Shown: one piece after another, positions 1-64,000 of the stretch
How positions within the stretch are numbered: position 1 is the stretch's first letter
How the letters are laid out: every line of letters starts with the position of its first letter
Sequence record: PZ357121.2
Reading direction: 5' to 3' (one strand)
Source of the DNA: a phage
Length of the DNA stretch: 64,000 nucleotides
Position numbers and translations under genes: made by a program
The notes under the pieces: generated by a model
What the model saw: the letters and a program-made list of their open reading frames with translations, nothing else
Database searches by the model: none
Told to the model about the DNA's origin: nothing

Positions 1-1
1 G

Positions 2-259
2 GTGGATAAAACGGCCAATGAATATATAATTCATTTAAGTGGCCGTCATTTCTCATCTAAATCAGAATTTGCATTTTTGCCTACAAAATCTAAGACTGCT
101 GAACTTTCTTATATGTATAGTTGTCCATACTTTAATTTGGATAACATCTATGCTGGAACTGTGACGATGTATTGGTATAAGGGGAGTAATATACTTGAGG
201 AGGATCGCTTAGCGGCTATATGCAACCAAGCGGTCCGAATACTAGGAAGGGCTAAATAA
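2..259 (+). CDS. t: holin T, C-terminal fragment (5' end upstream of window)
   Basis: Open frame enters window on + strand; TAA at 257-259 abuts convergent asiA stop; C-terminus (...YMYSCPYFNLDNIYAG...RILGRAK) matches recalled T4 holin T; t-asiA adjacency as in T4. Confidence 0.55.
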   Translation: MDKTANEYIIHLSGRHFSSKSEFAFLPTKSKTAELSYMYSCPYFNLDNIYAGTVTMYWYKGSNILEEDRLAAICNQAVRILGRAK

Positions 260-532
260 TTAGTTGTTAGAATACATCGCTAAATGACGATAAATATTTT
301 CAAAACCTTCATTGAATTCACTAATTAGTGTTTTCTTTTCTTCGGCAGTTAAATTTGTAATTAGTTTTCTAAACGAATTCTGATTTAGCTGCCGACCATC
401 TTTTTTAATTCCAATCTCATTCAAGAATCCGATGAAACTTGCTCGGTCTTCAACAATATCTTCCCTAGAGAATTTAATCAAAATAGAAGCAATAGTAATA
501 ATTTCACGTACGATTTCAATGTCTTTATTCAT
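260..532 (-). CDS. asiA: anti-sigma70 factor AsiA (90 aa)
   Basis: ATG ORF; MNKDIEIVREIITIASILIKFSREDIVE... near-identical to recalled T4 AsiA; 90 aa as in T4. Confidence 0.9.
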   Translation of the reverse strand: MNKDIEIVREIITIASILIKFSREDIVEDRASFIGFLNEIGIKKDGRQLNQNSFRKLITNLTAEEKKTLISEFNEGFENIYRHLAMYSNN

Positions 533-566
533 AACGTTTTATTCATTCCATTTAGTTGATATGGAT

Positions 567-596
567 ATAGTACCAATATTAGTGTTGATTGTAAAC
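567..596 (-). promoter_or_regulatory. T4-type early promoter (-35 GTTTAC, 18 nt, -10 TACTAT) upstream of asiA
   Basis: Minus strand GTTTAC-N18-TACTAT followed by conserved leader ATCCATATCAAC; 35 nt upstream of asiA ATG. Confidence 0.5.
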
Positions 597-729
597 GGCC
601 TTTTCTACGCTTTTAACGTAATTGGTATAGTCTTCCTGTTCATACGAGTGTAAGGCCAAGAACGGAACTAATAGTTCATTATAGACTAAAGCCTCACGCT
701 CACGTTCGGCCTCTACTACGTTCTGGAGA

Positions 730-1029
730 TTATGACTCATATCGTTCCTTATAACTATCAATGTAGTCCTGTATGTCGAAGAATGACATTTCATATTCTA
801 GGGCATTAAGAGCCCGTTCTTCAGTATAGTCAGAACCAAAGACGATAGTGATTTCACCAGGCTTCATGTGATTGAAATCAACACTAAAAGGAATACGAGA
901 ACATACTTCGTCTGCCATATCTGCAACAACACTACGATATACTTCTCGGTTAACCTGATAAAGCTCTGCAAGTTCTTCGCATCGAATAACAAGTTCAGTG
1001 GCAGGATTTTCTTTGATTTTAGTAAGCAT
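730..1029 (-). CDS. hypothetical protein (99 aa, acidic; arn-region)
   Basis: ATG ORF on - strand between motB-region genes and asiA; acidic composition; T4 arn occupies this position but identity not verified. Confidence 0.5.
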   Translation of the reverse strand: MLTKIKENPATELVIRCEELAELYQVNREVYRSVVADMADEVCSRIPFSVDFNHMKPGEITIVFGSDYTEERALNALEYEMSFFDIQDYIDSYKERYES

Positions 1030-1103
1030 AGTCTTTACCCTTATGTTTTTGTTTACGTTTAGATTGAAGTTCTGATTTCTTCTTGTCCTTATGGACGGAA
1101 GCC

Positions 1104-1331
1104 TTATTGAAATCGTGTTTTGCTACAAGATTGTTCATAATGATTTATAACCTCATTTAAACATTTATCGGTAAAAGAAAACTTTTTAGCCACAGAACAT
1201 TCGATAATGTGCTCTTTCAAATCTTTAGAGTCGGTATATCCCATCTCAGTAATAAAGTGGCGAATTAAAGCTTTATTCTTATCATTAACAGAATTAAAAT
1301 AATCTACTTTAGAATCAATTATTCTCATCAT
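1104..1331 (-). CDS. hypothetical protein (75 aa)
   Basis: ATG ORF, short overlap with upstream gene. Confidence 0.5.
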   Translation of the reverse strand: MMRIIDSKVDYFNSVNDKNKALIRHFITEMGYTDSKDLKEHIIECSVAKKFSFTDKCLNEVINHYEQSCSKTRFQ

Positions 1332-1596
1332 CTAATTTCCTTAATTGGTATTGCAACGAGCTAATAATTTCTTCGTTCATTTTAATATACATGTCACGCA
1401 AGAAAGGTTTTAACCCGTCACGAATAATTGCTAATGTATCACCTTTACATAAATTAACCAAATAAGGATGGTCTAAAGCGTCCCAACCAGGCTGGTTAGC
1501 ATACATACCATAGTTTTCTTCCATCATATGATTAAGACGTTTGATATCTTGGATACGTGATTCAATAGCATCTTTCTGGAGTTGTTTAATATTCAT
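1315..1596 (-). CDS. hypothetical protein (93 aa)
   Basis: ATG ORF; start overlaps stop of upstream gene (1596). Confidence 0.55.
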   Translation of the reverse strand: MNIKQLQKDAIESRIQDIKRLNHMMEENYGMYANQPGWDALDHPYLVNLCKGDTLAIIRDGLKPFLRDMYIKMNEEIISSLQYQLRKLDDENN

Positions 1597-2057
1597 TAAT
1601 AAAGGTCCTCTGAATAAAGTTCTTTCTCACTTCCGCCACGTTCAATACGTACCTGTCCAGCATACGTTGCAATAATCATTGCTTCTTCGCGAGTCCAGTA
1701 ATTAGAGTATTGGTCGATAAAGCCTTGGTCGTCACCACAAACTTGTTGCGAGACTAATTGAGGACCAACTATATCAAGTACTTCAGCCATATCTTTAGAG
1801 TAATGACGAACTCCAGGAATAACCAGAGTTCCACCACTCTTCAATTTAAACCTATTAGCTGCACATACTATAACACGTTGAACTTTTTGGTCATTATTCC
1901 AATAGCACGTTTGCCAACAGATTTCAGGAACTTCATTCATTATATCATCAGCAGAATAATTATAACCGTAGGACTGGAATTTTTCTGCTAGACTTTCAGG
2001 GGTCTCACGAGACAAGGCCAAATCTAATAGCTCTAAACGTTCTTTAAATGATTTCAT
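1596..2057 (-). CDS. hypothetical protein (153 aa)
   Basis: ATG ORF; ATGA-type overlap with upstream gene. Confidence 0.6.
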
Positions 2058-2398
2058 TTAAACCATTCCTTAATACGTTGCCAAATAGATTTTTGTGCTT
2101 GTTTATTTACACCAATCGAACGAATAACCGGTTGTGACTGCTGATATTCTTTATAATCTTCTTTATAGATTTCGTAAGCGGCATCAACAAATGAACTGAT
2201 CGCTGCCATAAAGTTTTTACGTATACCGCCAGGAGCTACTCCATTAGGGAATTCAGAATTTTCGCGAATAATTAAATATAACCCAGCTTTAACTTTAACT
2301 ATAGTTCCAAGATAAGCCCCGTGGTACCAAATATCCCATCCTTCCTGAGTAGGTTCTGCACATTTACGAAGTTCGTTAATAATATTCAGCTTATTCAT
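2054..2398 (-). CDS. hypothetical protein (114 aa)
   Basis: ATG ORF tightly packed. Confidence 0.6.
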
Positions 2399-2408
2399 TA
2401 TGTATTCC

Positions 2409-3041
2409 TCACAGTACGTTAGTTACAAGGGTAATGATTTCTTTGGACACATTAGGGAAGTCAATGTAAGTATATTTACCACCGATCTTAATCTTAACAT
2501 CATTTTCAAGAGAAGTAAACAGCTTTGATTCAGTTTCTGACATGTTGTATGCAAAGATTCTAAGAGAACCATCTCGACGAATTTCGATCTGACGAATACC
2601 TAGAACTCGTTTTGCAAATCGAACTTCCAAGTTACTACGGTTTTCACCGATTTCTTTAACTTCAACTTTATCTTTAATATTTTCAAAAACAAAGTTTGCT
2701 AGTTCATGCATTTCAGGAGTAACTCCACGTGCTTTTCTGGTGTTACGTTTCTGAAGAAGTTCTGGAGCATTTTCTTGGGCAAAAAGGTCTGCAGCTTTTT
2801 GGATAATATCCATTGCTTCGCCTGTTGCTATAAGTCCATCACCAGATTTTTCGACTAAACCTTTCTTAATCAATACACCAATGTTAGAGTTAACAACCGA
2901 TGCATTGTATTCCGCTTCCAGAGCTTCACGGACATTGGCAGCAGTGGTGAAGTTGTTCTTAATGATATAAACCATTATTGCAGCAGTTTTTTCATTCAGA
3001 GCGTTTTCGGAAGCTTTGATGATGTAAGCAACTTTAGACAT
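2409..3041 (-). CDS. hypothetical protein (210 aa)
   Basis: ATG ORF with GGAG SD 8 nt upstream; early promoter upstream. Confidence 0.65.
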   Translation of the reverse strand: MSKVAYIIKASENALNEKTAAIMVYIIKNNFTTAANVREALEAEYNASVVNSNIGVLIKKGLVEKSGDGLIATGEAMDIIQKAADLFAQENAPELLQKRNTRKARGVTPEMHELANFVFENIKDKVEVKEIGENRSNLEVRFAKRVLGIRQIEIRRDGSLRIFAYNMSETESKLFTSLENDVKIKIGGKYTYIDFPNVSKEIITLVTNVL

Positions 3042-3080
3042 TTTATTTCTCCAATTTGGTTGTTTTGTTTTGATAGGTCT

Positions 3081-3109
3081 ATAATATCATGTTTGAAGCA
3101 CATGTAAAC
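3081..3109 (-). promoter_or_regulatory. T4-type early promoter (-35 GTTTAC, 17 nt, extended -10 TGaTATTAT)
   Basis: Minus strand GTTTAC-N17-TATTAT then AGACCTATCAAAAC leader, GGAG SD and ATG at 3041. Confidence 0.6.
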
Positions 3110-3136
3110 TGTTTTGTGAGAAAAAAATGCACAAAA

Positions 3137-3152
3137 GGGAGCTTCGGCTCCC
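3137..3152 (-). terminator. rho-independent terminator downstream of gene 52
   Basis: GGGAGC-TTCG-GCTCCC hairpin followed on - strand by TTTTGTGCATTTTTTT. Confidence 0.6.
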
Positions 3153-3228
3153 TAATCATGTTTGTCCAACCAATACAGCCAAATCACTAGTACAGCTATT
3201 GCACCGAGAAATCCTAAGGCTATGGCAC

Positions 3229-4554
3229 TCAAAGTGCCTCCAAGTCTTTAGTGTACTCTGTCACAACATCAGTAGACTTCCAATACTCATTTTCTTCTTT
3301 CTTAGCTTTAGCTTCTTCCGCTAGTTTACGTGCTTCGTCAGAAGTGATATGGAAGATGTTAAGGCCTACCAGTTTATCGACATGTTCTTTATACATTTCG
3401 ATTTGTGCTAGCTCTTCAGTCAAAGCTTTACGAGTCTTGCCCTGAATCACAATTTCGCCACTGATAACTTTTTTGATGAAGTGTGCCTTAGCAAAAGCCA
3501 GTTTAAATGCTTTTTCAGATTCAAGGATTTTGTTGTCAATACGTTTCTGAACGTAAGTCTTACGGACTTCAACAAAATCTTTGATTAAGTCCACTACATT
3601 ATCATAGACTGCTAATTTACCCTTTTCATTAATCACTGTGATGTTTTGTGAACGACGTTCGATGAGACTAAAATCTTTCATGATTTTTTCATGACGTAGC
3701 TCTTCATCATCAGGAAGCGAGTACTCTTTACGGAACTTCACCTTAAACCCAAAGCCGTGTTCACCGCAATCATCTTCCCATGAGATTAGACCTTTGTCTT
3801 CCAACGGGTCAAGAACCTTACTCACATACGTTTCACGGTCAAATTTATATGGGATTTCAGTTATCTGCATTTGAGTGCGAGATGTGAACTTATATGTTCC
3901 GTGAATCTCATAACGCCCATCAACTTCATGTACTTCACCACGGAATTCTGGGAATTCAACTTTTGGCTTAGTAACATTTTTACCTTGAAGAGCTTGTAAT
4001 ACAGCCTTTTTGACTGATTTAAAACTATGAGGCAGAATATTTGTTGCGTAACCGGTTGCAATACCAGAGACACCATTCAAAAGAACTGTCGGAATAATAG
4101 GAAGATAGAATTTTGGTGGAATGTGTTCTTTATCTTCATGAGCTGGAGCATATTCAGTATCTTTATATACGTTATAGAAATTTTTACTTACACGAGCAAA
4201 AATATAACGAGATGCTGCAGCTTTTTGGACTGTTCTAGAACCAAAGTTGCCTTGGCCATCTAACAGTGGATAGTTGTTGTTCCATGTGTTAGCCATCAAT
4301 GCACCTGCATCTTGTGCAGAGATTTCACCATGGTGATAACCTAAATCTGCAACACCGCCTGCAATTGACGCAAGTTTATGAAATTTTTCTTTATTACCAC
4401 GAGCCAAATCTAACGCACGATGAACCACAAAACGTTGAACCGGCTTAAATCCATCAATCATGTTTGGGATTGCACGGTTTTCAACGGTGTACATCGCATA
4501 TGCTAAGGCTTCGTTATCAATAATACTTTTTAGATTACGAGAATTCAATTGCAT
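3229..4554 (-). CDS. 52: DNA topoisomerase II medium subunit gp52 (441 aa)
   Basis: ATG ORF; GyrA-like N-terminal region; length and sequence match recalled T4 gp52. Confidence 0.9.
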   Translation of the reverse strand: MQLNSRNLKSIIDNEALAYAMYTVENRAIPNMIDGFKPVQRFVVHRALDLARGNKEKFHKLASIAGGVADLGYHHGEISAQDAGALMANTWNNNYPLLDGQGNFGSRTVQKAAASRYIFARVSKNFYNVYKDTEYAPAHEDKEHIPPKFYLPIIPTVLLNGVSGIATGYATNILPHSFKSVKKAVLQALQGKNVTKPKVEFPEFRGEVHEVDGRYEIHGTYKFTSRTQMQITEIPYKFDRETYVSKVLDPLEDKGLISWEDDCGEHGFGFKVKFRKEYSLPDDEELRHEKIMKDFSLIERRSQNITVINEKGKLAVYDNVVDLIKDFVEVRKTYVQKRIDNKILESEKAFKLAFAKAHFIKKVISGEIVIQGKTRKALTEELAQIEMYKEHVDKLVGLNIFHITSDEARKLAEEAKAKKEENEYWKSTDVVTEYTKDLEAL

Positions 4555-4558
4555 ATTT

Positions 4559-4699
4559 TCACCATATTAATGAACGAATAACCATTATAACATCTGAAAT
4601 GAAAAGCACTACTTGGATTAGCCCAAACATCACACCGTAGTACAGAACCGTAAGCAAAAACAAGAGCCCGAAGGCTCCTGCTAAGATTTTCTTAATCAT
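4559..4699 (-). CDS. putative small hydrophobic peptide (46 aa)
   Basis: ATG overlaps TGA of upstream small ORF; hydrophobic; ends 4 nt before gene 52 ATG; ORF contains a terminator-like hairpin so may be non-coding. Confidence 0.3.
   Translation of the reverse strand: MIKKILAGAFGLLFLLTVLYYGVMFGLIQVVLFISDVIMVIRSLIW
4664..4677 (-). terminator. terminator-like hairpin (GAGCC-CGAA-GGCTC + T-rich tail)
   Basis: Stem-loop followed on - strand by TTGTTTTTGCTT; lies inside the 46-aa ORF. Confidence 0.35.
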
Positions 4700-4845
4700 T
4701 GCTCGCCTTTTAATACGTTAAGAAGAGCTAAGACCGCTAAGGTACCTTGTGACACAGCCTGTTGAAATACTGTTGTTTCGCCTGTAACTAAAGTGTTAAC
4801 GAATAAAAACGACCAACACAGCAATGCAATAATCCATGCTACCAT
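4696..4845 (-). CDS. small membrane protein (49 aa; position of T4 ac/stp)
   Basis: ATG ORF missed by 60-aa cutoff; hydrophobic N-terminus MVAWIIALLCWSFLF; lies between ndd and 52 like T4 ac. Confidence 0.4.
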   Translation of the reverse strand: MVAWIIALLCWSFLFVNTLVTGETTVFQQAVSQGTLAVLALLNVLKGEQ

Positions 4846-4871
4846 TTTAATTACCTCAAAAATAAATTAAA

Positions 4872-4889
4872 GGCCTAACTTAATAGGCC
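4872..4889 (-). terminator. rho-independent terminator downstream of ndd
   Basis: GGCCTA-ACTTAA-TAGGCC hairpin followed on - strand by TTTAATTTATTTTT. Confidence 0.5.
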
Positions 4890-4897
4890 CGTATAAA

Positions 4898-5344
4898 TTA
4901 GTAACTCTGCAGAACGAATTTGAAATTATCTGCCAGAAGACGGTTCATTTCAGTGAGTGTTTGATATTCTGATGTATGATTGCGAGTGAATGCCAGAGCC
5001 AATTGTCCTTTACCATAACCAGTAGTCAGGGGTTTCATGTTCTTAGCTGCAACAAAGATTACATCATATTCAATATTGTTAGTGCCCATAGTACGGGCTA
5101 GTTGCGAACGGCCTTGACGAATGTGAGAAAGAATTGCATCCAACCCTTGTTTAGAACGTTGACGTCCTACAAAGAATCGTGCTGCTACTTGTCGCCAGTC
5201 AGATGAACCTTTAACAAAGAAGTAAAAACCTTCACGAGAACGAAACTCTTTAGAAACTTCAGAACCGTATTCGCCATTACGAACTACTGCAACAACTTCA
5301 CCGCCAACTGCCAGAAGGTCTTTACGAGTTAAATATTTGGACAT
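4898..5344 (-). CDS. ndd: nucleoid disruption protein Ndd (148 aa)
   Basis: ATG ORF; ...[22 protein letters not shown]...[28 protein letters not shown]...[12 protein letters not shown] matches recalled T4 Ndd. Confidence 0.85.
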
Positions 5345-5387
5345 GCTAATTTCCTCAATTGATTAATGTTTTGTAATCCATGAGAGC

Positions 5388-5416
5388 ATTATACTCTGCT
5401 CTCAAGAGTTTGTACA
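5388..5416 (-). promoter_or_regulatory. early promoter cassette (-35 TGTACA, 17 nt, -10 TATAAT) with 7-bp inverted repeat around -10
   Basis: Minus strand TGTACA-N17-TATAAT; GAGAGCA/TGCTCTC inverted repeat brackets the -10; near-identical copy at 49972-50006. Confidence 0.55.
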
Positions 5417-5419
5417 ATT

Positions 5420-5620
5420 TTATTCGGTTATATCAGAACGTTCAAAAAGCTCTTCAACAGTTAAACATTCGGTGTCATCCTCAATAAAGAATCGGGTCCA
5501 ACACGTTGGGGCGATGCAGTTATGAGTTTGTCCGGCTATAGAAGCTACACGAATAAGCTGCTGACCATTATTCAGGACAAATTTTTCACCAATTTCAACA
5601 TCTTTAAAAAGCTTAGCCAT
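5420..5620 (-). CDS. hypothetical protein (66 aa)
   Basis: ATG ORF with GAGGAA SD; promoter upstream. Confidence 0.55.
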   Translation of the reverse strand: MAKLFKDVEIGEKFVLNNGQQLIRVASIAGQTHNCIAPTCWTRFFIEDDTECLTVEELFERSDITE

Positions 5621-5648
5621 TTTGTATTCCTCGTGTTTTGATAGGACT

Positions 5649-5678
5649 ACTATACCATAATCCTACCTTGATGTAAAC
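5649..5678 (-). promoter_or_regulatory. T4-type early promoter (-35 GTTTAC, 18 nt, extended -10 TGgTATAGT)
   Basis: Minus strand motif then CCTATCAAAAC leader. Confidence 0.6.
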
Positions 5679-5870
5679 AATTAAATTACATTAAAATATG
5701 TCAAAGCCAACCATGTTCCAGTGAACGAACATGCGATGTAAAACCCCGTATCACAAATTGTTCTTAGTACAATAAGAAGTGCATTTTTCATAAGTACCTC
5801 AATACAATTGAAAATATTATACAAATCATAGGGATACTAAGCAACCATATTCCGATCCACATTTTAGAGC

Positions 5871-6134
5871 TCATATCTCAACTTCCGCGAGTTCCATATA
5901 TCCTTTGTTGATAACCTCTTTAAGGTCTTTAGAAAGAATAACACTAAAATGGTCGTTCATATGTCCATTAACCAGACGAGTTATTTCGGCTTCAGATGAC
6001 ATATAAGGCACGTCTGAGTCCCAATGAGATAGACCCAAATGGGTATAAATCATCCCTTCGTCATCTGCAGTGTTGTACATTGAAACAAATTCGCCTGTTA
6101 CTTTATGTTTTGCGTAGAAAAATTTAAATTTCAT
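5871..6134 (-). CDS. hypothetical protein (87 aa)
   Basis: ATG ORF with AGAGGA SD. Confidence 0.55.
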   Translation of the reverse strand: MKFKFFYAKHKVTGEFVSMYNTADDEGMIYTHLGLSHWDSDVPYMSSEAEITRLVNGHMNDHFSVILSKDLKEVINKGYMELAEVEI

Positions 6135-6160
6135 GATGTTATCCTCTTTTAGATAGGACT

Positions 6161-6190
6161 ACTATATCATAGTCCTACTTAGTTGTAAAC
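6161..6190 (-). promoter_or_regulatory. T4-type early promoter (-35 GTTTAC, 18 nt, -10 TATAGT)
   Basis: Minus strand motif; TAGGACT/AGTCCTA inverted repeat around -10. Confidence 0.55.
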
Positions 6191-6202
6191 ACTTTTATGA
6201 AA

Positions 6203-6679
6203 TTAAAGTTGAAGATACCACCCGTTGTAGTTGCTCTTGCGGACGATTTTCTTTAGGTCTTCATGGTCTCCCACGAACTTTATAGAATAAGAGAAGACGT
6301 CAGGTGAGGTTTCTTTGACATCTAATATAATAATGCAATCTGCGACTCGATGGTTCAAGAAGGGCCCTATGTTGATTCCGTTGCCGCCTGGATAATCACC
6401 ACTGTATCCTGTGGTAACAGAAATCCATTTAGAATCCATCTGATGTGTCTTGACTTCTACACGAATTCCACAATATTTGGGATGGGCCAACACGTCCCAT
6501 GCATACGTGTACGGGTCTTCTACGTCTTCAATACCTTTATTAACATATCCGTCTAGCCAATTTGCTACTACATACTCTGCAAAGACTGCAACCTTACAAC
6601 GTCGAACTACATCTTCTTTGTTTTGGTCTGGATTTTGGCTCAACGAATATCGAGCAGTGTCAGCAATCTTCACCTTCAT
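6203..6679 (-). CDS. hypothetical protein (158 aa; denB-region)
   Basis: Internal ATG (track ORF 6203-6823) chosen so the gene starts 16 nt after upstream stop; sits where T4 denB lies but sequence not verified. Confidence 0.45.
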   Translation of the reverse strand: MKVKIADTARYSLSQNPDQNKEDVVRRCKVAVFAEYVVANWLDGYVNKGIEDVEDPYTYAWDVLAHPKYCGIRVEVKTHQMDSKWISVTTGYSGDYPGGNGINIGPFLNHRVADCIIILDVKETSPDVFSYSIKFVGDHEDLKKIVRKSNYNGWYLQL

Positions 6680-6695
6680 TTCACTAGTCAAAAAC

Positions 6696-6983
6696 TCATT
6701 CGACAGGATAAATGTCGGAAGACTCTTCAGTCTCAACAATCCCAAGTTCGTCTTTACCATAGATACCTCTGATGTGTAGTTCGCCAAAATAAATGCGGTC
6801 ACCTTCTTCAAGATATTCTGCATCTACCGGTGGGATTTCAATAACAACTTCGTCGCATTCTAACCAGCCGTAGTGTGCATCACCAGGATGTTTTACCAAT
6901 TTAGCACAATAAACTGATTTACACTTATGATGACCACGAAGATTAGCAATTTTGGATTCTGACACGTCAAATGGATGAATCAT
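6696..6983 (-). CDS. hypothetical protein (95 aa)
   Basis: ATG at 6983 with AGGGG SD; upstream part of track ORF is encoded by the rIIB terminator hairpin. Confidence 0.5.
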   Translation of the reverse strand: MIHPFDVSESKIANLRGHHKCKSVYCAKLVKHPGDAHYGWLECDEVVIEIPPVDAEYLEEGDRIYFGELHIRGIYGKDELGIVETEESSDIYPVE

Positions 6984-7004
6984 AATTACCCCTAAAGAAA
7001 AAAG

Positions 7005-7020
7005 GGGGACCGAAGTCCCC
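7005..7020 (-). terminator. rho-independent terminator downstream of rIIB
   Basis: GGGGAC-CGAA-GTCCCC hairpin followed on - strand by TTTTTTCTTT. Confidence 0.6.
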
Positions 7021-7025
7021 AATTA

Positions 7026-7973
7026 TTATTCTGCAAATAATTCAGTAACATCTGAAATTACTTCATAACGGCAAGTACGCATCTTAGCATCACCATAGTC
7101 AACTGGGATGGATACAACATCACGTGGATGAACTTTAACTTTCACAACTTTATCTGAGCTTGAACCAAAGTGGCGAATATAAGATTTAGCACAAACGTGG
7201 AGACCGCGAGAACAGGTTTGAGTATCATCGTCATTAACTCGAGTACGAGGCATTGAAACAACTTTACCTGGGGAGTTATCAAATGTACCACTATAGCAGT
7301 CTAAATAGTCCTTACGAACTACTTTCCATGCATAGAAATACCCATCTTCAGTGATTTCAATATCATTTGCAACCAAGAAGTCGAATAAACGTTGTACAGC
7401 TTTTTCGCTTGGGTTTTCTAACAGGTTTTCAAGGAACGGCAGATAGAATTTAAAGTCTTCACCTTTTTCCATGGAATCAATAATACGATTAACCAGTCCT
7501 GAACGAATTTCTATACCTTGATAAAATAAACTACCACCTTCAATAGTAACATTACCATCAACAAACTTACTAATAGCTTTCTTGATGTTAATAAGTTCGA
7601 CAGCTTTACTAAGGTTTCCTGCGACCAGATTAGCTTTAATTTCTTCAAAATTTGCATGACTTGATGGGGTCGCATTGTATGCTACGCGTCCTTCAATAAT
7701 TGAAATAAATTTAGATGACGCGTTCCATACGATTTCAGGACGATGTCCGCCGATAATAGGTTCATCATTTTCTGGAACTTCTTCGATTACATAAGAGGCA
7801 TCGTTTGCTTCAGGGACAACGCCTTCTGCTTTAAAATTCTTAACAATCTTACGAAGAGTATCTGTTGAAATGTCGAAGTAATCGGCAATTTCTTTACGAG
7901 TCCATTTGCCTGATTCAACCAGGCCGTAAGCTTCTAACTGTTCTTCTTGGGACAAGCATTTGATATTGTACAT
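7026..7973 (-). CDS. rIIB: rIIB protein (315 aa)
   Basis: ATG ORF; N-terminus MYNIKCLSQEEQLEAYGLVESGKWTRKEIADYF and length match recalled T4 rIIB; adjacent to rIIA. Confidence 0.85.
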   Translation of the reverse strand: MYNIKCLSQEEQLEAYGLVESGKWTRKEIADYFDISTDTLRKIVKNFKAEGVVPEANDASYVIEEVPENDEPIIGGHRPEIVWNASSKFISIIEGRVAYNATPSSHANFEEIKANLVAGNLSKAVELINIKKAISKFVDGNVTIEGGSLFYQGIEIRSGLVNRIIDSMEKGEDFKFYLPFLENLLENPSEKAVQRLFDFLVANDIEITEDGYFYAWKVVRKDYLDCYSGTFDNSPGKVVSMPRTRVNDDDTQTCSRGLHVCAKSYIRHFGSSSDKVVKVKVHPRDVVSIPVDYGDAKMRTCRYEVISDVTELFAE

Positions 7974-7982
7974 AATGTTTCC

Positions 7983-10196
7983 TTATTTGGCCGCTTCCAC
8001 GGCCTTCATGAATTTAACGATTTGAGCGACCTGTTCTTTAGAAAGAGTACCACGTCGTCCCATGTATTCTGACACAATATGATAATTGGTTTCGAATTCA
8101 ATAACCATTTTATCATCATTATCGTAAGCATTATCTTTAAGCTTATCGAAAATTTTAGCACACAATTCTAACTTCCTGTTCAGGTCTCTGTTTTCAGCAC
8201 CTGCGAATCGATTCCATCCCCAACGATTATTTACTGTTGAGAGTTTTGCAAAATCTTTACTGATTTCTTTGTTTTTAGAGCTAAAATACTTACTAAGGAA
8301 GTTAAGCTCTTCATTACGAGTAATATGATTCAAATAAGGCTGTGCTCTACGACTTGGTGATACATACTCATCATAATCCACTTTATCGATTAGCGTAATA
8401 TAGTCATTAATTGATTTTTCGAACAAGCATTCTACTTCACCAAGTTTACGAACTTTCTTAGCAATCTGTGGACGAACTACAGTGAACTCTTTAATACCTG
8501 ACAAATCAGCAATACGAGTCAAGAAATTGGAGTCATAGTTCAACCAACCTTTATCTGCGTCAAGACATTCAGCGTTAGAACGATTACGAACTATAGCATA
8601 ACCTTGGATTTCATCTGCTTCACTTGCCGGAATAAAGAGGTCTTCTGATACCCAAACATCGTTTTCATTCTTAAAGAATCGATGAGCACTTGGCGATTTA
8701 GGACGAGGCTCATTAGTCCGTTTCCTGACTTCAATCCATGGCTTAACGATTTGTAAAAGCTCTGAAGTCTTGTACATGTTAATGTTGTCGCCATCAAAGA
8801 TAACTTTAAGGCGTTCCAGAAGTTTCATTGCATCTTCGTCTGTAGGGTCAACGAATAGTACGCTTTTACCAAAACCGCGTGGAACTTTACCAGTTAATTT
8901 AACCTCGTCTTTAGACATTTCAATTGAATTAAGAGCTCGCATTAATGGAACGCGTCCCTTAACGTCGTCAATAACGATTTCAACATTTTTAATGTTAATG
9001 CCAATCAGGCTGTTAATTGAAATGGTCGATGATGAGCTACCACTTTCACGAATACGACGAAGACGAGGGGATTCAACGATATCATATACGACGCCAAGAT
9101 TACACCACTCAGGCCCCATTTTAAAACGTTTGTACAACTCAGAATAAGTTAGTTGTTCTTTAGAGTATTTCAGTGATTCAATATTAGACCCGGCCTTTTC
9201 CATGTATTTACGAGCTGTATAGCCAAGAGAATCAATTTCACGGAACACATGACGTGGGTATTTACAATCAATCCATTTCTTAGAATCTTCAGCAAATAAT
9301 TTTGCATCGATTTCTGCAACACGTTTATGGATATTTGCTACTGTACGTTTATCAAATGACAATGCTTCACGAGACGGGGCGACATCTAGTTCACCCATAG
9401 GGAATTTAATATAAGCTGTAGTGCATCGCGTCATCATCCATGTTTGTTCTTTAATAACACTTCCGATTGGATATACAATACCACCGTAAACGGCCATGAT
9501 ATTACCACGTTCACCCCATGGAGCTTCCTTGGCCAAATATACATCGTCAAATTCAGGAAAGTATTTAATATCTTTAACACCACGAACTTCTGCAATATCA
9601 CCTAGAGGACGCATAACATATGCAATTTCAGATGCGAACTTTTCAAAATCTTCTGGGTTAACAGGCACAACTACTTCAACGCCAGTCCGGTCATCAGGAC
9701 CCATCTTATCTACGAAGGTCGGCTTAATCTGTGGACCACTGTCATCTTGATAAATTACATAACCACGAACTTCACCGTTGTGATAAGACGTAAGGTTAAA
9801 CGTATCGGTATATGCTAGTGGAGCTTTAGAGCCTAGTCCGAATCCACCAATGAAATCATTACTCGATGTTTTAGTTGAAGCAAAATATGAGTTATAGATT
9901 CCTGGCTCTTCGTCATTACCTCGAATGGTGAAATCACTCATACCAGGACCAAAGTCTCGAACTACAAAACGTGGGTCTAAACGACCTGGAGCCTGAACAA
10001 TAAACTTATCAGTGCAACCATTAAGAATTTGTCCATCGATACAGTTTGTGATTAATTCACGTACACAAGCCAATTCTTTGTTTGTATAAAGGTCATTAGA
10101 CAAAATCTTATAAACTTTACTATTGCCTTGAATAGTAAATGCTGTGCTCTTACCGCCTGAACCAATAATCGTTTCTTTAGCCGTTTCAATAATCAT
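7983..10196 (-). CDS. rIIA: rIIA protein (737 aa)
   Basis: ATG ORF; histidine-kinase-type ATPase fold motifs near N-terminus; size and context match T4 rIIA. Confidence 0.9.
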   Translation of the reverse strand: MIIETAKETIIGSGGKSTAFTIQGNSKVYKILSNDLYTNKELACVRELITNCIDGQILNGCTDKFIVQAPGRLDPRFVVRDFGPGMSDFTIRGNDEEPGIYNSYFASTKTSSNDFIGGFGLGSKAPLAYTDTFNLTSYHNGEVRGYVIYQDDSGPQIKPTFVDKMGPDDRTGVEVVVPVNPEDFEKFASEIAYVMRPLGDIAEVRGVKDIKYFPEFDDVYLAKEAPWGERGNIMAVYGGIVYPIGSVIKEQTWMMTRCTTAYIKFPMGELDVAPSREALSFDKRTVANIHKRVAEIDAKLFAEDSKKWIDCKYPRHVFREIDSLGYTARKYMEKAGSNIESLKYSKEQLTYSELYKRFKMGPEWCNLGVVYDIVESPRLRRIRESGSSSSTISINSLIGINIKNVEIVIDDVKGRVPLMRALNSIEMSKDEVKLTGKVPRGFGKSVLFVDPTDEDAMKLLERLKVIFDGDNINMYKTSELLQIVKPWIEVRKRTNEPRPKSPSAHRFFKNENDVWVSEDLFIPASEADEIQGYAIVRNRSNAECLDADKGWLNYDSNFLTRIADLSGIKEFTVVRPQIAKKVRKLGEVECLFEKSINDYITLIDKVDYDEYVSPSRRAQPYLNHITRNEELNFLSKYFSSKNKEISKDFAKLSTVNNRWGWNRFAGAENRDLNRKLELCAKIFDKLKDNAYDNDDKMVIEFETNYHIVSEYMGRRGTLSKEQVAQIVKFMKAVEAAK

Positions 10197-10208
10197 ATTT
10201 TTCTCTCA

Positions 10209-10409
10209 TCACAAGTTACGTTTAAAAATTTCTGCTACTTCAAGAAGTTCTTCTTTAGTAGCTGTATCGGTTTGTATTTTATATCGAATTTCCTTAAAGC
10301 GTTCTTTAAAGGCTTCGGCTGATTCGATATCAAAAAATCTTTGGATAAGCCGGAATTCCCGGAGCACTGCTTTATCAAAAAGTTCCAAGTCCACGTTATA
10401 TGTTCTCAT
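10209..10409 (-). CDS. hypothetical protein (66 aa; rIIA.1-like position)
   Basis: ATG ORF immediately upstream of rIIA. Confidence 0.5.
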   Translation of the reverse strand: MRTYNVDLELFDKAVLREFRLIQRFFDIESAEAFKERFKEIRYKIQTDTATKEELLEVAEIFKRNL

Positions 10410-10434
10410 AATATTCTCTTCAGTAGATTCCTAG

Positions 10435-10485
10435 GGCACTATTACTAAAGACCATATAATCTATCATCTTATGTGTAATAGTGCC
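10435..10485 (-). repeat. perfect 11-bp inverted repeat (GGCACTATTAC / GTAATAGTGCC) with 29-nt loop
   Basis: Seen directly; lies between glycosyltransferase stop and next gene start; loop contains TATAAT-like sequence. Confidence 0.6.
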
Positions 10486-10501
10486 TCAGGCGATTCAGGA
10501 T

Positions 10502-11602
10502 TTACGCTGTGAAGATTTTATCCCACATCGCAACAACTGCATCTCGATTATACTTCTTCCATACTGCTTCAGCACGTTTAACTCGAGCTTCGTATGTGTC
10601 AGTGAATTCTAATACAGCTTTTGTGTAAAGCGCAACTACTTCTTTCTTAGGAGTAGAGGAATCAATTTCTACACGCACAGTATCTGGGTCGTATTCGAAT
10701 GTCGCATGAGGATAATCCTTAAAAACTAACTGGATTACAGGGACACCTTTAGAGATGGCTTCAATAGAACTATTCTCTACCGTACCTGTGTCAGGACACG
10801 TATTAATAAGTGCTTTAGCTGTTTTAAGACGTTCCATGATTTCACTGTGTGGAGCATCAATAATAACAGGATACTTAGCCGGTGGTGCCCATTTGCTTGG
10901 ACAGTATCCTGCACCATTTTCGCCTAGTGCTTTAATAGCTTCAAGAGCAACATCAGTACGACGCATTTTAGTGTCATAACGTTGTGCACTAATAATCAGA
11001 TCAGTCGCCGGGAGAACTTCTGGCTTTTCAGTCAAACAAATAACCGGATAATCTTCGGCTTCAAACAACGGATTTGCTCGCCAATAATCATAATCAATTT
11101 TGTCAGTCAGACCTGAAGTCATATAACAATATTTGCGTTCAAATTCACGGAAGGCTTTAGTAGGAGCATAACTCTTACCACCATTCTTATGAATTTGAAT
11201 AGTTTGGTCCCAAATTTGAACAATGCCACGAGATACCGGTTCAAATGGTGTTGCCATAAAATTCTTATGAACTTTAGAGAGACCTACGTCTTTAATTGCC
11301 TGAACGGTTAGTTTAGTCGGTTCCATAGTAACAACAAAATCGTATTCATGGATGCCGGCTAGTTCAACAATCTTACGAGCCATAGTATAACTCATACCTA
11401 GACTGAATTTAGTCAGATGACCAACAGGATGGTGTGTAACTTTCCAGTCACCAAACGTGTCATTATCAAAGCCGATATAATCAATATCAGCACCGATGGA
11501 CACAAGATATTTCAACACATTTAAATGTACTGCTTCAAGGCCACCTTGTACACGGTCAGGATTAAATGGGACTGCACGAGATGGGATAAACATAACTTTC
11601 AT
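10502..11602 (-). CDS. GT-B family glycosyltransferase (366 aa); candidate hmC-DNA glycosyl/arabinosyl transferase
   Basis: ATG ORF; C-terminal motif TGTVENSSIEAISKGVPVI fits GT4-type E-x-E/G-x-PV signature; lies between rIIA and 39 where RB69-type phages are reported to carry their hmC arabinosyltransferase (not verified). Confidence 0.7.
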   Translation of the reverse strand: MKVMFIPSRAVPFNPDRVQGGLEAVHLNVLKYLVSIGADIDYIGFDNDTFGDWKVTHHPVGHLTKFSLGMSYTMARKIVELAGIHEYDFVVTMEPTKLTVQAIKDVGLSKVHKNFMATPFEPVSRGIVQIWDQTIQIHKNGGKSYAPTKAFREFERKYCYMTSGLTDKIDYDYWRANPLFEAEDYPVICLTEKPEVLPATDLIISAQRYDTKMRRTDVALEAIKALGENGAGYCPSKWAPPAKYPVIIDAPHSEIMERLKTAKALINTCPDTGTVENSSIEAISKGVPVIQLVFKDYPHATFEYDPDTVRVEIDSSTPKKEVVALYTKAVLEFTDTYEARVKRAEAVWKKYNRDAVVAMWDKIFTA

Positions 11603-11628
11603 AATTAAGCCTTATTAAAATTAAAATG

Positions 11629-11646
11629 AAGCTCCCGAAGGAGCTT
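11629..11646 (-). terminator. terminator-like hairpin downstream of gene 39
   Basis: AAGCTCC-CGAA-GGAGCTT hairpin followed on - strand by CATTTTAATTTT. Confidence 0.45.
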
Positions 11647-13462
11647 AGGACATCCATTCTTTACGAAGTTCTGAATCATCACCCAACAACATTTCAAAGA
11701 GTTCTTTCCAATTTTCAGGAAGTTTAACTACGTCGTACACAGGATTCTGAATCATTTCACGATATTCTGACTTTTCAAGGGAGCCCAATCCCTTGATGTA
11801 TCGAATACTATGCTTAGGCAGTGTATCTTTAACTTCTTCATACTCAGCTACAGTATAAAACCATTTTTGAGTTTTGCCAATTTGTGCAATAATTACAGGC
11901 GTTTTAACAAAGCGAATACGTCCTTGTTCGAACAATTCGGGCCAATTACTAAAGAAAGCAAGCAAAGCCGGATAAATACTTCCAAGACCATCATGATCGG
12001 CATCGGTCATAATTGCAATATTACGATAGTTCGTATTCTCTGCCTTTTCACCAAGAATAAGACCTGTGATAGCACAGATATCAAAGAGCTCTTTGTTCTT
12101 CATCATATCAGCATATGACATACCCCAGCTATTCATCACCTTACCACGTAATGGGAATCCACCGTGTAGTTCACGGTCACGAACATCAATGAGATAACCA
12201 ATTGCCGAATCACCTTCTGTTAAAAACAATGTCGTATCTGCATCTTTACCACATTGGTTAGCTTTAATATGCTTATGAACCTTAGCTTTAGTTGCCTTTT
12301 TAGCTGCTTTAGTTTCTGCAGCCTTTTCTGCTGCCAATTTACGAGCTAATGCTGCTTCAACAATAGGCATAATCAAGGCTTCGTTTTTAAGAAGTGCCTG
12401 AGCAATTTTCTTAGCATCTAATTGGATATGATTACGAATATCGCCATACGTTGACGTTAAACGTTCTTTAGTCTGAGAATCAAAACGCATGTTGCTCATG
12501 TCTCTAATAAACATCAACATTGTGAGACATTCTTTAACACGAGCTTTAGTGACTTCAATACCCTTATATTTCTTTTTAATGCCGGGCAAAAGATGTTCGC
12601 AGATATCATCCATTACACATTCAACATGATGACCACCATTTTTAGTATGGATGTTATTCACATAAGTTAAATGACGGAAGCCATCTGGTGATGTTGTGAA
12701 TGCTATAGAGACTTTATCATTTTCTTGAATGATGTTATCTTCGCCAAATTGTTTAGCAAATCGTTTAAAATTACCATCAACCTTTTTACCATTAAATGTG
12801 AACTTGATATCAGGATAAACGACTGCCAATGTTTGAAGACGGTCTAAAGTAATATCTAAATAAATTTGAGATAAATTATGCTCTTCAAATGAAGAGAAAT
12901 CAGGAGTGAAGATTACTTTAGTGCCTTTACCTTTAGATTTCTTAGAAGACCACGATTTGTTTTCCATTCCGTTTGAACAGTTAACAGTGATTTCATTTTC
13001 GCCATCTGACGTTATGCCTGTAAACAACGTAGAGAAGATATTAGTTAAACTACTCCCGACGCCGTTCATACCACCAGTCTTGCGTTCAGAGTCATCACCA
13101 AAGTTACCGCCGGCCTTTGGAATAGTCCAGGCTGCTACAGGCCCAGGAATTTGTTCACCTGTTTGGTCGGTAACTAAACCTTGAGGAATACCACGTCCGT
13201 TATCTTCCACCGAAACTTGATTATTTTTAATTTGCACATCAATTTTATTTGCAAACTTAAATGATGTACGAATAGCTTCATCAACCGAGTTGTCAATAAT
13301 CTCATCGATTAATTTAACCAGACCAGGAACATATTCAACTTGTTGATATTTACCAAACAAAAAACGCTCGTGGGCTTCTTTGGCCGAAGAACCAATATAC
13401 ATGCCACTACGTTTCTTAATATGTTCTACATCTGACAATACCTTAATTTCATTTTTAATCAT
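11645..13462 (-). CDS. 39: DNA topoisomerase II large (ATPase) subunit, fused gp39/gp60 type (605 aa)
   Basis: ATG ORF; GyrB-like ATPase motifs; 605 aa continuous, so no split gene 60 or bypass element as in T4. Confidence 0.9.
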   Translation of the reverse strand: MIKNEIKVLSDVEHIKKRSGMYIGSSAKEAHERFLFGKYQQVEYVPGLVKLIDEIIDNSVDEAIRTSFKFANKIDVQIKNNQVSVEDNGRGIPQGLVTDQTGEQIPGPVAAWTIPKAGGNFGDDSERKTGGMNGVGSSLTNIFSTLFTGITSDGENEITVNCSNGMENKSWSSKKSKGKGTKVIFTPDFSSFEEHNLSQIYLDITLDRLQTLAVVYPDIKFTFNGKKVDGNFKRFAKQFGEDNIIQENDKVSIAFTTSPDGFRHLTYVNNIHTKNGGHHVECVMDDICEHLLPGIKKKYKGIEVTKARVKECLTMLMFIRDMSNMRFDSQTKERLTSTYGDIRNHIQLDAKKIAQALLKNEALIMPIVEAALARKLAAEKAAETKAAKKATKAKVHKHIKANQCGKDADTTLFLTEGDSAIGYLIDVRDRELHGGFPLRGKVMNSWGMSYADMMKNKELFDICAITGLILGEKAENTNYRNIAIMTDADHDGLGSIYPALLAFFSNWPELFEQGRIRFVKTPVIIAQIGKTQKWFYTVAEYEEVKDTLPKHSIRYIKGLGSLEKSEYREMIQNPVYDVVKLPENWKELFEMLLGDDSELRKEWMS

Positions 13463-13511
13463 GTTGTCTCCTCGTTATGAAGGTATTCTATCATCCGAAA
13501 TCTAAAGCAAA

Positions 13512-13527
13512 AAGGGCCGAAGCCCTT
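13512..13527 (-). terminator. rho-independent terminator
   Basis: AAGGGC-CGAA-GCCCTT hairpin followed on - strand by TTTGCTTT. Confidence 0.5.
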
Positions 13528-13948
13528 ATTTAAATTTAATTTTCTGAAGTGCATCAATTGCAGCCAAACGCCCTTGTTCACTTTTAACTGTAATGACCAC
13601 ATCGCCTGATACGATCACCGAACCATCAACAAATTCTATAGAGCCTTTTTTGAAATCGACAGCTGTATCTGGTTCCGGAACTTCTTCAAAGAATTTAAAT
13701 TCTGCACCATAAAGCAGAATATCACCTTGCATACTAATGATTGTACGCCCAGGTCCATCGGTTTCAGCGGCAATCATTGAAACACCGTAACCAATCATCT
13801 CTTCTACAATAAAATCTCTTGATAATAAAACTGTATGCAGAGTAGTGTTAAGACGTTTACCAGTTGTATTAAGAATTCTCAAGAAATTATCTTCTTGACC
13901 TTTGATAATACGATATTTCTTACCAACTTCAAAACCTTTAAAAGCCAT
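13526..13948 (-). CDS. hypothetical protein (140 aa)
   Basis: ATG ORF. Confidence 0.6.
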   Translation of the reverse strand: MAFKGFEVGKKYRIIKGQEDNFLRILNTTGKRLNTTLHTVLLSRDFIVEEMIGYGVSMIAAETDGPGRTIISMQGDILLYGAEFKFFEEVPEPDTAVDFKKGSIEFVDGSVIVSGDVVITVKSEQGRLAAIDALQKIKFK

Positions 13949-13951
13949 AAT

Positions 13952-14131
13952 TAACCCTTCTTAAGTAAGTCGTAAAAACCACCGTTCACATGTTTAGGAG
14001 CAGAAACCCGACGAGTAGACAGACGATGACATTCAGGGCAAACATCGTTTTCTCGTTCAGAAATTCTTTTAATTTTTTCATATTCATGACCACAATCTTC
14101 AGATTGGCATTTATAGTCGTATAACGGCATT
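13952..14131 (-). CDS. zinc-ribbon protein (59 aa; two CxxC pairs)
   Basis: ORF below 60-aa cutoff found by reading the gap: MPLYDYKCQSEDCGHEYEKIKRISERENDVCPECHR...; fills the gap between flanking genes exactly. Confidence 0.6.
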
Positions 14132-14132
14132 A

Positions 14133-14543
14133 TTATTCCTTAAAATGTGCTTTCAACATTTGATACAAAGACCATGCCTGGTCATTATTTTCGATAGTAA
14201 TCGTCATCACAGGAAATTCAGACAATTCGCCAAGTTCACCAGAATCTTGCTCTTCAGACGCTTGATATGGATTTTCCACTTCATCAAAAAACTCTGCTTC
14301 GTTCGTGGAGAGCCAGATAAAGTTTTCATCAAGGATATCACCGCCTGTGGCGTATCCAACAGTGCCAGTAGATGTCACAATTTTAGTAGGACGTCCAAGA
14401 TGGTCAACATCTAATACTTTAAACGGTTCCATGCCAAGACGTCGTGCATAAATCCCATTATCAGTGTGGTCTTTAATAAACTCTTCTTGGGCACGTTTAT
14501 CTATAAATTGATACCATGAGTTAACGCGGAATTTATTAGCCAT
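14133..14543 (-). CDS. hypothetical protein (136 aa)
   Basis: Internal ATG (MANKF...) overlaps upstream TAA as TAATG; track ORF extends to 14561. Confidence 0.55.
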
Positions 14544-14770
14544 TAGTAAGTTTCCTTCCAATAAGTTGTACCATTTTCAGTGATTTCACGGAAGATACCA
14601 TAGATAGGCATTTTGTCACCGAGTTTTTCATAAACGTAAACCACTTCGGTGTAGCATAAAAATTCAGTCCAGTTTTTCTGTACAACAACTAAATCAGGAT
14701 TAAACAGAACATCTTCAAACTCATCGATGTTTGAATCAGTGGTTACGTTTTTAATGATTTGACGTTTCAT
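14543..14770 (-). CDS. hypothetical protein (75 aa)
   Basis: ATG at 14770 with GAGGAG SD; track N-terminal extension is encoded by the promoter. Confidence 0.5.
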
Positions 14771-14798
14771 AATATTCTCCTCTTGTTTTGATAGGTCT

Positions 14799-14827
14799 AT
14801 AGTATCATAGGCCATAGTTGTTGTACA
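14799..14827 (-). promoter_or_regulatory. T4-type early promoter (-35 TGTACA, 17 nt, -10 TACTAT)
   Basis: Minus strand motif followed by AGACCTATCAAAAC leader. Confidence 0.55.
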
Positions 14828-15352
14828 TCATTTTAGCAAAATAAAATCAACTTGTTCTGCCAATGAACGTCTAAACATTAATTGACAACTTCCGAGGATG
14901 AAATCAGGTGCTTCATAGACCGCGATGTAGTATCCTTTAGCTTTCAAAAGTTCAACATCCACCTGGTCATCAAACCATGCATAAACCGCGTCAACACTTT
15001 CAAATCCAAAATAGAACCCTTGGGCCCAATCTTCACTCAATTCAAATGTGTGCTCAATTCTATAGTATCTTAAGATATTTTGTTCAAGGAGTTTGTCTTC
15101 ATTTACTGTAGGACGATTAGGGACATTATAGTTGTCACCGTGATGGTAGAAGTTACCTGAGATTATTCCATGTTTATCAAGGAACTCCCATGTTTCTTCA
15201 GAGTTGTCGGTGCCCGACCAACCGTATGGCGAACGAGGTTCTTTATTCCAAGAGGTTTCCCAAATTCTGACGGCTTTACCATCTTCGATAGCAATTCCTG
15301 GTAATGATTCACGTTGAGTACAAAAACTACGTTCTACGCGGTAAACTAACAT
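14828..15352 (-). CDS. hypothetical protein (174 aa)
   Basis: ATG at 15352 (MLVYRVE...) with GAGGAG SD; track N-terminal extension overlaps promoter. Confidence 0.55.
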   Translation of the reverse strand: MLVYRVERSFCTQRESLPGIAIEDGKAVRIWETSWNKEPRSPYGWSGTDNSEETWEFLDKHGIISGNFYHHGDNYNVPNRPTVNEDKLLEQNILRYYRIEHTFELSEDWAQGFYFGFESVDAVYAWFDDQVDVELLKAKGYYIAVYEAPDFILGSCQLMFRRSLAEQVDFILLK

Positions 15353-15378
15353 ATTATTCTCCTCTGGTTGATATGGGT

Positions 15379-15407
15379 ATAATATCAAAACCAGAGGAGA
15401 AGTAAAC
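15379..15407 (-). promoter_or_regulatory. T4-type early promoter (-35 GTTTAC, 17 nt, -10 TATTAT) with 9-bp inverted repeat
   Basis: CCTCTGGTT/AACCAGAGG inverted repeat brackets the -10; downstream arm contains the SD. Confidence 0.55.
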
Positions 15408-15411
15408 AACT

Positions 15412-15831
15412 TTATGCGAAAGCAGCTGGGGTATATTTTTTAATTTGGAATTCAGGAACTACCATGAACTGACCAGCGAAAACGATGTTATAAAGCTTAA
15501 CACCATCTTCTACCCAACGGTCGCTGATAAATCCGGCGATTTGCTTAGTTTTCCACGGTGTTCCATCAGTTGCCGCAGCAATAGTGAATTCATGGTCTTT
15601 TTCAACAGAAACTGATCTGCATAGTCCCCATTTGAACGCTTTTTCTTCTGGTTCAATGAACTGGCTTGAGACGTAGCCAATATTACCATTAGCATCACGA
15701 ACTTTAACTTGGTTACGACCAAAAACCGGATCACTCACAGAAATAACTTCAACCAACTTCCCGGCAACTTTAGAGCGAGAAGCAACAGATACATATACGT
15801 AATCACCTGTAGAGAGATTTACAATATTCAT
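15412..15831 (-). CDS. hypothetical protein (139 aa), paralog of adjacent gene
   Basis: ATG ORF; shares SxASRSK.AGxLVEV, FKWxLC and GFISDxWVEDGxKLYNIVF motifs with 15841-16338. Confidence 0.65.
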   Translation of the reverse strand: MNIVNLSTGDYVYVSVASRSKVAGKLVEVISVSDPVFGRNQVKVRDANGNIGYVSSQFIEPEEKAFKWGLCRSVSVEKDHEFTIAAATDGTPWKTKQIAGFISDRWVEDGVKLYNIVFAGQFMVVPEFQIKKYTPAAFA

Positions 15832-15840
15832 AATAATTCC

Positions 15841-16338
15841 TTAAGCTTTATGAGGAGACACATAGCGAGTGATTTCAGATTCTTTAACAACTCGGAAGTC
15901 ACCTAAGAATACGATATTGTATAACTTTTCACCATCTTCAACCCATTGGTCACTAATGAAGCCACACATAGTATCAGTTTTGCTTGGATAACCGTATTCG
16001 TCGATGTAATCAAATTCTTTATCGGTTATAAATTCAACGCCTTTGCAAAGAGCCCATTTGAACTGTGTAGTAGGCTCAACGATATCGCTTGAAGCAAAGT
16101 GTGCAGGTGCAACTTCTTCGCTTGAAGCAAATTGGACTCGTATATGTTTTTCCAGGAATTTAGGACTTACGTAAGCATACTGGGCATCTTGTCCGCCAAA
16201 ACTGGGCATGATTCGAACTTTAACTTCTTTAATACGTCCCATGCCATTTGTGCGAAGTCCGACAACTTCAACCAGACGACCTGCGGCTTTAGACCGGGAT
16301 GCAGTTGATACACGCTTAATTTCACCAATAGTAATCAT
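15841..16338 (-). CDS. hypothetical protein (165 aa), paralog of adjacent gene
   Basis: ATG ORF; tandem paralog of 15412-15831. Confidence 0.65.
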   Translation of the reverse strand: MITIGEIKRVSTASRSKAAGRLVEVVGLRTNGMGRIKEVKVRIMPSFGGQDAQYAYVSPKFLEKHIRVQFASSEEVAPAHFASSDIVEPTTQFKWALCKGVEFITDKEFDYIDEYGYPSKTDTMCGFISDQWVEDGEKLYNIVFLGDFRVVKESEITRYVSPHKA

Positions 16339-16369
16339 AATTTTTTCTCTCTTTGTTTAAGTTGAATTC

Positions 16370-16399
16370 ATTATACTCCATCCATCCTTGGATGTAAAC
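16370..16399 (-). promoter_or_regulatory. early promoter (-35 GTTTAC, 18 nt, -10 TATAAT) with CCAAGGATGG spacer motif
   Basis: Minus strand GTTTACATCCAAGGATGGATGGAGTATAAT. Confidence 0.55.
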
Positions 16400-16404
16400 T
16401 GATT

Positions 16405-17082
16405 TTATCGCTGTTTTACACTTAACGGGTCAGGATTCTCAGGGACATCTTCAAGGCCAAGCGCATAACGCTGAGCATATTTTAACATCAAAATATCTTT
16501 AGCACAATCATGAATACTATCATGGGCAACGAATCCTTTTAGCGTACCCATCGGTAATGGACACATACTTAATCCTCGTGTCAACGAGTAAGCTTCGATT
16601 GCCGTACGAATATCGCGTTGAGCCCAGAATTTAACCGGTTCTAATTTATCAGTATCAATCTCTGGTTCAAGAACACCTTCATCACGATAGAGGTCACGAA
16701 TCAAATCGACCAAGATCGGGAAGTCAAAGCTCATACCACGGCACCACATCTGTGATTTCCATTGGTCAACTTTATTAGCTCGGCAATAGTCTAAAAAGAT
16801 TTTAATGCCTTCAAGCGTAGTGACGTCGTCTTCAGACGGAGCCAAGTTTTTACGTGCTTCAGCCGATTGTTCTTTCCACCATTTCATAGTGGATTTAGCG
16901 AAAACTCGCTTCCCTTTCTGAGAAGCTAAATTAAATTTAATTCGCTTACCTCGTTGAACAAGTTCTTCAAATGATTCAACAACTTCAGGGTCGGAATTAT
17001 ATGCAATAACCGCAAGGTCAATAACAGCCGCTTTTGATGTATTGCCGAATGTTTCAAAATCTATAATAACATCAGTGCTCAT
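16405..17082 (-). CDS. dexA: exonuclease A, DEDD 3'-5' exonuclease (225 aa)
   Basis: ATG ORF; N-terminal DFETFG exonuclease motif; adjacent to dda as in T4. Confidence 0.85.
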   Translation of the reverse strand: MSTDVIIDFETFGNTSKAAVIDLAVIAYNSDPEVVESFEELVQRGKRIKFNLASQKGKRVFAKSTMKWWKEQSAEARKNLAPSEDDVTTLEGIKIFLDYCRANKVDQWKSQMWCRGMSFDFPILVDLIRDLYRDEGVLEPEIDTDKLEPVKFWAQRDIRTAIEAYSLTRGLSMCPLPMGTLKGFVAHDSIHDCAKDILMLKYAQRYALGLEDVPENPDPLSVKQR

Positions 17083-17091
17083 AATTTTCTC

Positions 17092-18405
17092 TCAAATAAA
17101 ATGGACGTCAAACCGACCACGAGTTGTGCCGACATACAATAACTGTTTAGCTAATTCTGAATCGGCGTAATGGATACACGGTGTATAAACAAAGGCCGTG
17201 TCAACAGACATACCCTGGGCCTTATGGAAGGTCGATACTGGTAGTGCCTTCACCTTAGTGAACATACGTTTAGCATCCCAGAATTCGCTCCATGGGGCTT
17301 TACCACCTTTATTCCAAAATTTGTATGTTTCTGCGGTCTTAGCCAAAAACAAATTGAATTTATAAAGCTCTTCTTCAGAAGAAATAACCTTTATATCTTC
17401 GCGGATGTATTCTTCATCATCCCCATATGTTTCTACTGTAAGATTCCAGTATCGTATCATATATTCGCCTGAAACACCACGTGCTTTAACGAATGTAGAC
17501 GTTTCTACAGCATCTCGAATACGAACGAATTGACCGTTATTGAAAAGCATTTCGGTCATATTTTTACCATCTAGCTTATATGTCTTAGTAAATGGCTCTT
17601 GTAGAACAATGACTTCGTCTTTAATAAATGGTTTTTCTGTTTCAAGAAGTTTTCGGCGAATAATTGAATTTAACTTGTTCACCGACTTATTTGTGAATGC
17701 CATCATTCGATTTTCGAAAAGGTCTTCAGGAGTTTTAACGACGTTAAAATAGTTCATCATATACGATTTAAGGTCTGTATATCCGTGAACACCATGTCCA
17801 TCAACTACTTTATCATAAATCCATTTGCCATTACGAATATCAGTCGCAACATCAATAATCGGTGCATTGCTACGTTTAACTTCTGTAAGGTTGCATTGCA
17901 CGAAGTCTTTGTGGGTGAAGAAAGGACTTAGATACGCAGTTGATTCACCTGGGTCTACCGGACGAATCTGACATCGGTCGCCGATTCCAATTACTGTACA
18001 CCATTTAGGGATACTAGCTAACATTATTTTAAACAGAGAACGGTCGCACATTGACGCTTCATCAAATAACAGTACACGGCACAAGGCTAAGTCAGGAACC
18101 TTTTTCTGTTCAAACAATACGTTTTCTTCGTATGTAGTTGGGTTGATTTTAAGAATGCTATGAATAGTCGATGCTTCTTGACCCGCAAGTTTGCTTAGAA
18201 CCTTTTTAGCAGCATGTGTAGGGGCTGCTAAAATAATACCTGATTCTCCGGAAGAAATAAGGGCTTCAACGATGAATCTAGTAAGGGTTGTTTTACCTGT
18301 ACCAGCAGGCCCATTAATAGTTACGTGATGTTTCTTTTCTTTAATAGCGTTCATAACAACGTTGAAGGCGTTTTTCTGACCTTCAGTCAAATCATCAAAT
18401 GTCAT
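17092..18405 (-). CDS. dda: Dda DNA helicase (SF1, 437 aa)
   Basis: ATG ORF; MTFDDLTEGQKNAF...INGPAGTGKTT Walker A; near-identical to recalled T4 Dda. Confidence 0.95.
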   Translation of the reverse strand: MTFDDLTEGQKNAFNVVMNAIKEKKHHVTINGPAGTGKTTLTRFIVEALISSGESGIILAAPTHAAKKVLSKLAGQEASTIHSILKINPTTYEENVLFEQKKVPDLALCRVLLFDEASMCDRSLFKIMLASIPKWCTVIGIGDRCQIRPVDPGESTAYLSPFFTHKDFVQCNLTEVKRSNAPIIDVATDIRNGKWIYDKVVDGHGVHGYTDLKSYMMNYFNVVKTPEDLFENRMMAFTNKSVNKLNSIIRRKLLETEKPFIKDEVIVLQEPFTKTYKLDGKNMTEMLFNNGQFVRIRDAVETSTFVKARGVSGEYMIRYWNLTVETYGDDEEYIREDIKVISSEEELYKFNLFLAKTAETYKFWNKGGKAPWSEFWDAKRMFTKVKALPVSTFHKAQGMSVDTAFVYTPCIHYADSELAKQLLYVGTTRGRFDVHFI

Positions 18406-18713
18406 CGTAAAGTCCCTGCAATTGGAATACTAACAATACGGCCTGTATCCAGGATTCGTTGATACAATTTTTGCGTCTCCGCATCTAGTTTAATGTGTTT
18501 CATTTCAAGCTTATTAAACCAGAACTTACGCGGAGTTTCGACCATTCTTAGAACTCCCATTTTTAAATCTGTTTTATACTGTGTTTTCAAAGTATCGAAA
18601 ACTTTATCTGCAATATCCTTTCTAAAAAATACTGCAGGACGATGCTCATCAAGTGGAACCGGGACAGTAAATCCTTCCATATCTCGATAAACTATTGCAT
18701 ATACATAAACCAT
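18402..18713 (-). CDS. hypothetical protein (103 aa; dda.1-like position)
   Basis: ATG ORF overlapping dda start by 4 nt. Confidence 0.6.
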   Translation of the reverse strand: MVYVYAIVYRDMEGFTVPVPLDEHRPAVFFRKDIADKVFDTLKTQYKTDLKMGVLRMVETPRKFWFNKLEMKHIKLDAETQKLYQRILDTGRIVSIPIAGTLR

Positions 18714-18715
18714 AA

Positions 18716-19462
18716 TTAACCTTTAATCAGTTGGAATAATGATGCGCTAAGTGGTAAGCCACGTTTCAATTTTAATTTACCAATGAAACCAATCTTTTCA
18801 AAACGTTGCAGACCTTGGATAACTTTATCATATGTATCGAAAAGCGATTCAGCGTCAGTTAATTTAGTTTTAGTTTTCCAGTCAGAGCCTTTAAGAAGAA
18901 CGTTGAGTTTAGTAAGTTCATGGCCTTCTGCTTGATGTGAGCCATTAATGCGTGCTTTCAAAGCAACAATTCTAAGTTTAGATTCGTTAGATAAAGGTTG
19001 ATTTTTCATCATGTTCGCCATATGCTTAACACGATTTTCACGTTTTGCTCGGATTTTTAAAATAGTGCCATAAACCTTTTTAATTTGGGCCCATTTCTTC
19101 TCGTCGAGATTAAGTTTCTCTACTTTACGGACAGAAGGATTAGCGATACGTCTTGCAATGGCATCACGTTTCTCAATAAGTTCTTCTAATGTTAAATCAG
19201 AACGAGCCGTGTTATATTTTTTCTTAACTGGGATAACATTACCTTTAATGTAGCCGATATCGTTATTAAAACGTTCTAAGGATAATTTCTCACCTTCAAC
19301 AGAGTTATTGAAAGATTCACCTGAGTAAGCGCAGACCTTTTGATCAAGAATGTTTTTAAGGTAATTAAAGTCTAAGTTAAAATCCTTAGAGCGTCTCTTC
19401 GCAGAAGCTCTGGTGTGGTCAAGACGACGATTGATTTTGTTAATTTTATTATTTGATAACAT
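18716..19462 (-). CDS. hypothetical protein (248 aa; srd-like position)
   Basis: ATG ORF, basic/coiled-coil-rich; position between modA-like and dda as T4 srd; identity not verified. Confidence 0.55.
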   Translation of the reverse strand: MLSNNKINKINRRLDHTRASAKRRSKDFNLDFNYLKNILDQKVCAYSGESFNNSVEGEKLSLERFNNDIGYIKGNVIPVKKKYNTARSDLTLEELIEKRDAIARRIANPSVRKVEKLNLDEKKWAQIKKVYGTILKIRAKRENRVKHMANMMKNQPLSNESKLRIVALKARINGSHQAEGHELTKLNVLLKGSDWKTKTKLTDAESLFDTYDKVIQGLQRFEKIGFIGKLKLKRGLPLSASLFQLIKG

Positions 19463-19512
19463 AATATTTTCCTCTGTCTTACGGACGTTAAGGTCATTTA
19501 GCTGATAAGCTT

Positions 19513-19541
19513 ATAATATCATGCCCTCAGGTAGTGTACAC
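19513..19541 (-). promoter_or_regulatory. T4-type early promoter (-35 TGTACA, 17 nt, -10 TATTAT)
   Basis: Minus strand motif upstream of 18716-19462. Confidence 0.5.
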
Positions 19542-19615
19542 TCTTTTTTCATAAAATGCTTTAATTTTTTATGTGTTATAATGGTTCTGAATTCCATCCG
19601 GTTATTCCAATCCAG

Positions 19616-20224
19616 TCAGTAACCAACAATAGACAGATTCCAGATTGTATAACGTCCATCTTGAATAATAGAATCTACACGCAGTGTAGTCCCTATAGGG
19701 AGCATAAATTCACATTCGTCAGATATAAGTCTAGCATTAGACCGTCTTGTCGCTTCAGGGAAAGCTCCATTGAACTCACAAGATGGCGCAGCCAGAATCA
19801 TGTTAAGCATATGTTCACGGAAGTTGAAAGCAAATGGTGCATCTTTGATGCAGAACATAGTAAATGTTCCGTAAAAATTATACGAAGCAAAGTTACGTGC
19901 TACACCGAACACTGGGCTGAAGCTCATTACTCTGTCAAATTTAATAATACTACCAATGCCTTTATCATCGAGTGTGGCCATAGTTTTCTTAGAGATTCCA
20001 CGATACATTGTCTCAGGAACAGAAGACGTCCAATTTCTACGAACGATTGAACTTAACTCCTGTTGAATACAGTCTGGCTTGTTTTCCATACATTGCCATA
20101 GTACACTTTGTTCAATGTCGCTGAATTGACTATCAATTTCGTACTGCAATACATCTTGATATTCGGGGTTTTGAGCACGACGAACCATTTCTTCAATTTC
20201 ACACTCATTATACGGCATAAACAT
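19616..20224 (-). CDS. ADP-ribosyltransferase, ModA/ModB-like (202 aa)
   Basis: ATG ORF; R (MYRGIS), S-x-S (SFSP) and E-x-E (DECEF) motifs in the order typical of R-S-E ADP-ribosyltransferases; position matches T4 modA/modB. Confidence 0.7.
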   Translation of the reverse strand: MFMPYNECEIEEMVRRAQNPEYQDVLQYEIDSQFSDIEQSVLWQCMENKPDCIQQELSSIVRRNWTSSVPETMYRGISKKTMATLDDKGIGSIIKFDRVMSFSPVFGVARNFASYNFYGTFTMFCIKDAPFAFNFREHMLNMILAAPSCEFNGAFPEATRRSNARLISDECEFMLPIGTTLRVDSIIQDGRYTIWNLSIVGY

Positions 20225-20252
20225 TTAGGTTTCTCCTCTGGTTGATAAAAGT

Positions 20253-20281
20253 ATAGTATCATCGTCGGTAGAGTTTGTACA
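20253..20281 (-). promoter_or_regulatory. T4-type early promoter (-35 TGTACA, 17 nt, -10 TACTAT)
   Basis: Minus strand motif then TATCAACCAGAGGAG leader; first of two tandem promoters. Confidence 0.55.
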
Positions 20282-20382
20282 CTAAAAATTCAATATTTTC
20301 AAATGAATGATTTTGTTAGGTATTCGCGTTCTTGAAGTTCAGATTGACATGTCATGATAGACCTCCATTTAAAGATAAGCCT

Positions 20383-20411
20383 ATCATAACACGAGAGGAG
20401 GGAATGTAAAC
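20383..20411 (-). promoter_or_regulatory. T4-type early promoter (-35 GTTTAC, 17 nt, -10 TATGAT)
   Basis: Minus strand motif; second of tandem pair upstream of the ModA-like gene. Confidence 0.5.
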
Positions 20412-20575
20412 TACTTTTTAAGCTTTCCTACTAAAGGTCCTGATGGACCTGGTTGTTCTAACATGAATAATGATGCTTTAAAAAGCAATGCCAACCCTTT
20501 CACCATTCGATACCATGCCTCAAAGTCTTTTTCCTTGATTTCTAGTAAGAATTTCTCTTTAAATTTCTCTTTCAT
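20411..20575 (-). CDS. hypothetical protein (54 aa)
   Basis: ORF below cutoff; ATG overlaps upstream TGA (ATGA coupling). Confidence 0.45.
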   Translation of the reverse strand: MKEKFKEKFLLEIKEKDFEAWYRMVKGLALLFKASLFMLEQPGPSGPLVGKLKK

Positions 20576-20751
20576 TTCCAAGGACTCCATGGTGGAGGGT
20601 CGTCATAATAAGAGGCAAGGTCTTTCAGGGCTTCAACAGGTAAACTAAAGCCGTGACGTTGTATAATACTATCTAGTTCATCAACAAGTTCACTACGATG
20701 CACTTTAGGAGCCTCAACTTCGGGCTCATCAAACATACTCATCAAGTCCAT
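20572..20751 (-). CDS. hypothetical protein (59 aa)
   Basis: ATG at 20751; track start at 20760 is GTG. Confidence 0.45.
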   Translation of the reverse strand: MDLMSMFDEPEVEAPKVHRSELVDELDSIIQRHGFSLPVEALKDLASYYDDPPPWSPWK

Positions 20752-20752
20752 A

Positions 20753-21217
20753 TTATTCACCGAGATAAAAACTAGCAGGTTCAGAGAATGTTTCTAGTGC
20801 TACACCTTTTGTCTTAAAAAATTTCCAAATAGCCCGTTGCAAGTGGATTAAATCTGCTAATGATGTAATAAAGTATTTTTTGGCAAAATACTTATGGTCT
20901 CGCTTTTCAAACAAGTCTAAACGCTTTTCAGGATTCACATAAACTGCATTTTCCGTGGATTCATAACCTAAGTCCTTTATGCCTTCTTCAAGACTAAACG
21001 GAGAATTTTTAGAATGAGTAATAGCTCCAACTCGCTCTACACGAATTTTGTAACCTTTAGGAATCTGCAATTTACAGAATTCTTCTACGATATATTGCGG
21101 ATTATTTAGACTTTTGTTAATGAGAATAGCTATTTCTAGTGGAGTCTTATCTTCTACTGGTATATGTTTAAACGACTTGGCTTCAAGCAAATACATTTTA
21201 AATAACATAGCATCCAT
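20753..21217 (-). CDS. hypothetical protein (154 aa; mrh-region)
   Basis: ATG ORF. Confidence 0.6.
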   Translation of the reverse strand: MDAMLFKMYLLEAKSFKHIPVEDKTPLEIAILINKSLNNPQYIVEEFCKLQIPKGYKIRVERVGAITHSKNSPFSLEEGIKDLGYESTENAVYVNPEKRLDLFEKRDHKYFAKKYFITSLADLIHLQRAIWKFFKTKGVALETFSEPASFYLGE

Positions 21218-21392
21218 TATAATTTCCTCGATGGTTCACCCATATAAAGTTTTACAATACGTTCGCCTTCATCTTCGATGAGCTTCTCTTCGTGTTTCTG
21301 GAATTCTTTAGCCATATTCTCTTCAAGAACATCCAGCCAATCTTCTGGTTCGACTCCATCATTCCAGCTTTTAAACCATTTTACTATTTTGT

Positions 21393-21593
21393 TCATTCAC
21401 AGCTTCCTGAGCTTGAACCACAATCAGAATAACTTGACCCAGAATCACCAGGCCAAGACGATACATATGAATGATTATAATCGGAAGAGCTTGAAGCATT
21501 AACCTGTTTTGTTTTTGGACGAACAACTTCTTCCATCATTCCGTCACCGTTATATTCCCAACTTTTTTCATGTGTATCAGGAATAGGCATCAT
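21393..21593 (-). CDS. hypothetical Ser/Gly-rich protein (66 aa)
   Basis: Internal ATG chosen to avoid 110-nt overlap; low-complexity C-terminus. Confidence 0.35.
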   Translation of the reverse strand: MMPIPDTHEKSWEYNGDGMMEEVVRPKTKQVNASSSSDYNHSYVSSWPGDSGSSYSDCGSSSGSCE

Positions 21594-21606
21594 ACCTTCG
21601 CCTGGA

Positions 21607-21834
21607 TTAACAGCAAACAACTTCTTCAGCATCGTAAGCATTAATTGTTCCTCGAACAAAACGAACACCACCATCATCCCAACGAATTTCGGCATTAAAT
21701 TTGACGTCTTCACCATCCATCATGAATGAGTGTACGACTACATCATCATAGTATCCAAGACCGTATTTCAACGAAACTTCTTGAGCAATCAAAGCCCCTA
21801 ATGTGTTATTAGGTTTAATCCAACGATTTAACAT
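21607..21834 (-). CDS. hypothetical protein (75 aa)
   Basis: ATG at 21834 with GAGGAG SD; track N-terminal extension overlaps promoter. Confidence 0.5.
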   Translation of the reverse strand: MLNRWIKPNNTLGALIAQEVSLKYGLGYYDDVVVHSFMMDGEDVKFNAEIRWDDGGVRFVRGTINAYDAEEVVCC

Positions 21835-21862
21835 ATTGTTCTCCTCTTGAGTAAGTAAGAAT

Positions 21863-21892
21863 ATCTTAACACAGTTTTTAGTGGTTGTAAAC
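21863..21892 (-). promoter_or_regulatory. T4-type early promoter (-35 GTTTAC, 18 nt, -10 TAAGAT)
   Basis: Minus strand motif. Confidence 0.45.
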
Positions 21893-21910
21893 TGTAGAAA
21901 CAAAAAAAAA

Positions 21911-21932
21911 AAGGAATCCCGAAGGATTCCTT
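21911..21932. terminator. strong bidirectional rho-independent terminator downstream of soc
   Basis: AAGGAATCC-CGAA-GGATTCCTT hairpin flanked by A10 on one side and T-rich on the other. Confidence 0.7.
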
Positions 21933-21939
21933 AAATTAT

Positions 21940-22176
21940 TTAACCACTTACTGGTGTAGGGGTAAACATTGCAGCGTTCTTAGTTTTCCAGGCAGCCGCA
22001 TCAGAAACTACAGTAGAATAAGCTGCCTTTTCTGATGGAAAGATTTGGTAATGAGAATCTGCAATCCGATGTTCGTTTGAATAAATCTCAAACGGCACAG
22101 AAACTTCCATACCTTTAACTTCTTTGCCTTCACCAGCAGGATGCGTAAAGGTTTTGATGTTTACATAACCACCCAT
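21940..22176 (-). CDS. soc: small outer capsid protein Soc (78 aa)
   Basis: ATG ORF; ...GYVNIKTF...HYQIFPSEKAAYSTV... matches recalled T4 Soc. Confidence 0.85.
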   Translation of the reverse strand: MGGYVNIKTFTHPAGEGKEVKGMEVSVPFEIYSNEHRIADSHYQIFPSEKAAYSTVVSDAAAWKTKNAAMFTPTPVSG

Positions 22177-22207
22177 AATTAACTCCTTTGTTGTTTAATT
22201 ACAGGTG

Positions 22208-22215
22208 TATTTATA
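22208..22215 (-). promoter_or_regulatory. T4 late promoter TATAAATA upstream of soc
   Basis: Exact TATAAATA on - strand about 32 nt upstream of soc ATG. Confidence 0.6.
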
Positions 22216-22221
22216 ACTTAA

Positions 22222-22743
22222 TCAGTAACCATTATCCTGGCGTTCAAAGTTGTGTTGGTTTTTCAAGTAGTAAAGTTTAAAGATTTCTTCAGCGGAAAGA
22301 CCCAGACCTTGGAACATGTTCAGGACAAAGTGCAGAATATCAATCATCTCGAATTTAATTTCAAGCTGGTCTTCAGGAGACAGTTCATCGATACGACGAT
22401 TTCGATATTCAGCATGTTGAGCTTTCCACGGCTTCCATACAGAGCTAGCGGCTTTTTCACCATTGCTCATACCACCAAGTGAAGTCAACAGTTCACGGAA
22501 TTCATCATCAATATAATCTTTCTGATTACGCAGCCAATCAACAACATCACCAGCAGTGGCTAATTCATCGGGATGTTTGTTATGTTCAGGCTTGTCATTT
22601 GCCAGACGAACCTGTAAAGATTTCTGCATATCAAGCATTACCTGCAGAGGGTCTTTATCTTCGTGAATCAGAGCATTAAAATAAGCTTCTTCTGCTTTAT
22701 CAACACCAGAAATAAGTTGTGAACATTCGTTAAAGTGCGCCAT
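22222..22743 (-). CDS. 56: dCTP pyrophosphatase gp56 (173 aa)
   Basis: ATG at 22743 (MAHFNEC...); ...PLQVMLDMQ...ETAGDVVDWLR...IDDEFRELLTSLG...LSPEDQLEIKFE...HFVLNMF...EEIFKLYYLKN matches recalled T4 gp56. Confidence 0.9.
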   Translation of the reverse strand: MAHFNECSQLISGVDKAEEAYFNALIHEDKDPLQVMLDMQKSLQVRLANDKPEHNKHPDELATAGDVVDWLRNQKDYIDDEFRELLTSLGGMSNGEKAASSVWKPWKAQHAEYRNRRIDELSPEDQLEIKFEMIDILHFVLNMFQGLGLSAEEIFKLYYLKNQHNFERQDNGY

Positions 22744-22833
22744 TATTTTTCCTTTCAATTCAGTATAAGAGAGTTTAATTCTAACATTAATTTTATAAAG
22801 CGTAATAAATAATAAGGTAACTAAGGAGATATT

Positions 22834-23031
22834 ATGTTTAAACTTCCATCGTTAATCAACGCTATTAAAGGCAATAAAAAGAAAACTGCTATCGCTGCAA
22901 TAGTTGTAGGTGGCATTATTTCGTGGAACTTCGGGATTGCGCCATTGTTAGTTGCCCATGGTGTTATGGTTCCTTCTGTTCCATTGGATACTGTAGTTGA
23001 TTTGGCCTTTGCTATTATAGGGCTTGTTTAA
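22834..23031 (+). CDS. putative small membrane protein (65 aa), opposite strand
   Basis: ATG ORF on + strand with AAGGAG SD 7 nt upstream; hydrophobic; convergent with gene 61. Confidence 0.5.
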   Translation: MFKLPSLINAIKGNKKKTAIAAIVVGGIISWNFGIAPLLVAHGVMVPSVPLDTVVDLAFAIIGLV

Positions 23032-24050
23032 ATCTTAGAATAACGAGATAATCTCATTTTAGCATGCAACCCACTTGAAATATTCTGTTTCATATATTCT
23101 AAAATTTCTTGTGGTGTTGCATTTTCTTTCATTACCATATCATTCACATCCTTTGATCTCCACGGAGCTCGGTCCCAGAACATGACACGTTCGCCTGCAT
23201 CAACTAATCGCTTCATGCGAGCTATAGTATCTGGATGCCTAGGTTCATTATCCATTACCCATACCCTACGTTCTTTAAATGGTACCACATCTAAATCTAT
23301 TGAGCCGCCTGTAATAGCGATTGCATTGGGTATGAATAAACTATCAATAGGGCCTTCCATTACCCAGACGTCTCCTTCCTTAACACGTTCAACACCATAA
23401 ATTTTTGTTGCAGACTCAAACGCTTTAATAGTGATATATTTCTGAGGAGCATCTTTACGAAGTGCACGTCCTTGGAATGACTCAGCCTTCCCATCTTTAT
23501 TAAAAATAGGAATCACTAAACGTGGTTCGGGAATCTCTTTCTTATACGTACCAGGTTGAATCTTGTTGACCAATTTAGGCCATTCTAATGTGAACCATAG
23601 TCTATTCCATGATTCTTTAGGAATACACCGAGACTTAACATATTTCACAATAGGATGCTCTTCTGGCAGTTTGTCCAGGCGAGAACAAGACGGCAAAGAA
23701 TTTATAGTCTTTTTCTCTGGCTCCGGCTTAGCTTCAGGAACCTTTTCAATCTTTGGTTCCATTCTAGCTTTTTCTTTACGAACTTCCATTAGATATTCGC
23801 GATAAAGCTCTTCATCATATTCTTTTAAGTATCCGGAAATTGTATTGTGGTATTGGCAGTTATAGCAATGTACATTACCAGGAGTACCGCCATAATACCA
23901 ACCGCGAGCTTTCATTGCATCTGTCTGGGAGTCGCCACAAACTGGACATCGAAATGTTAATTTAAATGTGCTTGAATTATTGATTTGTCTAAAACGAGGT
24001 AGGTGAGAAAACGCACGATAAGCAAATTCATTATCTATCCATTCAGCCAT
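23028..24050 (-). CDS. 61: DNA primase gp61 (340 aa)
   Basis: ATG ORF; N-terminal zinc ribbon CPVCGD...CYNC and Toprim-like region; size matches T4 gp61. Confidence 0.9.
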   Translation of the reverse strand: MAEWIDNEFAYRAFSHLPRFRQINNSSTFKLTFRCPVCGDSQTDAMKARGWYYGGTPGNVHCYNCQYHNTISGYLKEYDEELYREYLMEVRKEKARMEPKIEKVPEAKPEPEKKTINSLPSCSRLDKLPEEHPIVKYVKSRCIPKESWNRLWFTLEWPKLVNKIQPGTYKKEIPEPRLVIPIFNKDGKAESFQGRALRKDAPQKYITIKAFESATKIYGVERVKEGDVWVMEGPIDSLFIPNAIAITGGSIDLDVVPFKERRVWVMDNEPRHPDTIARMKRLVDAGERVMFWDRAPWRSKDVNDMVMKENATPQEILEYMKQNISSGLHAKMRLSRYSKI

Positions 24051-24089
24051 AGTATTCTCCAGAGGCCTTAAATTAATAAGGCCATCATA

Positions 24090-24557
24090 TCACAACTTAT
24101 TAATATTTACTTTAATTCGCTTTCTTTTCTTGGAAGGAATTTGTTCTGGACCTTTATTTACTACTGCACCTGTAGTTGTTCCTGATGCAATAGCTTGAGG
24201 GTTGCCACCTGAATCACCAGCAACCATATCCTCAAATAAAGGGAGTTCTTTAAATATTTCTTTCTGCTGTTCTTCCGTAATGTTATAGCGTGAAGCTACA
24301 GCACTCCAGGCAGACATCATTGAGGCCATTCCATTAAGACCTGGAACAGTGCTCATCATTCGCTTCATTGAACGAACTGAAGCATGAAAAGGTGTATAAG
24401 CCGCTTTCTCTTCAGGAGTGGAAGGGCGTTTAAGAACACTTCCACGTTCATCGATGATTTTGGCTTCGTATGCTTTCCATTCGGTAAAAGGTTTTTGCAT
24501 TAGTCGAATAAACTTATATGCATAAACAGAATCTATTGCAGTGTTAATAATACCCAT
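24090..24557 (-). CDS. hypothetical protein (155 aa; 61.1-like position)
   Basis: ATG at 24557 with GGAGG SD; track start is TTG. Confidence 0.55.
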   Translation of the reverse strand: MGIINTAIDSVYAYKFIRLMQKPFTEWKAYEAKIIDERGSVLKRPSTPEEKAAYTPFHASVRSMKRMMSTVPGLNGMASMMSAWSAVASRYNITEEQQKEIFKELPLFEDMVAGDSGGNPQAIASGTTTGAVVNKGPEQIPSKKRKRIKVNINKL

Positions 24558-24576
24558 AGGTACCTCCTGAGTATAT

Positions 24577-24774
24577 TTAATCAATTACAAAGATTGCTTT
24601 GTCACCATTTATATCTGTGACTTCATACGTAGTGCCTTCATACTGTGGAATATTCCAAATTACACCATCATTAGCTTTTACGCTAATATGGCATTGGTGT
24701 TTTGAAACAACTTCATAATCTTCAAAACTTGTAAAAACACTAATTTTAGAACCCGTGCAAATTGCAGTAGTCAT
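24577..24774 (-). CDS. hypothetical protein (65 aa)
   Basis: ATG ORF. Confidence 0.5.
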   Translation of the reverse strand: MTTAICTGSKISVFTSFEDYEVVSKHQCHISVKANDGVIWNIPQYEGTTYEVTDINGDKAIFVID

Positions 24775-24775
24775 T

Positions 24776-25426
24776 TTAACCTCGATTCATAAATGCATTA
24801 AATATTTGGTCATCAACAGAAATTTCTAATTCGACTTCAATTGCTTCAGCCTTTTCTTCAGGTGGTAATTCGTATCCACACACTACAATTTTTTCATCGA
24901 TATCAAAATATACAGAAGCAATATGATTAATGTTATTTTCGGTTAAGTCTAAATCAACATCAACATCTTTTTGACCTACACTTAAAGGATAACTAATACG
25001 GGTTATTTTATTATCTTTAACAAAGAGTCCGCCAACATACTCTGTACTACGTTTGAAGTTTACACGTTTCCGAAATGAAAGATATGATGCATCTTTACCG
25101 TGAGCTCGGCTCATAGGACATAATGAATAGCTAGAATAAGAGATGTCAAATCCTACGCCTTCAATATGAGCCAACGTGTCATGAGTAAACCAATTATAAT
25201 CATATGCCAAATCCATTATATTGTAATATGTGAAAGGCACAGGATTAACATCATATGTTGTACCTTTAAAATCTGCCCAGGCAACGATTTCATTATCTTT
25301 AACAATTACAAAAATTACACCAATATGGTATCCGTTATTATTTTCATTCGGCGTTATATTATAACATTGTGCATTAGGAAATTTACCATATTTAAATGGT
25401 GCGTTTTTGTGCATGTAATAAATCAT
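24776..25426 (-). CDS. hypothetical protein (216 aa)
   Basis: ATG at 25426 just after sp stop; track start is GTG. Confidence 0.55.
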   Translation of the reverse strand: MIYYMHKNAPFKYGKFPNAQCYNITPNENNNGYHIGVIFVIVKDNEIVAWADFKGTTYDVNPVPFTYYNIMDLAYDYNWFTHDTLAHIEGVGFDISYSSYSLCPMSRAHGKDASYLSFRKRVNFKRSTEYVGGLFVKDNKITRISYPLSVGQKDVDVDLDLTENNINHIASVYFDIDEKIVVCGYELPPEEKAEAIEVELEISVDDQIFNAFMNRG

Positions 25427-25427
25427 A

Positions 25428-25721
25428 TTATTCACCTGTGATTTCGGTTACGATATCTTTGTTATCGAAATTAGGGTCACAATACAAAACATAGTTGTAC
25501 TGCATGATACCGCCAGACTTAAGTTGTTCAACAACTTTATTAACCATATTAGGACGGTCTCGTTTAGTGATGTTCATGATATCAGAGAAGATTTGTTGTT
25601 CAACATCTTCTTGATTTGCAGTCATTGACCACTCACAGAGGTCTTTATCATAACCTGCTGTAACTGGAGCCGGTGCACATGATACTGCAAGTAAGATTGC
25701 TGCCAATGATAACTTTTTCAT
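25428..25721 (-). CDS. sp: spackle periplasmic protein Sp (97 aa, signal peptide)
   Basis: ATG ORF with AAGGAG SD; MKKLSLAAILLAVSCA...GYDKDLCEWSMTA...KSGGIMQYNYVLYCD... matches recalled T4 Sp (61.3). Confidence 0.85.
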   Translation of the reverse strand: MKKLSLAAILLAVSCAPAPVTAGYDKDLCEWSMTANQEDVEQQIFSDIMNITKRDRPNMVNKVVEQLKSGGIMQYNYVLYCDPNFDNKDIVTEITGE

Positions 25722-25750
25722 TTTAACTCCTTAGTTGATTTGATAGGACT

Positions 25751-25780
25751 ACTATACTATAGTCCATTTATAATGTAAAC
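25751..25780 (-). promoter_or_regulatory. T4-type early promoter (-35 GTTTAC, 18 nt, -10 TATAGT)
   Basis: Minus strand motif then AGTCCTATCAAATCAAC leader. Confidence 0.55.
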
Positions 25781-25784
25781 AACT

Positions 25785-26033
25785 TTATTCTTTTTCGCGA
25801 ATAATAATTACTTGTTGAGGCTGCTGAGCAGATTTCTTTTCGGCAACGATAGACCAAATTAAAGTTCCAATCCAACCAATCATCGTCCAGTTAAAGAGTA
25901 AAGATACAAAGAAGATTGCCGTTGTGCTTTTTGTGCCACGAATAAGTGCGATTACCCAAGGCAACATGTAAATGATGATTGAACCAATACCTGCGATTAA
26001 AACTGCTACTGAACTAGCCACGAATAATTCCAT
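25785..26033 (-). CDS. small membrane protein (82 aa, 2 predicted TM helices)
   Basis: ATG ORF; hydrophobic segments. Confidence 0.6.
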   Translation of the reverse strand: MELFVASSVAVLIAGIGSIIIYMLPWVIALIRGTKSTTAIFFVSLLFNWTMIGWIGTLIWSIVAEKKSAQQPQQVIIIREKE

Positions 26034-26061
26034 GTTAATTTCCTCTTGATTTGTTATGTTT

Positions 26062-26091
26062 ATAGTATCTTATTTTAACTTTGGTGTAAAC
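26062..26091 (-). promoter_or_regulatory. T4-type early promoter (-35 GTTTAC, 18 nt, -10 TACTAT)
   Basis: Minus strand motif. Confidence 0.5.
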
Positions 26092-26094
26092 CAA

Positions 26095-26463
26095 TTAATT
26101 AAATTTGTTTAAACGTTCAATACACTGGACGTAGTTATTTGCGATTTGTTTCTGGGTAGGCTCTTTACCAGTTGTTTCAACATAGCGAATGAATGCGATT
26201 TCAGTAGCCTGTAAGCAATGTTCTTTAACGCGCTGTTCTTTTGACATAGCTACAGTATCGGAATCACGATAACGTTGAGCATGAGCATCAGCTTGAATCA
26301 TTCGATTACCTACAGTAACCGGGTCTTCCACTTCAACTTTAGGTTGTTCATACTGTTTAACATTCGGATTGTAAATCAGTTGGCCGACGTTATTAGGAAT
26401 AAAGCCATGGGCACCACATCCGGTTAATCCAAATACCATTGCTAAAGCGATTAATTTTTTCAT
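26095..26463 (-). CDS. putative lipoprotein (122 aa)
   Basis: ATG ORF; signal peptide with lipobox-like LTGC. Confidence 0.6.
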   Translation of the reverse strand: MKKLIALAMVFGLTGCGAHGFIPNNVGQLIYNPNVKQYEQPKVEVEDPVTVGNRMIQADAHAQRYRDSDTVAMSKEQRVKEHCLQATEIAFIRYVETTGKEPTQKQIANNYVQCIERLNKFN

Positions 26464-26523
26464 TTCAATTTCCTCTGTAGTTGATAGAAAGATAGTAACA
26501 CAGTATGTGGGGCTTGTAAACAG

Positions 26524-26736
26524 TTATTTTAAACTTTTGCGAAATTTGCGTTTTTCTTGACGAATCTGTCGTTTAGTCGGACGTACAGCAAATTTAACGA
26601 AGTCCACTTTGCCGTGTGGAAACTTTTCAGATGCTTCACAGTCCATCATTAGTTCCCATCCTTCCAGAATAAGAGCTTTCCATTGTGTAGTTGATGCAAA
26701 TTCGTATGTTGATGGTTTAAACACAGTTGAATACAT
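26524..26736 (-). CDS. hypothetical protein with basic VRPTKRQIR tail (70 aa)
   Basis: ATG at 26736 (track start is TTG); C-terminal motif shared with 57553-57723. Confidence 0.5.
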   Translation of the reverse strand: MYSTVFKPSTYEFASTTQWKALILEGWELMMDCEASEKFPHGKVDFVKFAVRPTKRQIRQEKRKFRKSLK

Positions 26737-26737
26737 A

Positions 26738-26929
26738 TTATCCTCTGAAATCAGCTTCGAAAACTTTCTCGTCATTAACAAATGCTTTAACTAATGCGTT
26801 GTTCACTTCAGCAAGTTGTACCGCAACCCACTCGATTTCTTCACGGTCGCCTGATAACATGATATCTTTAGTGAACGTATTATCATTTTTAAACCAGCCA
26901 ATAAAAGTAACTTTAGTTAATTTGCTCAT
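26738..26929 (-). CDS. hypothetical protein (63 aa)
   Basis: ATG overlapping upstream stop (ATGA); track ORF extends to 26950. Confidence 0.45.
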   Translation of the reverse strand: MSKLTKVTFIGWFKNDNTFTKDIMLSGDREEIEWVAVQLAEVNNALVKAFVNDEKVFEADFRG

Positions 26930-27243
26930 ATTTCCTCGCAAAATGCCCATTCAGCGTGATAAACTGTAGCACCTTTAGTATTATTCATTTGAACTACATC
27001 TACCGGAGAAATTACTCGATAGAGACGTGGTTCACCTCCATAAGAGCGTGCTGCTCGTCCTGCATAAATCTTTGCTAAACCGATATCTTCGGTAAAGAAT
27101 ACACGATCCAAGTTTTTCTTACGTCCTGTTTCAGACAGAACTCCTGTTTCTTCAGGAGGACAAAGCATGTTTTCGATGTTAGCTGAACTACTTGAACCGT
27201 GATAAAAAATCTTAAATTCTGCTTTACAATCGATGGTTTTCAT
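26926..27243 (-). CDS. hypothetical protein (105 aa)
   Basis: ATG ORF with GGAG SD. Confidence 0.55.
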   Translation of the reverse strand: MKTIDCKAEFKIFYHGSSSSANIENMLCPPEETGVLSETGRKKNLDRVFFTEDIGLAKIYAGRAARSYGGEPRLYRVISPVDVVQMNNTKGATVYHAEWAFCEEI

Positions 27244-27269
27244 TTTGTTCTCCAGTAGTTGATAGGTCT

Positions 27270-27298
27270 ATAATAACACAACTACTGGAGAAGTAAAC
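27270..27298 (-). promoter_or_regulatory. T4-type early promoter (-35 GTTTAC, 17 nt, -10 TATTAT) inside a 12-bp perfect inverted repeat
   Basis: CTCCAGTAGTTG / CAACTACTGGAG brackets the -10; downstream arm includes the GGAG SD. Confidence 0.6.
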
Positions 27299-27673
27299 TT
27301 AAAAACGTAATTTAGATATATCTGCGTTGATTTCGTTTTGGTTTGCGTCGTATGCAATTAAACGAACCGCTTTAGATGGGTCATTCAATGCATAGAAATG
27401 ATGGAACATTGCTCGAACGATATCACCATTTACGAGTTCTACCTGGACAGGAGAACCTTTTTCGAGTTGGAAATGTTCATAAGCTTTGATGGTTCGCAGA
27501 TAATCAAGTTTTTGATTTCCGGCTCCAACAATTTGTACGATACGTTTGCCCATGTTTTCCATACGAGATACAATAGTTTTAGGAGCAAGAATAACGTAGG
27601 TTGCCAGCGGAGAAACTACTTCAACAGTTGTGTTTTCGGTGATTGCAGTAAAAATTGCTTGAGACATATTCAT
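27299..27673 (-). CDS. hypothetical protein (124 aa)
   Basis: ATG ORF. Confidence 0.6.
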   Translation of the reverse strand: MNMSQAIFTAITENTTVEVVSPLATYVILAPKTIVSRMENMGKRIVQIVGAGNQKLDYLRTIKAYEHFQLEKGSPVQVELVNGDIVRAMFHHFYALNDPSKAVRLIAYDANQNEINADISKLRF

Positions 27674-27702
27674 AATGTTTTCCTCTTGGTTTGTGTAAGT
27701 AC

Positions 27703-27732
27703 ATCATATCATGCCTAGAGGAAGATGTAAAC
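27703..27732 (-). promoter_or_regulatory. T4-type early promoter (-35 GTTTAC, 18 nt, -10 TATGAT)
   Basis: Minus strand motif immediately after the gene 41 terminator hairpin. Confidence 0.5.
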
Positions 27733-27739
27733 CCCGAAA

Positions 27740-27756
27740 GGAGACCGAAGGTCTCC
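27740..27756 (-). terminator. terminator-like hairpin downstream of gene 41
   Basis: GGAGAC-CGAAG-GTCTCC hairpin; T-rich on both sides. Confidence 0.5.
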
Positions 27757-27762
27757 TTTTTA

Positions 27763-29205
27763 TTAAAATTTTAACTCATTGGCTAAGCTATCTAGGTCAG
27801 CACGTGTTGCTTTGGCTTTACCTACGCGTTCCGTACGATTCACCTCTGCCTGACGCATCTGAGCACCTGCGTTTTCATTTACTGTGTTAGGTGTGTTCAT
27901 GCCTTCTTGCTCAATCTCAATCCATTTCTGGTTGCCTTTGCGTACACCCATAAGGAATTTATTCCACTTATTTTTATCACCATATCGTGATTTGATTTGT
28001 TTGATAAGTTGTTGTTCAGCTTGTGCAAGTTCTTCGGTTTCAATTACAGCCAACATGAAATCTGCCGTTGCTGGTAAACCTGCTGATTCTGCAATATCAC
28101 TCATGTTCATATCCGAAGCATCCCATGCTGCACGTCCTACTTGAGCTGCAGTCCATAGAACTGTTTCAGATTCTACTGCTAATGCACGAAGTTCTTCTGC
28201 GATAGCTTTAACTAATGTGTAGCTATTTTCAGTGTAAACTCTGATACGACAAGACCCACAAATACCTAAGTAATCAACCATGATTACAGACGGCACAAAG
28301 TTCTTCTTAAGTTTTAACTCATTAAGCAATGCACGGAATGTATTAGCATTAGCTCCACCAGTAGGATACTGCTTAACTACTAAACGTCCTAATGTGGATT
28401 TTGAACGCCATTTTTCCATCTTGGCTTTATATTCAGCATAAGATACGTTACCATCATCGATATCGTCGAGCGATACGTCAAGCATGTTTGCATCTATACG
28501 CTTAGCACAAACTTCTTCAGCCATTTCCATAGAAATATAAAGAACATTATGACCTGTTTGAAGATAATCTGCAGCAAGTGAACAAAGGCCTAAAGATTTA
28601 CCAACGTTAACGCCTGCCATTAAAACGTTTAGTGTACCGGTTTCAGCACCACCTTTAGTGATTTTATTCAGAATGTTTAATTTGAACGGGACCTTACGTG
28701 CTTTGTTCAGATAAGAAAGCCAGCGTGCTTCATAGTCTTCCATCCAGTCGTGTCCAACATAACTATCAAACGAAATTGAAAGTGCTTGACGCATAATATC
28801 AGGAATAGCTCCTACGTCAGGCATTTTCTTGTTACGTTGTTCTGGAGGTAGTTCAGCATTAGACTGAATCTCAATGATTTTGGACGTAGCGTTATACATC
28901 GCTTTTTGCTGGACATATTTCTCAGTTTCTTTAACCAACCATTCGTGGTCTTCAGGAGTATCAGCCAATTTTTCAATTAGGTCTGAAGTTCCTTTATATT
29001 CGGCTTCAGTTAAAGAACTGTTATCTAAAGCCACCTTTAACGCATTGATAGATGGCATTGCATTATATTCGTTAACGTGGCTCTTTATAATTTTAAAGAC
29101 GTTTTTTGCCGGTCCACGCTCAAAATACTCAGAATCCATATAAGGCCAGACCTTAGAAAAATAAGCCTGGTCATATACTAGATGAGACAAAATAATTTCT
29201 ACCAC
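27763..29205 (-). CDS. 41: replicative DNA helicase gp41 (DnaB-like, 480 aa), GTG start
   Basis: ORF MVEIILSHLVYDQAYF... matches recalled T4 gp41; start codon is GTG preceded by AAGGAG SD. Confidence 0.9.
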   Translation of the reverse strand: MVEIILSHLVYDQAYFSKVWPYMDSEYFERGPAKNVFKIIKSHVNEYNAMPSINALKVALDNSSLTEAEYKGTSDLIEKLADTPEDHEWLVKETEKYVQQKAMYNATSKIIEIQSNAELPPEQRNKKMPDVGAIPDIMRQALSISFDSYVGHDWMEDYEARWLSYLNKARKVPFKLNILNKITKGGAETGTLNVLMAGVNVGKSLGLCSLAADYLQTGHNVLYISMEMAEEVCAKRIDANMLDVSLDDIDDGNVSYAEYKAKMEKWRSKSTLGRLVVKQYPTGGANANTFRALLNELKLKKNFVPSVIMVDYLGICGSCRIRVYTENSYTLVKAIAEELRALAVESETVLWTAAQVGRAAWDASDMNMSDIAESAGLPATADFMLAVIETEELAQAEQQLIKQIKSRYGDKNKWNKFLMGVRKGNQKWIEIEQEGMNTPNTVNENAGAQMRQAEVNRTERVGKAKATRADLDSLANELKF

Positions 29206-29214
29206 GATAACTCC

Positions 29215-29556
29215 TTAAAAGAATTTAAATTTTTTCTTGGTCCGTTCATTAAAAGCTTGTTGTACTTGCATTGTAACACATTTTTCAACATGTGGTGCAA
29301 GTTCTGCTTTTCTGTCCTGGTCAAGAACTGCAAAGTCCATTACGATTTTACCATCAACCCAGTCTAGTTTTGTAATATAGACTATATGATGAGAACCATC
29401 TTCAAGTGTAATCAGAATCTCTTGAATGACATTTTCCATTGCTGAACGGATAATTTTAAGAGATTCATTAAACACTCGTTCTTTGCGAATGTCTTCCCCT
29501 TCCGAAGAAGGGGATTCATCAACGATTTCTAGATTTAAATCATCGAGATTATTCAT
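29215..29556 (-). CDS. 40: gp40-like protein (113 aa)
   Basis: ATG at 29556, 2 nt after uvsX stop (track start is TTG); position uvsX-40-41 and size as T4 gp40. Confidence 0.6.
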   Translation of the reverse strand: MNNLDDLNLEIVDESPSSEGEDIRKERVFNESLKIIRSAMENVIQEILITLEDGSHHIVYITKLDWVDGKIVMDFAVLDQDRKAELAPHVEKCVTMQVQQAFNERTKKKFKFF

Positions 29557-30721
29557 CGAAATCTTCCATTTCGTCAAGGTCGTTTTCTATATCTGCTGCA
29601 GACGGAGCATCAGAAGTTTTAACCGGAACTTTAGTTGTTGCTTTGCAATTAATAAGGTCGTTAACAGCGTCATCAACTTCTTTAATAGAAGAGATAGCAC
29701 CTAGTTTATATTTAGTTTCAATTGCATCTCGGAAAGGTTTGTGTTTAAACAACGGTCCCCAGAATTCTACACAATCAGTAGCTTTAGCACGCCATGATTT
29801 TTCTTCACGAATCATTTCGCCTGTTTCTTCGTCAAGGAATTCTCGAGCATACCACCCGGCTTTAGGCTTAACTACAAAACCAATTTCAGTTGCCATTTCT
29901 AACAAGCCACTGAATGGGTCAATACCACCATCGAAATTAACCGTGATTGGGAAAGTAGATTTTTCTTTAACGGTGCGAGATTTTTCTGCTTTCAACGTGA
30001 AGTCATAACCGGTCAATTCTGTACCTTCTTTAACCTGACGTTTAGAGATAAAGAATACAGTGTTAGCAGAGTAAAGAATACCTGTACCACCACCCATAAT
30101 CTCTTTAGGATACAATCCGCCGATTTCCATTGCTGTATGGTTGATTGCAACACATGGAATATCTTTAATAGTCAGATAAGGAGTCACAATGCGGAACAGA
30201 GATTTAAGTGCCTTAGCACGAGACATATCACCTACAACTTTCTCGTTCAATGCATCTTCAGTTTCTTTCTTAGATGCAGTATTACCGATTGAATCGATAA
30301 AGATAATAACTTTATCACCGCGTTCAATCGCGTCAAGCTGATTAGTCATATCAACTTTAAGTTGTTCGACAGATTGAATCGGAGTATGAACTACACGGTC
30401 TAAATCAACACCCATTGAACGAAAATAAGATTCTGAAGCACCAAATTCCGAATCATAGAACAAACAAATTGCATCTTTATATTTCTTCATATATGCTGCA
30501 ACCATGGTCAGTCCAAACAACGTTTTAAAGTGTTTAGAAGGAGCAGCAAAAATAGTTAAGCCTGATTGCAACCCAGCATTCAGTGCACCACCTAATGCAA
30601 TATTCAACATCGGAATACGAGTAGGGACTTCATCACGATTATTAAACAGCTTAGACTTAGTCAAGTCTGCAGTCATTTTAGAAGTAGAAGCTTTAATCAG
30701 ACGAGATTTTAAATCAGACAT
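29549..30721 (-). CDS. uvsX: UvsX recombinase (RecA-like, 390 aa)
   Basis: ATG ORF; MSDLKSRLIKASTSK... and RecA-fold motifs match recalled T4 UvsX. Confidence 0.95.
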   Translation of the reverse strand: MSDLKSRLIKASTSKMTADLTKSKLFNNRDEVPTRIPMLNIALGGALNAGLQSGLTIFAAPSKHFKTLFGLTMVAAYMKKYKDAICLFYDSEFGASESYFRSMGVDLDRVVHTPIQSVEQLKVDMTNQLDAIERGDKVIIFIDSIGNTASKKETEDALNEKVVGDMSRAKALKSLFRIVTPYLTIKDIPCVAINHTAMEIGGLYPKEIMGGGTGILYSANTVFFISKRQVKEGTELTGYDFTLKAEKSRTVKEKSTFPITVNFDGGIDPFSGLLEMATEIGFVVKPKAGWYAREFLDEETGEMIREEKSWRAKATDCVEFWGPLFKHKPFRDAIETKYKLGAISSIKEVDDAVNDLINCKATTKVPVKTSDAPSAADIENDLDEMEDFDE

Positions 30722-30820
30722 TGTATTTTTCCATAGGCATCATTATATTTTACTCATGTTTAAAAGATAAGACGATTATATACTAAGGGTTATACAGCAT
30801 TTAAAACTTTAAACAGGCTC

Positions 30821-31369
30821 TTAACGAGCCCATTTGATAATTTCTGTAATCAAATTATTACGTTCGCTTGCATTAAATCCTATAACTTTGTTAGCACCAT
30901 CATGATTAAGTAATTGATACGTTTGGATTTCGTTATGAATTGCAAACTCTTCAAAATACGAAATGACTGTATTAAACCTGAATGAAGACAAAGTAATAAG
31001 GTCGTCTTCAAAACTTTCAGTCATTTCGTTACGTGTTAAAATAATTGTGAACACATCATGGTTTTGGCAAAGACGAACATAATCCTGTTCATAAACGTCA
31101 AGAACCGAGTCCGCATCTTGTCGAATACGTCCATAAACCCAGTTACTAATATATCCACGGTCTAACAGATAAATCTTAGTAGGGTCTAAATAATTCAACA
31201 TCGTTTCGAAACAGCCAACTTCATTTCGAGACTTAACATCGAAACGTCCATCAACTGTTCGTTTAGGGAAATCAATCTTTACATATCTTTCACTAATTTC
31301 CATTATGTCATTAATGAAAGTTGTTTTACCAGCATTATCCGGGCCATCTACTAAAATAATTTTAGCCAT
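30821..31369 (-). CDS. P-loop nucleotide kinase, thymidylate-kinase-like (182 aa)
   Basis: ATG ORF; Walker A VDGPDNAGKTT and LLDRGY (DRY-type) motif typical of Tmk-like dNMP kinases. Confidence 0.65.
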   Translation of the reverse strand: MAKIILVDGPDNAGKTTFINDIMEISERYVKIDFPKRTVDGRFDVKSRNEVGCFETMLNYLDPTKIYLLDRGYISNWVYGRIRQDADSVLDVYEQDYVRLCQNHDVFTIILTRNEMTESFEDDLITLSSFRFNTVISYFEEFAIHNEIQTYQLLNHDGANKVIGFNASERNNLITEIIKWAR

Positions 31370-31370
31370 T

Positions 31371-32270
31371 TTATTCCTCGATTACGACATCTTCATATTT
31401 AGGTATATTATACGGCGAAGAAATTAAAGCATTAAAGTAGATGAACTCGCCAAGACCTGGATGGAATACTTCTTCAGGATTTTCGAAGTATTGAATCTTC
31501 GGACGTCCTTTAAGAATTTGATAGTACTCAGTTTTAGTTGGTTTAAAAATTCGAATCAGCGCTTCTTCAGGATACTTATTTCTGTCGAAGCTATTATTTG
31601 GATCGGTTATATAAAGCGGTTGACCTAATTGAATTGCACATTCAACCACTTGTTCAAAACGATAGCACGGGTCACTAATTCGAAATGGATGAAAAATACC
31701 ATCTAGATGAATAGGAGCCAAATCACCTACAAGACGCTGCATGATGGAAGGACGTATAACTTTCTGCGTTACGATAATCTTATTACCATCTGCACCTGCG
31801 TTAACCAGCACTTCTTTTTGACGTTCATTCAACACAGTAGTTTGAAGTGAACGATTAACAGACAACATGTCGGTTTTTAAGAATTCGTCAATATAAAAAC
31901 GTGGTTTATTAGGGTCTGCAGTGATATTGAAATTGAATTCTACGTCAAAATTGCCGTCATATCCAGTGATATCTGTGATTAGAAAATCACAATCATAATA
32001 ATCAATTAATGAATCAACCACAAATTCATTTTCAGACCAGAAATATTTACGAGTGTTATATGCGTTATCTTTATACCATAATGGAACAAACTTAAATTCT
32101 GGGAAAAGACGTTCGCATTCTTTAATATCAGATGCATTACGTGGATATGTAATCACATCACCCGGATTAGCACGGTGCAAATGAAGTTGGAAGTTGCCAT
32201 CCTTAAGGATAGCATACTGTCCAGTTTCATAAGACCGCATACTCAAGATAGGTACGCGGAAAATAGCCAT
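31371..32270 (-). CDS. hypothetical protein (299 aa) at the beta-gt locus
   Basis: ATG ORF between uvsX and gene 42 where T4 has beta-glucosyltransferase; no motif recognised. Confidence 0.6.
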   Translation of the reverse strand: MAIFRVPILSMRSYETGQYAILKDGNFQLHLHRANPGDVITYPRNASDIKECERLFPEFKFVPLWYKDNAYNTRKYFWSENEFVVDSLIDYYDCDFLITDITGYDGNFDVEFNFNITADPNKPRFYIDEFLKTDMLSVNRSLQTTVLNERQKEVLVNAGADGNKIIVTQKVIRPSIMQRLVGDLAPIHLDGIFHPFRISDPCYRFEQVVECAIQLGQPLYITDPNNSFDRNKYPEEALIRIFKPTKTEYYQILKGRPKIQYFENPEEVFHPGLGEFIYFNALISSPYNIPKYEDVVIEE

Positions 32271-32986
32271 TAGTCAAGGAATCCTTTAACATAATCAAAA
32301 TCACGGTCAAACACATGGGCACTTACCATGGTATGAGTATAATCACCAACTTCTACACCACATTCTTTAGCGATATAATGAAGTAATTTTCCTTGGAGAT
32401 AAAAATCCAACTGCATAACAACAGCACAGTTCTGAGAACGCATATGACAGTGGGTATAAAGCTTACCATCACGAATATAATAAGTCACTGAGTCAGTACA
32501 TGGATATTCAAGTGTTTCGTCCGAATCAAGCAAAGCCTGATCTGAACTTTCAAGAATTTGAAACACAACTCTTCGTGAATTAGGTTTCTCTTTAAGTTCT
32601 TTGAGAAGAGCTGGTAACTGGGCCGCAATTCGTGGACCATAGAAAGTGTTGAAGTTTGCAGGCAAAGCGTCTGATTTAGGTTTAGAAATAAATTTAGCAA
32701 CGTTAGGATATGCCTTAAATGCTTCTTCTGCGTCGGTACCACCAGAAATCATAAATTTCCAGAAGTCTTCGGCATATTCATAAGAGATGCGGTTAATACG
32801 TGGGTCGGTCATTTTGAATGATGATGGAGTGTCAACAACTACTGTCATAGACCCAATTTCATTACAACGTCCAATACGAGAATCAGTTACGAATTCCGGG
32901 TTTTCTAAAATTTCACGATTGACTGCTTTAAATGCGGATTGAAAATCTGCGGCTTTGATATATTTCATTGTGTTATGTTTTCCCAT
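32270..32986 (-). CDS. 42: deoxypyrimidylate hydroxymethylase, gp42-like (238 aa)
   Basis: ATG ORF with GAGGT SD; catalytic-site region EYPCTDSVTYYIRDGKLYTHCHMRSQN resembles the CT(N/D)xVQYxIRD...MRSND core of T4 dCMP hydroxymethylase; divergent elsewhere. Confidence 0.7.
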   Translation of the reverse strand: MGKHNTMKYIKAADFQSAFKAVNREILENPEFVTDSRIGRCNEIGSMTVVVDTPSSFKMTDPRINRISYEYAEDFWKFMISGGTDAEEAFKAYPNVAKFISKPKSDALPANFNTFYGPRIAAQLPALLKELKEKPNSRRVVFQILESSDQALLDSDETLEYPCTDSVTYYIRDGKLYTHCHMRSQNCAVVMQLDFYLQGKLLHYIAKECGVEVGDYTHTMVSAHVFDRDFDYVKGFLD

Positions 32987-33091
32987 GTTTACCTCAATAC
33001 AGTTATTATATACTCAATTCATAAAGCTTATTTGAATTTCTTAGCGATGTTGATATAACGTAAAGCTTCAGCATCGATACTTCCAAGAACA

Positions 33092-33265
33092 CTATGAAGA
33101 AATGCATCAGCGTAGTATTCTAGTTGAACAGGTTTTAATCACTTTAGCCGCTTTAGTTTCAAACAGGCCCTTATGGGCCTTTTTAAGAATTTGTTCGTTG
33201 CTGTTAATTTTCGTAGTCAAAATCTCTTCGTTAAGTTGGTGGTTAAAAGTTTTTCTAGAAATCAT
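33092..33265 (-). CDS. hypothetical protein (57 aa)
   Basis: ORF below cutoff; ATG overlaps upstream TGA (ATGA coupling). Confidence 0.4.
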
Positions 33266-34422
33266 TCTGGGTACCTCAAAGCGTCGTCAGAGTTAGTTAT
33301 ATCAATAATAGATATAGAATTTTCTGATAACCCATTTTTAGATAACTGACGTTTATAATATCTTTCACAATATGTACACGTCGTCCCGCAGATTTCATTA
33401 GCACAATCGAAATCTGGATGTTTGAACCACCTTTTTTCTAAAAAGCCATCTAACAAAGAGGTTTCAATATTTACCGTATGTGAAAACTCAGTTTCGTTTT
33501 CAAGAGTGAAAATGGTCTCTAAAGGCTTCCACAATTCCAACAAATTACCTTCAAATTTTTCAGAAGCATAAGCTTCAAGAACTTTCAAAATGTAGTCTGT
33601 GCTACCTGTACGTCCCGAAACTTTAAATTGGGTGATACCAATATCGTTATAAAGTTTCAAATCTTGTGGACGAACAAAACGAGTTCTCAACCAGTTAAAT
33701 GGGTCTGTATCACGAGCTTTAATACAGTGCTGCATTGGATATCCATTTAAGGATTTGGCATCATCTACTGTAACATCGGTGCTATGGAAAATATAGCAAG
33801 AGTCACGATAACTACAATGTGTTGTATACCCTTTACCAGCATTAGAACAGAACTCATTTACAAGAACTTCAAATATTATATTGTTCTTATTGCAAAACTC
33901 TGCTGCACGCTTCAGGAAAGAAACTGAACGGTTCTTATGAATTCCACAGCAGACCTTTTTGATATTATATTGGTCATGCAAGTATTTGATTTGAGTTACA
34001 GCATCGACATGTAGAATTGTTGAAACTTCAATCTCAATGTCTTTATTGACTTCACGAACAATTTCCATAACAACAGGGTTAGCGATAGTAATACGCCATA
34101 CGCCTATTGACCAAAGATACTGAACATAATCCTGAATAGCTTTCTTCTTCCACTCAACTAGTTCTCTTTTTGAACCAGGATTTATCGTGTTGAGTGTATA
34201 GTTAAAGCAAATACCTAATTCGTTACAACGTTTAACGTAATCTTCTAACATCTTTTTGTCAACGTCGGGAAGCCTAAAATCAGGTCTGGCTGCTACAAAA
34301 GCCATTTCTCTTGTAGAGCCGTATACTTCGTTTATCAAGCTATTAGGATAAGTTTTATTGAGCTCTACGATTTTATCAAGAAGAGCTAAATCAAAATTCG
34401 TTCCGATTTTAAAGGTATTCAT
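33262..34422 (-). CDS. hypothetical protein (386 aa) with C-terminal Cys cluster
   Basis: ATG ORF; C-terminus CANEICGTTCTYCERYY (Cx4Cx3Cx2C); no family recognised. Confidence 0.65.
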   Translation of the reverse strand: MNTFKIGTNFDLALLDKIVELNKTYPNSLINEVYGSTREMAFVAARPDFRLPDVDKKMLEDYVKRCNELGICFNYTLNTINPGSKRELVEWKKKAIQDYVQYLWSIGVWRITIANPVVMEIVREVNKDIEIEVSTILHVDAVTQIKYLHDQYNIKKVCCGIHKNRSVSFLKRAAEFCNKNNIIFEVLVNEFCSNAGKGYTTHCSYRDSCYIFHSTDVTVDDAKSLNGYPMQHCIKARDTDPFNWLRTRFVRPQDLKLYNDIGITQFKVSGRTGSTDYILKVLEAYASEKFEGNLLELWKPLETIFTLENETEFSHTVNIETSLLDGFLEKRWFKHPDFDCANEICGTTCTYCERYYKRQLSKNGLSENSISIIDITNSDDALRYPE

Positions 34423-34476
34423 TTTTGCATCTCGCGTTAATTGTTGCGATGGTTTTTGCAGGTCTTACTTAAATTA

Positions 34477-34863
34477 TTATAGATTCGGTTTATATGATTT
34501 AAATGTTTCGAATTCGCCTTTATTCATAAGAGCTTTGAATTCGTCAGGACGCATAGCTTTGTCGTCGATAATCCAATCATATACTGGTTTATGTGTTAGC
34601 AAATTATGGTACTTCAATCCAATGTTTGCCAAGTTCTGAATCAGACTTGGGAGAATGTCAATTGCTATACGACCAGGACCGACTGACTTCATACCGCGAG
34701 CAGTGTAAAGCGTTATGGTATGCCCTGCATCATACAGGGCATTAATGGCAGACACCATTTCGACGTCTGGTTTGAAGTTCACGTAATCACGATTGTTATT
34801 CCACTCTGTTATACAATCATCGACATCAAAACAAAGATTAAGCATGTTTTCTACACGGTGCAT
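34477..34863 (-). CDS. HAD-superfamily phosphatase (128 aa)
   Basis: Motif I FDVDDCIT (DxDxT) near N-terminus; start at 34863 overlaps upstream TAA (alternative ATGs at 34878 and 34845). Confidence 0.65.
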   Translation of the reverse strand: MHRVENMLNLCFDVDDCITEWNNNRDYVNFKPDVEMVSAINALYDAGHTITLYTARGMKSVGPGRIAIDILPSLIQNLANIGLKYHNLLTHKPVYDWIIDDKAMRPDEFKALMNKGEFETFKSYKPNL

Positions 34864-36548
34864 TAGATTCGTTCCCATTGATGAGTGATATCGCCACCGA
34901 TTGGACGATAAGAAACACCAGTTTCTTTATCAGTTAGTACCCATTTACCAGGATTTTTTGTAATCAGAGTAGCCGTTACAGGTTCTGCTACATCATAACT
35001 AATAGTGCCGTCCTGAAGTACACGGCCCATGTTACGTAATTGCTTAGTCAGAAGTTCCATACCTTTATAATATGCGGCTACCGCTTTAAGTGGATTATTC
35101 TTGAAATAACCACCTAATGCAATCCAGATAATTGCCACTGCCAAATGATGATACTCGTTAAACGAACTCATCTTTCCATATTTGTAAACTAACGGATTGA
35201 TGTTAATAGTCACATTACAAGTTGTTTCATCAATAGTAAACTGTCCCCAAGTCGGATTAGCGTTGAATTCATCATAACCTGAAACAGCGTAAAGCACTTT
35301 AGCTTCATCATACAATTTTGGCCCATAAATCTTGGTTTCACCAAAATATCCACGAGGGTCGATAAACTTGACTTCACCATTATCAGTAATCATAGTATTA
35401 CTGAAGTTCGGGTCACCATGAATAACAGAGTACTGTCCCTGAGAACGGTTATGATAACGAATAAGGTGTTCTAAAGCTTGTTTCAACATTGGCTTCAGAC
35501 GCCCAATCTTAGTGTAGTTCACATGTGTGATTTTACCAAATGAATCAATCAATGGTTGAATACTTTCACAACGATCAATAACTTTAGTATAGAATTCTTT
35601 AGTGAAATCACGACGAACAGTTTCAGGACTTACAAAATAAGTGTCTGTGCTGAATTTCAGTGCATCTAAAATTGCATCAACAATTTGTGGACGAGCAAGA
35701 CTTGATTTGGATTTAATATATTCAAATGCCGGCTTACCTTTAATGCGTTCCATTTCAAAGTTATTTTCATTAACAGAAACTAACTGAGGAACTGAATCTG
35801 ATTTCACTTTAAGATACCATGAAATCTCATCTTTCTGAAGAGCTCGGCCCTGTTCGGTTAATGCGAATTTAGTTACAGTTTCTTCACCAATTTCAACTGC
35901 ATTAAAACTACGATTAAGTTCACGAACTTCATGAGCTTTTTCAAGTTTAGGCATATCACCTAAATCAATTAGATTCATAAGCTCTGATTTATTGAATGCG
36001 CTGCCGTAAAGGAATTCTACGAAATCACGTCCTTTGCAGTATTCATGAATTTCCTCATCAGTAGAACCCATATAGAATTCCCAGTCTTTGAACTGATAAA
36101 TTCCTACAACATTACCACCTGTTGAACCTACATTAGTGATATTTTCACCGTCGAAATTATATCGACATTCGTCACCCTTAACATAGATTGCGTTAACATT
36201 CCAAGACCACGAACCAAAATCAGGAATAATATCACACCAGTTAACAATTACATTATGGCCGTCTAAATCTTTGTGCAATTTAGCAAGAGCATAAGCAGAA
36301 CCATACGCTTCATCAACTGTACGAATAGTCACATTGAACCCTTCTTGCTCACAATAAGCTCGAACAGTTTCAGCAAATTTTGAATGAACTACTACAATAA
36401 TTTCATCTGCGCCAAGGTCAGAATAAATTGTATACAAATTGCTCAGAATAGTGTCTTGTTTATAGTTAACAAGCACCTTAGGAATATGATGCGTTATTGG
36501 ATACAAACGAGTTGCCAGTCCAGCACCAAGAATAACAGCTTTTTTCAT
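34863..36548 (-). CDS. bifunctional sugar-1-phosphate nucleotidyltransferase / sugar kinase (561 aa)
   Basis: N-terminus MKKAVILGAGLATRL is the nucleotidyltransferase G-x-G-x-R signature; C-terminal IHGDPNFSNTMIT is an APH/choline-kinase-type catalytic loop. Confidence 0.75.
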   Translation of the reverse strand: MKKAVILGAGLATRLYPITHHIPKVLVNYKQDTILSNLYTIYSDLGADEIIVVVHSKFAETVRAYCEQEGFNVTIRTVDEAYGSAYALAKLHKDLDGHNVIVNWCDIIPDFGSWSWNVNAIYVKGDECRYNFDGENITNVGSTGGNVVGIYQFKDWEFYMGSTDEEIHEYCKGRDFVEFLYGSAFNKSELMNLIDLGDMPKLEKAHEVRELNRSFNAVEIGEETVTKFALTEQGRALQKDEISWYLKVKSDSVPQLVSVNENNFEMERIKGKPAFEYIKSKSSLARPQIVDAILDALKFSTDTYFVSPETVRRDFTKEFYTKVIDRCESIQPLIDSFGKITHVNYTKIGRLKPMLKQALEHLIRYHNRSQGQYSVIHGDPNFSNTMITDNGEVKFIDPRGYFGETKIYGPKLYDEAKVLYAVSGYDEFNANPTWGQFTIDETTCNVTININPLVYKYGKMSSFNEYHHLAVAIIWIALGGYFKNNPLKAVAAYYKGMELLTKQLRNMGRVLQDGTISYDVAEPVTATLITKNPGKWVLTDKETGVSYRPIGGDITHQWERI

Positions 36549-36589
36549 GTTGTGGTCCTCATTGGTAAGTAGGAGTATTGTACACTATT

Positions 36590-36733
36590 CTAGTTAAAGC
36601 ATTCATACTTTGCTTGTAGTCCAATCATAATCCATCCGATTATAAGAGTCGGAATCATTACTGGAGCCGTTAAGCTCCAGTAGATAGTCATGACAAGCAT
36701 CAATAGTAAAAGTCCTATTGTTATTGCTTTCAT
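36590..36733 (-). CDS. small membrane peptide (47 aa, 2 TM)
   Basis: ORF below cutoff; ATG overlaps SIS gene TGA (ATGA coupling); hydrophobic. Confidence 0.45.
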   Translation of the reverse strand: MKAITIGLLLLMLVMTIYWSLTAPVMIPTLIIGWIMIGLQAKYECFN

Positions 36734-37365
36734 TGTTCGCCTCGTAACATGGCACCTAGTGCACCACCAGGGTGGAACTTAAGGAAGTCATTAGAGGTAA
36801 ATCCACGTTCAGACGAAAGGTTGATAGCAAACGTATCGATAAGCGCTAACAACAATGTAGTGGACATGGTCGGAGCCAGAGAATTCTCATCAACCTCTAC
36901 TGCGATGCCTGTACAGAACGTATAATCAAAAAGAGCTTCGTATTCTTGTGGAATGTCCGGGTTACAATGCAACAGAATCTGTTTGACGTTCGGACGAATC
37001 ATTTTAAGATGCTTAGCCACGCCTATCATTTCTTCAGTTTTACCAGAACGACTAATATGAATCAACACATCATTAGGCGCAATGAATCCTGCATCACCGT
37101 GAGAATAATGCCCAGTGTTCAAGTACATACTCGGGATACCAAGTGAAGCAAATGTCTCAGAAGCTTTAGTTGCAATATTAGCATTCTTACCAACACCTGT
37201 AATAATTACTCGGCTTTCATAATTACTAAGTCCTGGGCGTCGAAGAGTTTCTAGAATAGCATTATAACGAGCAGGGTTTTGACTAATTACTTTGGCCATA
37301 GCGGCCAAAGAAGAAGCTTGTTTTATGATTGCGTCAATAGCGATAGTAATAGGAGTAGTTTTCAT
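36730..37365 (-). CDS. SIS-domain sugar-phosphate isomerase (211 aa)
   Basis: ATG ORF; SIS signatures GVGKNANIA and HISRSGKTEEM as in GmhA/KdsD-type isomerases. Confidence 0.75.
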   Translation of the reverse strand: MKTTPITIAIDAIIKQASSLAAMAKVISQNPARYNAILETLRRPGLSNYESRVIITGVGKNANIATKASETFASLGIPSMYLNTGHYSHGDAGFIAPNDVLIHISRSGKTEEMIGVAKHLKMIRPNVKQILLHCNPDIPQEYEALFDYTFCTGIAVEVDENSLAPTMSTTLLLALIDTFAINLSSERGFTSNDFLKFHPGGALGAMLRGEQ

Positions 37366-37405
37366 ATTTCTCTCATTTAATTAGTTTACCGTCCATGTCA
37401 TTATA

Positions 37406-40117
37406 TCAAAAATCGAACATATCGAACAGAGATGCTTTCTTCTCGTAATCGAGTTTCGCTGCTGATGTGAATCCTTCAAGTGGTTTAATAAATGTCTTCT
37501 CAAGGAGAACAGTGTAGTCCATCCAATGAAGTACATCGTCTTTAATTAAATCTGTGATTTCAGTACCAGAAGGCCATGCGATACATTTATCACCGAATGG
37601 GTTTCCTTCACGTAAAGGCAGAACATATACTTTTTCACCTTCTACAACTTGCGGTGCATCGATATTACCTTTGATAGCCCGGTTATACGTCAGAATTCCA
37701 CGAATATGGAACGGGCATTTAGGACCAGGGAATCCACCTACATCATATTTAGCAATGTTATTCGCAGAAGATACCGACGCGATGCTAATATAATTCAATT
37801 GACGGAATTCTTTTTCAAACTCTTTAAAATATTCTTGTAATGATTCTTCACCTTCTTGAAGCATACGACGAATACATTCTTTAAGAGCTTTCTGTACTGC
37901 TTTAGGAGTCGAAGATTTCTGAGTCTCTAGACCCATGATTTTGAGTTTAGGCTCAGCGTATCTGGTTCCTTCCATATCCCACACGTTTAATGCATAACGT
38001 TTCTTACCAGTCCAGAATCCACCAATACCTTTAGAACCGAGTGGAGGACCAGCGATAGCTTCTCGGTCCATGAACATTAAGTGTTGTTTATTGTTCATGT
38101 ATTCACACATTTCACGGAAACCTCTATCAATAGCAGGTTCCATACGTTCACGTGCAAACTTATCTAAGAAGTCTACCCAATGGTTGGTATCACGGAATTT
38201 AGATTCACCAACCTTATCGATAATTTTATCAGCAGATACGTAAATAGAGTCCGTATCACCATAAAGAACGAAAGCTTCACCTTCCGTACCACAAACTTCA
38301 TTCAGATATTCATTAACTTTACGTTCAATCCACTGTAAAGCCATTTGACCAAATGTTGTGATTGCAGTAGCATTACGCAAATCATAATAACGGAACCAAA
38401 CGTTGCCAAGTGCACCATAAAGTGAGTTGATAAGCAATTTACGGTTAATTTGGGCAGTCATACCTGCAACTTCAGTACGTTGAGCTCTAAACAACATTTC
38501 GTTAAGAGATTTAGCGGACAACTTTTTAATCTTTTCTTTAATCTCATCACTGAAGTCGAAACGATAATCAACATCTAATGGTTCGTCAACAGAAAGATTA
38601 GGATTATGCAATGCCTCTTTAATTATTTCACCATTACGTTGAGCTGCAAGCATGTAACCTTTATGTTCTTTACGTTGATTAAAGACCTTAGTGATTTCAG
38701 TTGGAACAACACCGTCACGGTCTTTATAATACATCATGCCGTTAGGAGAGCAACTATACACATCTGAAGGACGTTCAGCAACAGCGTTAATATAATCATG
38801 CAATGGAGCTACTTTAAACGTTCCTGCTATTGTTTCTGGGCTAATATTCACTTGGCGAATAATACTTGGATACAGAGATGTAAGGTCGAAACTCATTACA
38901 TATTTGTATCGATTTGGAATAGGTTCCTTAACAAAAGCGCCGGGATAAGGTTGAACCGGGTGAGAACGACCTTGTGGAATCACCTTGTTCTGCTCTTTAA
39001 GGCTATTAAAAATAATAGCATCCCATGTTTTAATTGGGCTAAACACAGATTGAATCTGAATTTTAGCATAATAACCCATGTCCAAACTCAAGTTGATGAA
39101 CTGACGCTTAGCATCAATTTGCAATACACGATACACGTCGATAATGTTATAAGAAATATATCGTTGGTGATTGCTTTCACGAAGCTTAGAAATAGGGCCG
39201 TCATATTTCAGTTTACCAACGTTCAATTCAAATTCTGAAATGTAATCCAGAGAATATGATGGTTGATTGGTAAAAGAGAATTTTTTGTAAAGGTCAATGT
39301 AATCAAGAACAGAGATACCGAACAATGTAATGATTTCACGAGAACCATACATGTTTTCGATAACTTTAACACGAGTTTTACGATGTGGTGACAAACGTTT
39401 CGCAGTAGATTCGCCAAAAATATTCTTGATTCGGTTATACACATATGGAATATCAAATGACTCAACGTTCCATCCAGTCAAAATGACAGGAGTTTTTTGT
39501 TGCCAGAAGTTGAGATATTCCATCAACAATTCTTTTTCGTTATCGAACGGCATATAAATGATTTTATCGATAATTTCGGATGGAACTTCATCACCACCTT
39601 GTTCTTGAAGCTTAGCCGCAATTTCAATAGACCATTCTTCTACATTACCATATGGAGAATTCAATAGATCAAATACGTAGAACCTGTCATCAATTGAGTC
39701 ATAATGGGTGATAGCATCAATTGGATGTTTTGCTTGTGACGGCTCAGGGAACCCATCTGGAGATGTTACTTCGATGTCGAAGTTAGCCACACGAATTTTT
39801 GTATGGTCGTATTTAATTTCATAGTTATAAGTGTCAGACAAATACGCCAATTTGAAATCGTCCATGCCAAGTGCTTCAAGTCCGATATCTTCCATGCGTT
39901 TAATCCATTGGGAGGCATCACGCATATTAGCGAACAACTTACGAGTACACGGCTTACCATAGATATCGAAATATTTCGTAGCCTGACTTTCCGGACAATG
40001 AGCAAACAGTGATGGTTTATATTCTACTTCACGAGTACGTTCACGGCCGTTAGAATCGATGTAACGTTCAAAAATTGAATCACCAATCTGTTCAACCGTT
40101 AAGTAAAATTCTTTCAT
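37406..40117 (-). CDS. 43: DNA polymerase gp43 (family B, 903 aa)
   Basis: ATG ORF; MKEFYLTVEQIGDSIFERYIDSNGRERTRE..., exonuclease and YGDTDS polymerase motifs; 903 aa and sequence match recalled RB69 polymerase. Confidence 0.95.
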   Translation of the reverse strand: MKEFYLTVEQIGDSIFERYIDSNGRERTREVEYKPSLFAHCPESQATKYFDIYGKPCTRKLFANMRDASQWIKRMEDIGLEALGMDDFKLAYLSDTYNYEIKYDHTKIRVANFDIEVTSPDGFPEPSQAKHPIDAITHYDSIDDRFYVFDLLNSPYGNVEEWSIEIAAKLQEQGGDEVPSEIIDKIIYMPFDNEKELLMEYLNFWQQKTPVILTGWNVESFDIPYVYNRIKNIFGESTAKRLSPHRKTRVKVIENMYGSREIITLFGISVLDYIDLYKKFSFTNQPSYSLDYISEFELNVGKLKYDGPISKLRESNHQRYISYNIIDVYRVLQIDAKRQFINLSLDMGYYAKIQIQSVFSPIKTWDAIIFNSLKEQNKVIPQGRSHPVQPYPGAFVKEPIPNRYKYVMSFDLTSLYPSIIRQVNISPETIAGTFKVAPLHDYINAVAERPSDVYSCSPNGMMYYKDRDGVVPTEITKVFNQRKEHKGYMLAAQRNGEIIKEALHNPNLSVDEPLDVDYRFDFSDEIKEKIKKLSAKSLNEMLFRAQRTEVAGMTAQINRKLLINSLYGALGNVWFRYYDLRNATAITTFGQMALQWIERKVNEYLNEVCGTEGEAFVLYGDTDSIYVSADKIIDKVGESKFRDTNHWVDFLDKFARERMEPAIDRGFREMCEYMNNKQHLMFMDREAIAGPPLGSKGIGGFWTGKKRYALNVWDMEGTRYAEPKLKIMGLETQKSSTPKAVQKALKECIRRMLQEGEESLQEYFKEFEKEFRQLNYISIASVSSANNIAKYDVGGFPGPKCPFHIRGILTYNRAIKGNIDAPQVVEGEKVYVLPLREGNPFGDKCIAWPSGTEITDLIKDDVLHWMDYTVLLEKTFIKPLEGFTSAAKLDYEKKASLFDMFDF

Positions 40118-40198
40118 TTAATTTCCTTTAGACGAGTTATTGTCTTTTGTTTGTTGATGAACTTATTATACTCCAAATGGGACCGAAGTCCCATTGCT

Positions 40199-40567
40199 TT
40201 AATTACCAATTGTATATTTTGCTTTCAAAGTCCAGTCATCTTTCTGTTTAAAAGAGATAACACGGAAGTTATTAGTCAGGCCAAACAGATCTTCACGAGC
40301 AGAGTCTTCAATAACAATCAACCCCCAGTCTTCAAGCAACTGAGCAATCGAATCACGTCGCTGATAGTCTTCACCATCAATATCAACCTGACGTCCGTCC
40401 ATACGCAGCATTTCTTTAAAGTGGACGATGTAGTATTTACCTTGCTTTTGGAGGATATGACAGGACTGATAAAGAACTTTATCCTTGTTATTAGCGATGC
40501 CCATACGGGTCAAAGTCTCTTTGACTTTCAGAAAATCTTCAGGGTTCTTCAATTTAATTTCAATCAT
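40199..40567 (-). CDS. regA: translational repressor RegA (122 aa)
   Basis: ATG at 40567 (MIEIKLKNPEDFLKVKETLTRMGIANNKDKVLYQSCHILQK...) matches recalled T4 RegA; follows gene 62. Confidence 0.85.
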   Translation of the reverse strand: MIEIKLKNPEDFLKVKETLTRMGIANNKDKVLYQSCHILQKQGKYYIVHFKEMLRMDGRQVDIDGEDYQRRDSIAQLLEDWGLIVIEDSAREDLFGLTNNFRVISFKQKDDWTLKAKYTIGN

Positions 40568-40569
40568 TT

Positions 40570-41133
40570 TTACCATTCCAATGCTAATTTTTTAAATTGT
40601 TTTTGTTCTTTCACATTTTTTGTAACTTCTTTGAGAAACTCATCAGTGACCATGGCCTTCAGCTCTTTAAGGACTATTGGCAACTTGTTATTTTTTTCAA
40701 GGAGCCGCTTATACTCGGTAGCATCATTCATGTTGATTGTGTAATGTTTCATCAACAGTTTGATAACTAGTAACTCTGAAGTGTCTTCGACTAGTTTAGC
40801 CCATTTAGAGAATCGACGACCACGCGGAATTGCCGCCATCATATAGTTGAAGTGCGCTTCATCACTTAATTCAGAACCTACTAAGTTCATCATGTAAACA
40901 GCTGGCATACATTCCGGGAACTGGGATAATGAGTTCTCAACCATAAATTTTGAGTAGTCGACCTGAGCAATTGACATAGATTTCTTTTCATTAATAGCAT
41001 TAATGATTTTAAAGAATTCATTCTCAGGTTTTTCTTTAAACATGTCAGCACATTTTTGAATCGCATCAGCGTCATTAGACTTCCATGCAATTTGGTGCTC
41101 GTTAAGTTGGACGTCATCATCAAATAAGTTCAT
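40570..41133 (-). CDS. 62: clamp loader small subunit gp62 (187 aa)
   Basis: ATG ORF; ...QLNEHQ...[25 protein letters not shown]... matches recalled T4 gp62. Confidence 0.9.
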
Positions 41134-41134
41134 A

Positions 41135-42097
41135 TTATTTCCAAGTCAGTTCGCAGGTCAGTTGAAGAAGCATATACATAACATGTAATTCAATATTACT
41201 TGCTAATCCATGAAACTTATTATTTTCGCCTGCAATTTCATAAAGCGAAATAATACTTTTACCTGGTGCAACTTTGTCATAACACTCAGAAACTAATTTA
41301 TCGATGAACCATGAATAATCAGCGGCATATTTTGGAGCTAATGCACGAAGTTGTTTGATATCTTTATTCTTCATTGCTTCGATAACGTCAGAGACTGTGC
41401 CACGATCATTGGTTACAATCGACAAAATACCTGCATCAAGAACACCTTTAGACGAGTACTGGTCTAATTGGCCAATTGTACGACGAAAGTCTGGGAAGTT
41501 CTTTTTAACCAGAGCTGCAACAACTTTCATATCAGCGATTTCGATATTTTCGTTCTTACAGATTTCAACCATGCGATGAATCATTTTCTTCATCATTGAG
41601 ATTTTATCTTCTTCGGTTGGACGTCCGAATTCGATAACTCGACAACGACTACGTAACGGTTCAATAATTCCATCGATGTTGTTAGCAGTAATAATAATAG
41701 AACAGTTACTAGAGAATTCTTCCATAAATGTACGAAGGTGTCGTTGTGATTCAGCAAGGCCACTACGGTCAAATTCATCGATAACGATAACTTTCGGCTT
41801 GCCTTCCATTGAGACTGAACGAGCGAATGCAGTTAACGGACCGCGTACAAAATCAATCTTACAATCAGAACCGTTGACGAACATCATTTCGGCGTTGATA
41901 TCGTTACATAATGCTTTTGCTACGGTTGTTTTACCGGTACCAGGAGATGGAGAGTGTAAAATAATATGAGGAAGTTTTCCTTTAGATACTAAAGACTTGA
42001 ATGTTTCATGGTCATACGCAGGCAGAATACATTCGTCAATGGAAGAAGGACGATATTTCTGTTCCAGAATGTGTTCTTTAGAATTGATAGTAATCAT
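41135..42097 (-). CDS. 44: clamp loader large subunit gp44 (AAA+ ATPase, 320 aa)
   Basis: ATG ORF; Walker [18 protein letters not shown] motif. Confidence 0.95.
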
Positions 42098-42172
42098 GTA
42101 ATTTTCCTCATTGTCATTAAACTGGAGGATTTCTCCTCCATAATCATACTACATTAAACGTAAAGCTTTGTC

Positions 42173-42859
42173 TTAGAAGTCGTGGGTAGAATCAGCTTCC
42201 ATTGCAATAACATAACTTACTTGAGAGCTTTCAAACTTAGCTGCAACTTTATCACCAGCTCCCCACAACATTACTTTATAGTTACCTGGCTGGATTTTCA
42301 TATTAGCCATATTGATTACGAAGTTAAAGTTGTTAGAACCATCATAATCGGTAAGAGTCAAAGAATACTTAGGACGAGTTAGTCCGGAATCTTCAACTTT
42401 ATTATAGCCATTGATAACAATTTTACCATCTTTATTTGTAATAGCAATTGTATCAATCTGAAGACCACGTGAAACTCGAAGCAATTGTTGAAGGTCTTCA
42501 GCTTTAATTTCAGTAATCACAGAAGCCACTGGGAATTGAATTGGCTTATTAGGAAAAACAATGGTGCTCTTGTCAGCGGCAGGCCAATAAACTGTGGAAC
42601 GTGTATCTGCAATTTTAATATTGCCATCAGTGTGCATTGAAATTTCAGCATCATCAGACACTAGACTCAAAATGCTTAAGAAGCTATTCAAATCATAAAG
42701 TGCTACGTCAAAATCAATTTCATCAGAGATATTTGCTTCCGCATAAGTGGTGCCATTAACTGCACGAGTCATAATAAATTTACCTTGACTCAGCAGAATA
42801 CCAGAGTTAATAGAGGCAAAGTTTTTCAGAATAGCGATAGTATCTTTAGACAGTTTCAT
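42173..42859 (-). CDS. 45: sliding clamp gp45 (228 aa)
   Basis: ATG at 42859 (MKLSKDTIAILKNFASINSGI...) matches recalled T4 gp45; track ORF has a 5-codon extension. Confidence 0.9.
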   Translation of the reverse strand: MKLSKDTIAILKNFASINSGILLSQGKFIMTRAVNGTTYAEANISDEIDFDVALYDLNSFLSILSLVSDDAEISMHTDGNIKIADTRSTVYWPAADKSTIVFPNKPIQFPVASVITEIKAEDLQQLLRVSRGLQIDTIAITNKDGKIVINGYNKVEDSGLTRPKYSLTLTDYDGSNNFNFVINMANMKIQPGNYKVMLWGAGDKVAAKFESSQVSYVIAMEADSTHDF

Positions 42860-42901
42860 TTTATTTCCTTTCAAGACAATTCAAAGTTTATAACAAATTT
42901 A

Positions 42902-43318
42902 TTATGCAGCAACCATCTGCTTTTTAATAGCTTCAGGCAGTGATTCAATATATTCTGGAATTTTAGAAGCAACAATTTCGCCAGCTGCAATTAGTTGTTC
43001 GTCGGCATCAACACAGTAAAAATCTTCAAGGCGCTCAGAACCGTCTTTATCAAGAACGATTTTAGCACCTGCTTCGATAGAATCTTTATAGTGTTTACGC
43101 ATCAGATGAATCCACATATCAGATACATCGTTATCAATAAAACCATAAATCATAAAACGAGTTTCTTGCGGCAAAGATTGGAGTTTTTTAGCACTTGCGT
43201 CATCACAATGCAGGACCCATGCTTTACGAACACGATTATGGTTATGTGGGTTAGCGTCAGTACGGATAGAAGTAACTTTCAGATCAGCAGCAGTGAAACC
43301 TTTAGCAGTAGTAAACAT
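42902..43318 (-). CDS. hypothetical protein (138 aa; rpbA-like position)
   Basis: ATG ORF between 45.2-like and 45, where T4 rpbA lies; identity not verified. Confidence 0.55.
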   Translation of the reverse strand: MFTTAKGFTAADLKVTSIRTDANPHNHNRVRKAWVLHCDDASAKKLQSLPQETRFMIYGFIDNDVSDMWIHLMRKHYKDSIEAGAKIVLDKDGSERLEDFYCVDADEQLIAAGEIVASKIPEYIESLPEAIKKQMVAA

Positions 43319-43330
43319 ATTATTTCTCTC

Positions 43331-43522
43331 TTATTCGTAGAAGTCGGTAACTGTCCATGCGGAATTGCGATTAGACATTATTTTATTATACTCATCTTTA
43401 AAAGCAGATTTGAGCATTTGTTCAGTAACAATATGTTCTTCACCTGAAAACGTATTGGTCAAAACATATTTTTTAATTTCAGGGACAACGAGAAGATGTT
43501 GTCCGGTTGAATACTCCGCCAT
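43331..43522 (-). CDS. hypothetical protein (63 aa; 45.2-like position)
   Basis: ATG ORF. Confidence 0.5.
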   Translation of the reverse strand: MAEYSTGQHLLVVPEIKKYVLTNTFSGEEHIVTEQMLKSAFKDEYNKIMSNRNSAWTVTDFYE

Positions 43523-43546
43523 TATAAATCTCCGTGTTTAAAGCAA

Positions 43547-43554
43547 TATAAATA
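43547..43554 (+). promoter_or_regulatory. T4 late promoter TATAAATA on + strand upstream of HNH endonuclease
   Basis: Exact TATAAATA about 45 nt upstream of the + strand ATG at 43600. Confidence 0.5.
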
Positions 43555-43599
43555 GGTTTATCAATTTATCTGTTGCTGTATCAAATAAGGATTTAGTAA

Positions 43600-44316
43600 A
43601 TGAATTATAACTCAATATACGAAAAGCTTATCACCAATGCTAAATCAAGAAGTTTAGATGGTTATACAGAACGTCATCACATTATACCACAATGTTTAGG
43701 TGGAAGTGATGATGCTTTAAACTTAGTAGACTTAACACCAGAAGAACATTATTTGGCACATCAACTGTTGGTAAAAATCCATCCAGATAATGCCTCTTTA
43801 ATATATGCTGCTCGTATGATGACTATCTCATCTCCTAAAGCAGATAGAAGCAAAAACAAATTATTTGGATGGCTTCGACGTAAGAATCAAGAAGTTCAAA
43901 AGAACAAAGAATTCACTGCTGAAACCCGTAAGAAAATGTCCGAGTCTGCAAAAAATAAACCAAAGATTACATGTCCACACTGCGGTTTAACCGGCACTGA
44001 AGGAAACATGAGACGTTGGCATTTTGATAACTGTAAACAGGGCCCTACGCCTAAAATAGTAAAACTTGATCAAGAAACAAAGGATAAAATAATTAAAACC
44101 ATGGCCACGAAAATTTGGAAAGAAGATTCTTGCCCGTTTTGTGGCTTAACTACTAAGTTATCGGCGTTAAAGCCGCATATAAAATTCTGTAAATCAAATC
44201 CTAACAGAAAGAAAAAAGAGGACAAGAAAATTAAATGTCCTCATTGCGATAAAATAGGGATCCCTGCTAATATGCATCGTTGGCATTTTGATAACTGTAA
44301 ACATAAGCCTCATTAA
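43600..44316 (+). CDS. free-standing HNH homing endonuclease with three C-terminal zinc-knuckle repeats (238 aa)
   Basis: ATG ORF on + strand with AAGGA SD; HNH core ERHHIIPQCLGGSDDALNLVDLTPEEHYLAH; three copies of CP(H/F)CG...(NM(R/H)RWHFDNCK). Confidence 0.8.
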   Translation: MNYNSIYEKLITNAKSRSLDGYTERHHIIPQCLGGSDDALNLVDLTPEEHYLAHQLLVKIHPDNASLIYAARMMTISSPKADRSKNKLFGWLRRKNQEVQKNKEFTAETRKKMSESAKNKPKITCPHCGLTGTEGNMRRWHFDNCKQGPTPKIVKLDQETKDKIIKTMATKIWKEDSCPFCGLTTKLSALKPHIKFCKSNPNRKKKEDKKIKCPHCDKIGIPANMHRWHFDNCKHKPH

Positions 44317-46001
44317 GAGGCTTTCATTACAGTAAATCGTCCAACTTTGCTCATTTGCAAATGTTGTCCATAAGCTTGTGGGTCATGGTCTCTGTGGCTA
44401 ATTATAAACACGTTTGCATCGGTTAGAGAGTTAAGAATTGTTGAAATAGCTTTAATACCTTCAGAATCAGTCGCGGAATCCATGACTTCGTCCATAATTA
44501 ATGTATTGATTCTAACACCAGAAACCTTTTCAGCAATATCTCGCCATGTAAACAACAGTGCGATATCGATACGTGCCTTTTCACCTTGACTAAATGAAGC
44601 ATAACTAAAGTCTTCACGACCACGTGATTTTATAGATTCATTGAATTCTTCGTCAATAGAAAACACGTAATCAGCTTCCATGATTTTAAGATAATGGTTA
44701 ATCTGCTTATTAAACAGAGGCACATATTTTTTAATGATAGCACCTTTAATACCAGAATCTTTTAACATATCTGTGATAATACCACGATGGTATTTTTCAA
44801 GAACGATATCCGATTTTGTTTTAATGATTTTATCAAGTTCTTTTTGAAGCAAAGCTATCTCATCGGCATGGTCGATAAATTCTGCTGAGGCTTGCTCTAT
44901 TGCAGCTTTAACTTTCTTAGCTTTATCAATAGTGGCAATCATTGCTTGTTTCTTGGTACGAATATCAGATGCAAGGTCCTGCTTAGTCTTAACATTAGCT
45001 CTATATTCATCAACTAGGACACTCAGATTATCTCTGTGACAGGTAAGTTGCTCGAATGAGTGATTACATTCATGAAGCTTATCGGTAATCTTAGAGACAA
45101 TAGGGTCACCCTGGTGCAACTGTGATGCACAAGTAGGACATGTCCCGCCATCATGATACATCTTAATAACTTTGTTGTATGAGTCAATTTTAGATTTAAT
45201 CAAGAATGCTTCTTGTCCTATCTTGTTGAATGCCTCAGTAGGGTCTTCATCAAGAACGATATTAAGTAGACGCTCATTAGCTTCTTCGATTTCTGCTTTT
45301 AATGAACGAGCTTCTTTGGCTAGGTCGTCATACATATTCTGTAGACGCGCTACATTATCGCCAGATAATTTCTTTTGACGTTCGATATTCTCGTTATAAA
45401 TCTTAATTTGTTGGATAATACCATCTTTCTTGGCATCAAGAACTTGTCCCTGAGAATTAAGTTCTCGAACTTGAGACTTATTGATTTTATCCATTTCAGC
45501 GAGTGTGCCGACTTCTAAAAGGTCTTCGACAAGTTTTCTACGAGCAGGGGTGCTAAGAGCCATGAAAGGGGTATACCCTGCCGTCCCAAGCACAACGATC
45601 TGTTTAAAAGACGCGTATGACATTCCGATGCTACGTTCAAATTCTTCTTGGAAGTCACGACTGCTGGCAGATTCATCAAGACGAACACCGTCAACGGAGA
45701 TTTCGAAAATATTGGGCTTTTGGCCACGTTTAATGAAGTATTTTTTATCATCGAATTCCATCCAAAGCTCAACTAAGAGCTCTTTCTTGTTCGTGCTATT
45801 AATGATTTGTCCTTTCTTAACATCACGAAATGGTTTACCGAAAAGTCCGAAAGTAATGGCTTCTAACATCGTAGATTTACCACCGCCATTTTTACCAGTG
45901 ATTAATGTCTTTTGGACTTTATCTAATTGGATATCAATAGGATTCCCACCTACCGACATGATGTTTTGATAACGAACACGATTTAATTTAAATGATTTCA
46001 T
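44313..46001 (-). CDS. 46: recombination nuclease subunit gp46 (Rad50/SbcC-like, 562 aa)
   Basis: ATG ORF; Walker A GKNGGGKST; central coiled coil; C-terminal signature/Walker B region. Confidence 0.95.
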   Translation of the reverse strand: MKSFKLNRVRYQNIMSVGGNPIDIQLDKVQKTLITGKNGGGKSTMLEAITFGLFGKPFRDVKKGQIINSTNKKELLVELWMEFDDKKYFIKRGQKPNIFEISVDGVRLDESASSRDFQEEFERSIGMSYASFKQIVVLGTAGYTPFMALSTPARRKLVEDLLEVGTLAEMDKINKSQVRELNSQGQVLDAKKDGIIQQIKIYNENIERQKKLSGDNVARLQNMYDDLAKEARSLKAEIEEANERLLNIVLDEDPTEAFNKIGQEAFLIKSKIDSYNKVIKMYHDGGTCPTCASQLHQGDPIVSKITDKLHECNHSFEQLTCHRDNLSVLVDEYRANVKTKQDLASDIRTKKQAMIATIDKAKKVKAAIEQASAEFIDHADEIALLQKELDKIIKTKSDIVLEKYHRGIITDMLKDSGIKGAIIKKYVPLFNKQINHYLKIMEADYVFSIDEEFNESIKSRGREDFSYASFSQGEKARIDIALLFTWRDIAEKVSGVRINTLIMDEVMDSATDSEGIKAISTILNSLTDANVFIISHRDHDPQAYGQHLQMSKVGRFTVMKAS

Positions 46002-46249
46002 ATGTATTCTCTTCGAATGAAGTCCTCTACATATTTTAACATGTCATCCCTATCAGCAAAATATTCATCTAGTTCTGCATACATAACAACACCTGGTGCG
46101 TACTCACAGGTAACATACATTGTTCCGAAGAAACGAGGAGATGATTCCTCGTAATTCTCAGTCCATTCAACGATACCAATATAACCGTCACCAATACTAA
46201 ATTCATGACGATGGATTTCATAGTCAGTCTTCGTAGTCATTATAAGCAT
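45998..46249 (-). CDS. hypothetical protein (83 aa)
   Basis: ATG ORF between 47 and 46. Confidence 0.55.
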   Translation of the reverse strand: MLIMTTKTDYEIHRHEFSIGDGYIGIVEWTENYEESSPRFFGTMYVTCEYAPGVVMYAELDEYFADRDDMLKYVEDFIRREYI

Positions 46250-46484
46250 CCTCGATGCAGGCTTCAGCCATTTTCAGAAGAGAACCAGGAGTATCACCGT
46301 CCATTACATTGAAACTGAATTCCACAGCCCAGTCTGTACAGACACGAACTGCTTTAACTTCACCGTCTTCAACTCGTAATGGTTCAATCCAGTATTTCAC
46401 TGTGTTCTCGAATCCGTCGTCGTCAATAACGTCTATTTCAACTTCAAGCCCGAGCCCAGCATTGTTAAATTCATCTAAAGTCAT
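46224..46484 (-). CDS. hypothetical protein (86 aa)
   Basis: ATG ORF overlapping gene 47 stop. Confidence 0.55.
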   Translation of the reverse strand: MTLDEFNNAGLGLEVEIDVIDDDGFENTVKYWIEPLRVEDGEVKAVRVCTDWAVEFSFNVMDGDTPGSLLKMAEACIEDAYNDYED

Positions 46485-47500
46485 TGTGTTGCCTCAATAT
46501 AAAGTTCGTTGGAATATTTGACCAGCGCTTCTCTGTCTTCGTCTGAGATATCTGGAATCGCGTCAATATATTCTTTAATGATATCTTGAAGTGATTTAAT
46601 CTCGATTTCCTGGTCGTCATCAGATTCAACACTGTTATCAACTTTAGAAACCATACGAAGAGAGTGAACTACTTTTTCAAGTTCAGATTCAAACTTAGTC
46701 AAATCTGAATCAATTTCTGATACTATAACACGTACGGCTAGATTAGTATAATCAGAATAATTGATTTTGCCTTTAAACGGATAAGTGATTCGTCGATGCC
46801 ATGTTGTTTCATTAGGAATAAATTCCATACGTTCGACATCAGTGTCAAATACCCAGAATCCGCGCGGGTCGTTCTCATCACCTGCAGTAAGAGTCCATGG
46901 TGTCCCAATATATTTGACGTTAGCAGCTTCAGAGATTGTGTGGAAGTGGCCGGACCAGACTTGTTTATAGGTCTTTAAGAAATCAGGTTCAAGCCCATGA
47001 GACTTCATTCCTTTATAGAAATAAAAGCCGTTCAGTTCCCAGTGACCAACACAATATGCAGCAGAAGAAGTCTTGATGTGCTCTAAGATTTCACCTGTAT
47101 TTTCTTCACACATCCATGGAACGATATCAATCAGGCATCCGTCAAAATCTACAGTAGTTGGATGTTCGTAAATAGTAAAGTTTTCAAATTGAGTTAACAA
47201 TTCAGAAACAGTGTTAGGTGTTATTGTATTCTTAAACGCCATGTCATGGTTTCCTATCGTGACATGAACGTGAATGCCTGCTTTAGAAATCATATCAACG
47301 ATTTCACGATTGAATTCCATTGTACGATGTGTTATTGCTTTACGGACGTCAAACCAATCACCGTACTGAATCCAAGTTTTAATCCCGTGTTTCTTAGAGT
47401 ATTCAATTGCTTGTCGAATACCATCACGTTGAATATCTTGAACCCATGGGTCGTCTTGTTTGACTCCGATATGGAAGTCGCCTAAGTGCAAAATTTTCAT
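46481..47500 (-). CDS. 47: recombination nuclease subunit gp47 (Mre11/SbcD-like, 339 aa)
   Basis: ATG ORF with GAGGAA SD; calcineurin-type phosphoesterase motifs (LHLGDFH, GNHD). Confidence 0.95.
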   Translation of the reverse strand: MKILHLGDFHIGVKQDDPWVQDIQRDGIRQAIEYSKKHGIKTWIQYGDWFDVRKAITHRTMEFNREIVDMISKAGIHVHVTIGNHDMAFKNTITPNTVSELLTQFENFTIYEHPTTVDFDGCLIDIVPWMCEENTGEILEHIKTSSAAYCVGHWELNGFYFYKGMKSHGLEPDFLKTYKQVWSGHFHTISEAANVKYIGTPWTLTAGDENDPRGFWVFDTDVERMEFIPNETTWHRRITYPFKGKINYSDYTNLAVRVIVSEIDSDLTKFESELEKVVHSLRMVSKVDNSVESDDDQEIEIKSLQDIIKEYIDAIPDISDEDREALVKYSNELYIEATQ

Positions 47501-47552
47501 ATTATTTCCTCATTAGTTAATTCATTCTATCATCCGTTTATAAAGCAAAAAA

Positions 47553-47570
47553 GGAACTCCGAAGAGTTCC
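47553..47570 (-). terminator. rho-independent terminator
   Basis: GGAACTC-CGAA-GAGTTCC hairpin followed on - strand by TTTTTTGCTTT. Confidence 0.6.
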
Positions 47571-47743
47571 TATCCACATAGTACACCGTACAGAGGCTCA
47601 TTTGAACTTTTAAATCGAATGGGCTTGTACGTAATAGTTCCTTCGGCTTTAGCTTTATCATAAGACTCTTTAAAACGTCTCATTCTTTCTGCTTTGCCTT
47701 TACGGATTTTATCAAAATTTTCAGAAGTCGGGATGTTCGTCAT
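47570..47743 (-). CDS. hypothetical basic protein (57 aa)
   Basis: ORF below cutoff with GAGAGGTG SD; stop immediately precedes terminator. Confidence 0.45.
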   Translation of the reverse strand: MTNIPTSENFDKIRKGKAERMRRFKESYDKAKAEGTITYKPIRFKSSNEPLYGVLCG

Positions 47744-47782
47744 GCATAAGCACCTCTCAGAAAATGCCTAAATCGATTTCTC

Positions 47783-47989
47783 TCATCGTTTCCACCATTT
47801 CTTAACTTGAAATGAATCAACCCACACGAGTTGTTTTGGATCTGCCTTTACAATAGGCGGACAAATTTCTGTAATAGAACCGTCGTGATATTCCTTTTCG
47901 GAAATTTTAACACAAAGAGGACCACCCAATTTAACGGTGAACCCTGCGTTCAGCTTCAGACGTTTAAACTTTGTTTGAACTAGCGCCAT
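47783..47989 (-). CDS. hypothetical protein (68 aa)
   Basis: ATG at 47989 (track start is TTG); 26-nt overlap with upstream gene; weak SD. Confidence 0.3.
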   Translation of the reverse strand: MALVQTKFKRLKLNAGFTVKLGGPLCVKISEKEYHDGSITEICPPIVKADPKQLVWVDSFQVKKWWKR

Positions 47990-48287
47990 TAATGATGTCC
48001 TCAATAGCCTGACGAGTAGTAACCCACTGGATTTTAATTAACTTGTCATTATACGGTTGTCGTAGAATATCCCGAGATTTCTTAATAGCATATTCGTAAG
48101 CTTCGAAGTTGTTTTGAATTGCTGCTTCTTGAGCATGTGCATAAAGACGGTTTAGTTCAAAACGATTCTTTTTAAGAATCTTTTCGGATTTTTTACGTGC
48201 TTCAGCTTCATTTTTCTTTTGGATTTCTTGTAGCATTTTAGCTACTGCATCTTCTGCTTCTTTATTTTCAATAATCTCGGTAGTCAT
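47964..48287 (-). CDS. hypothetical protein (107 aa)
   Basis: ATG ORF, charged/helical. Confidence 0.55.
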   Translation of the reverse strand: MTTEIIENKEAEDAVAKMLQEIQKKNEAEARKKSEKILKKNRFELNRLYAHAQEAAIQNNFEAYEYAIKKSRDILRQPYNDKLIKIQWVTTRQAIEDIINGASSNKV

Positions 48288-48288
48288 A

Positions 48289-48498
48289 TTATCTCATTAA
48301 ATTAAAATAAAAACGTCCATCCTCTTCAATACAGAACTCATACTCAACTGGAGTCCCATTTATTGAAAATGACACGTCATGTGGGTTCAAAGGGTCGATG
48401 TCAAAATTAATTTTAAATTCACGACCCAACAGTTTTACCAAATAAGGGATTGCTTCGTCAAAAGGTTCTTCTAAGTAGTTAGAGATGTCAATTGTCAT
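48289..48498 (-). CDS. hypothetical protein (69 aa)
   Basis: Internal ATG chosen (11-nt overlap with gene 55); track ORF overlaps gene 55 by 95 nt. Confidence 0.45.
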
Positions 48499-49045
48499 CC
48501 TCATATAAAAAATCCAAACTAGGCGAATCGCTAACAACTTCCTTCTTTTCAGCCCCAGGAGCTTTATAAGCGGATTCTTCATAATGCGTCATTTTATCGT
48601 AGATGTCTTGAATAAACGTTTCATCTACCAACGCTACCATATCATCGTCATGACTGTCGTAGACATTATGAACGAAGTAACTATATTTCTTTGCAACTTC
48701 CTTACGTTCTTTTTTGATACGTTGGACAAAAGCATTAAAACAAGCTCGAGTTATGTATGCATGTGGGTTATTGTACTTAGTTTCGTCGAAATTATGAAGT
48801 CCCTTAATAGAGGCTTCAATCCCATCTGCAATCATCTCCTGCTTCCAAGACTGGGTATATCCTGAAAAGTTGAAACGTTTGGACAGGCCTTCGGCGATAA
48901 GCATAATTGCTAAACCGATGGTATCATTCTGACGAATAATTTTGTTTGGGTCTTTATTATTTAAGAGCTCCTTTTTCCACTCGATTATAGCGGCGAGAAG
49001 CTCTTTATTATTCACATAGTTATTTTTAGGTTTTTGTTCAGTCAT
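48488..49045 (-). CDS. 55: late sigma factor gp55 (185 aa)
   Basis: ATG at 49045 with AAGAGGT SD; ...[10 protein letters not shown]...[52 protein letters not shown]... matches recalled T4 gp55; 185 aa. Confidence 0.9.
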
Positions 49046-49117
49046 AAGTACCTCTTGGCTCAATTCATAGGTCTATTATATCATAATATTTAGAGACCTA
49101 TCTTAAAGCACGAGATA

Positions 49118-49387
49118 CTATCGGAGCAAACAATAAGCCTGAAACACTTTTTCCATTAAACGTTTGAACTCATGGATATCGATATAAAGCTCAGTAAGAC
49201 CGGCATTATAAAGAAAATCTAAAAAGTTCTCATGTGTTTCGTTATAGTCGCCTTCGTTTAATTGAGATACATGAGTTTCCCAAAAACCAACACCTTTAAC
49301 AAATGGAAAATACGTAACTTTCATAAAGTTGTCGACGTAAAATTCACCCAGCTTTTCTTCAGTTATACTGATTCGAGTTAATTTCAT
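49118..49387 (-). CDS. hypothetical protein (89 aa)
   Basis: ATG ORF. Confidence 0.55.
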   Translation of the reverse strand: MKLTRISITEEKLGEFYVDNFMKVTYFPFVKGVGFWETHVSQLNEGDYNETHENFLDFLYNAGLTELYIDIHEFKRLMEKVFQAYCLLR

Positions 49388-49611
49388 TCTAGTTCCTTTG
49401 CTGCTTCAAGAGCAACATCCAGCGAATCAAATTGGTCTACGAAATCAATATTCAACGCATCATCAACCGTAGCATATAACCACCATTGTTTGAATTCGTA
49501 TTCTAGAATAAATCCAGGACCTTCAATCTGAGGAAGACCTAGGCTATTTGTACCAACTTCGTAACCAGCTAGACGCAGGTCATTAATCAAAGTTTCTGTT
49601 AATACGCTCAT
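49384..49611 (-). CDS. hypothetical protein (75 aa)
   Basis: ATG ORF with ATGA-type overlap. Confidence 0.55.
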   Translation of the reverse strand: MSVLTETLINDLRLAGYEVGTNSLGLPQIEGPGFILEYEFKQWWLYATVDDALNIDFVDQFDSLDVALEAAKELE

Positions 49612-49940
49612 TTTGCCGCCTTAACAATTTTCAGGTCAACGAATTTTTTCTTACGTTGATTTTTCATACGACGGATAGTCTTTTCAGAGATTTCATGTTT
49701 CTGATAAGCTTTAGATTCAACACCAAATGCAGCAACGTCAAATTCAGAAAGAATATATTGTACTAGAATTTCACGAATAGAATTACGTCCAATTTTCTGG
49801 TCGTGTTTTTGCATGATTTCATAAAGACGGAATTCCCACGCATCAAGAACTTGAGGAGTAACAATATTGCCAGATTCCAGAAGAGCAACAACTTTATCGA
49901 AAGCGAAAGAATTAACTACGTTTTTGATTTTAGTAGACAT
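49608..49940 (-). CDS. hypothetical protein (110 aa)
   Basis: ATG at 49940 with GAGGAA SD; track N-terminal extension overlaps promoter. Confidence 0.55.
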   Translation of the reverse strand: MSTKIKNVVNSFAFDKVVALLESGNIVTPQVLDAWEFRLYEIMQKHDQKIGRNSIREILVQYILSEFDVAAFGVESKAYQKHEISEKTIRRMKNQRKKKFVDLKIVKAAK

Positions 49941-49977
49941 ATTATTTTCCTCGGTTATTTTATTATCCAACGAGAGA

Positions 49978-50006
49978 ATTATACTCATCTCTCAAGAGTT
50001 TGTATA
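49978..50006 (-). promoter_or_regulatory. early promoter cassette (-35 TATACA, 17 nt, -10 TATAAT) with 6-bp inverted repeat
   Basis: About 35-bp near-identical copy of the ndd promoter at 5382-5416. Confidence 0.55.
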
Positions 50007-50246
50007 CTATTTTTTAAGCATGAAAAGTAAGTAATTTGTATCACGTGGAGTAATATCAACACCCATATCAAAGATGCCTTTATAGATTGGGTATTTGTTT
50101 TCGGTTGTATCGAAGCTGAAACTATTTCCATCACAACTAACAGTAATAGCATCTGTTAAAATGTCATACTCAATCCTAACAATTGAATCCCCAATTTTAA
50201 CGTCGAGGTGTTTTTTGAATTTGATAAAATCTAATTCTTGGGCCAT
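50007..50246 (-). CDS. hypothetical protein (79 aa)
   Basis: ATG ORF. Confidence 0.55.
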   Translation of the reverse strand: MAQELDFIKFKKHLDVKIGDSIVRIEYDILTDAITVSCDGNSFSFDTTENKYPIYKGIFDMGVDITPRDTNYLLFMLKK

Positions 50247-50277
50247 GATATTTTCCTCATTTTAAGACGATAGGAAG

Positions 50278-50306
50278 ATAATAACATGTCTTCCTATCGT
50301 TGTACA
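50278..50306 (-). promoter_or_regulatory. T4-type early promoter (-35 TGTACA, 17 nt, -10 TATTAT) inside 10-bp inverted repeat
   Basis: GATAGGAAGA / TCTTCCTATC brackets the -10. Confidence 0.55.
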
Positions 50307-50309
50307 TTA

Positions 50310-50510
50310 TTAACCGAACTTTTTAGCGCCTTTCCAGCCTTCGTACATAACTGCACAAGTCAGTAGTACAGCGTGCTGGCATTCTTTGTATTTGTAAATC
50401 CAGAACCAGCGTAAGAAGTCTTCATCCTCAACGCCGTTGAGTTTCATATTGGCAAAGAATTCGGCACGTTCTTCACGAAGCTTTTGCGATAACATAGATT
50501 CAGGATTCAT
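50310..50510 (-). CDS. hypothetical protein (66 aa)
   Basis: ATG ORF. Confidence 0.5.
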   Translation of the reverse strand: MNPESMLSQKLREERAEFFANMKLNGVEDEDFLRWFWIYKYKECQHAVLLTCAVMYEGWKGAKKFG

Positions 50511-50641
50511 TTTGTGTTCCAGGCCCCATTTTCATCGATGAACTTAATCCAGTCATTTACAGACCATTTAGTTGTATCACCCTTTGGATTAACATTTAAA
50601 GTATATAATCCCTGCTTAAAAAGCATTCGTTTGATATTCAT
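50507..50641 (-). CDS. hypothetical protein (44 aa)
   Basis: Internal ATG with GAGGAAAT SD; track ORF 50507-50734 overlaps upstream gene. Confidence 0.4.
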   Translation of the reverse strand: MNIKRMLFKQGLYTLNVNPKGDTTKWSVNDWIKFIDENGAWNTK

Positions 50642-50648
50642 AATTTCC

Positions 50649-50942
50649 TCAACTGTAACGATAACATTCGTTAGCTTTACGTTTGGCTTCAGTATGAGAA
50701 GTATTATAATCATACTCTTCTTTACTGTAAACATCTTTTTTCAACTTACGAACTTCTTTGCGGAGTTGTCGATTCATTTCATTCTTGACTTCAGAATCAA
50801 CGCCTTTCATACGCTTCCATTTATCAGAGCGGAATATGTTTTCAACCATGTCTTTGTGGCTAACACCGTCAGGAGCTTTACGCTTACCAAAATAGTCGTA
50901 ATCGCGAACTTTCAAATCTTTACGACGATATGTTTTACCCAT
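50649..50942 (-). CDS. hypothetical basic protein (97 aa)
   Basis: ATG at 50942 with GAGGT SD (track start is TTG). Confidence 0.5.
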   Translation of the reverse strand: MGKTYRRKDLKVRDYDYFGKRKAPDGVSHKDMVENIFRSDKWKRMKGVDSEVKNEMNRQLRKEVRKLKKDVYSKEEYDYNTSHTEAKRKANECYRYS

Positions 50943-50949
50943 AAGTACC

Positions 50950-51198
50950 TCAGAGGTTGATTGATACAACGCGTTTGATAAAATTCACTTCACTTACTGA
51001 AAGGTCTTTAAGACCGATTGATTCTAAACGCTGAGTAAGCGTCAACATCGGGATATAATCCCAATGAGTTTTATTTGCTTGATAAGTACGAACGCCATTA
51101 GCAATTTCAACGTTCAAATCAGAAATGGTAATGAATATCGGACGTTCGTCATTAACTTTAAGGGTTAGAACAACTTTCTTTGAATCTAAACTAATCAT
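50950..51198 (-). CDS. hypothetical protein (82 aa)
   Basis: ATG ORF. Confidence 0.5.
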   Translation of the reverse strand: MISLDSKKVVLTLKVNDERPIFITISDLNVEIANGVRTYQANKTHWDYIPMLTLTQRLESIGLKDLSVSEVNFIKRVVSINL

Positions 51199-51377
51199 GA
51201 CTTAATTTCCTTCGCAATTGAACAGAAGATACCACGGTCACAAAGCATTTCACCAATTTCTGGATATTTGATTGAACGGTACCAAACATCCAGGTTTGAA
51301 ACTTTGGTTATCTGTACTGCATTACCGTTGACAGAATAGTACTGGTCAACCTTAATTTCTTTATCTTCAATTGTCAT
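51195..51377 (-). CDS. hypothetical protein (60 aa)
   Basis: ATG at 51377 with GAGGAA SD; track N-terminal extension overlaps promoter. Confidence 0.45.
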   Translation of the reverse strand: MTIEDKEIKVDQYYSVNGNAVQITKVSNLDVWYRSIKYPEIGEMLCDRGIFCSIAKEIKS

Positions 51378-51405
51378 TTTATTTTCCTCTATAGTAGATG
51401 GTTTA

Positions 51406-51434
51406 ATCTTAACACATTTATTGAGGATGTAAAC
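51406..51434 (-). promoter_or_regulatory. T4-type early promoter (-35 GTTTAC, 17 nt, -10 TAAGAT)
   Basis: Minus strand motif. Confidence 0.45.
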
Positions 51435-51543
51435 TGTTTTATGAAAATATTTTTTGATTTGAGAGGGGCACAAGGAGATAGTGAAGTGAAGATTCCAATG
51501 GATTATATTAGAAATGAGATAAAGAAGACCAGGCGGCACCTGG

Positions 51544-51867
51544 TCAATCTTCTATGATATCAGAGTCATATCCTAATGAAATCAAGGACTTTTTAAACTC
51601 TGCAATATTCTTTTGTTTCTTATCATTTAAAAATATGACAGGATAACGAATATTAAGTGAAGTGAATCCTGCACGTTTAGCAAGAGATACGATTAAAGGA
51701 CGGTCATATTCAATCTTACCATTATTAGTGAGGACTTTATAAAATGTATAAGGAGCATTGAGCTCCTTTAAAAGTTTTGTAACAGTATAACATCCTGGAC
51801 AACGTCCAACTTCTTCAGGGATGCCATAAATTTCAATCTTGTTCTTTAAGTTCGAGTTTTGTTCCAC
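51544..51867 (-). CDS. nrdH: glutaredoxin-like protein, NrdH-like (about 107 aa; start uncertain)
   Basis: Thioredoxin-fold pattern IEIYG...CPGC; no in-frame ATG after upstream stop, so GTG at 51867 with AAGGA SD is proposed; position next to nrdG as T4 nrdH. Confidence 0.45.
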   Translation of the reverse strand: MEQNSNLKNKIEIYGIPEEVGRCPGCYTVTKLLKELNAPYTFYKVLTNNGKIEYDRPLIVSLAKRAGFTSLNIRYPVIFLNDKKQKNIAEFKKSLISLGYDSDIIED

Positions 51868-52150
51868 GAGAAATAATTCCTTGGTAAGCCCAATAAGGAG
51901 GATTAACAGAATCCTCGCCAGAGTTTTCTTCAGGAAAATAAACCTGGATAACGAAGCCGGATTCATCAAAGGTAAAATAAACCGTAGGCAGTTCACCTAA
52001 CAAATCGGCACGAGCGTTGATTTCTTCGAGGTCTTGTTCACGTCCAGCCCAGAAGCTTGGGTTCAGACTACATTCATAGAAATAATAGTCATTACCGAAC
52101 ATATCAAAACCATTCCAACTCTCTACTACATACCGCTCAAAACTAATCAT
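51833..52150 (-). CDS. hypothetical protein (105 aa)
   Basis: ATG ORF. Confidence 0.55.
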   Translation of the reverse strand: MISFERYVVESWNGFDMFGNDYYFYECSLNPSFWAGREQDLEEINARADLLGELPTVYFTFDESGFVIQVYFPEENSGEDSVNPPYWAYQGIISRGTKLELKEQD

Positions 52151-52152
52151 AA

Positions 52153-52368
52153 TTAAGCCTTTTTATCAAGAACAGAGTTCAGTTTATTAGTAATTTTGTC
52201 CAAACGTTCATTGAATTCGCTGGAGGATAAACCCTTTTCTGGAGAAATTAAACTAATCACGAAAAATACACCAGTAAAAGGAATAAGAAAAATAGCTCCA
52301 ACTGCCATAAACAAAAAGAACGTTACAGTTGTAAGAAAATCAGCTAAACCTTTACGAAATTTGTACAT
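52153..52368 (-). CDS. small membrane protein (71 aa)
   Basis: ATG ORF with hydrophobic core. Confidence 0.5.
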   Translation of the reverse strand: MYKFRKGLADFLTTVTFFLFMAVGAIFLIPFTGVFFVISLISPEKGLSSSEFNERLDKITNKLNSVLDKKA

Positions 52369-52478
52369 ATTTACCCTTAATTAACTAAGCATTGATAATC
52401 ATTAAACTATATTGCGAATAAAATTCTGGACCAAAACGAAAAATCATATCATTTATAGTATCCATAATGTAATTCAAT

Positions 52479-52949
52479 TTAATCATGTTTCCACACCCCA
52501 TCGGTATTTGACCAAAGTCGCTGATTATCTGATCCTCGCCACAGCTTTTTAGTCGGAAGATTTTTCTCATACTTCCCATCAATAATAACATCAACATATT
52601 TAAGCATTTCTAGTTGTTTAATATCTTCAAACTTATATCCTGTCCACAACCAAATGCTTTTATTGGGATAAAGATTTTTTACTGTTTGAGCAATGCAATG
52701 AATAACATCTCGGTTATCAGGATAGAGAGGGTCACCTCCGGTTATAGTTAATCCTTCTATATAATCATTATTCAAACATTCAATTAATTGTTCTAGTGTT
52801 TCACCAGTGAATGGAACACCATTTCTAGCATTCCATGTTGATTTATTATAACACCCTTCGCATTTATGCAAACAACCTGTAACGAAAAGAACGACCCTGC
52901 ATCCAGGACCATTCACAAAATCGCAAGGATAAAATCTATCATAATTCAT
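52479..52949 (-). CDS. nrdG: anaerobic ribonucleotide reductase activating protein NrdG (radical SAM, 156 aa)
   Basis: ATG ORF; N-terminal Cys cluster CLHKCEGCYN typical of RNR activases; overlaps nrdD stop. Confidence 0.9.
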   Translation of the reverse strand: MNYDRFYPCDFVNGPGCRVVLFVTGCLHKCEGCYNKSTWNARNGVPFTGETLEQLIECLNNDYIEGLTITGGDPLYPDNRDVIHCIAQTVKNLYPNKSIWLWTGYKFEDIKQLEMLKYVDVIIDGKYEKNLPTKKLWRGSDNQRLWSNTDGVWKHD

Positions 52950-54225
52950 TGGTGTTTAACCCTATGCATGATTTCTTTATTTTTACCGAGATTAAATCCG
53001 CGTTCGTTCGGATTTCCCAAATAACCACATGTTCTTCTTATTGTGTTCATCTTTTTAGGATCAGTTTCTCCACAAACTGAACAAACAAATCCGTTTTCAG
53101 TAGGAGTCATTTCATGGGTACTTCCGCATGTAAAACATTTATCTACTGGCATATTAACACCAAAATAATCTAAATGTTGTGCAGCATAATCCCATACGGC
53201 CTCAAGACCTTTTAGGTTATTTTTCATATCAGGAAGTTCAACATAAGAAATGTGACCGCCGGTCGCTATGAAATGATATGGCGCTTCACGAGAAATCTTT
53301 TCAAACGGAGTAATATTTTCTTCTACTGAAACGTGGAAACTGTTAGTGTACCAGCCTTTATCGGTAACATCCTTTACACTTCCATATTTTTCTGTATCGA
53401 GTTTACAGAAGCGATAACAAAGGTTTTCAGCAGGAGTCGAATATAAACTAAAAGCAAAACCGGTTCTTTCAGTCCACTGCTTAAGATGAGCATTCATTTT
53501 AGTTAAAATTTCTTGTCCAATATCACGACCGACAAGAATATTCAATTCGTGAATACCAATGTATCCTAAGGACACTGAACTTCTACCGTTTTTAAATAAC
53601 TCAATTATATCGTCATCAGGTTTAAGACGAACCCCGAATGCACCTTCTTGGTAAAGAATAGGAGCAACAGTCGCTTTAACACCCTTTAAAGAACTAATTC
53701 TACACATCAAGGCTTCAAAACACAGATCCATTCGTTCATTAAACAACTCGATAAATTTCTGTTCATTGAACTGTGTTCCAATATAAGAATCTAATGCGAT
53801 GCGAGGAAGATTCAGCGTTACAACACCGAGATTATTACGTCCATCAAGAATTTCATTACCAGTCGAATCTTTCCATACGCTCAAGAAACTACGGCAACCC
53901 ATTGGAGAAACTGGAACTGAAGAACCGGTAATAGCTTTATTATTCTTAACCGAAATAATGTCAGGATACATTCTTTTGCTTGCGCATTCTAACGCAAGTT
54001 GTTTAATATCATAGTTCGGATCATCTTTATAAAGATTAACACCTTCTTCAACAAACATAACAAGTTTAGGAAAAATAGGAGTTATTCCATCACGACCAAG
54101 ACCTTTAATGCGGTTTTTAAGAATTGCCTTCTGAATAATTCGTTCAGTCCAGTCAATTCCCGTACCAAATGTAATTGTCACAAAAGGCGTTTGTCCATTA
54201 GAGCTGAAAAGTGTATTTACTTCAT
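52946..54225 (-). CDS. nrdD: anaerobic ribonucleotide reductase NrdD, exon 2
   Basis: Reading frame continues NrdD (...EVNTLFSSNGQTPF...) to the glycyl-radical C-terminus; 3' splice site placed after intron-terminal G so that exon1 T + AT GAA GTA gives ...QAYEYEVNTLF; spliced product 605 aa as T4 NrdD. Confidence 0.8.
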
Positions 54226-55270
54226 CATTATATTCAGCATGAGTCGCAAATTCATGCCCGTTTATATGAAACAACAAAATTTGGATAGTCCATAGATATG
54301 CAACGTTCTTTTATAGTGCTAGGATGAAAATTTAGCGCTTTAGCTGCTTCTATATAAGACGTATACTTAATACCGTCAACAACCACATATTCAGGAACTT
54401 TATGAATAGTAGTCTTAATACTCAAAACAAGAGGATGAGTTTCGACTTCACTTTCAGTGCAATTTAAATATTCCGCTGCTTTTTTAAAACTTCTAAAAGT
54501 TTTATTTTTAAGCTTTATCGATACTTGTTTTTTACTTTTTCGACTATTGATATTATTTTGCACATGTTCCTTAGATCTTCCGTTTTTAGCATAATATTCA
54601 GCTACAGAAGATTTTATATTGTTTTTATGAGATTCGGATAACACTTTACCCTTATGAGCATCTCTTAATTTTTGAATATGTTCTTCAGTATCCGGATGCT
54701 TATAAAACTTTTTACCGCCTATGGATTTATTTAAACATTTTTTGCTATAAAAATATTTACGTATGACCTCTTCTTCATGTTTTAATGCATCTTTATAACT
54801 ATCAAATGTTTTTAAAATTATCCATTTAGTAGGTGTATCAGTTTTTAAGCGTTCATTTATATACTTAGATGACGTTGTGTAAGTTTTCCAGTTTGTGGGC
54901 TTGTTTTTAATTGTTCTAAATTTTTTATAACCGATATAAATGTCACCATTAGAAAACTTAACTAAGTATGTAAATGCGTCTTTATCTTTTATTTTAGTAC
55001 AACGTCTTTTTATCCATTTCATTGTTTCACCTCGTATTCATAAGATAATCTTATTTATACAAGATGACTGCTGCATGTCGCCATGCAGATTAGACTATAT
55101 CTTCATCTTTCGATGCCGGCCGTTTCGAATAGCATTAGCTTCTATTCTACACCGCTACATTCATCACGGTTAGTCGTTAGGCATTTAGTTCAAAAGAACA
55201 TTTAGCACGGGATTGTCTACTAGAGAGGTTCCCCGTTTAGACCGGTTTTACATGAGCCTGAATTAAATTA
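54226..55270 (-). mobile_element. group I self-splicing intron (nrdD/sunY-type) carrying a homing endonuclease ORF
   Basis: Interrupts nrdD reading frame; 5' intron sequence ...TAAACGGGGAACCTCTCTAGTAGACAATCCCGTGCTAAA... matches recalled T4 sunY intron core; exon 1 ends in U, intron ends in G. Confidence 0.8.
54252..55022 (-). CDS. GIY-YIG homing endonuclease, I-TevII-like (256 aa), intron-encoded
   Basis: ATG ORF inside the intron; N-terminal GDIYIGY...KF GIY-YIG motif; basic C-terminal DNA-binding region. Confidence 0.8.
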   Translation of the reverse strand: MKWIKRRCTKIKDKDAFTYLVKFSNGDIYIGYKKFRTIKNKPTNWKTYTTSSKYINERLKTDTPTKWIILKTFDSYKDALKHEEEVIRKYFYSKKCLNKSIGGKKFYKHPDTEEHIQKLRDAHKGKVLSESHKNNIKSSVAEYYAKNGRSKEHVQNNINSRKSKKQVSIKLKNKTFRSFKKAAEYLNCTESEVETHPLVLSIKTTIHKVPEYVVVDGIKYTSYIEAAKALNFHPSTIKERCISMDYPNFVVSYKRA

Positions 55271-55808
55271 ACTCATACGCCTGGAATGCATCGTATACGT
55301 CTTTTTCTGTTTTAGATTGGGCATAATTCAACGCATCAGCGATTTGCCATTTTTCTGCATCCTCAATATGTTTTGCATAGGTGCGTTTAACATAAGGAGA
55401 AAGAACTTTATCGACATTCGCAAATGTAGTTCCACCATACTGATGCGAAGCAACTTGTGCAGTAATTTGTGCCATAATTGCAGTAGCAACACCAATAGAT
55501 TTAGGCGTTTCAATTTGAGCATTGCCGAGCTTAAATCCGTTTTCAAGCATTCCTTTTAAATCTACTAAACAGCAATTAGTAAAAGGCAATGATATACTGT
55601 AATCTAAATCATGAAAATGAATTAATCCAACATTATGGGCATTTACAATATGACTTGGAAGAATACGACAAGCGATATGTTTAGAAACAATACCGGCCAT
55701 TAAATCTCTTTTTGTTGGAAAGACGCGAGAATCTTTGTTGGCGTTTTCTGTATTTAATTCTTTATCTTTATTTGAAATAAAATTTAAAACATCTTTTTCT
55801 AAAGACAT
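55271..55808 (-). CDS. nrdD: anaerobic ribonucleotide reductase NrdD, exon 1
   Basis: ATG ORF; MSLEKDVLNF...NENANKDSRVFPTKRDLMAGIVSKHIA...CCLVDLKGMLENGFKLGNAQIETPKSIGVATAIMAQI... matches recalled T4 NrdD N-terminus; frame ends in intron stop. Confidence 0.85.
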
Positions 55809-56620
55809 AATTCTAATTTATCCTTTTGAAATTCTTCGTCTAAATATGGGTTCCAACCCATTTTAAACCTTTTGATGAAATTATCAATTCTAAATTTCGG
55901 TAAGTTTAAATCCGCAAAAATAGATGATTTACTTTTAAAATCTGGACTTAAATAATCATATAAAATTTCTGCGTATTTTAACCATAATATACAAGTACCA
56001 GATTTAATTGCTCTCGGAGTTTTCCAAGGTTTTACACCATACATCGGATTTCCACTTCCTTTATGCCTGATAGAAGATGAAATTCCAATTTTAATTTTAG
56101 CTTCCTTTGTATGCGAAAATCCACGATGTGGATTTTCTTTCCAGTATTTTTTAGAAGCTTCTGATATTTTCTTTCTGGCTAAATTAGTATGATGCTTTCC
56201 ATAAAATCCATGATTTTTGCCTTTATTACGATTTCTTTTAATCATGGTTATTGATTGCTTTTCTCTAGTTTCTTTAGAAGGAGAAATACCATATGTCGTA
56301 AATTGGCCATCAGCATATGCTAAATTAAAATACTCTTTATTCCATACATCTTTTTCTATATTCTTTTGAAATTCAGCTTCAATGCTAGTTATTTGTTCAT
56401 CTCCGACTAATTGAAAATATAATATCTCAACTTTCGGCGTTTCTTTCAATAAGGCTTTTTGAAATTCGGAAGATGACGAAGACGAATAATAAAATTTACC
56501 ATTTTTATCAATAATATTCGTTCCGTCAAAAGTGCAATTGGTTTTACTTCCAATGTAATAATATGGCGGGGTTTTAGCATTAATTCTACTAATAAACGAT
56601 AGTTTATATACTACATTCAT
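55799..56620 (-). CDS. free-standing GIY-YIG homing endonuclease, Seg-like (273 aa)
   Basis: ATG ORF; N-terminal YYYIGSKT...(GIY-YIG-type) and repeated basic helix (NUMOD-like) segments; inserted between 49 and nrdD. Confidence 0.7.
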   Translation of the reverse strand: MNVVYKLSFISRINAKTPPYYYIGSKTNCTFDGTNIIDKNGKFYYSSSSSSEFQKALLKETPKVEILYFQLVGDEQITSIEAEFQKNIEKDVWNKEYFNLAYADGQFTTYGISPSKETREKQSITMIKRNRNKGKNHGFYGKHHTNLARKKISEASKKYWKENPHRGFSHTKEAKIKIGISSSIRHKGSGNPMYGVKPWKTPRAIKSGTCILWLKYAEILYDYLSPDFKSKSSIFADLNLPKFRIDNFIKRFKMGWNPYLDEEFQKDKLELCL

Positions 56621-57090
56621 TTTAAACTCTTTCTAAGCTGCTTTTTGAATGAAGCTATTAATTGTGTTTTAGTATCAGATTCATTATATTCAAATCCTCT
56701 TTGAAGCATCTCGGCCATCATTTCCTCTTTACCTAGTCTCGAGAACTCTTTAGTTTTGTCTGGAACAAAATTAGGATGGATATTATTATCAGAATAATCT
56801 TGTTTCAAATAAGCAAGAAGAGCTTCAAGCCATTCGAGGTAGTTGACATCACGGCCTTTAAGACCGGAACGGTTGAACTTATGCTTCATTTGACCTTCTG
56901 CTGCGTTGCACAGATTACAGAGTAACCCACGAACTCTACCGGCTTTTGGCCCGTTTAATTCGTGGTCGTGGTCAAGATGGTTACCTTGAACATCAGGGTC
57001 TAATTCACGGTGGCAAATAGGACACTTACCGTTCTGTGCATCATAAAATTTTTGTTTTTCTTCTTTATATTTTGCGCCTGATAATAACAT
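56617..57090 (-). CDS. 49: recombination endonuclease VII gp49 (157 aa)
   Basis: ATG ORF; ...KQKFYDAQNGKCPICHRELDPDVQGNHLDHDHELNGPKAGRVRGLLCNLCNAAEGQMKHKFNRSGLKG... near-identical to recalled T4 endo VII. Confidence 0.95.
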   Translation of the reverse strand: MLLSGAKYKEEKQKFYDAQNGKCPICHRELDPDVQGNHLDHDHELNGPKAGRVRGLLCNLCNAAEGQMKHKFNRSGLKGRDVNYLEWLEALLAYLKQDYSDNNIHPNFVPDKTKEFSRLGKEEMMAEMLQRGFEYNESDTKTQLIASFKKQLRKSLK

Positions 57091-57125
57091 GATAAACCCT
57101 TACCTTAAATAGATAAGGGTATTTA

Positions 57126-57551
57126 TTAACTTAAACGTCTTTCTAAATATTCAATGTATTCTGCGGCTGCTTGCATCAGGTTACCTTCATAGCCGTCGTT
57201 ATTTTCTTGTCCAGCTAATTTAGCTAATGCATAAGAAATTCGTTCACCTTCGAATTCACCAAGTTTACTACCTAGCACATCCGCAATATCAGCCGAATCA
57301 ATTTCTTCGAGTTCATCTATTGAATGTGATTCCCAGAAGCACCAAAGAGAAGTATCACGGTCATAGATGCAAAGTTTCTCACCAGTGTTCAACATCACTT
57401 CAATAATGCCATGGTCGCCATAACCATCTTCGGTCGTAGTACCAATTACCTTGATGATTGTTCCTTTCTTTAATTCAGGAAACTTGACTTGTAGTTCTTC
57501 ATCTTCTTTAACAATCTTGAACCATTTACCACGTGTGTCAGAAATATTCAT
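57126..57551 (-). CDS. hypothetical protein (141 aa)
   Basis: Internal ATG with AGAGGA SD chosen to avoid 137-nt overlap; between nrdC and 49 where T4 pin lies (not verified). Confidence 0.45.
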   Translation of the reverse strand: MNISDTRGKWFKIVKEDEELQVKFPELKKGTIIKVIGTTTEDGYGDHGIIEVMLNTGEKLCIYDRDTSLWCFWESHSIDELEEIDSADIADVLGSKLGEFEGERISYALAKLAGQENNDGYEGNLMQAAAEYIEYLERRLS

Positions 57552-57552
57552 A

Positions 57553-57723
57553 TCAATATCCTCTATAAAAGTTACGATGAGAACGTTTAGCTTTGCGAAG
57601 CTGACGTTTAGTAGGACGAACTGTAAATGGTTGTCCAGAGAAAAAATTCGGATCTGTTTTAATAAGCAAATACCAATCATGCTTGCCATTTTTTAATAAA
57701 CGGTACAATAATTTAACTTGCAT
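57553..57723 (-). CDS. hypothetical protein with basic VRPTKRQLR tail (56 aa)
   Basis: ATG at 57723 with GGAAGAGA SD (track start is TTG); C-terminal motif shared with 26524-26736. Confidence 0.45.
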   Translation of the reverse strand: MQVKLLYRLLKNGKHDWYLLIKTDPNFFSGQPFTVRPTKRQLRKAKRSHRNFYRGY

Positions 57724-57851
57724 AATAATCTCTTCCCATTTCCATATCAATCATATCGTTTACTGTAGGTTCATCATAACACGTTTCTTCGTCGTTGTAA
57801 ACTGTTTCGACGTCTGGCTCGACAGTTTCCCATCGAGCCGAATACCATGGC

Positions 57852-58208
57852 TTAACCCCGGAGTTTATTGAGCTCTTCATAATCAATCCAGGATTCTAGC
57901 CCTGACGGCAGGTCACATTCAATGTTCCACAGAAGCTCTTCAATGGCTTGCAGGCGATTATATTCTTCAACGGTAATGGTAACCATTGGTGTAACCGGTT
58001 CTGCCTTTTTAACCATCATGTCGTTCATCAGGACGTAAAGGTCATCACGAACGACAGTGTCGTTCCAACCCCATGATTTGGCTTCGTAAGCTAATGATGA
58101 AGGGAGCACATTTAAAACTTCAATAATAGTTGGAGCATCAGGACCAAGTTCATTGGCACAAACTTCGTATACATCTTGGAAATCTTTAAGATTTAATGAA
58201 TATGTCAT
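57852..58208 (-). CDS. hypothetical protein (118 aa)
   Basis: ATG ORF; shares an identical 23-nt translation-initiation region with the next gene. Confidence 0.55.
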   Translation of the reverse strand: MTYSLNLKDFQDVYEVCANELGPDAPTIIEVLNVLPSSLAYEAKSWGWNDTVVRDDLYVLMNDMMVKKAEPVTPMVTITVEEYNRLQAIEELLWNIECDLPSGLESWIDYEELNKLRG

Positions 58209-58227
58209 TTAAAATATTCTCGCAGTT
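58205..58227 (-). repeat. 23-bp direct repeat, copy A (tcatttaaaatattctcgcagtt)
   Basis: Identical to 58520-58542; covers SD and start codon of the downstream gene. Confidence 0.7.
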
Positions 58228-58523
58228 TATTGTTCTACACATGCACAGGAAACTTCGAAATCAGGACCGTCGTACTTCCAGTGATATTCACCAACAGGAA
58301 TCCAGTCACCATGCTCGTTTTCTTCATAGTCCTCAGGCTCAAGGCCAACGAATCGCCATTGGACACCGATGATTCTATTACCCATCATTACTCGAAATTC
58401 GCCCCATGGATTATCAATAGCATACTGAATATCGTTCTTAGCACGAGAACACATTTCTTGATATAACAAAGTTTCTAATTCGTCCTGGTCATAAGGGCCT
58501 GGGAAAGTTAAATCGATATTCAT
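58227..58523 (-). CDS. hypothetical protein (98 aa)
   Basis: ATG ORF. Confidence 0.55.
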   Translation of the reverse strand: MNIDLTFPGPYDQDELETLLYQEMCSRAKNDIQYAIDNPWGEFRVMMGNRIIGVQWRFVGLEPEDYEENEHGDWIPVGEYHWKYDGPDFEVSCACVEQ

Positions 58524-58542
58524 TTAAAATATTCTCGCAGTT
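58520..58542 (-). repeat. 23-bp direct repeat, copy B
   Basis: Identical to 58205-58227. Confidence 0.7.
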
Positions 58543-58783
58543 GGTCAAATCCACCAATGTGACTTCCGTCAGGAGCAAACACTTGAGGCATCGTCAATCC
58601 AACATGTGTTTCACGTCCAAGCTTAGCCAGAAGCTCAGCAATTTTTTCTTCATCGAATACACCTTTTTCTGGCATAACATTAATGAATTCGAACGGCTGT
58701 TTCTTAACAGTCAGCAATCGTTTCGCATTATCACAATAAATGCATTTATGAATAGTAGAGTCATACCCGTACACTTTAAACAT
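58520..58783 (-). CDS. nrdC: glutaredoxin NrdC (87 aa)
   Basis: ATG at 58783 (MFKVYGYDSTIHKCIYCDNAKRLL...GGFDQLREYFK) matches recalled T4 NrdC thioredoxin; track ORF has a 6-codon extension. Confidence 0.9.
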   Translation of the reverse strand: MFKVYGYDSTIHKCIYCDNAKRLLTVKKQPFEFINVMPEKGVFDEEKIAELLAKLGRETHVGLTMPQVFAPDGSHIGGFDQLREYFK

Positions 58784-59189
58784 TATTTTTCCTTTCATCA
58801 ATTAAATATGCAATGCCAAATACAATACATGTAATAAAACCTGTGATACAGATAGAAACCAACAACACTGTACCAAAGAACCAAATCAAGTTATCTTTAG
58901 TAGTTTGTTTGATATCCATCTCACGAATTTCTATAGCTATCGTATCACCTTTATTCAGAAGCGTATAAAACGATGGCGATACACGCCTGTCAAAAACTCG
59001 TCCTTGCTCATCTTTATAGACTGCAATAAATTCTAATTTAGAATATTTTCCTGTAGATTGACCTGAGATTAGCTCTACTACCTCCACAGGAATTACTTTA
59101 GTTTCCATGTAAGTATTCTGGCTGTTCCAAATGAATGGAATGATGGCAAAAACTAAAGCTGCAATAAAGCAACGAAGGCTATATCTCAT
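58776..59189 (-). CDS. membrane protein (137 aa, N- and C-terminal TM segments)
   Basis: ATG ORF; hydrophobic termini. Confidence 0.6.
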   Translation of the reverse strand: MRYSLRCFIAALVFAIIPFIWNSQNTYMETKVIPVEVVELISGQSTGKYSKLEFIAVYKDEQGRVFDRRVSPSFYTLLNKGDTIAIEIREMDIKQTTKDNLIWFFGTVLLVSICITGFITCIVFGIAYLIDERKNNV

Positions 59190-59494
59190 TATAATGTTCT
59201 CTCAAATTTGTGGAAGCATTTACGGCATTTCAATTTCAAGTTATCAGTGGTCCAGTTAACCAGTTGGACTTGGATAGTTCCACATTCCGGACATGGATGT
59301 TTTGCTGCCGATTTGGCAGCATTTTCACGTCGTTCAACCATTTTCATGATTTCGTTCCATGCCGGAGGAACGAACTCTTCTTCACTGTGGATTTTATCTC
59401 GCTGAACAAATTCAATCTTTGAACTATCGTCAATAAACTTAACCAAGCCGTGATTAGTGCTCATATCAATATCCTCTAAAAGACGTAGTTTCAT
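59189..59494 (-). CDS. zinc-ribbon protein (101 aa)
   Basis: ATG ORF; C-terminal CPECG...CRKC. Confidence 0.6.
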   Translation of the reverse strand: MKLRLLEDIDMSTNHGLVKFIDDSSKIEFVQRDKIHSEEEFVPPAWNEIMKMVERRENAAKSAAKHPCPECGTIQVQLVNWTTDNLKLKCRKCFHKFERTL

Positions 59495-60444
59495 TATAAA
59501 ACCTCAATGGCATTTCGTAAACCGTCCGCTTTCGCATTCAGAGCTTTTAACGATTTAGTTTGTTCTGCAATCTGGGCTTCGACTTCTTTCAGACGAGATT
59601 TGAGATATTCGCGTTCTTCTCTTAAGTTATCAACTTTTTCTGCTTTAGGCTCTTTAATAGGCTTAGGCTTATACTCGTTAGGGTTCTTCAGCTTAATTTG
59701 AATACGAGAACTGAATAACATTGAACCGTTATCTTCGGTTTCATCATACATTTCTACCACGTCCATGATTCTTAACATCATGCGAAGTTTATAAGACAGC
59801 GAACGAATGGTTTTGTTGCGCTTATTAATTTCTTCGGCTTTCATGGTACCGAGATTACGTGAGTAGTAATAAGGAACCTGGATATCAATTGTCAATGATG
59901 CGTTACCATTACCGGTTGGTTTGAATACTGCAGTAACCCAATCTTTAACATGAACTTTATTTGTACGACCATCGCCGCCTGTGAATAATTTACGTGAATG
60001 TTTAAAAAGCATATTCACTTGGTTATTGAATTCACAAGCAAATTTATCGGCAAATTTAGTTTCAGGAATGGTAGATAACCAATCAGCCAAATGAGTCTTT
60101 TTAACATCGTTAATAATAGTAAATTCAACTAAATCAGTTTTAGGTGTCACAGATTTAATAAAGCTCGGCTTCATAAAGTTTTTAATGTTATCACGAGCTA
60201 CAGTAGAAGATAATAAACGAGAACGTTTGAACCATTGAAGCAGTGTCCCTAATGAATGAGAATACGCATTCTGAGTATCTTTACAGATATGATTTTCTTG
60301 GCCTGTGTATGTACCAAAATCGCGAAGAATACCACTTACTACAACTCGGTGTGGAACATCAAATCCTAATGAACCAGAAGCACGTTGGGCATGAACGTTA
60401 GCGATAAGACCTGCAAAATAATCAATGTAATGTGAACGTGTCAT
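59494..60444 (-). CDS. hypothetical protein with C-terminal coiled coil (316 aa)
   Basis: ATG ORF; heptad-rich charged C-terminus; own upstream promoter. Confidence 0.65.
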   Translation of the reverse strand: MTRSHYIDYFAGLIANVHAQRASGSLGFDVPHRVVVSGILRDFGTYTGQENHICKDTQNAYSHSLGTLLQWFKRSRLLSSTVARDNIKNFMKPSFIKSVTPKTDLVEFTIINDVKKTHLADWLSTIPETKFADKFACEFNNQVNMLFKHSRKLFTGGDGRTNKVHVKDWVTAVFKPTGNGNASLTIDIQVPYYYSRNLGTMKAEEINKRNKTIRSLSYKLRMMLRIMDVVEMYDETEDNGSMLFSSRIQIKLKNPNEYKPKPIKEPKAEKVDNLREEREYLKSRLKEVEAQIAEQTKSLKALNAKADGLRNAIEVL

Positions 60445-60472
60445 AATATTTTCCTCTCGTTAAGATAGAAAG

Positions 60473-60502
60473 ATTATACTCCAACCGTCCTTGGTTGTAA
60501 AC
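60473..60502 (-). promoter_or_regulatory. early promoter (-35 GTTTAC, 18 nt, -10 TATAAT) with CCAAGGACGG spacer motif
   Basis: Minus strand GTTTACAACCAAGGACGGTTGGAGTATAAT. Confidence 0.55.
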
Positions 60503-60506
60503 TGAT

Positions 60507-61439
60507 TTATGATTTTAATGCATTCATTGCGTTAAAAAGTTTAGAGTACTGCAACTGGAGCTTGGTAACTACTTGTTGAGCATCACGAAGCTTAGCTTGT
60601 GCTTTGTCAAGTTCAACAGACAGTTGGTCCACAGTGGCTTTGATTTGATTATAATAGTAATCTTCTGCAGGAAGAAGACCGTTAGAGATTTCCAGTTTAG
60701 ACGACGGTGTGCCGTTAAACATAACAGGTTGTGCTGAAGCTGAATTAATCTTACCGATAGTCGGGGCGACAATAATTGACGCTTCGAACGTTGCATTTTC
60801 CTTTTTAAGATTTTTATAATATTCAGAGTCTTTGTGCCACCATGGCGCAGGAACCTTTTTACCAATAGATACACGAGCCTGGATAGCGATATGGCCCTTA
60901 TTCTTGATAACGTCGATAATATTAAGCTCACGAGAATAAATTGCTTTAATCTGGTGAATATTATCACCTAACACTTCCAACGCTTGGTGGAATACACGAG
61001 CAACGTTATCATTCTTAGGTTTATACGTAAGAGTGAACTCGTTCTCACTGATAACCATGATTTCCAACTTATCGTAAGTATATTTCAAATGTTTCATGTT
61101 AATTGCTTGAGGACGAATACGAGAAGCAATGGCCATCAGATTGTTAAGGTTATTCCGGAACTGCTTAGCGAAATATTGTCCTTCACCACCAATACAAAAA
61201 TTACGAAGTTTCTGTTTGGCTAATAAACGGCTGAACTCACCATTTTTAATGAACTCTTTAACGGGGGTGTTAGTAACGCATTCAAATTGAGTAAACTTAC
61301 GAGAAGTAATTCCATAATACGAACAGATTTCCTCAATCTCTTCAGGAGTCTTTACAGGCATACGGATAGGATTAGGACCTGGGGTATATGCGTTCGAGGT
61401 AAATTCTTTGATAAGTTCTCTACGTGTAATAAAAGCCAT
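60507..61439 (-). CDS. hypothetical protein with C-terminal coiled coil (310 aa)
   Basis: ATG ORF; C-terminal heptad region. Confidence 0.65.
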   Translation of the reverse strand: MAFITRRELIKEFTSNAYTPGPNPIRMPVKTPEEIEEICSYYGITSRKFTQFECVTNTPVKEFIKNGEFSRLLAKQKLRNFCIGGEGQYFAKQFRNNLNNLMAIASRIRPQAINMKHLKYTYDKLEIMVISENEFTLTYKPKNDNVARVFHQALEVLGDNIHQIKAIYSRELNIIDVIKNKGHIAIQARVSIGKKVPAPWWHKDSEYYKNLKKENATFEASIIVAPTIGKINSASAQPVMFNGTPSSKLEISNGLLPAEDYYYNQIKATVDQLSVELDKAQAKLRDAQQVVTKLQLQYSKLFNAMNALKS

Positions 61440-61465
61440 TTTATATTCCTCATGTTGAAAAATTT

Positions 61466-61494
61466 ATTATACTCCAACCATCCTTGGTTGTACA
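61466..61494 (-). promoter_or_regulatory. early promoter (-35 TGTACA, 17 nt, -10 TATAAT) with CCAAGGATGG spacer motif
   Basis: Minus strand TGTACAACCAAGGATGGTTGGAGTATAAT. Confidence 0.55.
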
Positions 61495-62490
61495 TCATTC
61501 CTTAAGAAGTTTTACTACCTGAATAAGATTAGCTCGTTCTGTTTTATTTTTACCGTTTAAGCCTGCTAATCGTGAGATTTCATCGTCAGTCTGTTGAATA
61601 GTTACATTAAGTTCGTTAATCAAAGCTTCAAAGTATTTGATTTGCTCAGCATGTTTTGATTCAAATTTCTGAACTGGAATAACGTCTTGGTTTAGTTCAT
61701 CAATAAGGTCTTTAAGAGCATCTTCTTGGTTGATATCATATTCAACTTCTTTTATTTCTTCAATGAGCTCGTCTTTATATCTAACGTCTTTTAGTCCTGG
61801 TGCTGGTCCTGAAATCTCTTCTTTAGGAGTACAAACATATCCAATACGGTATCCAATGCCGTCTCGCTTGATATCAACTTCGTCAATAAATCCACAATGT
61901 TTAAGACCAGAGCCGATTAGGTCAAAATATCCTTGACGTCGTCCTTCAAACGTTACACGAACTACTAAGACAGTTTTACCTGCAACCTTTTGAAGCTCAC
62001 ATTTATAAAAGTCTGTTGAACCTGAATAACGTGGATGAGTTTTAAAGTTCATCTGACGATCTAGGCCCATTTGTAAGCGTGCTGATACGGCCATAAAACG
62101 TGTTTGGTTCTCGTTAAGATGAGCAACAATCCATTTCAAAGGCATTTTACACTGTTCACGACCGAACAAATCAGTATATCCTAGATTACGCAGAATGTTG
62201 TTAGAGTTAATCATCGACAGAACGTTAAGTTTATTCAGCGCGCTGAAGATTCCATCGGCCATTGATTTTCCGTAACCTTTACACGCTTTAATAAGCGCTC
62301 GCGGTAGATTAGTATAGATTTCAGACGGCATATGAAAATCAAATTTACTAGTCAGTAATTGATGAACTTGGATAGCAATTTGCTCATAATTAAGCGCTCT
62401 GCGATCATTATGGTCTTTAAACCACACTTTAATCTGTGAAGCACATAAACCGTTAATTTCATGTTTTACCGCATCAGATGTAATGCTCAT
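61495..62490 (-). CDS. hypothetical protein with C-terminal coiled coil (331 aa)
   Basis: ATG ORF; C-terminal heptad region. Confidence 0.65.
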   Translation of the reverse strand: MSITSDAVKHEINGLCASQIKVWFKDHNDRRALNYEQIAIQVHQLLTSKFDFHMPSEIYTNLPRALIKACKGYGKSMADGIFSALNKLNVLSMINSNNILRNLGYTDLFGREQCKMPLKWIVAHLNENQTRFMAVSARLQMGLDRQMNFKTHPRYSGSTDFYKCELQKVAGKTVLVVRVTFEGRRQGYFDLIGSGLKHCGFIDEVDIKRDGIGYRIGYVCTPKEEISGPAPGLKDVRYKDELIEEIKEVEYDINQEDALKDLIDELNQDVIPVQKFESKHAEQIKYFEALINELNVTIQQTDDEISRLAGLNGKNKTERANLIQVVKLLKE

Positions 62491-62552
62491 AACTATTTCC
62501 TCAGATTGAATTGGAACTCAAAACCATTATAACCCGTCCTTGGGTAAAGCGT

Positions 62553-63080
62553 TTATGCGTGAACCGTCTTTAAACGTTCTTCAAATTTCCGAAGAGTACT
62601 AATACGTTCTGCTTTCTGTTTTGTATAGTTTGCAATACGTTCTGAAGTGAGAGCGTATCGTTCGTTTACTGTTTCTTTCATGAAGTCAGGGATTTCACGA
62701 GAAGCTTTAATTTCATCAAACTTATCGAGTACTGCCTGGTCTTCAGCGATTAAATTTTCGTACATCTCGATATCTTTCTTGATAAACTCGATATCTTCCT
62801 GGGTTACTTTGGATAAACGAGATGCTTTATCCTTTTTGTACTGCTCGTTAGTTTCACGAGACCAGAATAATGTACGTTTTTTGTTAGTGTTTTTGTAGAC
62901 TTCCACAATTCCAACTGAATCGATGATAGCAATCCAATTCCAGCGAGATTTGAAAATCTGACCTCCGTCCACGGTAATCTCGTTACCATAAGCAACGTCA
63001 TTAAAGAACTTGCTTTGTGCTTCAGATTTAAATTTACCGTCGTTATAATTTACCAGGTTGAAAATATCTTTAGCGTTCAT
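62553..63080 (-). CDS. hypothetical protein (175 aa)
   Basis: ATG ORF; leader identical to that of 26926-27243. Confidence 0.6.
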   Translation of the reverse strand: MNAKDIFNLVNYNDGKFKSEAQSKFFNDVAYGNEITVDGGQIFKSRWNWIAIIDSVGIVEVYKNTNKKRTLFWSRETNEQYKKDKASRLSKVTQEDIEFIKKDIEMYENLIAEDQAVLDKFDEIKASREIPDFMKETVNERYALTSERIANYTKQKAERISTLRKFEERLKTVHA

Positions 63081-63101
63081 GTTTTACCTCCAGTAGTTGA
63101 T

Positions 63102-63130
63102 AGGTCTATAATAACATAACCATAGACCTT
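63102..63130 (-). promoter_or_regulatory. T4-type early promoter (-35 GTTTAC, 17 nt, -10 TATTAT)
   Basis: Minus strand motif then AGACCTATCAACTACTGGAG leader. Confidence 0.6.
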
Positions 63131-63138
63131 GTAAACAA

Positions 63139-63426
63139 CTAAAAGAAACTTTTTTCGGTATTTTTTCCACTGAACCAAACCGATTTCGGAATTTTCTGTA
63201 ATTTTTCAGATTTAAGTTTCTCTTCCTGTTCTTTCTTATATGCATCCTTGTCGTACCGGAACAACTCTAGGGCATTCTTTTGTAGACGGTCTAAGGTAAT
63301 TAAGGCTTTAGTTTTTCCTTTCAAGGAAGAGTCCTGGCGAACCTCCTCGCTATATTGCATCGTAGAACTAACCATACGATGAGCATAGAGTTCGACTGCG
63401 GCTTTAATTTTTTGCATAAAATCCAT
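63139..63426 (-). CDS. hypothetical protein (95 aa)
   Basis: ATG ORF. Confidence 0.55.
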   Translation of the reverse strand: MDFMQKIKAAVELYAHRMVSSTMQYSEEVRQDSSLKGKTKALITLDRLQKNALELFRYDKDAYKKEQEEKLKSEKLQKIPKSVWFSGKNTEKSFF

Positions 63427-63564
63427 AACATATCCTCTTTGATTTGTACATCATTATTTTTAAATATTTCTATGCCCTCAGTAGGTTCCTGGTGTCCTTA
63501 TTTGAGGTAAGCCATATGATTATTCATCTTTATGGCTTTTGTTACCTCAGAACTTCCTATAAGC

Positions 63565-64000
63565 TTATTTCAGTAAAGTTACTTCAGAGATTTCCTCCCA
63601 ACCATCTTTGTCAGTTGAAATAAAATCTGCTACGTAAAGAGCCGTACGTAATGATACATTGCGAAGACGAGATACGTTAGCCTTCATCCAGGACAAGGCT
63701 TTATACGTTTCTGCATCTGTCAGACCACGTTTCTGCATCATGTCAGTAGATAATATTACATCTTCAACTCGAACCATAATCTCTTCATTAGAGTGTACTC
63801 CAAGGTCGAGATACACTGAACGAGATACTAAAGCTTGAAGGTGTGGGGCAAGTTTCGAACCGCGTTCTAACTCTTTATCGATATCAACGTTTGTAATGAA
63901 AACGATAGTACCTTCAAACTCAAATTCTTTATCAATACCCTTATCATCGAGATAAGATGACGCAGTGCTCCAGCAAACTTTGCGTTTATCTCCAGTATCT
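63565..64000 (-). CDS. hypothetical protein, C-terminal 145 codons (5' end beyond window)
   Basis: Frame is open from window edge to stop at 63565; track lists only the part after an internal GTG. Confidence 0.5.
   Translation of the reverse strand, partial: DTGDKRKVCWSTASSYLDDKGIDKEFEFEGTIVFITNVDIDKELERGSKLAPHLQALVSRSVYLDLGVHSNEEIMVRVEDVILSTDMMQKRGLTDAETYKALSWMKANVSRLRNVSLRTALYVADFISTDKDGWEEISEVTLLK

Follow-up and report, generated by a model that had tools for sequence, protein, structure and literature searches.

Kinases joined to or paired with nucleotidyltransferases operate in several described pathways. In the synthesis of ADP-L-glycero-D-manno-heptose by GmhA, HldE, and GmhB, a SIS isomerase (GmhA) is followed by a bifunctional C1 kinase and nucleotide-adding enzyme (HldE, made of a PfkB/ribokinase-type kinase and a cytidylyltransferase-type adenylyltransferase), with a HAD phosphatase (GmhB) acting between its two reactions. 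LicC/LicA, the LicCA fusion of Treponema denticola, and MurU/AmgK catalyze consecutive steps on unphosphorylated choline or MurNAc, with no phosphatase in between. The Bacteroides L-fucokinase/GDP-fucose pyrophosphorylase Fkp also carries out consecutive steps, converting a salvaged free sugar into an NDP-sugar by means of an N-terminal pyrophosphorylase and a C-terminal anomeric kinase of the GHMP type.

A described counterpart of the enzyme studied here is AfhE of E. coli phage HY126, for which both kinase and pyrophosphorylase activities have been reported (He et al. 2026, as cited in PMC13326640). According to that account, the AfhE kinase uses D-arabinose 5-phosphate (Ara5P) to produce arabinose-1,5-bisphosphate, and AfhF, a HAD phosphatase, must strip the 5-phosphate before the nucleotidyltransferase step of AfhE. 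PMC13326640 equates AfhE with gp52:53 of phage RB69, proposes that Ara5P is made de novo from ribulose-5-phosphate by a neighboring isomerase, and has RB69 gp51, gp52:53, and gp55 convert ribulose-5-phosphate to NDP-arabinofuranose. Arabinose is found in the DNA of these phages: RB69 DNA has beta-D-Araf-(1-3)-alpha-D-Araf-5-hydroxy-dC, Bas46 and Bas47 are listed among the phages with arabinosylated 5-hydroxycytosine DNA (PMC13326640, 2026), and mono- and di-arabinosylated dC occur in Mosigvirus NP (PMC13390438). Expression of the RB69 gene (ORF53_52c) yielded just one band, whose size was as predicted (Thomas 2018, PMC6024577).

The window examined here is a stretch of 64,000 nucleotides of DNA from an RB69-like phage (sequence record PZ357121.2). 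It contains an intact ORF in which a nucleotidyltransferase fold, identified by Pfam (PF00483) and Foldseek, is fused to a kinase of the choline-kinase/APH fold (Table 1), so that the two-domain fusion proposed in the original prediction from the sequence is real. Its absence from T4, also anticipated there, agrees with the description of an eight-gene module without T4 homologues (Thomas 2018). By contrast, the implied novelty does not hold, as the fusion is already known from the 2018 description of RB69 and from the homologue whose biochemistry was reported in 2026. The encoded protein is identical to the frameshift-corrected RB69 ORF53_52c at 558 of 561 residues (~99.5%), the three substitutions being H92Y, Q233H, and T515S. 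The only indel between the GenBank RB69 record and our sequence is one extra C in the former, which breaks the gene up into two ORFs there; this extra C is consistent with the single-base error C-29116 reported by Thomas 2018 (PMC6024577). The location of the gene between gene 43 and uvsX, as well as its neighbors, are the same in RB69 and here. The protein of Shigella phage phi25-307 is 100% identical to ours and those of phages AlbertHofmann (strain label Bas47 in PMC13390438) and ChristianSchoenbein are 99.1-99.3% identical, the last two being labeled in their records as 'putative enzyme involved in UDP-arabinose biosynthesis'. Other homologues in E. coli phages share either at least 94% or about 42-43% identity with it, and the protein matches PHROG 4098 with an E-value of 4.6e-295.

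Table 1. Features of the proposed arabinosylation locus and related genes in the 64,000-nucleotide window.
Feature	Position	Strand	Basis
Bifunctional nucleotidyltransferase/kinase, 561 aa	34863..36548	(-)	Intact ORF; RB69 ORF53_52c (gp52:53) orthologue, HY126 AfhE counterpart
N-terminal domain (aa 1-205), sugar-1-phosphate nucleotidyltransferase, predicted UDP-D-arabinofuranose pyrophosphorylase	35934..36548	(-)	Pfam, Foldseek, profile
Central/C-terminal domain (aa 206-510), choline-kinase/APH fold, predicted D-arabinose-5-phosphate 1-kinase	35019..35933	(-)	Fold, motifs
C-terminal tail (aa 511-561), short beta-rich extension	34866..35018	(-)	DSSP strands 546-549 and 558-560, pLDDT 81-90
HAD-type phosphatase, RB69 gp51/AfhF counterpart, predicted arabinose-1,5-bisphosphate 5-phosphatase	34477..34878	(-)	PHROG 1238, E 5e-43
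SIS-domain D-arabinose-5-phosphate isomerase, RB69 gp55	36730..37365	(-)	Pfam SIS; PHROG 5670, E 2e-116
U32-family protein inside the cluster, RB69 gp50	33262..34422	(-)	Pfam Peptidase_U32, E 6e-11
Thymidylate-synthase homologue, 5-hydroxy-dCMP synthase making the acceptor base, RB69 gp48	32270..32986	(-)	Pfam Thymidylat_synt
Putative DNA arabinosyltransferase 1, RB69 gp46:47, intact 299-aa ORF	31371..32270	(-)	PHROG 3891
Thymidylate-kinase-like nucleotide kinase, RB69 gp45	30821..31369	(-)	PHROG 761, E 4e-45; RB69 annotation
Putative arabinosyltransferase 2, RB69 gp3/ORF003c homologue	10505..11602	(-)	tblastn, 98.9% identity over 366 aa

The N-terminal domain matches the Pfam NTP_transferase model with 39.1 bits (cut-off 21.2, E 8.5e-10), over profile positions 1-101 of 245 only. 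Its predicted structure adopts the full alpha/beta nucleotidyltransferase fold with the conserved acidic residues, and Foldseek relates it with a probability of 1.0 to HddC (5xhw), MurU (4y7u), RmlA, and LicC (1jyl), with TM-target values of 0.61-0.67 for HddC, MurU, and LicC over 220-260 columns. The best match in a profile search against the PDB was HddC, a heptose-1-phosphate guanylyltransferase (E 1.7e-14), and in a single-sequence search it was LicC, a CTP:phosphocholine cytidylyltransferase (E 2e-5). The G-x-G-x-R signature noted in the original prediction is present as G8-A-G10-L-A12-T-R14, followed by P23-K24, and G10, R14, and K24 are found in 72 of 73 homologues. Position 12, usually a glycine before the T-R pair, is an alanine here (A in 43, S in 18, and G in 11 of the homologues). 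W104, D106, D195, G197, D198, and K201 are also conserved, with D106, D195, and D198, presumably metal ligands, invariant across the 73 homologues. The nucleotide used is predicted to be UTP, by analogy with the described pathway; the closest solved relatives vary in this respect (GTP for HddC, CTP for LicC, UTP for MurU, and dTTP for RmlA).

The kinase domain is more elusive at the sequence level: several Pfam kinase models hit it below their cut-offs, namely APH (14.4 vs 23.2 bits), Fructosamin_kin (17.1 vs 22.4), EcKL (16.2 vs 22), and RIO1 (16.1 vs 22), and a precomputed PF01636 hit is present in some homologues. Likewise, single-sequence and profile searches of the PDB retrieved only nucleotidyltransferase domains, with no AfhE-like solved structure and no sequence-detectable relative of the kinase. 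Nevertheless, residues 206-510 form a bilobal kinase fold, whose closest relatives include the anomeric kinases NahK, maltokinase, and methylthioribose kinase. The HGD catalytic loop put forward originally is H377-G378-D379, part of an H-x-D-x4-N motif conserved across the homologues (H377 in 72 of 73; G378, D379, and N384 in all). The downstream metal-binding D397 and the ATP-anchoring pair K227/E241 are conserved in all 73, and the kinase lobe has a set of invariant basic residues (R213, K322, R326, R399, K417, and K483/K488). Beyond this domain lies the short tail; more distant IMG/VR matches mostly stop near residue 500 (query residues 499-508).

The genes around the fusion are those that an arabinosylation pathway would need. 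The isomerase, the HAD phosphatase, the 5-hydroxy-dCMP synthase, and arabinosyltransferase 1 are all encoded within 6 kb and on the same strand as the fusion gene. The isomerase gene is located upstream and has matches to the NCBIfam models KpsF/GutQ (E 2e-32) and KdsD (E 1e-30), both under the equivalog cut-offs. The phosphatase gene, which also matches the NCBIfam capsule biosynthesis phosphatase model TIGR01689 (E 4e-13), overlaps the stop codon of the fusion gene, its likely start being the ATG at 34863-34861 (TAATG). The 5-hydroxy-dCMP synthase activity has been shown experimentally for RB69 gp48, and the split of gp46:47 in the RB69 record is a sequencing error according to the same study (PMC13326640). 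The arabinosyltransferase role of the more distant RB69 gp3/ORF003c was proposed both by Thomas 2018 and by PMC13326640, and its homologue here would use the same UDP-arabinose. The U32-family gene within the cluster is strongly conserved next to the nucleotidyltransferase-kinase gene across many loci and may merit attention. A scan for sigma-70 promoters and terminators between 30.5 and 37.6 kb found sites no more numerous than in shuffled sequence.

On the folds, intact catalytic motifs, RB69 orthology, and gene context that we observe, we infer that this enzyme shares the substrates of HY126 AfhE, to which it is tied through the equation of the latter with RB69 gp52:53 in PMC13326640. AfhE has the same two-domain architecture, and its reported partners match those found here (the AfhF HAD phosphatase, an Ara5P isomerase, a 5-hydroxy-dCMP synthase, and arabinosyltransferases), as far as they are described in PMC13326640. 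We consider it very probable that the fusion activates the sugar in the pathway by which RB69-like (Mosigvirus) phages modify their DNA with arabinosyl-5-hydroxycytosine. In this pathway, the SIS isomerase would convert host ribulose-5-phosphate to Ara5P, whose anomeric C1-OH would be phosphorylated by the kinase domain with ATP to give arabinofuranose-1,5-bisphosphate. The HAD phosphatase would then remove the 5-phosphate, and the nucleotidyltransferase domain would combine the resulting arabinofuranose-1-phosphate with UTP to form UDP-D-arabinofuranose and pyrophosphate. Finally, the two putative glycosyltransferases would place arabinose on 5-hydroxycytosine in DNA, this base deriving from the 5-hydroxy-dCMP made by the ThyA homologue. 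Phosphorylating Ara5P first would lock the sugar in its furanose ring.

An NDP-sugar-making role, with arabinose as a candidate sugar and Ara5P among the substrates suggested for assays, had been foreseen and matches the pathway of PMC13326640. The mechanism first proposed, a channeling from sugar to sugar-1-phosphate to NDP-sugar, does not: in the reported AfhE system the kinase uses Ara5P and, because a separate phosphatase acts between them, the two domains catalyze the first and the third of three steps rather than consecutive reactions. Nor is the enzyme likely to salvage a free sugar, given that the reported route starts from ribulose-5-phosphate (PMC13326640). The comparison with Fkp likewise fails. 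Although both proteins have an N-terminal pyrophosphorylase, a C-terminal anomeric kinase, and an NDP-sugar product, Fkp has a GHMP kinase and a pyrophosphorylase of another family, whereas no GHMP-kinase, fucokinase, or fucose-pyrophosphorylase family was detected here among Pfam hits with E-values up to 0.1, and the kinase has the choline-kinase/APH fold. In its logic the pathway resembles that of ADP-heptose, but the folds of both HldE domains are unrelated to those found here, their order is reversed, and the substrate is a heptose instead of a pentofuranose. Since PfkB-type kinase and CTP_transf_like families went undetected in Pfam, this likeness is one of pathway analogy, not homology. 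LicC/LicA, LicCA, and MurU/AmgK share only 12-20% sequence identity with the fusion.

A different order of reactions has been put on record within the same literature, since Table 1 of PMC13326640 lists steps that 'dephosphorylates Araf5p to Ara' and 'phosphorylates Ara to Araf1p', which counts against the pathway that we favor. The HAD enzyme would in that case release free D-arabinose from Ara5P, the kinase would make arabinose-1-phosphate, and the nucleotidyltransferase would take it directly, with channeling possible as in Fkp or AmgK/MurU. Such an order would fit the closeness of the kinase fold to enzymes that phosphorylate the anomeric position of sugars, or of sugar analogues, not yet carrying a phosphate (NahK, maltokinase, methylthioribose kinase) and the fact that fusions of consecutive enzymes are the commoner pattern. 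The text of PMC13326640, however, citing the AfhE/AfhF biochemistry, orders the intermediates as Ara5P, arabinose-1,5-bisphosphate, and arabinose-1-phosphate. On chemical grounds, free arabinose would be mostly pyranose whereas Ara5P would be kept as the furanose found in DNA, and the many invariant basic residues of the kinase lobe would suit an anionic substrate. The succession of isomerase, kinase, phosphatase, and nucleotidyltransferase is, moreover, established for ADP-heptose (HldE/GmhB). For these reasons we regard the passage through free arabinose as unlikely.

Considerably less probable still is a product other than UDP-arabinofuranose for DNA, be it a CDP, GDP, or dTDP carrier, another sugar or alcohol phosphate such as a heptose, or a phosphocholine activated as by LicC/LicA. 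The best PDB sequence relatives of the N-terminal domain, LicC and HddC, would point in that direction, as would cyanophage S-SRM01 and jumbo-phage loci in which the gene sits amid glycan genes without a ThyA homologue. So would the labels 'GlmU', 'mannose-1-phosphate guanyltransferase', and 'capsular polysaccharide' that the gene bears in public records. In other records of close relatives that we examined it is called hypothetical, and its phosphatase partner goes under 'phosphoheptose isomerase'. These labels are misleading, and we rejected the GlmU, mannose-1-phosphate guanylyltransferase, and capsule assignments, which were carried over automatically on the strength of just the N-terminal 100 residues common to all such transferases. 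The gene stands between the Ara5P isomerase and the 5-hydroxy-dCMP synthase, no heptose or choline genes were found among the ORFs around it, and arabinose is present in the DNA of RB69 and Mosigvirus NP (PMC13326640, PMC13390438). Finally, the subthreshold Pfam kinase scores and the partial NTP_transferase match might suggest that a single domain is active, the other being a degenerate scaffold or a regulatory domain. This is most improbable: the catalytic residues expected for both folds are invariant or nearly so in the 73 homologues (28-75% identity), both domains are predicted with pLDDT >94, and both activities have been reported for AfhE (He et al., as cited in PMC13326640). What might still be new in the phage studied here is the substrate order or the nucleotide specificity, should either differ from that of AfhE.

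Related genes are not restricted to RB69-like phages. Of 79 IMG/VR loci with the gene, 54 have a HAD phosphatase within 6 kb of it, 49 a SIS isomerase, and 33 a ThyA homologue. In Dhakavirus-type loci (43-44% identity), no SIS gene was detected nearby, which counts against the preferred pathway. In giant-virus contigs, the HAD, nucleotidyltransferase, and kinase domains, in some cases together with SIS, are fused as one protein of 890-955 aa, which ties the four activities together in Rosetta-stone fashion. Our literature survey, which covered sources other than He et al. 2026 and Mahler et al. 2025, found no mention of these giant-virus fusions. It is conceivable, if rather doubtful, that the nucleotidyltransferase-kinase cassette is a general viral module for furanose-locked NDP-sugars reaching well beyond the DNA arabinosylation of T4-like phages. 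In cyanophages, jumbo phages, and giant viruses, the cassette may contribute to glycans of the capsid or the host surface, or to the modification of another base.

The value of re-examining this gene lies in placing the fusion where it belongs and in correcting the mechanism proposed for it; its bearing on how therapeutic phages are chosen and on the enzymatic synthesis of UDP-arabinofuranose is not new. The arabinosyl modification protects RB69-like phage DNA from several restriction enzymes among those tested and is in turn targeted by type IV systems, BrxU being one of them (PMC13326640, PMC13390438). For the phage studied here, the enzyme would provide the activated sugar for this DNA hypermodification, mono- and di-arabinosyl-5-hydroxycytosine.

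The original prediction of a 561-aa protein encoded at 34863-36548 was matched exactly by our ORF calls, which place it on the minus strand. The gene starts with ATG, 7 nt downstream of a ribosome-binding site, GAGGA. Its genome is that of an RB69-group (Mosigvirus) T4-like phage, in which uvsX, the gene 43 DNA polymerase, regA, and the clamp loader are arranged as in T4. The predicted fusion of a sugar-1-phosphate nucleotidyltransferase (NT) with a kinase is borne out by Pfam, residue conservation, and structural modeling. NTP_transferase (PF00483) was detected over its curated threshold on residues 3-99, and the Pfam small-molecule kinase families APH, fructosamine kinase, EcKL, and RIO1, all sub-threshold, around residues 308-409; the full-length match was to PHROGs family 4098, labeled ‘unknown function’. 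In an alignment of 73 homologues (28-75% identity), the NT domain keeps G10, R14, and K24 in 72 of the 73 sequences, with W104, D106, D195, G197, D198, and K201 invariant, and the kinase domain has (near-)invariant K227, E241, H377-G378-D379, N384, and the I396-D397-P398-R399-G400 block. Given this conservation of catalytic positions in both domains, both active sites look intact. An AlphaFold2 model derived from the homologue alignment (pLDDT 94.5, pTM 0.91) was compared with the PDB using Foldseek: the N-terminal 220-260 residues matched HddC, MurU, RmlA, GDP-mannose pyrophosphorylases, and LicC with probability 1.0, and the matches of the C-terminal part included APH(2'')-IIa. The best PDB sequence match by profile search was HddC, a heptose-1-phosphate guanylyltransferase (E 1.7e-14). 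The last ~50 residues (511-561; 34866-35018, minus strand) form a small beta-rich tail conserved across T4-like phage loci; matches to distant loci mostly stop near residue 500.

This protein is an already described enzyme, whose pathway was published between 2018 and 2026. Re-sequencing of RB69 showed that GenBank ORFs 053c and 052c, split by a one-base error in the record, are one 561-residue protein, ‘ORF53_52c’, put forward as a candidate for UDP-arabinose synthesis (Thomas et al. 2018). The window and the RB69 record share 97.6% nucleotide identity, the sole indel being an extra C in the latter; once this C is removed, three of the 561 residues differ between the two proteins. The Shigella phage phi25-307 protein is 100% identical, identity to those of phages AlbertHofmann and ChristianSchoenbein is 99.1-99.3%, and the protein is present at 99% identity or more in 135 phage records. 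AlbertHofmann bears the strain label Bas47 (PMC13390438), Bas46 and Bas47 are among the phages with arabinosylated 5-hydroxycytosine (PMC13326640), and dC carrying one or two arabinoses is found in a further Mosigvirus, NP (PMC13390438).

RB69 DNA bears beta-D-Araf-(1-3)-alpha-D-Araf-5-hydroxy-deoxycytidine (Araf, arabinofuranose), the 5-hydroxy-dCMP being made by the ThyA homologue gp48, and gp55 (isomerase), gp52:53 (the present protein), and gp51 (HAD phosphatase) have been proposed to convert ribulose-5-phosphate into NDP-arabinofuranose (PMC13326640, NAR 2026). In phage HY126, the phosphatase counterpart AfhF is described as Mg-dependent and as converting arabinose-1,5-bisphosphate to arabinose-1-phosphate, and the order reported for the enzymes is isomerase, kinase, phosphatase, and NT (He et al. 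2026, as presented in PMC13326640). A phosphatase acting ahead of the kinase still stands in Table 1 of PMC13326640, but this sequence of steps is improbable in view of the order reported for HY126. With the kinase ahead of the phosphatase, the kinase domain would carry out the second reaction and the NT domain the fourth, with a separate enzyme acting in between, which argues against simple channeling between the fused domains. The original prediction had envisaged such channeling in a consecutive salvage from free sugar to sugar-1-phosphate to NDP-sugar, as in Fkp, and here it does not agree with the reported pathway. Phosphorylating D-arabinose-5-phosphate (Ara5P) instead of free arabinose would, we propose, fix the furanose ring found on the DNA, and the many invariant basic residues of the kinase lobe would be in keeping with a phosphorylated substrate.

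In function, the nearest parallel is the synthesis of ADP-heptose. That route uses the SIS isomerase GmhA, the bifunctional HldE, and the HAD phosphatase GmhB. Pfam detected neither PfkB nor cytidylyltransferase families in our protein, so that the parallel is built from unrelated folds. The closest fold parallels are LicC/LicA and MurU/AmgK, and the Treponema LicCA protein has the same domain order.

The pathway genes, all on the minus strand, cluster between gene 43 and uvsX; the second proposed arabinosyltransferase is at 10505-11602.

Genes of the proposed arabinosylation pathway in the window
Feature	Position	Strand	Evidence
SIS Ara5P isomerase	36730-37365	-	KpsF/GutQ E 2e-32
NT-kinase	34863-36548	-	Pfam, conservation, model
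HAD phosphatase	34477-34878	-	ATG overlapping NT-kinase stop, TAATG
U32-family protein	33262-34422	-	Pfam
5-hydroxy-dCMP synthase	32270-32986	-	Pfam; PMC13326640
Glycosyltransferase, putative arabinosyltransferase	31371-32270	-	one intact 299-aa ORF
Thymidylate-kinase-like protein	30821-31369	-	Pfam, PHROGs
Second proposed arabinosyltransferase (RB69 gp3)	10505-11602	-	98.9% identity

The putative arabinosyltransferase, intact here, is split into ORF046c and ORF047c in the RB69 GenBank record, which supports the statement that this split is due to a sequencing error (PMC13326640). The HAD phosphatase is named ‘phosphoheptose isomerase’ in PHROG 1238 and several GenBank records (RB69p051, JS10 EpJS10_0041), probably a propagated misannotation: profile searches found no SIS or isomerase signature in it, its match being TIGR01689, ‘capsule biosynthesis phosphatase’.

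Of 79 IMG/VR loci encoding a relative of the NT-kinase, 54 have a HAD phosphatase, 49 a SIS isomerase, and 33 a ThyA homologue, in each case within 6 kb, and these recurring neighbors lend independent support to the functional link. Dhakavirus-type loci (L024-L030, L034, L036, L052; 42-44% identity) and that of phage JS10 (L007) keep the NT-kinase, HAD, ThyA, glycosyltransferase, and TMK-like genes, with no SIS isomerase detectable within 6 kb; in JS10 an unannotated 166-aa ORF occupies its place. These phages may rely on the host KdsD/GutQ for Ara5P. In Synechococcus phage S-SRM01 (L005, 5411-7823), the SIS, NT-kinase, and phosphatase trio keeps the window order; it is surrounded by nucleotide-sugar epimerases and six or more glycosyl-/fucosyltransferases, with no adjoining ThyA homologue, which suggests that this cassette is put to non-DNA glycan use.

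Among distant relatives, many of which come from giant-virus metagenome bins (GVMAG), the ORF itself also encodes the phosphatase at 16 loci and the isomerase at 4. Pfam resolves HAD-SIS-NTP_transferase-kinase architectures of 890-955 aa with ~30-35% identity to our protein, and fusions of this kind speak for a single pathway shared by the four activities. Examples are found at L002 (8001-10781, P0084), L045, L046, L063, L065, and other GVMAG loci; one adjoins RNA polymerase Rpb2, RNA_pol_N, and a MutS-HNH gene, typical giant-virus content. Other distant variants have just the HAD domain, or else a C-terminal cupin/mannose-6-P-isomerase-like domain (P0106, P0111). In TetV-1, a gene with the annotation arabinose-5-P isomerase (TetV_403) is expressed early. 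The papers covered, among them Thomas et al. 2018, PMC13326640, and PMC13390438, make no mention of the giant-virus fusions.

The U32-family neighbor (386 aa, RB69 gp50; Pfam Peptidase_U32, E 6e-11) has the Cys-rich motifs FCSNAGKGYTTHCSYRDSC and, near its C-terminus, CANEICGTTCTYC. The U32 family includes the O2-independent pyrimidine C5-hydroxylases RlhA, which makes rRNA 5-hydroxycytidine, and TrhP, as well as the O2-independent hydroxylases UbiU/V. PMC13326640 labels gp50 a ‘sugar or heterocycle reductase’ and mentions neither U32, RlhA, nor TrhP, so that the link is not drawn there. At eight loci (L071-L075, L079, L083, L084), a U32 homologue with strong conservation (1e-108 to 1e-119) lies beside the NT-kinase gene, and ThyA homologues are absent within 6 kb; at L078 the U32 homologue (1e-126) is accompanied by only a weak ThyA match. 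The U32-family gene could supply 5-hydroxycytosine by an anaerobic route. Both this cluster gene and the single-polypeptide pathway of giant-virus contigs are side observations that may outweigh the finding on the NT-kinase itself.

Follow-up and report, generated by a model that had tools for sequence, protein, structure and literature searches.

The window, that is, the whole 64-kb stretch of phage DNA analysed here, is on sequence identity assigned to a T4-like coliphage of the Mosigvirus type, because the region around the second of the two elements described below is 99.5% identical to Escherichia phage vB_EcoM_G2469 (MK327934; Mosigvirus, Tevenvirinae). A first-pass annotation had reported a near-identical 35-bp promoter cassette upstream of ndd (5382-5416, copy 1) and upstream of a 55.x gene (49972-50006, copy 2). 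Both positions are correct, and the two 35-mers are equal at 31 of 35 positions. In the ORF listing of the window, the genes around both 35-mers all lie on the minus strand, and therefore the 35-mer is to be read as its reverse complement, TGTACAAACTCTTGAGAGCAGAGTATAATGCTCTC. The degenerate 35-mer pattern had exactly two matches in the window, still two when up to three mismatches were allowed, and none in 100 dinucleotide-preserving shuffles. The likeness of the two copies extends about 13 nt further downstream, with the sequence (A/G)T(T)GGAT(T/A)A(C/T)AAA.

The gene after copy 1 was confirmed as ndd by Pfam (Phage_T4_Ndd, E=4.9e-89), and the ORF upstream of it is an ndd.1 orthologue with 45% identity to T4 ndd.1. 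The gene after copy 2 is the 55.2 orthologue, with 75% identity to T4 gp55.2. A mechanical ORF for this gene spans 49608..49988, and its ATG at 49988 falls within the copy 2 cassette; the likely start is the ATG at 49940, behind the Shine-Dalgarno sequence GAGGAAAA. Upstream of copy 2 lies a 79-aa ORF (50007-50246, minus) that has no detectable similarity to T4 gp55.3, which also has 79 aa and occupies the same position next to 55.2. From its sequence, the 79-aa ORF looks like a gene replacement abutting the cassette. The genes flanking the two copies belong to unrelated families on both sides, and therefore the shared unit is the promoter region and not a gene. The features of both copies, and of the further copies discussed below, are collected in Table 1.

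Table 1. Features of the cassette copies (window positions unless another sequence is named)
Feature	Position	Strand	Remarks
Copy 1, -35 hexamer TGTACA	5411..5416	minus	3 nt past the TAA stop (5420-5422) of the ndd.1-like ORF
Copy 1, hairpin 5' arm TGAGAGCA, core GAGAGC (5398-5403)	5397..5404	minus	within the promoter spacer; fold (8-bp stem) and covariation
Copy 1, -10 hexamer TATAAT	5388..5393	minus	5/6 bases in the hairpin loop; the last T (5388) closes the stem
Copy 1, hairpin 3' arm TGCTCTCA, core GCTCTC (5382-5387, -6 to -1)	5381..5388	minus	fold and covariation
Copy 1, predicted transcription start A	5381	minus	from the usual 7-nt distance to the -10 hexamer
Copy 1, RegB/S1-like site GGATTACAAAA, +3 to +13	5369..5379	minus	10/11 to GGAKRAYARAA (consensus: PMC1702504, PMC3014915)
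ndd with Shine-Dalgarno GAGGAAA	4898..5356	minus	Shine-Dalgarno 5350-5356; coding sequence from ATG 5344 to 4898; ORF and Pfam
Copy 2, -35 hexamer TATACA	50001..50006	minus	abuts the TAG stop (50007-50009) of the 79-aa ORF
Copy 2, hairpin 5' arm GAGAGA	49988..49993	minus	fold and covariation
Copy 2, -10 hexamer TATAAT	49978..49983	minus	in the hairpin loop
Copy 2, hairpin 3' arm TCTCTC (-6 to -1)	49972..49977	minus	fold and covariation
Copy 2, predicted transcription start G	49971	minus	inferred
Copy 2, RegB/S1-like site GGATAATAAAA	49958..49968	minus	0 mismatches to the consensus, GGAU form
55.2 orthologue (DUF7570) with Shine-Dalgarno GAGGAAAA	49608..49952	minus	Shine-Dalgarno 49945-49952; ATG 49940 to 49608
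Third copy	MK327934 72835-72869		directly after frd.3
Fourth copy	MK327934 137903-137937		near pnk
L053 cassette	match starts 1,872 bases into the reverse-complemented locus	minus	

On the gene strand, copy 1 reads TAA-aat-TGTACA-aactcttgagagcagag-TATAAT-gctctc-A-tGGATTACAAAAcattaatcaattGAGGAAAttagcATG and copy 2 reads TAG-TATACA-aactcttgagagatgag-TATAAT-tctctc-G-ttGGATAATAAAAtaaccGAGGAAAAtaatATG. Both were called on this strand as sigma-70-type promoters, scoring 10/12 with a 17-nt spacer between TGTACA or TATACA and TATAAT. Each cassette begins 0-3 nt past the upstream stop codon and 31-37 nt ahead of an ATG led by a Shine-Dalgarno sequence, and an A-rich stretch (aaaaaatag, gaataaaat) precedes the promoter. 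The window copies also share 31/35 positions with the sequence before T4 motB, where a promoter signal was detected by primer extension (PMC1702504), and the T4 motB site carries the annotation 'predicted early promoter' in phage fPS-90. The score, the spacer and this homology uphold the description of the 35-mers as promoter cassettes. By their homology to the T4 motB promoter, the copies would be active as early promoters right after infection and without phage protein synthesis. T4 has no promoter at either the ndd or the 55.2 locus.

The features of T4 early promoters include an extended -10 TGn and an A/T-rich UP-like region (PMC2988021). The TGn is absent in both copies, in which AGAG or TGAG precedes the -10 hexamer. 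The cassette lacks both the TGn and the CTATCAACTAC start region that were found in the T4 early promoters examined, and therefore it constitutes a distinct promoter sub-class. Among 276 pairs of early promoters in the window, copies 1 and 2 are tied as the most alike (34/41, against a mean of 19/41), and two other promoter sub-families are almost as alike as they are. One of these (-35 at 61494, 60501 and 16398, minus) has the common spacer ccaaggatgg(t/a)tggag before TATAAT, and the other (-35 at 6189, 5677 and 25779, minus) has taggactatgaTATAGTagtcctatc in common; identity inside each is 30-34/41, against the same mean. The motB-like gene of the window phage (15412-15831, minus; Pfam motB, E=1.5e-20) is seemingly without the cassette, unlike T4 motB, as the pattern scan gave no further copy in the window. 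The promoter predicted at some distance upstream of it (16398) is a member of the first of these two sub-families.

The inverted repeat that had been noted at the flanks of the 35-mer is real, with GAGAGC..GCTCTC in copy 1 and GAGAGA..TCTCTC in copy 2, and one difference between the copies within it is compensatory. It flanks the -10 hexamer: the spacer contains the 5' arm, and positions -6 to -1, up to the predicted start, are taken up by the 3' arm. Variants of the cassette were collected by scanning IMG/VR for the start of the spacer and the -10 region alone, with no constraint on the stem positions, and the scan gave 34 loci with 32 distinct variants; the invariance of the spacer and -10 positions among them is partly by construction, as these were fixed in the pattern. 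The arm pairs of the variants include GAGAGC/GCTCTC, GAGAGA/TCTCTC, GGGAGC/GCTCC(C/T), GGGACC/GGTCC(C/T) and GAGGAC/GTCCTC, and further GGGGTC/GACCCC, GGGGCC/GGTCCC, GGGATC/GGTCCT and GGGAGC/GTTCCC. In an ungapped alignment of 27 distinct variants, 98.1% of the cells of the 8-pair helix were paired. Column shuffles gave 85.4 ± 1.2%, and none of the 500 came up to the value observed; when the 3' partner was displaced by 1-3 columns, 34-55% of the cells were paired. Four of the eight pairs change on both sides, and one of them occurs with six pair types. As a control, 35 of 36 relaxed-pattern matches without the exact family spacer paired at only 0-4 of six arm positions; the 36th is L053, which is a variant family member.

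On the sense strand, the same alignment contains 22 G·U cells and not a single A·C. Since the G·U cells are mismatches on the opposite strand, the selected structure is on the gene strand, and it is most simply an RNA helix. These data bear directly on the possibility that the inverted repeat is a palindromic DNA operator, bound by a dimeric phage or host regulator that co-controls the promoters. The palindrome straddles the -10 hexamer, which is a typical repressor position, and the shut-off of T4 early promoters is not understood (PMC2988021, PMC3014915). However, the half-sites vary within the genome (GAGAGC, GAGAGA, GGGAGC) and between clades (GGGACC, GGGGTC, GAGGAC), and yet they stay complementary, while all 22 non-Watson-Crick cells in the standard-pair set are sense-strand G·T. 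A sequence-specific protein would conserve the sequence and not the complementarity. The operator was therefore rejected as very improbable on the arm covariation and the G·U asymmetry. The earlier proposal of a shared regulator-binding site thus does not hold for the inverted repeat, with its covarying arms and its G·T cells tolerated on the sense strand only, but a shared trans-acting factor is plausible at the RNA level, at a RegB/S1-like GGAU plus A-rich site that lies outside the 35-mer.

Because the 3' arm ends at -1, the hairpin can be present only in RNA that reads through from upstream and is absent from promoter-initiated RNA. The stem was predicted by ViennaRNA in every copy, with 8 bp in copy 1, 6 bp in copy 2 and 13 bp in T4 motB. 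The window hairpins are weak, with z-scores of -0.65 and -1.16 for the 100-nt folds, neither of them significant; at this scale, significance was reached by the T4 and pnk-region copies only. In Rfam, no family matched anywhere in the window at the gathering score, and around copy 2 there was no match even at E<=1. Sequestration of the Shine-Dalgarno sequence by the 3' arm was not seen, as the arm lies at -6 to -1 and the Shine-Dalgarno sequence about 23-25 nt further downstream. An intrinsic terminator was also considered and was rejected for want of a U-tract: the stem is not followed by a U-run (3' flanks AUGGAUUAC and GUUGGAUAA), and neither site appeared in the terminator scan.

A good number of further predicted early promoters of the window also lie inside hairpins, all on the minus strand (50262-50306, 27230-27297, 15340-15406, 27670-27731, 6140-6189, 5630-5677, 25730-25779 and 63080-63135); their 5' arm falls in the spacer, and their 3' arm past the -10 hexamer. 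The promoters at 27297, 15406 and 27731 do bury a Shine-Dalgarno sequence. The mean duplex energy of a promoter spacer with its own downstream region was -7.3 kcal/mol, against -5.8 kcal/mol with the downstream regions of other promoters (permutation p=0.0004).

In all variants, GGA(T/G) stands two or three bases past the stem and is followed by an A-rich run. The recognition sequence of RegB with S1 is GG*AGRAYARAA (Durand et al. 2006, PMC1702504), and the model RegB substrate is the motB RNA, with the minimal 3' boundary GGAGUAUAAAA (PMC1702504). The T4 cassette contains GGAGUAUAAAA exactly, and this sequence occurs once in a 4.5-kb T4 stretch around motB. Copy 2 reads GGAUAAUAAAA, matching GGAKRAYARAA at 11/11 positions. 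Copy 1 reads GGAUUACAAAA and matches at 10/11, with a C at position 7, which is not among the cleaved T4 RNAs (PMC1702504). Most GGAU sites of T4 resist RegB (2/30 tested were cut), and GGAU is cut only with a strict A-rich consensus after it, as in T4 55.2, T4 motB.2 and one RB69 site (PMC1702504). The regB gene is annotated in MK327934, outside the span covered by the window. A GGAU RegB site of RB69 was reportedly described by Piesiniene et al. in 2004.

Across the window, the RegB consensus at up to one mismatch was not enriched (22 found, 23.8 expected). Therefore, the case for RegB rests on the position, the conservation and the homology to T4 motB, and not on motif statistics. On these grounds the cassette leaders probably carry a RegB site, and RegB may cut the GGAU copies in the window phage. 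RegB leaves a 5'-OH end, which is phosphorylated by T4 polynucleotide kinase, and the message is then open to RNase G/E (PMC3014915). Because of this route from 5'-OH end to degradation, a RegB site at +3 would constitute a built-in off-switch for early mRNA.

A different nuclease might act at the same place: GGAUUA(C/U) or GGAUAAU beside the hairpin could be a host RNase E site, of the RAUUW type by a stem-loop, rather than a RegB site. GAUUA is present in copy 1 and in the D2 and 55.2 copies of another clade, and work on T4 gene 32 processing is said to point to a preference of RNase E for AU-rich single strands beside stems. Copies 2 and 3, however, read GAUAA, and the GGAG-type members, including the proven RegB site of T4 motB, align at the same position, so that we regard RNase E as an improbable reader of this site.

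Secondary structure protects against RegB (PMC3014915). In the fold of the T4 motB copy, ACUCU from the conserved spacer is paired with GGAGU, and the helix is extended over the RegB site; the same extension is predicted in most other GGAG-type copies. In read-through RNA, the predicted probability of GGAG being unpaired was 0.02-0.07 in six GGAG-type copies and 0.18-0.31 in three others (L007, L016, L019), whereas in the cassette's own transcript it was 0.5-0.9, except for 0.34 in L016. For GGAU in the window copies, it was 0.26-0.41 in read-through RNA and 0.07-0.18 in the own transcript, and thus the predicted accessibility of GGAU in these two copies did not differ in the expected direction. 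Burial of the site by the extended stem is clear for most GGAG-type members, but not for either window copy, and over the GGAU-type copies as a group the folding gave an ambiguous picture.

A role at the RNA level has independent support from the ndd leader, which was compared at 35 IMG/VR loci (L121-L155) gathered by a four-sequence alignment query, as a single Ndd protein reached only close relatives. In most clades, a hairpin is followed by GGA(G/U) and an A-rich run; among the 35 loci, a few of the most distant (e.g., L148/L149 and L152/L153) showed no clear hairpin. A promoter lies inside the hairpin in four clades including Mosigvirus, and the stem is different in each. The T4-like ndd leader (L040 2542-2601, ndd.1-ndd intergenic) has GGCCG..CGGCC and then uuGGAGUAGAAAA, without a promoter; the sequence after this hairpin was also recorded as uuGGAGUAGAAAAUAA. 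Two other clades have GGGCC-uucg-GGCCC or GGGAGC-cua-GCUCCC and then GAGGAUAAA, also without a promoter. Therefore, the hairpin-plus-site module persists without the promoter, which would fit a boundary or 3'-protective element on read-through RNA.

Four cassette copies are present in MK327934, namely both window copies and two more. In a blastn search of a phage collection, the 56-nt copy 1 element was found at an identity of at least 99% in 144 records, often at three or four places per genome, and related versions were found in Tequatrovirus, Dhakavirus and others. T4 has one copy, before motB, with the sequence TTTACAAACTCTTGGGACCAGAGTATAATGGTCCC. In one clade or another, a cassette of this type is found ahead of ndd, of motB, of 55.2 and of a 160-aa gene, and therefore the family is old. 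Of the promoter duplication proposed at first sight, the repeat itself stands, but a two-copy event does not, as there are four copies in the lineage and several clades carry the cassette with different stems.

The distribution also speaks to a neutral account, by which a promoter was recently duplicated and the inverted repeat and the downstream likeness have no function of their own. Such an event could explain why the window copies are 31/35 identical between flanking genes of unrelated families. It is already disfavoured, and we consider it hardly credible: the cassette type stands before ndd in three clades besides Mosigvirus and before 55.2 in another, with stems that have diverged but are still paired, the shuffle and slide controls fall far short of the observed pairing, and the ndd leader keeps the hairpin and GGA(G/U) in most clades examined, in several of them without a promoter.

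Two copies from one genome can resemble each other more closely than do copies of a single locus from different clades. Over the 24 columns left free in the search, identity reaches 0.83-0.92 between paralogues of a genome, and between clades it is 0.33-0.58 for ndd, motB and 55.2. For instance, the motB and ndd cassettes of one genome have an identity of 0.92, and the window 55.2 copy has 0.83 with the frd.3-side copy but 0.33 with the 55.2 copy of another clade; the motB copies of T4 and of another clade have 0.46. The overall means differ little (0.68 against 0.60 in this small, informal comparison), and the D2 locus shows the opposite, being more alike between clades than within genomes. 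At the 55.2 locus of L053 (IMGVR_UViG_3300029310_000132), a 5' arm GGGAGC is combined with a 3' arm GCTCTC and a spacer GACTCTT, and this cassette looks like a mosaic of other paralogues. The pattern suggests that the copies have been homogenised by gene conversion or recombination between cassettes, and recombination of this kind was proposed for the promoter/stem-loop cassettes called PeSLs (PMC2839356, PMC4122927).

By a strict PeSL account, the stem-loop would be a terminator or attenuator of incoming transcription, and the cassette mainly a homology patch for the shuffling of early genes. The cassettes are intergenic, repeated and placed among small non-essential ORFs, and PeSLs are known in T4 and PST with the promoter consensus TTTACW-N17-TAYWAT (PMC4122927). 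The gene upstream of copy 2, unrelated to T4 55.3 next to a well-conserved 55.2, the lack of a promoter at both loci in T4, the chimeric L053 cassette and the likeness of paralogues within genomes are all in line with shuffling. As a terminator, on the other hand, the stem has neither the U-tract nor a hit in the scan; it encloses the -10 hexamer, and the 0-3 nt before the -35 hexamer leave no room for another stem. Recombination alone explains neither the arm covariation nor the strand bias of the G·U pairs. The strict PeSL account is therefore a doubtful one, although it is compatible with the explanation that we prefer and the two are not mutually exclusive.

In that preferred explanation, the two 35-mers are probably two instances of a composite control element, about 50 bp long, that stands before several T-even early genes; this estimate is for the explanation as a whole, comprising the early promoter, the read-through hairpin, the RegB/S1-like site and the homogenised copies. 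In the first part of the cassette, the A-rich stretch, T(G/A/T)TACA, 17 nt and TATAAT would be used by the unmodified host RNA polymerase immediately after infection. The second part would be a hairpin of 6-8 bp, with the -10 hexamer held in its loop, formed only in read-through RNA from the upstream gene. The third part, from +3, would be GGA(U/G) and an A-rich run fitting the 11-nt RegB/S1 site; a RegB cut here, followed by the action of T4 polynucleotide kinase on the 5'-OH end and decay by RNase G/E, would bring about a fast shut-off of the early mRNA. We infer that the hairpin acts together with the RegB site on read-through RNA, where the extended stem would bury the site in the GGAG-type copies, and after a RegB cut the upstream cistron would keep a protective 3' hairpin. 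The near-identity of the distant copies would result from common descent, shared constraint and gene conversion. Of all this, the layout of the sequence, the number of copies, the covarying arms and the homology to the T4 motB element were observed, whereas promoter activity in the window phage, cutting of the GGAU copies by RegB and the function of the hairpin are proposed.

A more specific possibility is that the hairpin enclosing the -10 hexamer discriminates transcripts by origin, so that read-through and promoter-initiated RNAs receive different fates, namely in RegB cleavage through shielding of the site and in protection of the 3' end of the upstream cistron. The 5' arm lies upstream of the start site, and for this reason only read-through RNA can fold the hairpin. 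We hold this proposal tentatively, as one that may well prove wrong. If many early promoters of the window phage are so built (permutation p=0.0004), RNA structure embedded in promoters would be a general principle by which T-even early transcription units are organised, and more than a peculiarity of gene e and soc.

The cassette is a largely familiar kind of element; in the papers examined, no description was found of a hairpin with covarying arms that surrounds the -10 box and lies directly next to a RegB-type site. The literature search also gave no usable genome-wide map of T4 start sites or 3' ends. The closest known element is the T4 motB promoter with the RegB site in its leader (PMC1702504), of which the window copies are paralogues. 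They have in common the -35/17/-10 layout, the spacer AAACTCTTG, the hairpin around the -10 box, and GGA(G/U) followed by an A-rich run from +3. The T4 stem, GGGACC/GGTCCC, is extended to 13 bp with the GGAG buried in read-through RNA, and the window stems differ from it. The T4 site is a GGAG and a strong RegB substrate, whereas the window copies have GGAU, and the T4 element precedes motB whereas the window copies precede ndd or 55.2. Compared with the optimum of the RegB/S1 targets, the copy 2 site differs only by U at position 4, while copy 1 has the 10/11 form given above; like the known targets, the window sites are intergenic and on a presumed early transcript.

PeSLs (Arbiol 2010, PMC2839356; Comeau 2014, PMC4122927) are, like the cassette, repeated, intergenic and A/T-rich, with a sigma-70-like promoter, a stem-loop and a Shine-Dalgarno sequence with an ATG, and they too occur among small variable early genes. 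PeSLs lie beside gene replacements and show signs of exchange between copies, and the cassette may do so as well, with the chimeric L053 as the one case of a break inside a copy. In these sources, however, the stem-loop lies just upstream of the promoter and is an effective terminator, whereas the cassette stem wraps around the -10 hexamer, extends no further than -1 and is followed by no U-tract. The window cassette includes a RegB-type site, of which no mention was found in the passages on PeSLs that were consulted. The repeated intergenic cassette of the PeSLs is thus present here, with four copies in the lineage, but the upstream terminator stem-loop is not.

The T4 gene e promoter-in-hairpin (PMC3014915) resembles the cassette in that the 5' arm lies upstream of an internal start, and read-through and initiated RNAs fold differently. 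In cases of the gene e type, however, the promoter is a late or middle one and the 3' arm sequesters the ribosome-binding site, whereas the cassette has an early promoter and its 3' arm stops at -1. Control similar to that of gene e is known for soc, 49 and I-TevI. The cassette offers a recognisable signature of early transcription units for the annotation of Mosigvirus and related genomes, and a small, well-defined element for experiments on promoter-embedded RNA hairpins. It links strong early promoters, the repeated promoter/stem-loop cassettes of gene shuffling and the RegB-triggered inactivation of early mRNA, which are usually treated apart, and suggests that these three can form a single module, which moves and is homogenised as a whole.

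Follow-up and report, generated by a model that had tools for sequence, protein, structure and literature searches.

The window, a 64,000-nucleotide stretch of phage DNA (sequence record PZ357121.2), carries on its minus strand the gene for the large subunit of the class III anaerobic ribonucleotide reductase, nrdD, which is dispensable in aerobic laboratory growth. The gene is laid out as two exons separated by a 1,045-nt intervening sequence (Table 1). Exon 1 opens at an ATG (55808), reads to ...DAFQAYE, and then continues as LI and a stop codon into the intervening sequence; its 3' end is the splice-site U at 55271, and its final 7 nt are UAUGAGU. Joining the exons after that U and after the terminal G of the intervening sequence would yield 538 + 1,280 nt, that is, a coding sequence of 1,818 nt encoding 605 amino acids plus a stop codon, and the predicted exon-exon junction reads ...GCGUAUGAGU followed directly by AUGAAGUAAAU. 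NrdD has this same length in T4 (spliced) and in RB69 (intronless), and the three proteins align without gaps. Beyond residue 75, the spliced window protein is 98.5 to 98.9% identical to the NrdD proteins of T4 and RB69. Downstream of nrdD, nrdG is intact. The first-pass annotation of this DNA had the NrdD frame stopping after ...QAYE and resuming 1,045 nt further on, all of its coordinates being correct, and its prediction that U/G splicing restores a protein of the T4 NrdD length is borne out by the joined coding sequence and the ungapped alignment. We infer the junctions, and splicing at them, from the DNA.

In the deposited records that we inspected, the locus is entered as a "homing endonuclease" plus a pair of fragments labelled "nrdD" rather than as one spliced 605-aa gene, and the present analysis corrects that annotation. 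Taken at face value, two separate nrdD coding sequences with a homing endonuclease between them would mean that an endonuclease cassette had split nrdD into two polypeptides that are translated separately and then assemble, with no splicing. NrdA of Aeromonas phage Aeh1 is a precedent for a reductase that stays functional although its gene is split, according to the passage of PMC10448857 that cites Friedrich et al. We consider such an arrangement highly improbable here, as the junction splits a codon after its first base (538 = 179 × 3 + 1) and a start codon is absent where NrdD homology resumes (the in-frame TTG chosen by the ORF finder falls inside the intron). Moreover, a complete ribozyme with covariation support lies between the two nrdD pieces, derivatives without the ORF still hold that ribozyme, and the annotation of the T4 homologue, at the same site, joins two parts of the nrdD coding sequence around a group IA intron. 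Less probable still is the idea that nrdD is a decaying pseudogene whose function was lost with a junk insertion. Nothing specific speaks in its favor, whereas both exons are open, the protein is conserved beyond residue 75 to the extent given above, nrdG is intact, and the cluster of nucleotide differences at the junction is wholly synonymous.

Table 1. Features of the nrdD locus in the window (window coordinates unless intron positions are given)
Feature	Position	Strand	Remarks
nrdD exon 1	55271..55808	-	538 nt = 179 codons + base 1 of codon 180; from ORF list and sequence
nrdD exon 2	52946..54225	-	1,280 nt, stop codon included
Group I intron (predicted)	54226..55270	-	1,045 nt; insertion site is that of the T4 nrdD (sunY) intron
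Ribozyme core P1-P9	55071..55270	-	wholly 5' of the ORF; RF00028 match, all listed pairs canonical in the window
Internal guide sequence GCUCAUG	55251..55257 = intron 14-20	-	read from sequence
P3	intron 26-31/150-155	-	part of P3/P7 pseudoknot
P4	intron 35-39/60-64	-	canonical pairs in the window
P5	intron 45-47/53-55	-	canonical pairs in the window
P6	intron 65-66/89-90	-	canonical pairs in the window
P6a	intron 72-75/80-83	-	canonical pairs in the window
P7	intron 96-100/174-178	-	pseudoknot
P7.1	intron 101-104/117-120	-	canonical pairs in the window
P7.2	intron 124-129/139-144	-	canonical pairs in the window
P8	intron 156-159/164-167	-	canonical pairs in the window
P9	intron 183-189/194-200	-	canonical pairs in the window
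3'-terminal hairpin P9.2	54237..54257	-	GCAUGA-AUUUGCGAC-UCAUGC; ORF stop codon inside
Terminal G (omega G), 3' splice site	54226..54226	-	from sequence
Intron ORF, GIY-YIG/NUMOD homing endonuclease (predicted)	54252..55022	-	256 aa, stop included in coordinates; P9.1 loop region
TATAAATA, T4 late-promoter consensus	55052..55059	-	ends 29 nt upstream of the ORF ATG
RBS hairpin	55027..55067	-	3' arm AUACGAGGUGA holds the Shine-Dalgarno sequence of the ORF
Upstream co-conversion tract (candidate)	55271..55286	-	last 16 nt of exon 1, identical to SYGD1; RB69 differs at -11, -8, -2
Downstream co-conversion tract (candidate)	54180..54225	-	first 46 nt of exon 2, identical to SYGD1; six synonymous RB69 differences, +14 to +29

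Structure of the ribozyme

The intervening sequence was compared with covariance model RF00028 using a 1.3-kb slice of the window (54100 to 55400). The match spans 55306 to 55071 on the minus strand and scores 70.6 bits (gathering score, 50; E = 1.4e-17), with model positions 1 to 253 all matched; under the same conditions, the T4 nrdD intron scores 105.3 bits. Rfam scans of the whole window, at both thresholds, did not report the intron. Because the slice score clears the family cutoff, this miss presumably reflects a loss at the speed filter, and we rejected the blank whole-window result as proof of absence.

P1 would form between exon-1 UAUGAGU and intron GCUCAUG, giving seven pairs with a terminal U·G at the splice site. 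In addition, a candidate P10, as judged by sequence, could pair intron UUCA (positions 9 to 12) with exon-2 UGAA (+2 to +5). We assessed covariation on a structure of 13 helices and 59 pairs, with P7 entered as a pseudoknot, over seven aligned IA-type introns from phages. Across these introns, 93.8% of the cells were paired, compared with 35 to 40% when the partners were slid, and compensatory (both-side) changes occurred at 28 of the 59 pairs, compared with 3 to 10 for slid partners; none of 500 shuffles attained any of five measures of structure support. P1 was paired in 81% across the family, the misses being two td introns that have other sequence aligned there. P7.1 and P7.2, which lie between P7 and the 3' strand of P3, were 100% and 82% paired and contained 3 and 4 compensatory pairs, respectively. 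Helix 13 of the structure, P9.2, is kept in both of the ORF-deleted derivatives described below, and the intron end ...AUG is kept in six of the seven aligned introns, the six with assigned boundaries (all but 4L372D). A scan returned a single "terminator", a plus-strand hit that corresponds to P9.2 in reverse complement.

The score above the RF00028 cutoff, together with the covariation over seven related introns, upholds the original assignment to group I. By its predicted secondary structure, which has both P7.1 and P7.2, the intron is of the subgroup IA2 type, and we predict that it is a guanosine-dependent self-splicing group I intron.

The intron ORF and its expression signals

From the stop codon of the 256-aa intron ORF, 26 nt (54251 to 54226) remain to the intron 3' end. 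Aligned over its full length with T4 I-TevII, the ORF product is identical at 144 of 257 residues (56%; E = 1e-101). It matches phrog_314 "homing endonuclease" (3.6e-29) and Pfam family PF07453 NUMOD1 (25.3 bits; cutoff, 22.8) and passes marginally for PF19835 SegE_GIY-YIG (26.6 bits; cutoff, 25); NCBIfam and a PDB sequence search returned nothing for this ORF. In the alignment, the ORF product shares with I-TevII, without a difference, the FTY...YIG motif and the stretches HEE and LNKSIGG, and we infer catalytic roles for them. By sequence likeness, therefore, the ORF is an I-TevII orthologue and a predicted GIY-YIG homing endonuclease; the first-pass annotation had the ORF type, its length, and its distance from the 3' splice site right.

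The octamer TATAAATA, which is the T4 late-promoter consensus, has only three copies in the 64 kb, one of which is the intron copy upstream of this ORF. That copy sits in the 5' arm and loop of the RBS hairpin, for which the calculated fold has a free energy of -17.8 kcal/mol (z = -4.55), with none of 200 shuffles equally stable. ATCTTATGAATACGAGGTGA is a putative operator. A control logic combining a hairpin with a late promoter has been described for I-TevI and I-TevII as well as I-TevIII (PMC2988022), and by analogy TATAAATA probably acts as a late promoter here. In early transcripts, the hairpin would hide the endonuclease ORF's ribosome-binding site. Late transcripts would be without the 5' arm of the hairpin, since the promoter sits in that arm and the loop; transcripts from TATAAATA would thus expose the ribosome-binding site, and the endonuclease would be produced at late times, like its T4 counterpart. 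A sigma-70 promoter scan found 12 sites where 13.7 were expected, which is chance level, and this promoter type is not that of T4-like late genes.

Comparison with the T4 nrdD intron

The T4 nrdD (sunY) intron, whose splicing is established, shares its host gene and its site with the window intron, both lying directly 3' of coding-sequence nucleotide 538 (Glu179/codon 180). The two introns also share their layout, in which the core is followed by an ORF in the 3' part whose end falls a few nucleotides ahead of a terminal hairpin. The guide sequence (GCUCAUG) is nearly identical, and TATAAATA, at the same place in T4, is common to both along with the apparent RBS-hairpin control. The window intron measures 1,045 nt and the T4 intron 1,033 nt; their endonucleases have 256 and 258 aa, respectively, and are 56% identical.

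At the DNA level, however, identity to the T4 intron is 64% overall and ~74% in the core, far below that of the surrounding nrdD exons (~80% for exon 1 and 94% for exon 2). The P3, P6a, P7.1, P7.2, P8, and P9.2 stems differ between the two introns through compensatory changes. The T4 terminal stem (GUAGAG/CUCUAC) and the window P9.2 differ on both sides at four of six pairs, and the closing helix of T4 P9.1 (GUUUAU/AUAAAC) has no obvious counterpart in the window intron. We rejected the possibility that the window simply holds the T4 intron, as a megablast search with the window intron reaches T4 over only 42 nt, and these lie in td; the reverse search, with the T4 nrdD intron as the query, returned 27 other records, the window allele not among them. 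The claim that the intron matches the T4 sunY core thus stands with respect to homology and fails as a near-match, given the alignment identities above. On these comparisons, the window intron is a distinct allele, a diverged sister of the T4 nrdD intron.

Distribution and mobility

The window intron allele occurs in 44 phage records at 99.3 to 100% identity, on backbones of both the T4 type and the RB69 type, and its match to the intron in phage SYGD1 is 100%. The greater part of the T4-type allele is present in 25 records, and any match to it is found in 27, fewer than the 44 of the window allele. The nrdD-intron carriers number ~70 altogether. The window intron is therefore no rarity; it is a known kind of element, already in dozens of sequenced phages. 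Literature searches found no description of this nrdD intron allele, which is not proof of absence. Among 50,697 phage records, there were no intermediates between the two endonuclease alleles, every identity being 95% or higher, or else 57% or lower. In 41 records, the window-type ORF is uninterrupted, with an identity of 99% or more. In two natural derivatives, deletion between short direct repeats has taken out 566 and 700 nt of ORF sequence, while the core and the 3' end remain; the natural intron of BYEP01 is 345 nt long. Two records match the ORF only as two separate pieces (96% identity), which suggests that the frame is disrupted in them. These ORF-deleted and apparently disrupted copies would represent the decay stage of the homing cycle.

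GenBank genus labels were an unreliable guide to backbones (phage F2 is labelled Tequatrovirus yet matches the RB69-like window at 98%), so we compared the window directly with RB69 and T4. The flanks of the intron are 95 to 98% identical to RB69 and ~80% identical to T4, and the RB69 alignment is interrupted exactly at both intron boundaries. The first-pass annotation called RB69 intron-poor, and RB69 nrdD is an uninterrupted gene of 1,818 nt; ST0 is a further intronless Mosigvirus. SYGD1 is a carrier on a different, more T4-like backbone. Between the window and SYGD1 there are 0 differences over 1,107 nt, comprising the intron with 16 nt upstream and 46 nt downstream, whereas the rest of nrdD diverges by ~8% and the neighboring genes are 81 to 89% identical. 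Against RB69, the window shows nine differences grouped at -11 to +29, every one of them silent at the protein level, and a single differing position in exon 2 from +99 to +313. At -2, all five alleles with an intron in the comparison (window, SYGD1, 215Ecol030PP, BYEP01, and T4) have a G. Intronless RB69 has an A at this position instead, and its exon would therefore mismatch the guide sequence.

An SYGD1-identical tract of 1,107 nt within an otherwise divergent nrdD suggests that homing took place recently and that co-conversion was short. The initial suggestion of a mobile-element gain in an RB69-type backbone is supported by this signature and by the RB69-like flanks. In principle, the same tract could also have been transferred by ordinary homologous recombination, with no cleavage involved. 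Extended to the whole history of the allele, such recombination within the conserved nrdD gene would account for the spread of an intron that splices and yet is immobile, its endonuclease being inactive or irrelevant. The nrdD exons are 90 to 94% identical even between T4 and RB69, and so general recombination has ample homology to act on; endonuclease activity is a prediction, and copies with the ORF deleted or apparently disrupted do occur. Endonuclease genes of T-even introns reportedly decay fast, as Sandegren and Sjöberg are said to have found in 2004. We nevertheless regard an immobile intron as improbable. The 41 intact and nearly identical ORFs argue against it, as does full-length similarity to an active enzyme, I-TevII, with the expression signals kept. 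Furthermore, imported exon sequence is confined to a very short tract (-16 to +46) with the insertion site at its center, which argues for break-initiated repair rather than random crossovers.

We therefore favor mobility and conclude that the window nrdD very probably holds a self-splicing, mobile group I intron with an I-TevII orthologue, at the T4 sunY site. The nrdD pre-mRNA would splice itself by two guanosine-initiated transesterifications, and the phage would therefore retain a working reductase. During mixed infection, the endonuclease would cut intronless nrdD near the insertion site, and repair from the intron-bearing genome would copy the intron along with a few tens of adjoining exon bases. 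The outcome in the window would be what is seen, an RB69-type genome with an SYGD1-identical intron and a short imported exon tract. Knowledge of how such mobile introns work is unchanged by this example. Its value lies in an unusually clean natural record of homing, with an intron-free recipient of the RB69 type, a long tract shared with another carrier, a footprint of -16/+46, and ORF-deleted descendants. Moreover, a pair of discrete alleles that share a site (56% identical in protein, with no intermediates) could be used to ask how endonuclease specificity drifts, whether the alleles exclude each other, and whether ribozyme domains swap between introns in nature.

Relationships to other phage introns

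The closest relatives of the window intron vary by module. P1 and the 3' tail are of the nrdD type, P3 to P6a are of the td type, and P7 to P7.2 resemble those of nrdD introns from Vequintavirinae and of the terL intron in Aeromonas phage 4L372D. In the td-type part, intron positions 30 to 71 of the window are identical to T4 td; as read off the alignment, this P4-P5 segment agrees at 42 of 42 positions, compared with 33 of 42 for T4 nrdD against td. In SEA1 (Gelderlandvirus), the td intron has no ORF and is 89% identical to the window intron across the P3-P6a domain, whereas the P7.1-P7.2 region of td introns is only 43 to 46% identical. The nrdD introns of Vequintavirinae and related phages (VB-EcoM-WM and TH18) show 76 to 82% identity over 88% of the core, and the 4L372D terL intron shows 73% identity over 84% of the core. 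The P7.1 hairpin ACCGUGAUGAAUGUAGCGGU of the window is identical in WM and 4L372D, and the likeness extends to the P9.2 loop and 3' tail.

Because each ribozyme module has a different closest relative, these likenesses can be read as module shuffling. A tentative extension of that reading, which we put forward as possible rather than probable, is that the window represents a second, long-separated lineage of nrdD intron and endonuclease whose modules were shuffled among phage introns and whose endonuclease has a shifted target preference. If so, the shifted preference would permit invasion of RB69-type nrdD, possibly rivalling or replacing the T4 allele at the site, and the two alleles would form a natural system for the co-evolution of endonuclease specificity and ribozyme modules. 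In the laboratory, ribozyme domains of the T4 td and nrdD introns are said to have been exchanged by Bryk and Belfort in 1990.

The related introns differ from the window intron in other respects. The td introns of T4 and SEA1 share the IA-type fold and differ in host gene and guide sequence; td introns possess P2 and carry their ORF (I-TevI) in P6a. We rejected the Vequintavirinae nrdD introns as occupants of the window site, as they are inserted at ...SMG/CRSF, at about residue 290 in window numbering. Of these, the WM intron carries an HNH endonuclease in its P6 loop, and the TH18 intron is free of any ORF.

nrdD is split by a 1045-nt intron

Read from the ATG at 55808 on the minus strand, the frame of nrdD, encoding the anaerobic ribonucleotide reductase NrdD, runs to ...DAFQAYE and meets a stop two codons into foreign sequence. 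Placing the end of exon 1 at U55271 and that of the intron at G54226 makes the intervening sequence exactly 1045 nt, and joining the exons (538 + 1280 nt) restores the reading frame, yielding a coding sequence of 1818 nt and a protein of 605 amino acids. The spliced nrdD of T4 and the uninterrupted nrdD of RB69 are also 1818 nt, and the three align without gaps. The first-pass annotation had described a halt after ...QAYE with resumption 1045 nt on, a product equal in length to T4 NrdD, and a 256-aa ORF ending 26 nt short of the 3' splice site; its coordinates were verified and all of its numbers were correct. The junction falls inside a codon, no start codon is present where NrdD homology resumes, and the ribozyme is kept even in copies that have lost the ORF; against these observations, the proposals that nrdD is a reductase encoded in pieces or a pseudogene find little support.

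Coordinates of features at the nrdD locus
Feature	Coordinates	Strand	Remark
gene 49 (endonuclease VII)	56617-57090		
Free-standing homing endonuclease gene (273 aa)	55799-56620	minus	between gene 49 and nrdD; overlaps nrdD start by 10 nt
nrdD exon 1	55808-55271	minus	
Divergent nrdD 5' tract	55584-55808	minus	first 75 codons, ~225 nt
nrdD intron	55270-54226	minus	
RF00028 match	55306-55071	minus	whole model
Hairpin	55067-55027	minus	-17.8 kcal/mol, z = -4.55; Shine-Dalgarno of ORF in 3' arm
TATAAATA	55059-55052	minus	upstream of intron ORF; 1 of only 3 copies in 64 kb
ATCTTATGAATACGAGGTGA	55023-55042	minus	20 nt before ORF ATG
Intron ORF (256 aa)	55022-54252	minus	includes stop; 26 nt left before 3' splice site
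Second long frame resuming NrdD	54277-52946	minus	from ORF reading
nrdD exon 2	54225-52946	minus	
nrdG	52479-52949		overlaps nrdD end directly (52946-52949), likewise in RB69

The intron folds as a group I ribozyme

A search of a 1.3-kb slice against Rfam matched RF00028 at 70.6 bits (E = 1.4e-17; gathering score, 50), which bears out the group I assignment; the T4 nrdD intron scored 105.3 bits under the same conditions. A cmscan of the full 64 kb gave no match at all, the nrdD intron included, with either the gathering or the E-value threshold. Because the slice match clears the RF00028 cutoff, we take this miss to be a loss at the speed filter, and since an intron of 70.6 bits was missed, negative whole-window scans cannot exclude further group I introns.

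We wrote helices P1, P3, P4, P5, P6, P6a, P7, P7.1, P7.2, P8, P9, and a 3'-terminal P9.2 for the window, in which 59 of 59 pairs are canonical. Pairs were then counted in seven related phage introns after alignment: the window intron, the nrdD introns of T4, VB-EcoM-WM, and TH18 (Vequintavirinae), the td introns of SEA1 and T4, and the terL intron of Aeromonas phage 4L372D. Cells were paired at 93.8%, versus 35 to 40% when partners were slid by 1 to 3 columns, and both sides had changed at 28 of the 59 pairs, versus 3 to 10 when slid; 0 of 500 shuffles did as well in either case, and across all five measures tested no shuffle came up to the observed figure. All cells were paired at the five pairs of the P7 pseudoknot, and an independent RNAalifold run missed only P1 and P7.2 among the nested core helices. 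These data establish the anatomy of the intron and a fold supported by covariation, and we place it in the phage-typical IA class because P7.1 and P7.2 are present. P1 pairs exon UAUGAGU with the guide GCUCAUG, with a U·G at the splice site. Position -2 (counting upstream [-] or downstream [+] of the insertion point) is G in all five intron-bearing alleles compared and A in the intronless RB69 allele, where it would mismatch the guide.

The T4 nrdD intron (1033 nt) has the same insertion site and architecture but is only 64% identical overall and ~74% in the core, versus 94% for the flanking exon 2; the proposed match to the T4 sunY core is one between homologues, not between copies of one allele. 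Identity with the T4 allele is ruled out at 64%, and megablast queried with the window intron reached T4 solely through a 42-nt perfect stretch in the td intron. The closest relatives differ by module: T4 nrdD for P1 and the guide (85%), SEA1 td for P3-P6a (89%; T4 nrdD, 69%), and 4L372D terL for P7-P7.2 (87%; WM nrdD, 83%; T4 nrdD, 65%), while in P3'-P9 the three nrdD introns are about equal (72 to 74%; T4 nrdD, 73%) and td and terL reach 59 to 67%. Such a distribution is consistent with phage introns having exchanged modules, although uneven rates of change could produce it instead.

The intron ORF resembles I-TevII

The intron ORF is identical to I-TevII, the endonuclease of the T4 nrdD intron, at 144 of 257 positions (56%), end to end (E = 1e-101). 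For Pfam SegE_GIY-YIG it is only just over the cutoff (26.6 bits; cutoff, 25); it also passes NUMOD1 and matches the PHROG family "homing endonuclease." By sequence it is an I-TevII orthologue, in keeping with its earlier description as an I-TevII-like GIY-YIG ORF. When the phage collection was searched at the protein level, two discrete alleles emerged with nothing in between, one of the window type (95% or above; ~45 records) and one at 56 to 57% (~27 records: T4, RB55, RB59, PST, fPS-2, and U5). U5, whose endonuclease is thus T4-type, was reportedly sequenced in the Sandegren studies.

The T4 intron has the same layout of TATAAATA and hairpin upstream of its ORF. The published model has the ribosome-binding site masked in early read-through transcripts and freed in late ones that begin within the hairpin (PMC2988022); by analogy, the window intron would mask its site early and release it late. 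ATCTTATGAATACGAGGTGA matches the intronless RB69 junction (AGCTTATGAA joined to TATGAAGTAA) at 16 of 20 positions, a level that 1 shuffle in 500 attains; for the T4 counterpart the figure is 14 of 20. Similarity between operator and homing site has been proposed for I-TevI/II/III (PMC2988022), and ATCTTATGAATACGAGGTGA is a possible autorepression operator, a suggestive candidate only.

The intron has moved between backbones

The window intron occurs at 99.3 to 100% identity in 44 phage records, and the T4-type intron in 25 with most of the allele and 27 with any match. The window flanks are 95 to 98% identical to RB69 versus ~80% to T4; the backbone is therefore of RB69 type, as first described, and the RB69 alignment breaks precisely at 54225/55273. 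Compared with SYGD1, which carries the same intron on a different backbone, the intron has zero differences while neighboring genes are 81 to 89% identical. The intron and its flanks from -16 to +46 form one identical tract of 1107 nt; elsewhere in nrdD, exon 1 has 27 differences in 313 positions and exon 2 has 100 in 1280. Against RB69, nine clustered differences, all synonymous, lie at -11, -8, -2, and +14 to +29, with one further difference only from +99 to +313. The transfer footprint itself is directly visible, and it is the classic one that homing with short co-conversion would leave; it upholds the claim of mobile-element gain.

The element probably works like the T4 nrdD/I-TevII intron: it would leave the transcript by self-splicing chemistry, and its endonuclease, expressed late, would cleave intronless nrdD, with repair to follow. 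That it is an immobile relic that still splices has little support. ORF deletions between short direct repeats (566 nt in 215Ecol030PP and 700 nt in BYEP01) keep the core and 3' end, and two more carriers match the ORF only as two pieces, which suggests a disrupted frame. Such copies are in the decaying stage of the homing cycle.

No description of this allele was found in the literature searched, which did not include the Sandegren papers. Dozens of publicly deposited genomes already contain the sequence, and the records inspected annotate nrdD as two fragments along with a homing endonuclease; the intron makes a neat example and usefully corrects the annotation, but is no surprise to specialists.

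Other homing genes near nrdD

NUMOD3 and phrog_7504 both match the 273-aa endonuclease, whose N-terminal part holds a GIY-YIG-like motif, YKLSF...YYIGSK. Its gene is found in ~50 phage records and is missing from T4 and RB69, in both of which gene 49 abuts nrdD. In nrdD itself, codons 1 to 75, which travel with this gene, are only 61% identical in protein and 55 to 68% in DNA to T4 and RB69; T4 and RB69 are 95% alike there, and the remainder of the window NrdD is ~99% identical. No donor was seen in the phage collection, where the next-best N-termini are 69% identical; the tract probably goes with the upstream endonuclease as a segment that was co-converted or resists cleavage. The nrdD/nrdG junction holds mobC in T4, segH in SYGD1 and F2, a segC-like gene in Lv5cm, and a NUMOD3 protein in BYEP01. 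Homing endonuclease genes have a hot spot in the nrdD neighborhood, and each phage has its own set. Genus labels in the collection are an unsafe guide to backbone type, because phage F2 (MN864145) is labeled Tequatrovirus yet, over a 24-kb stretch, matches the RB69-like window at 98%.
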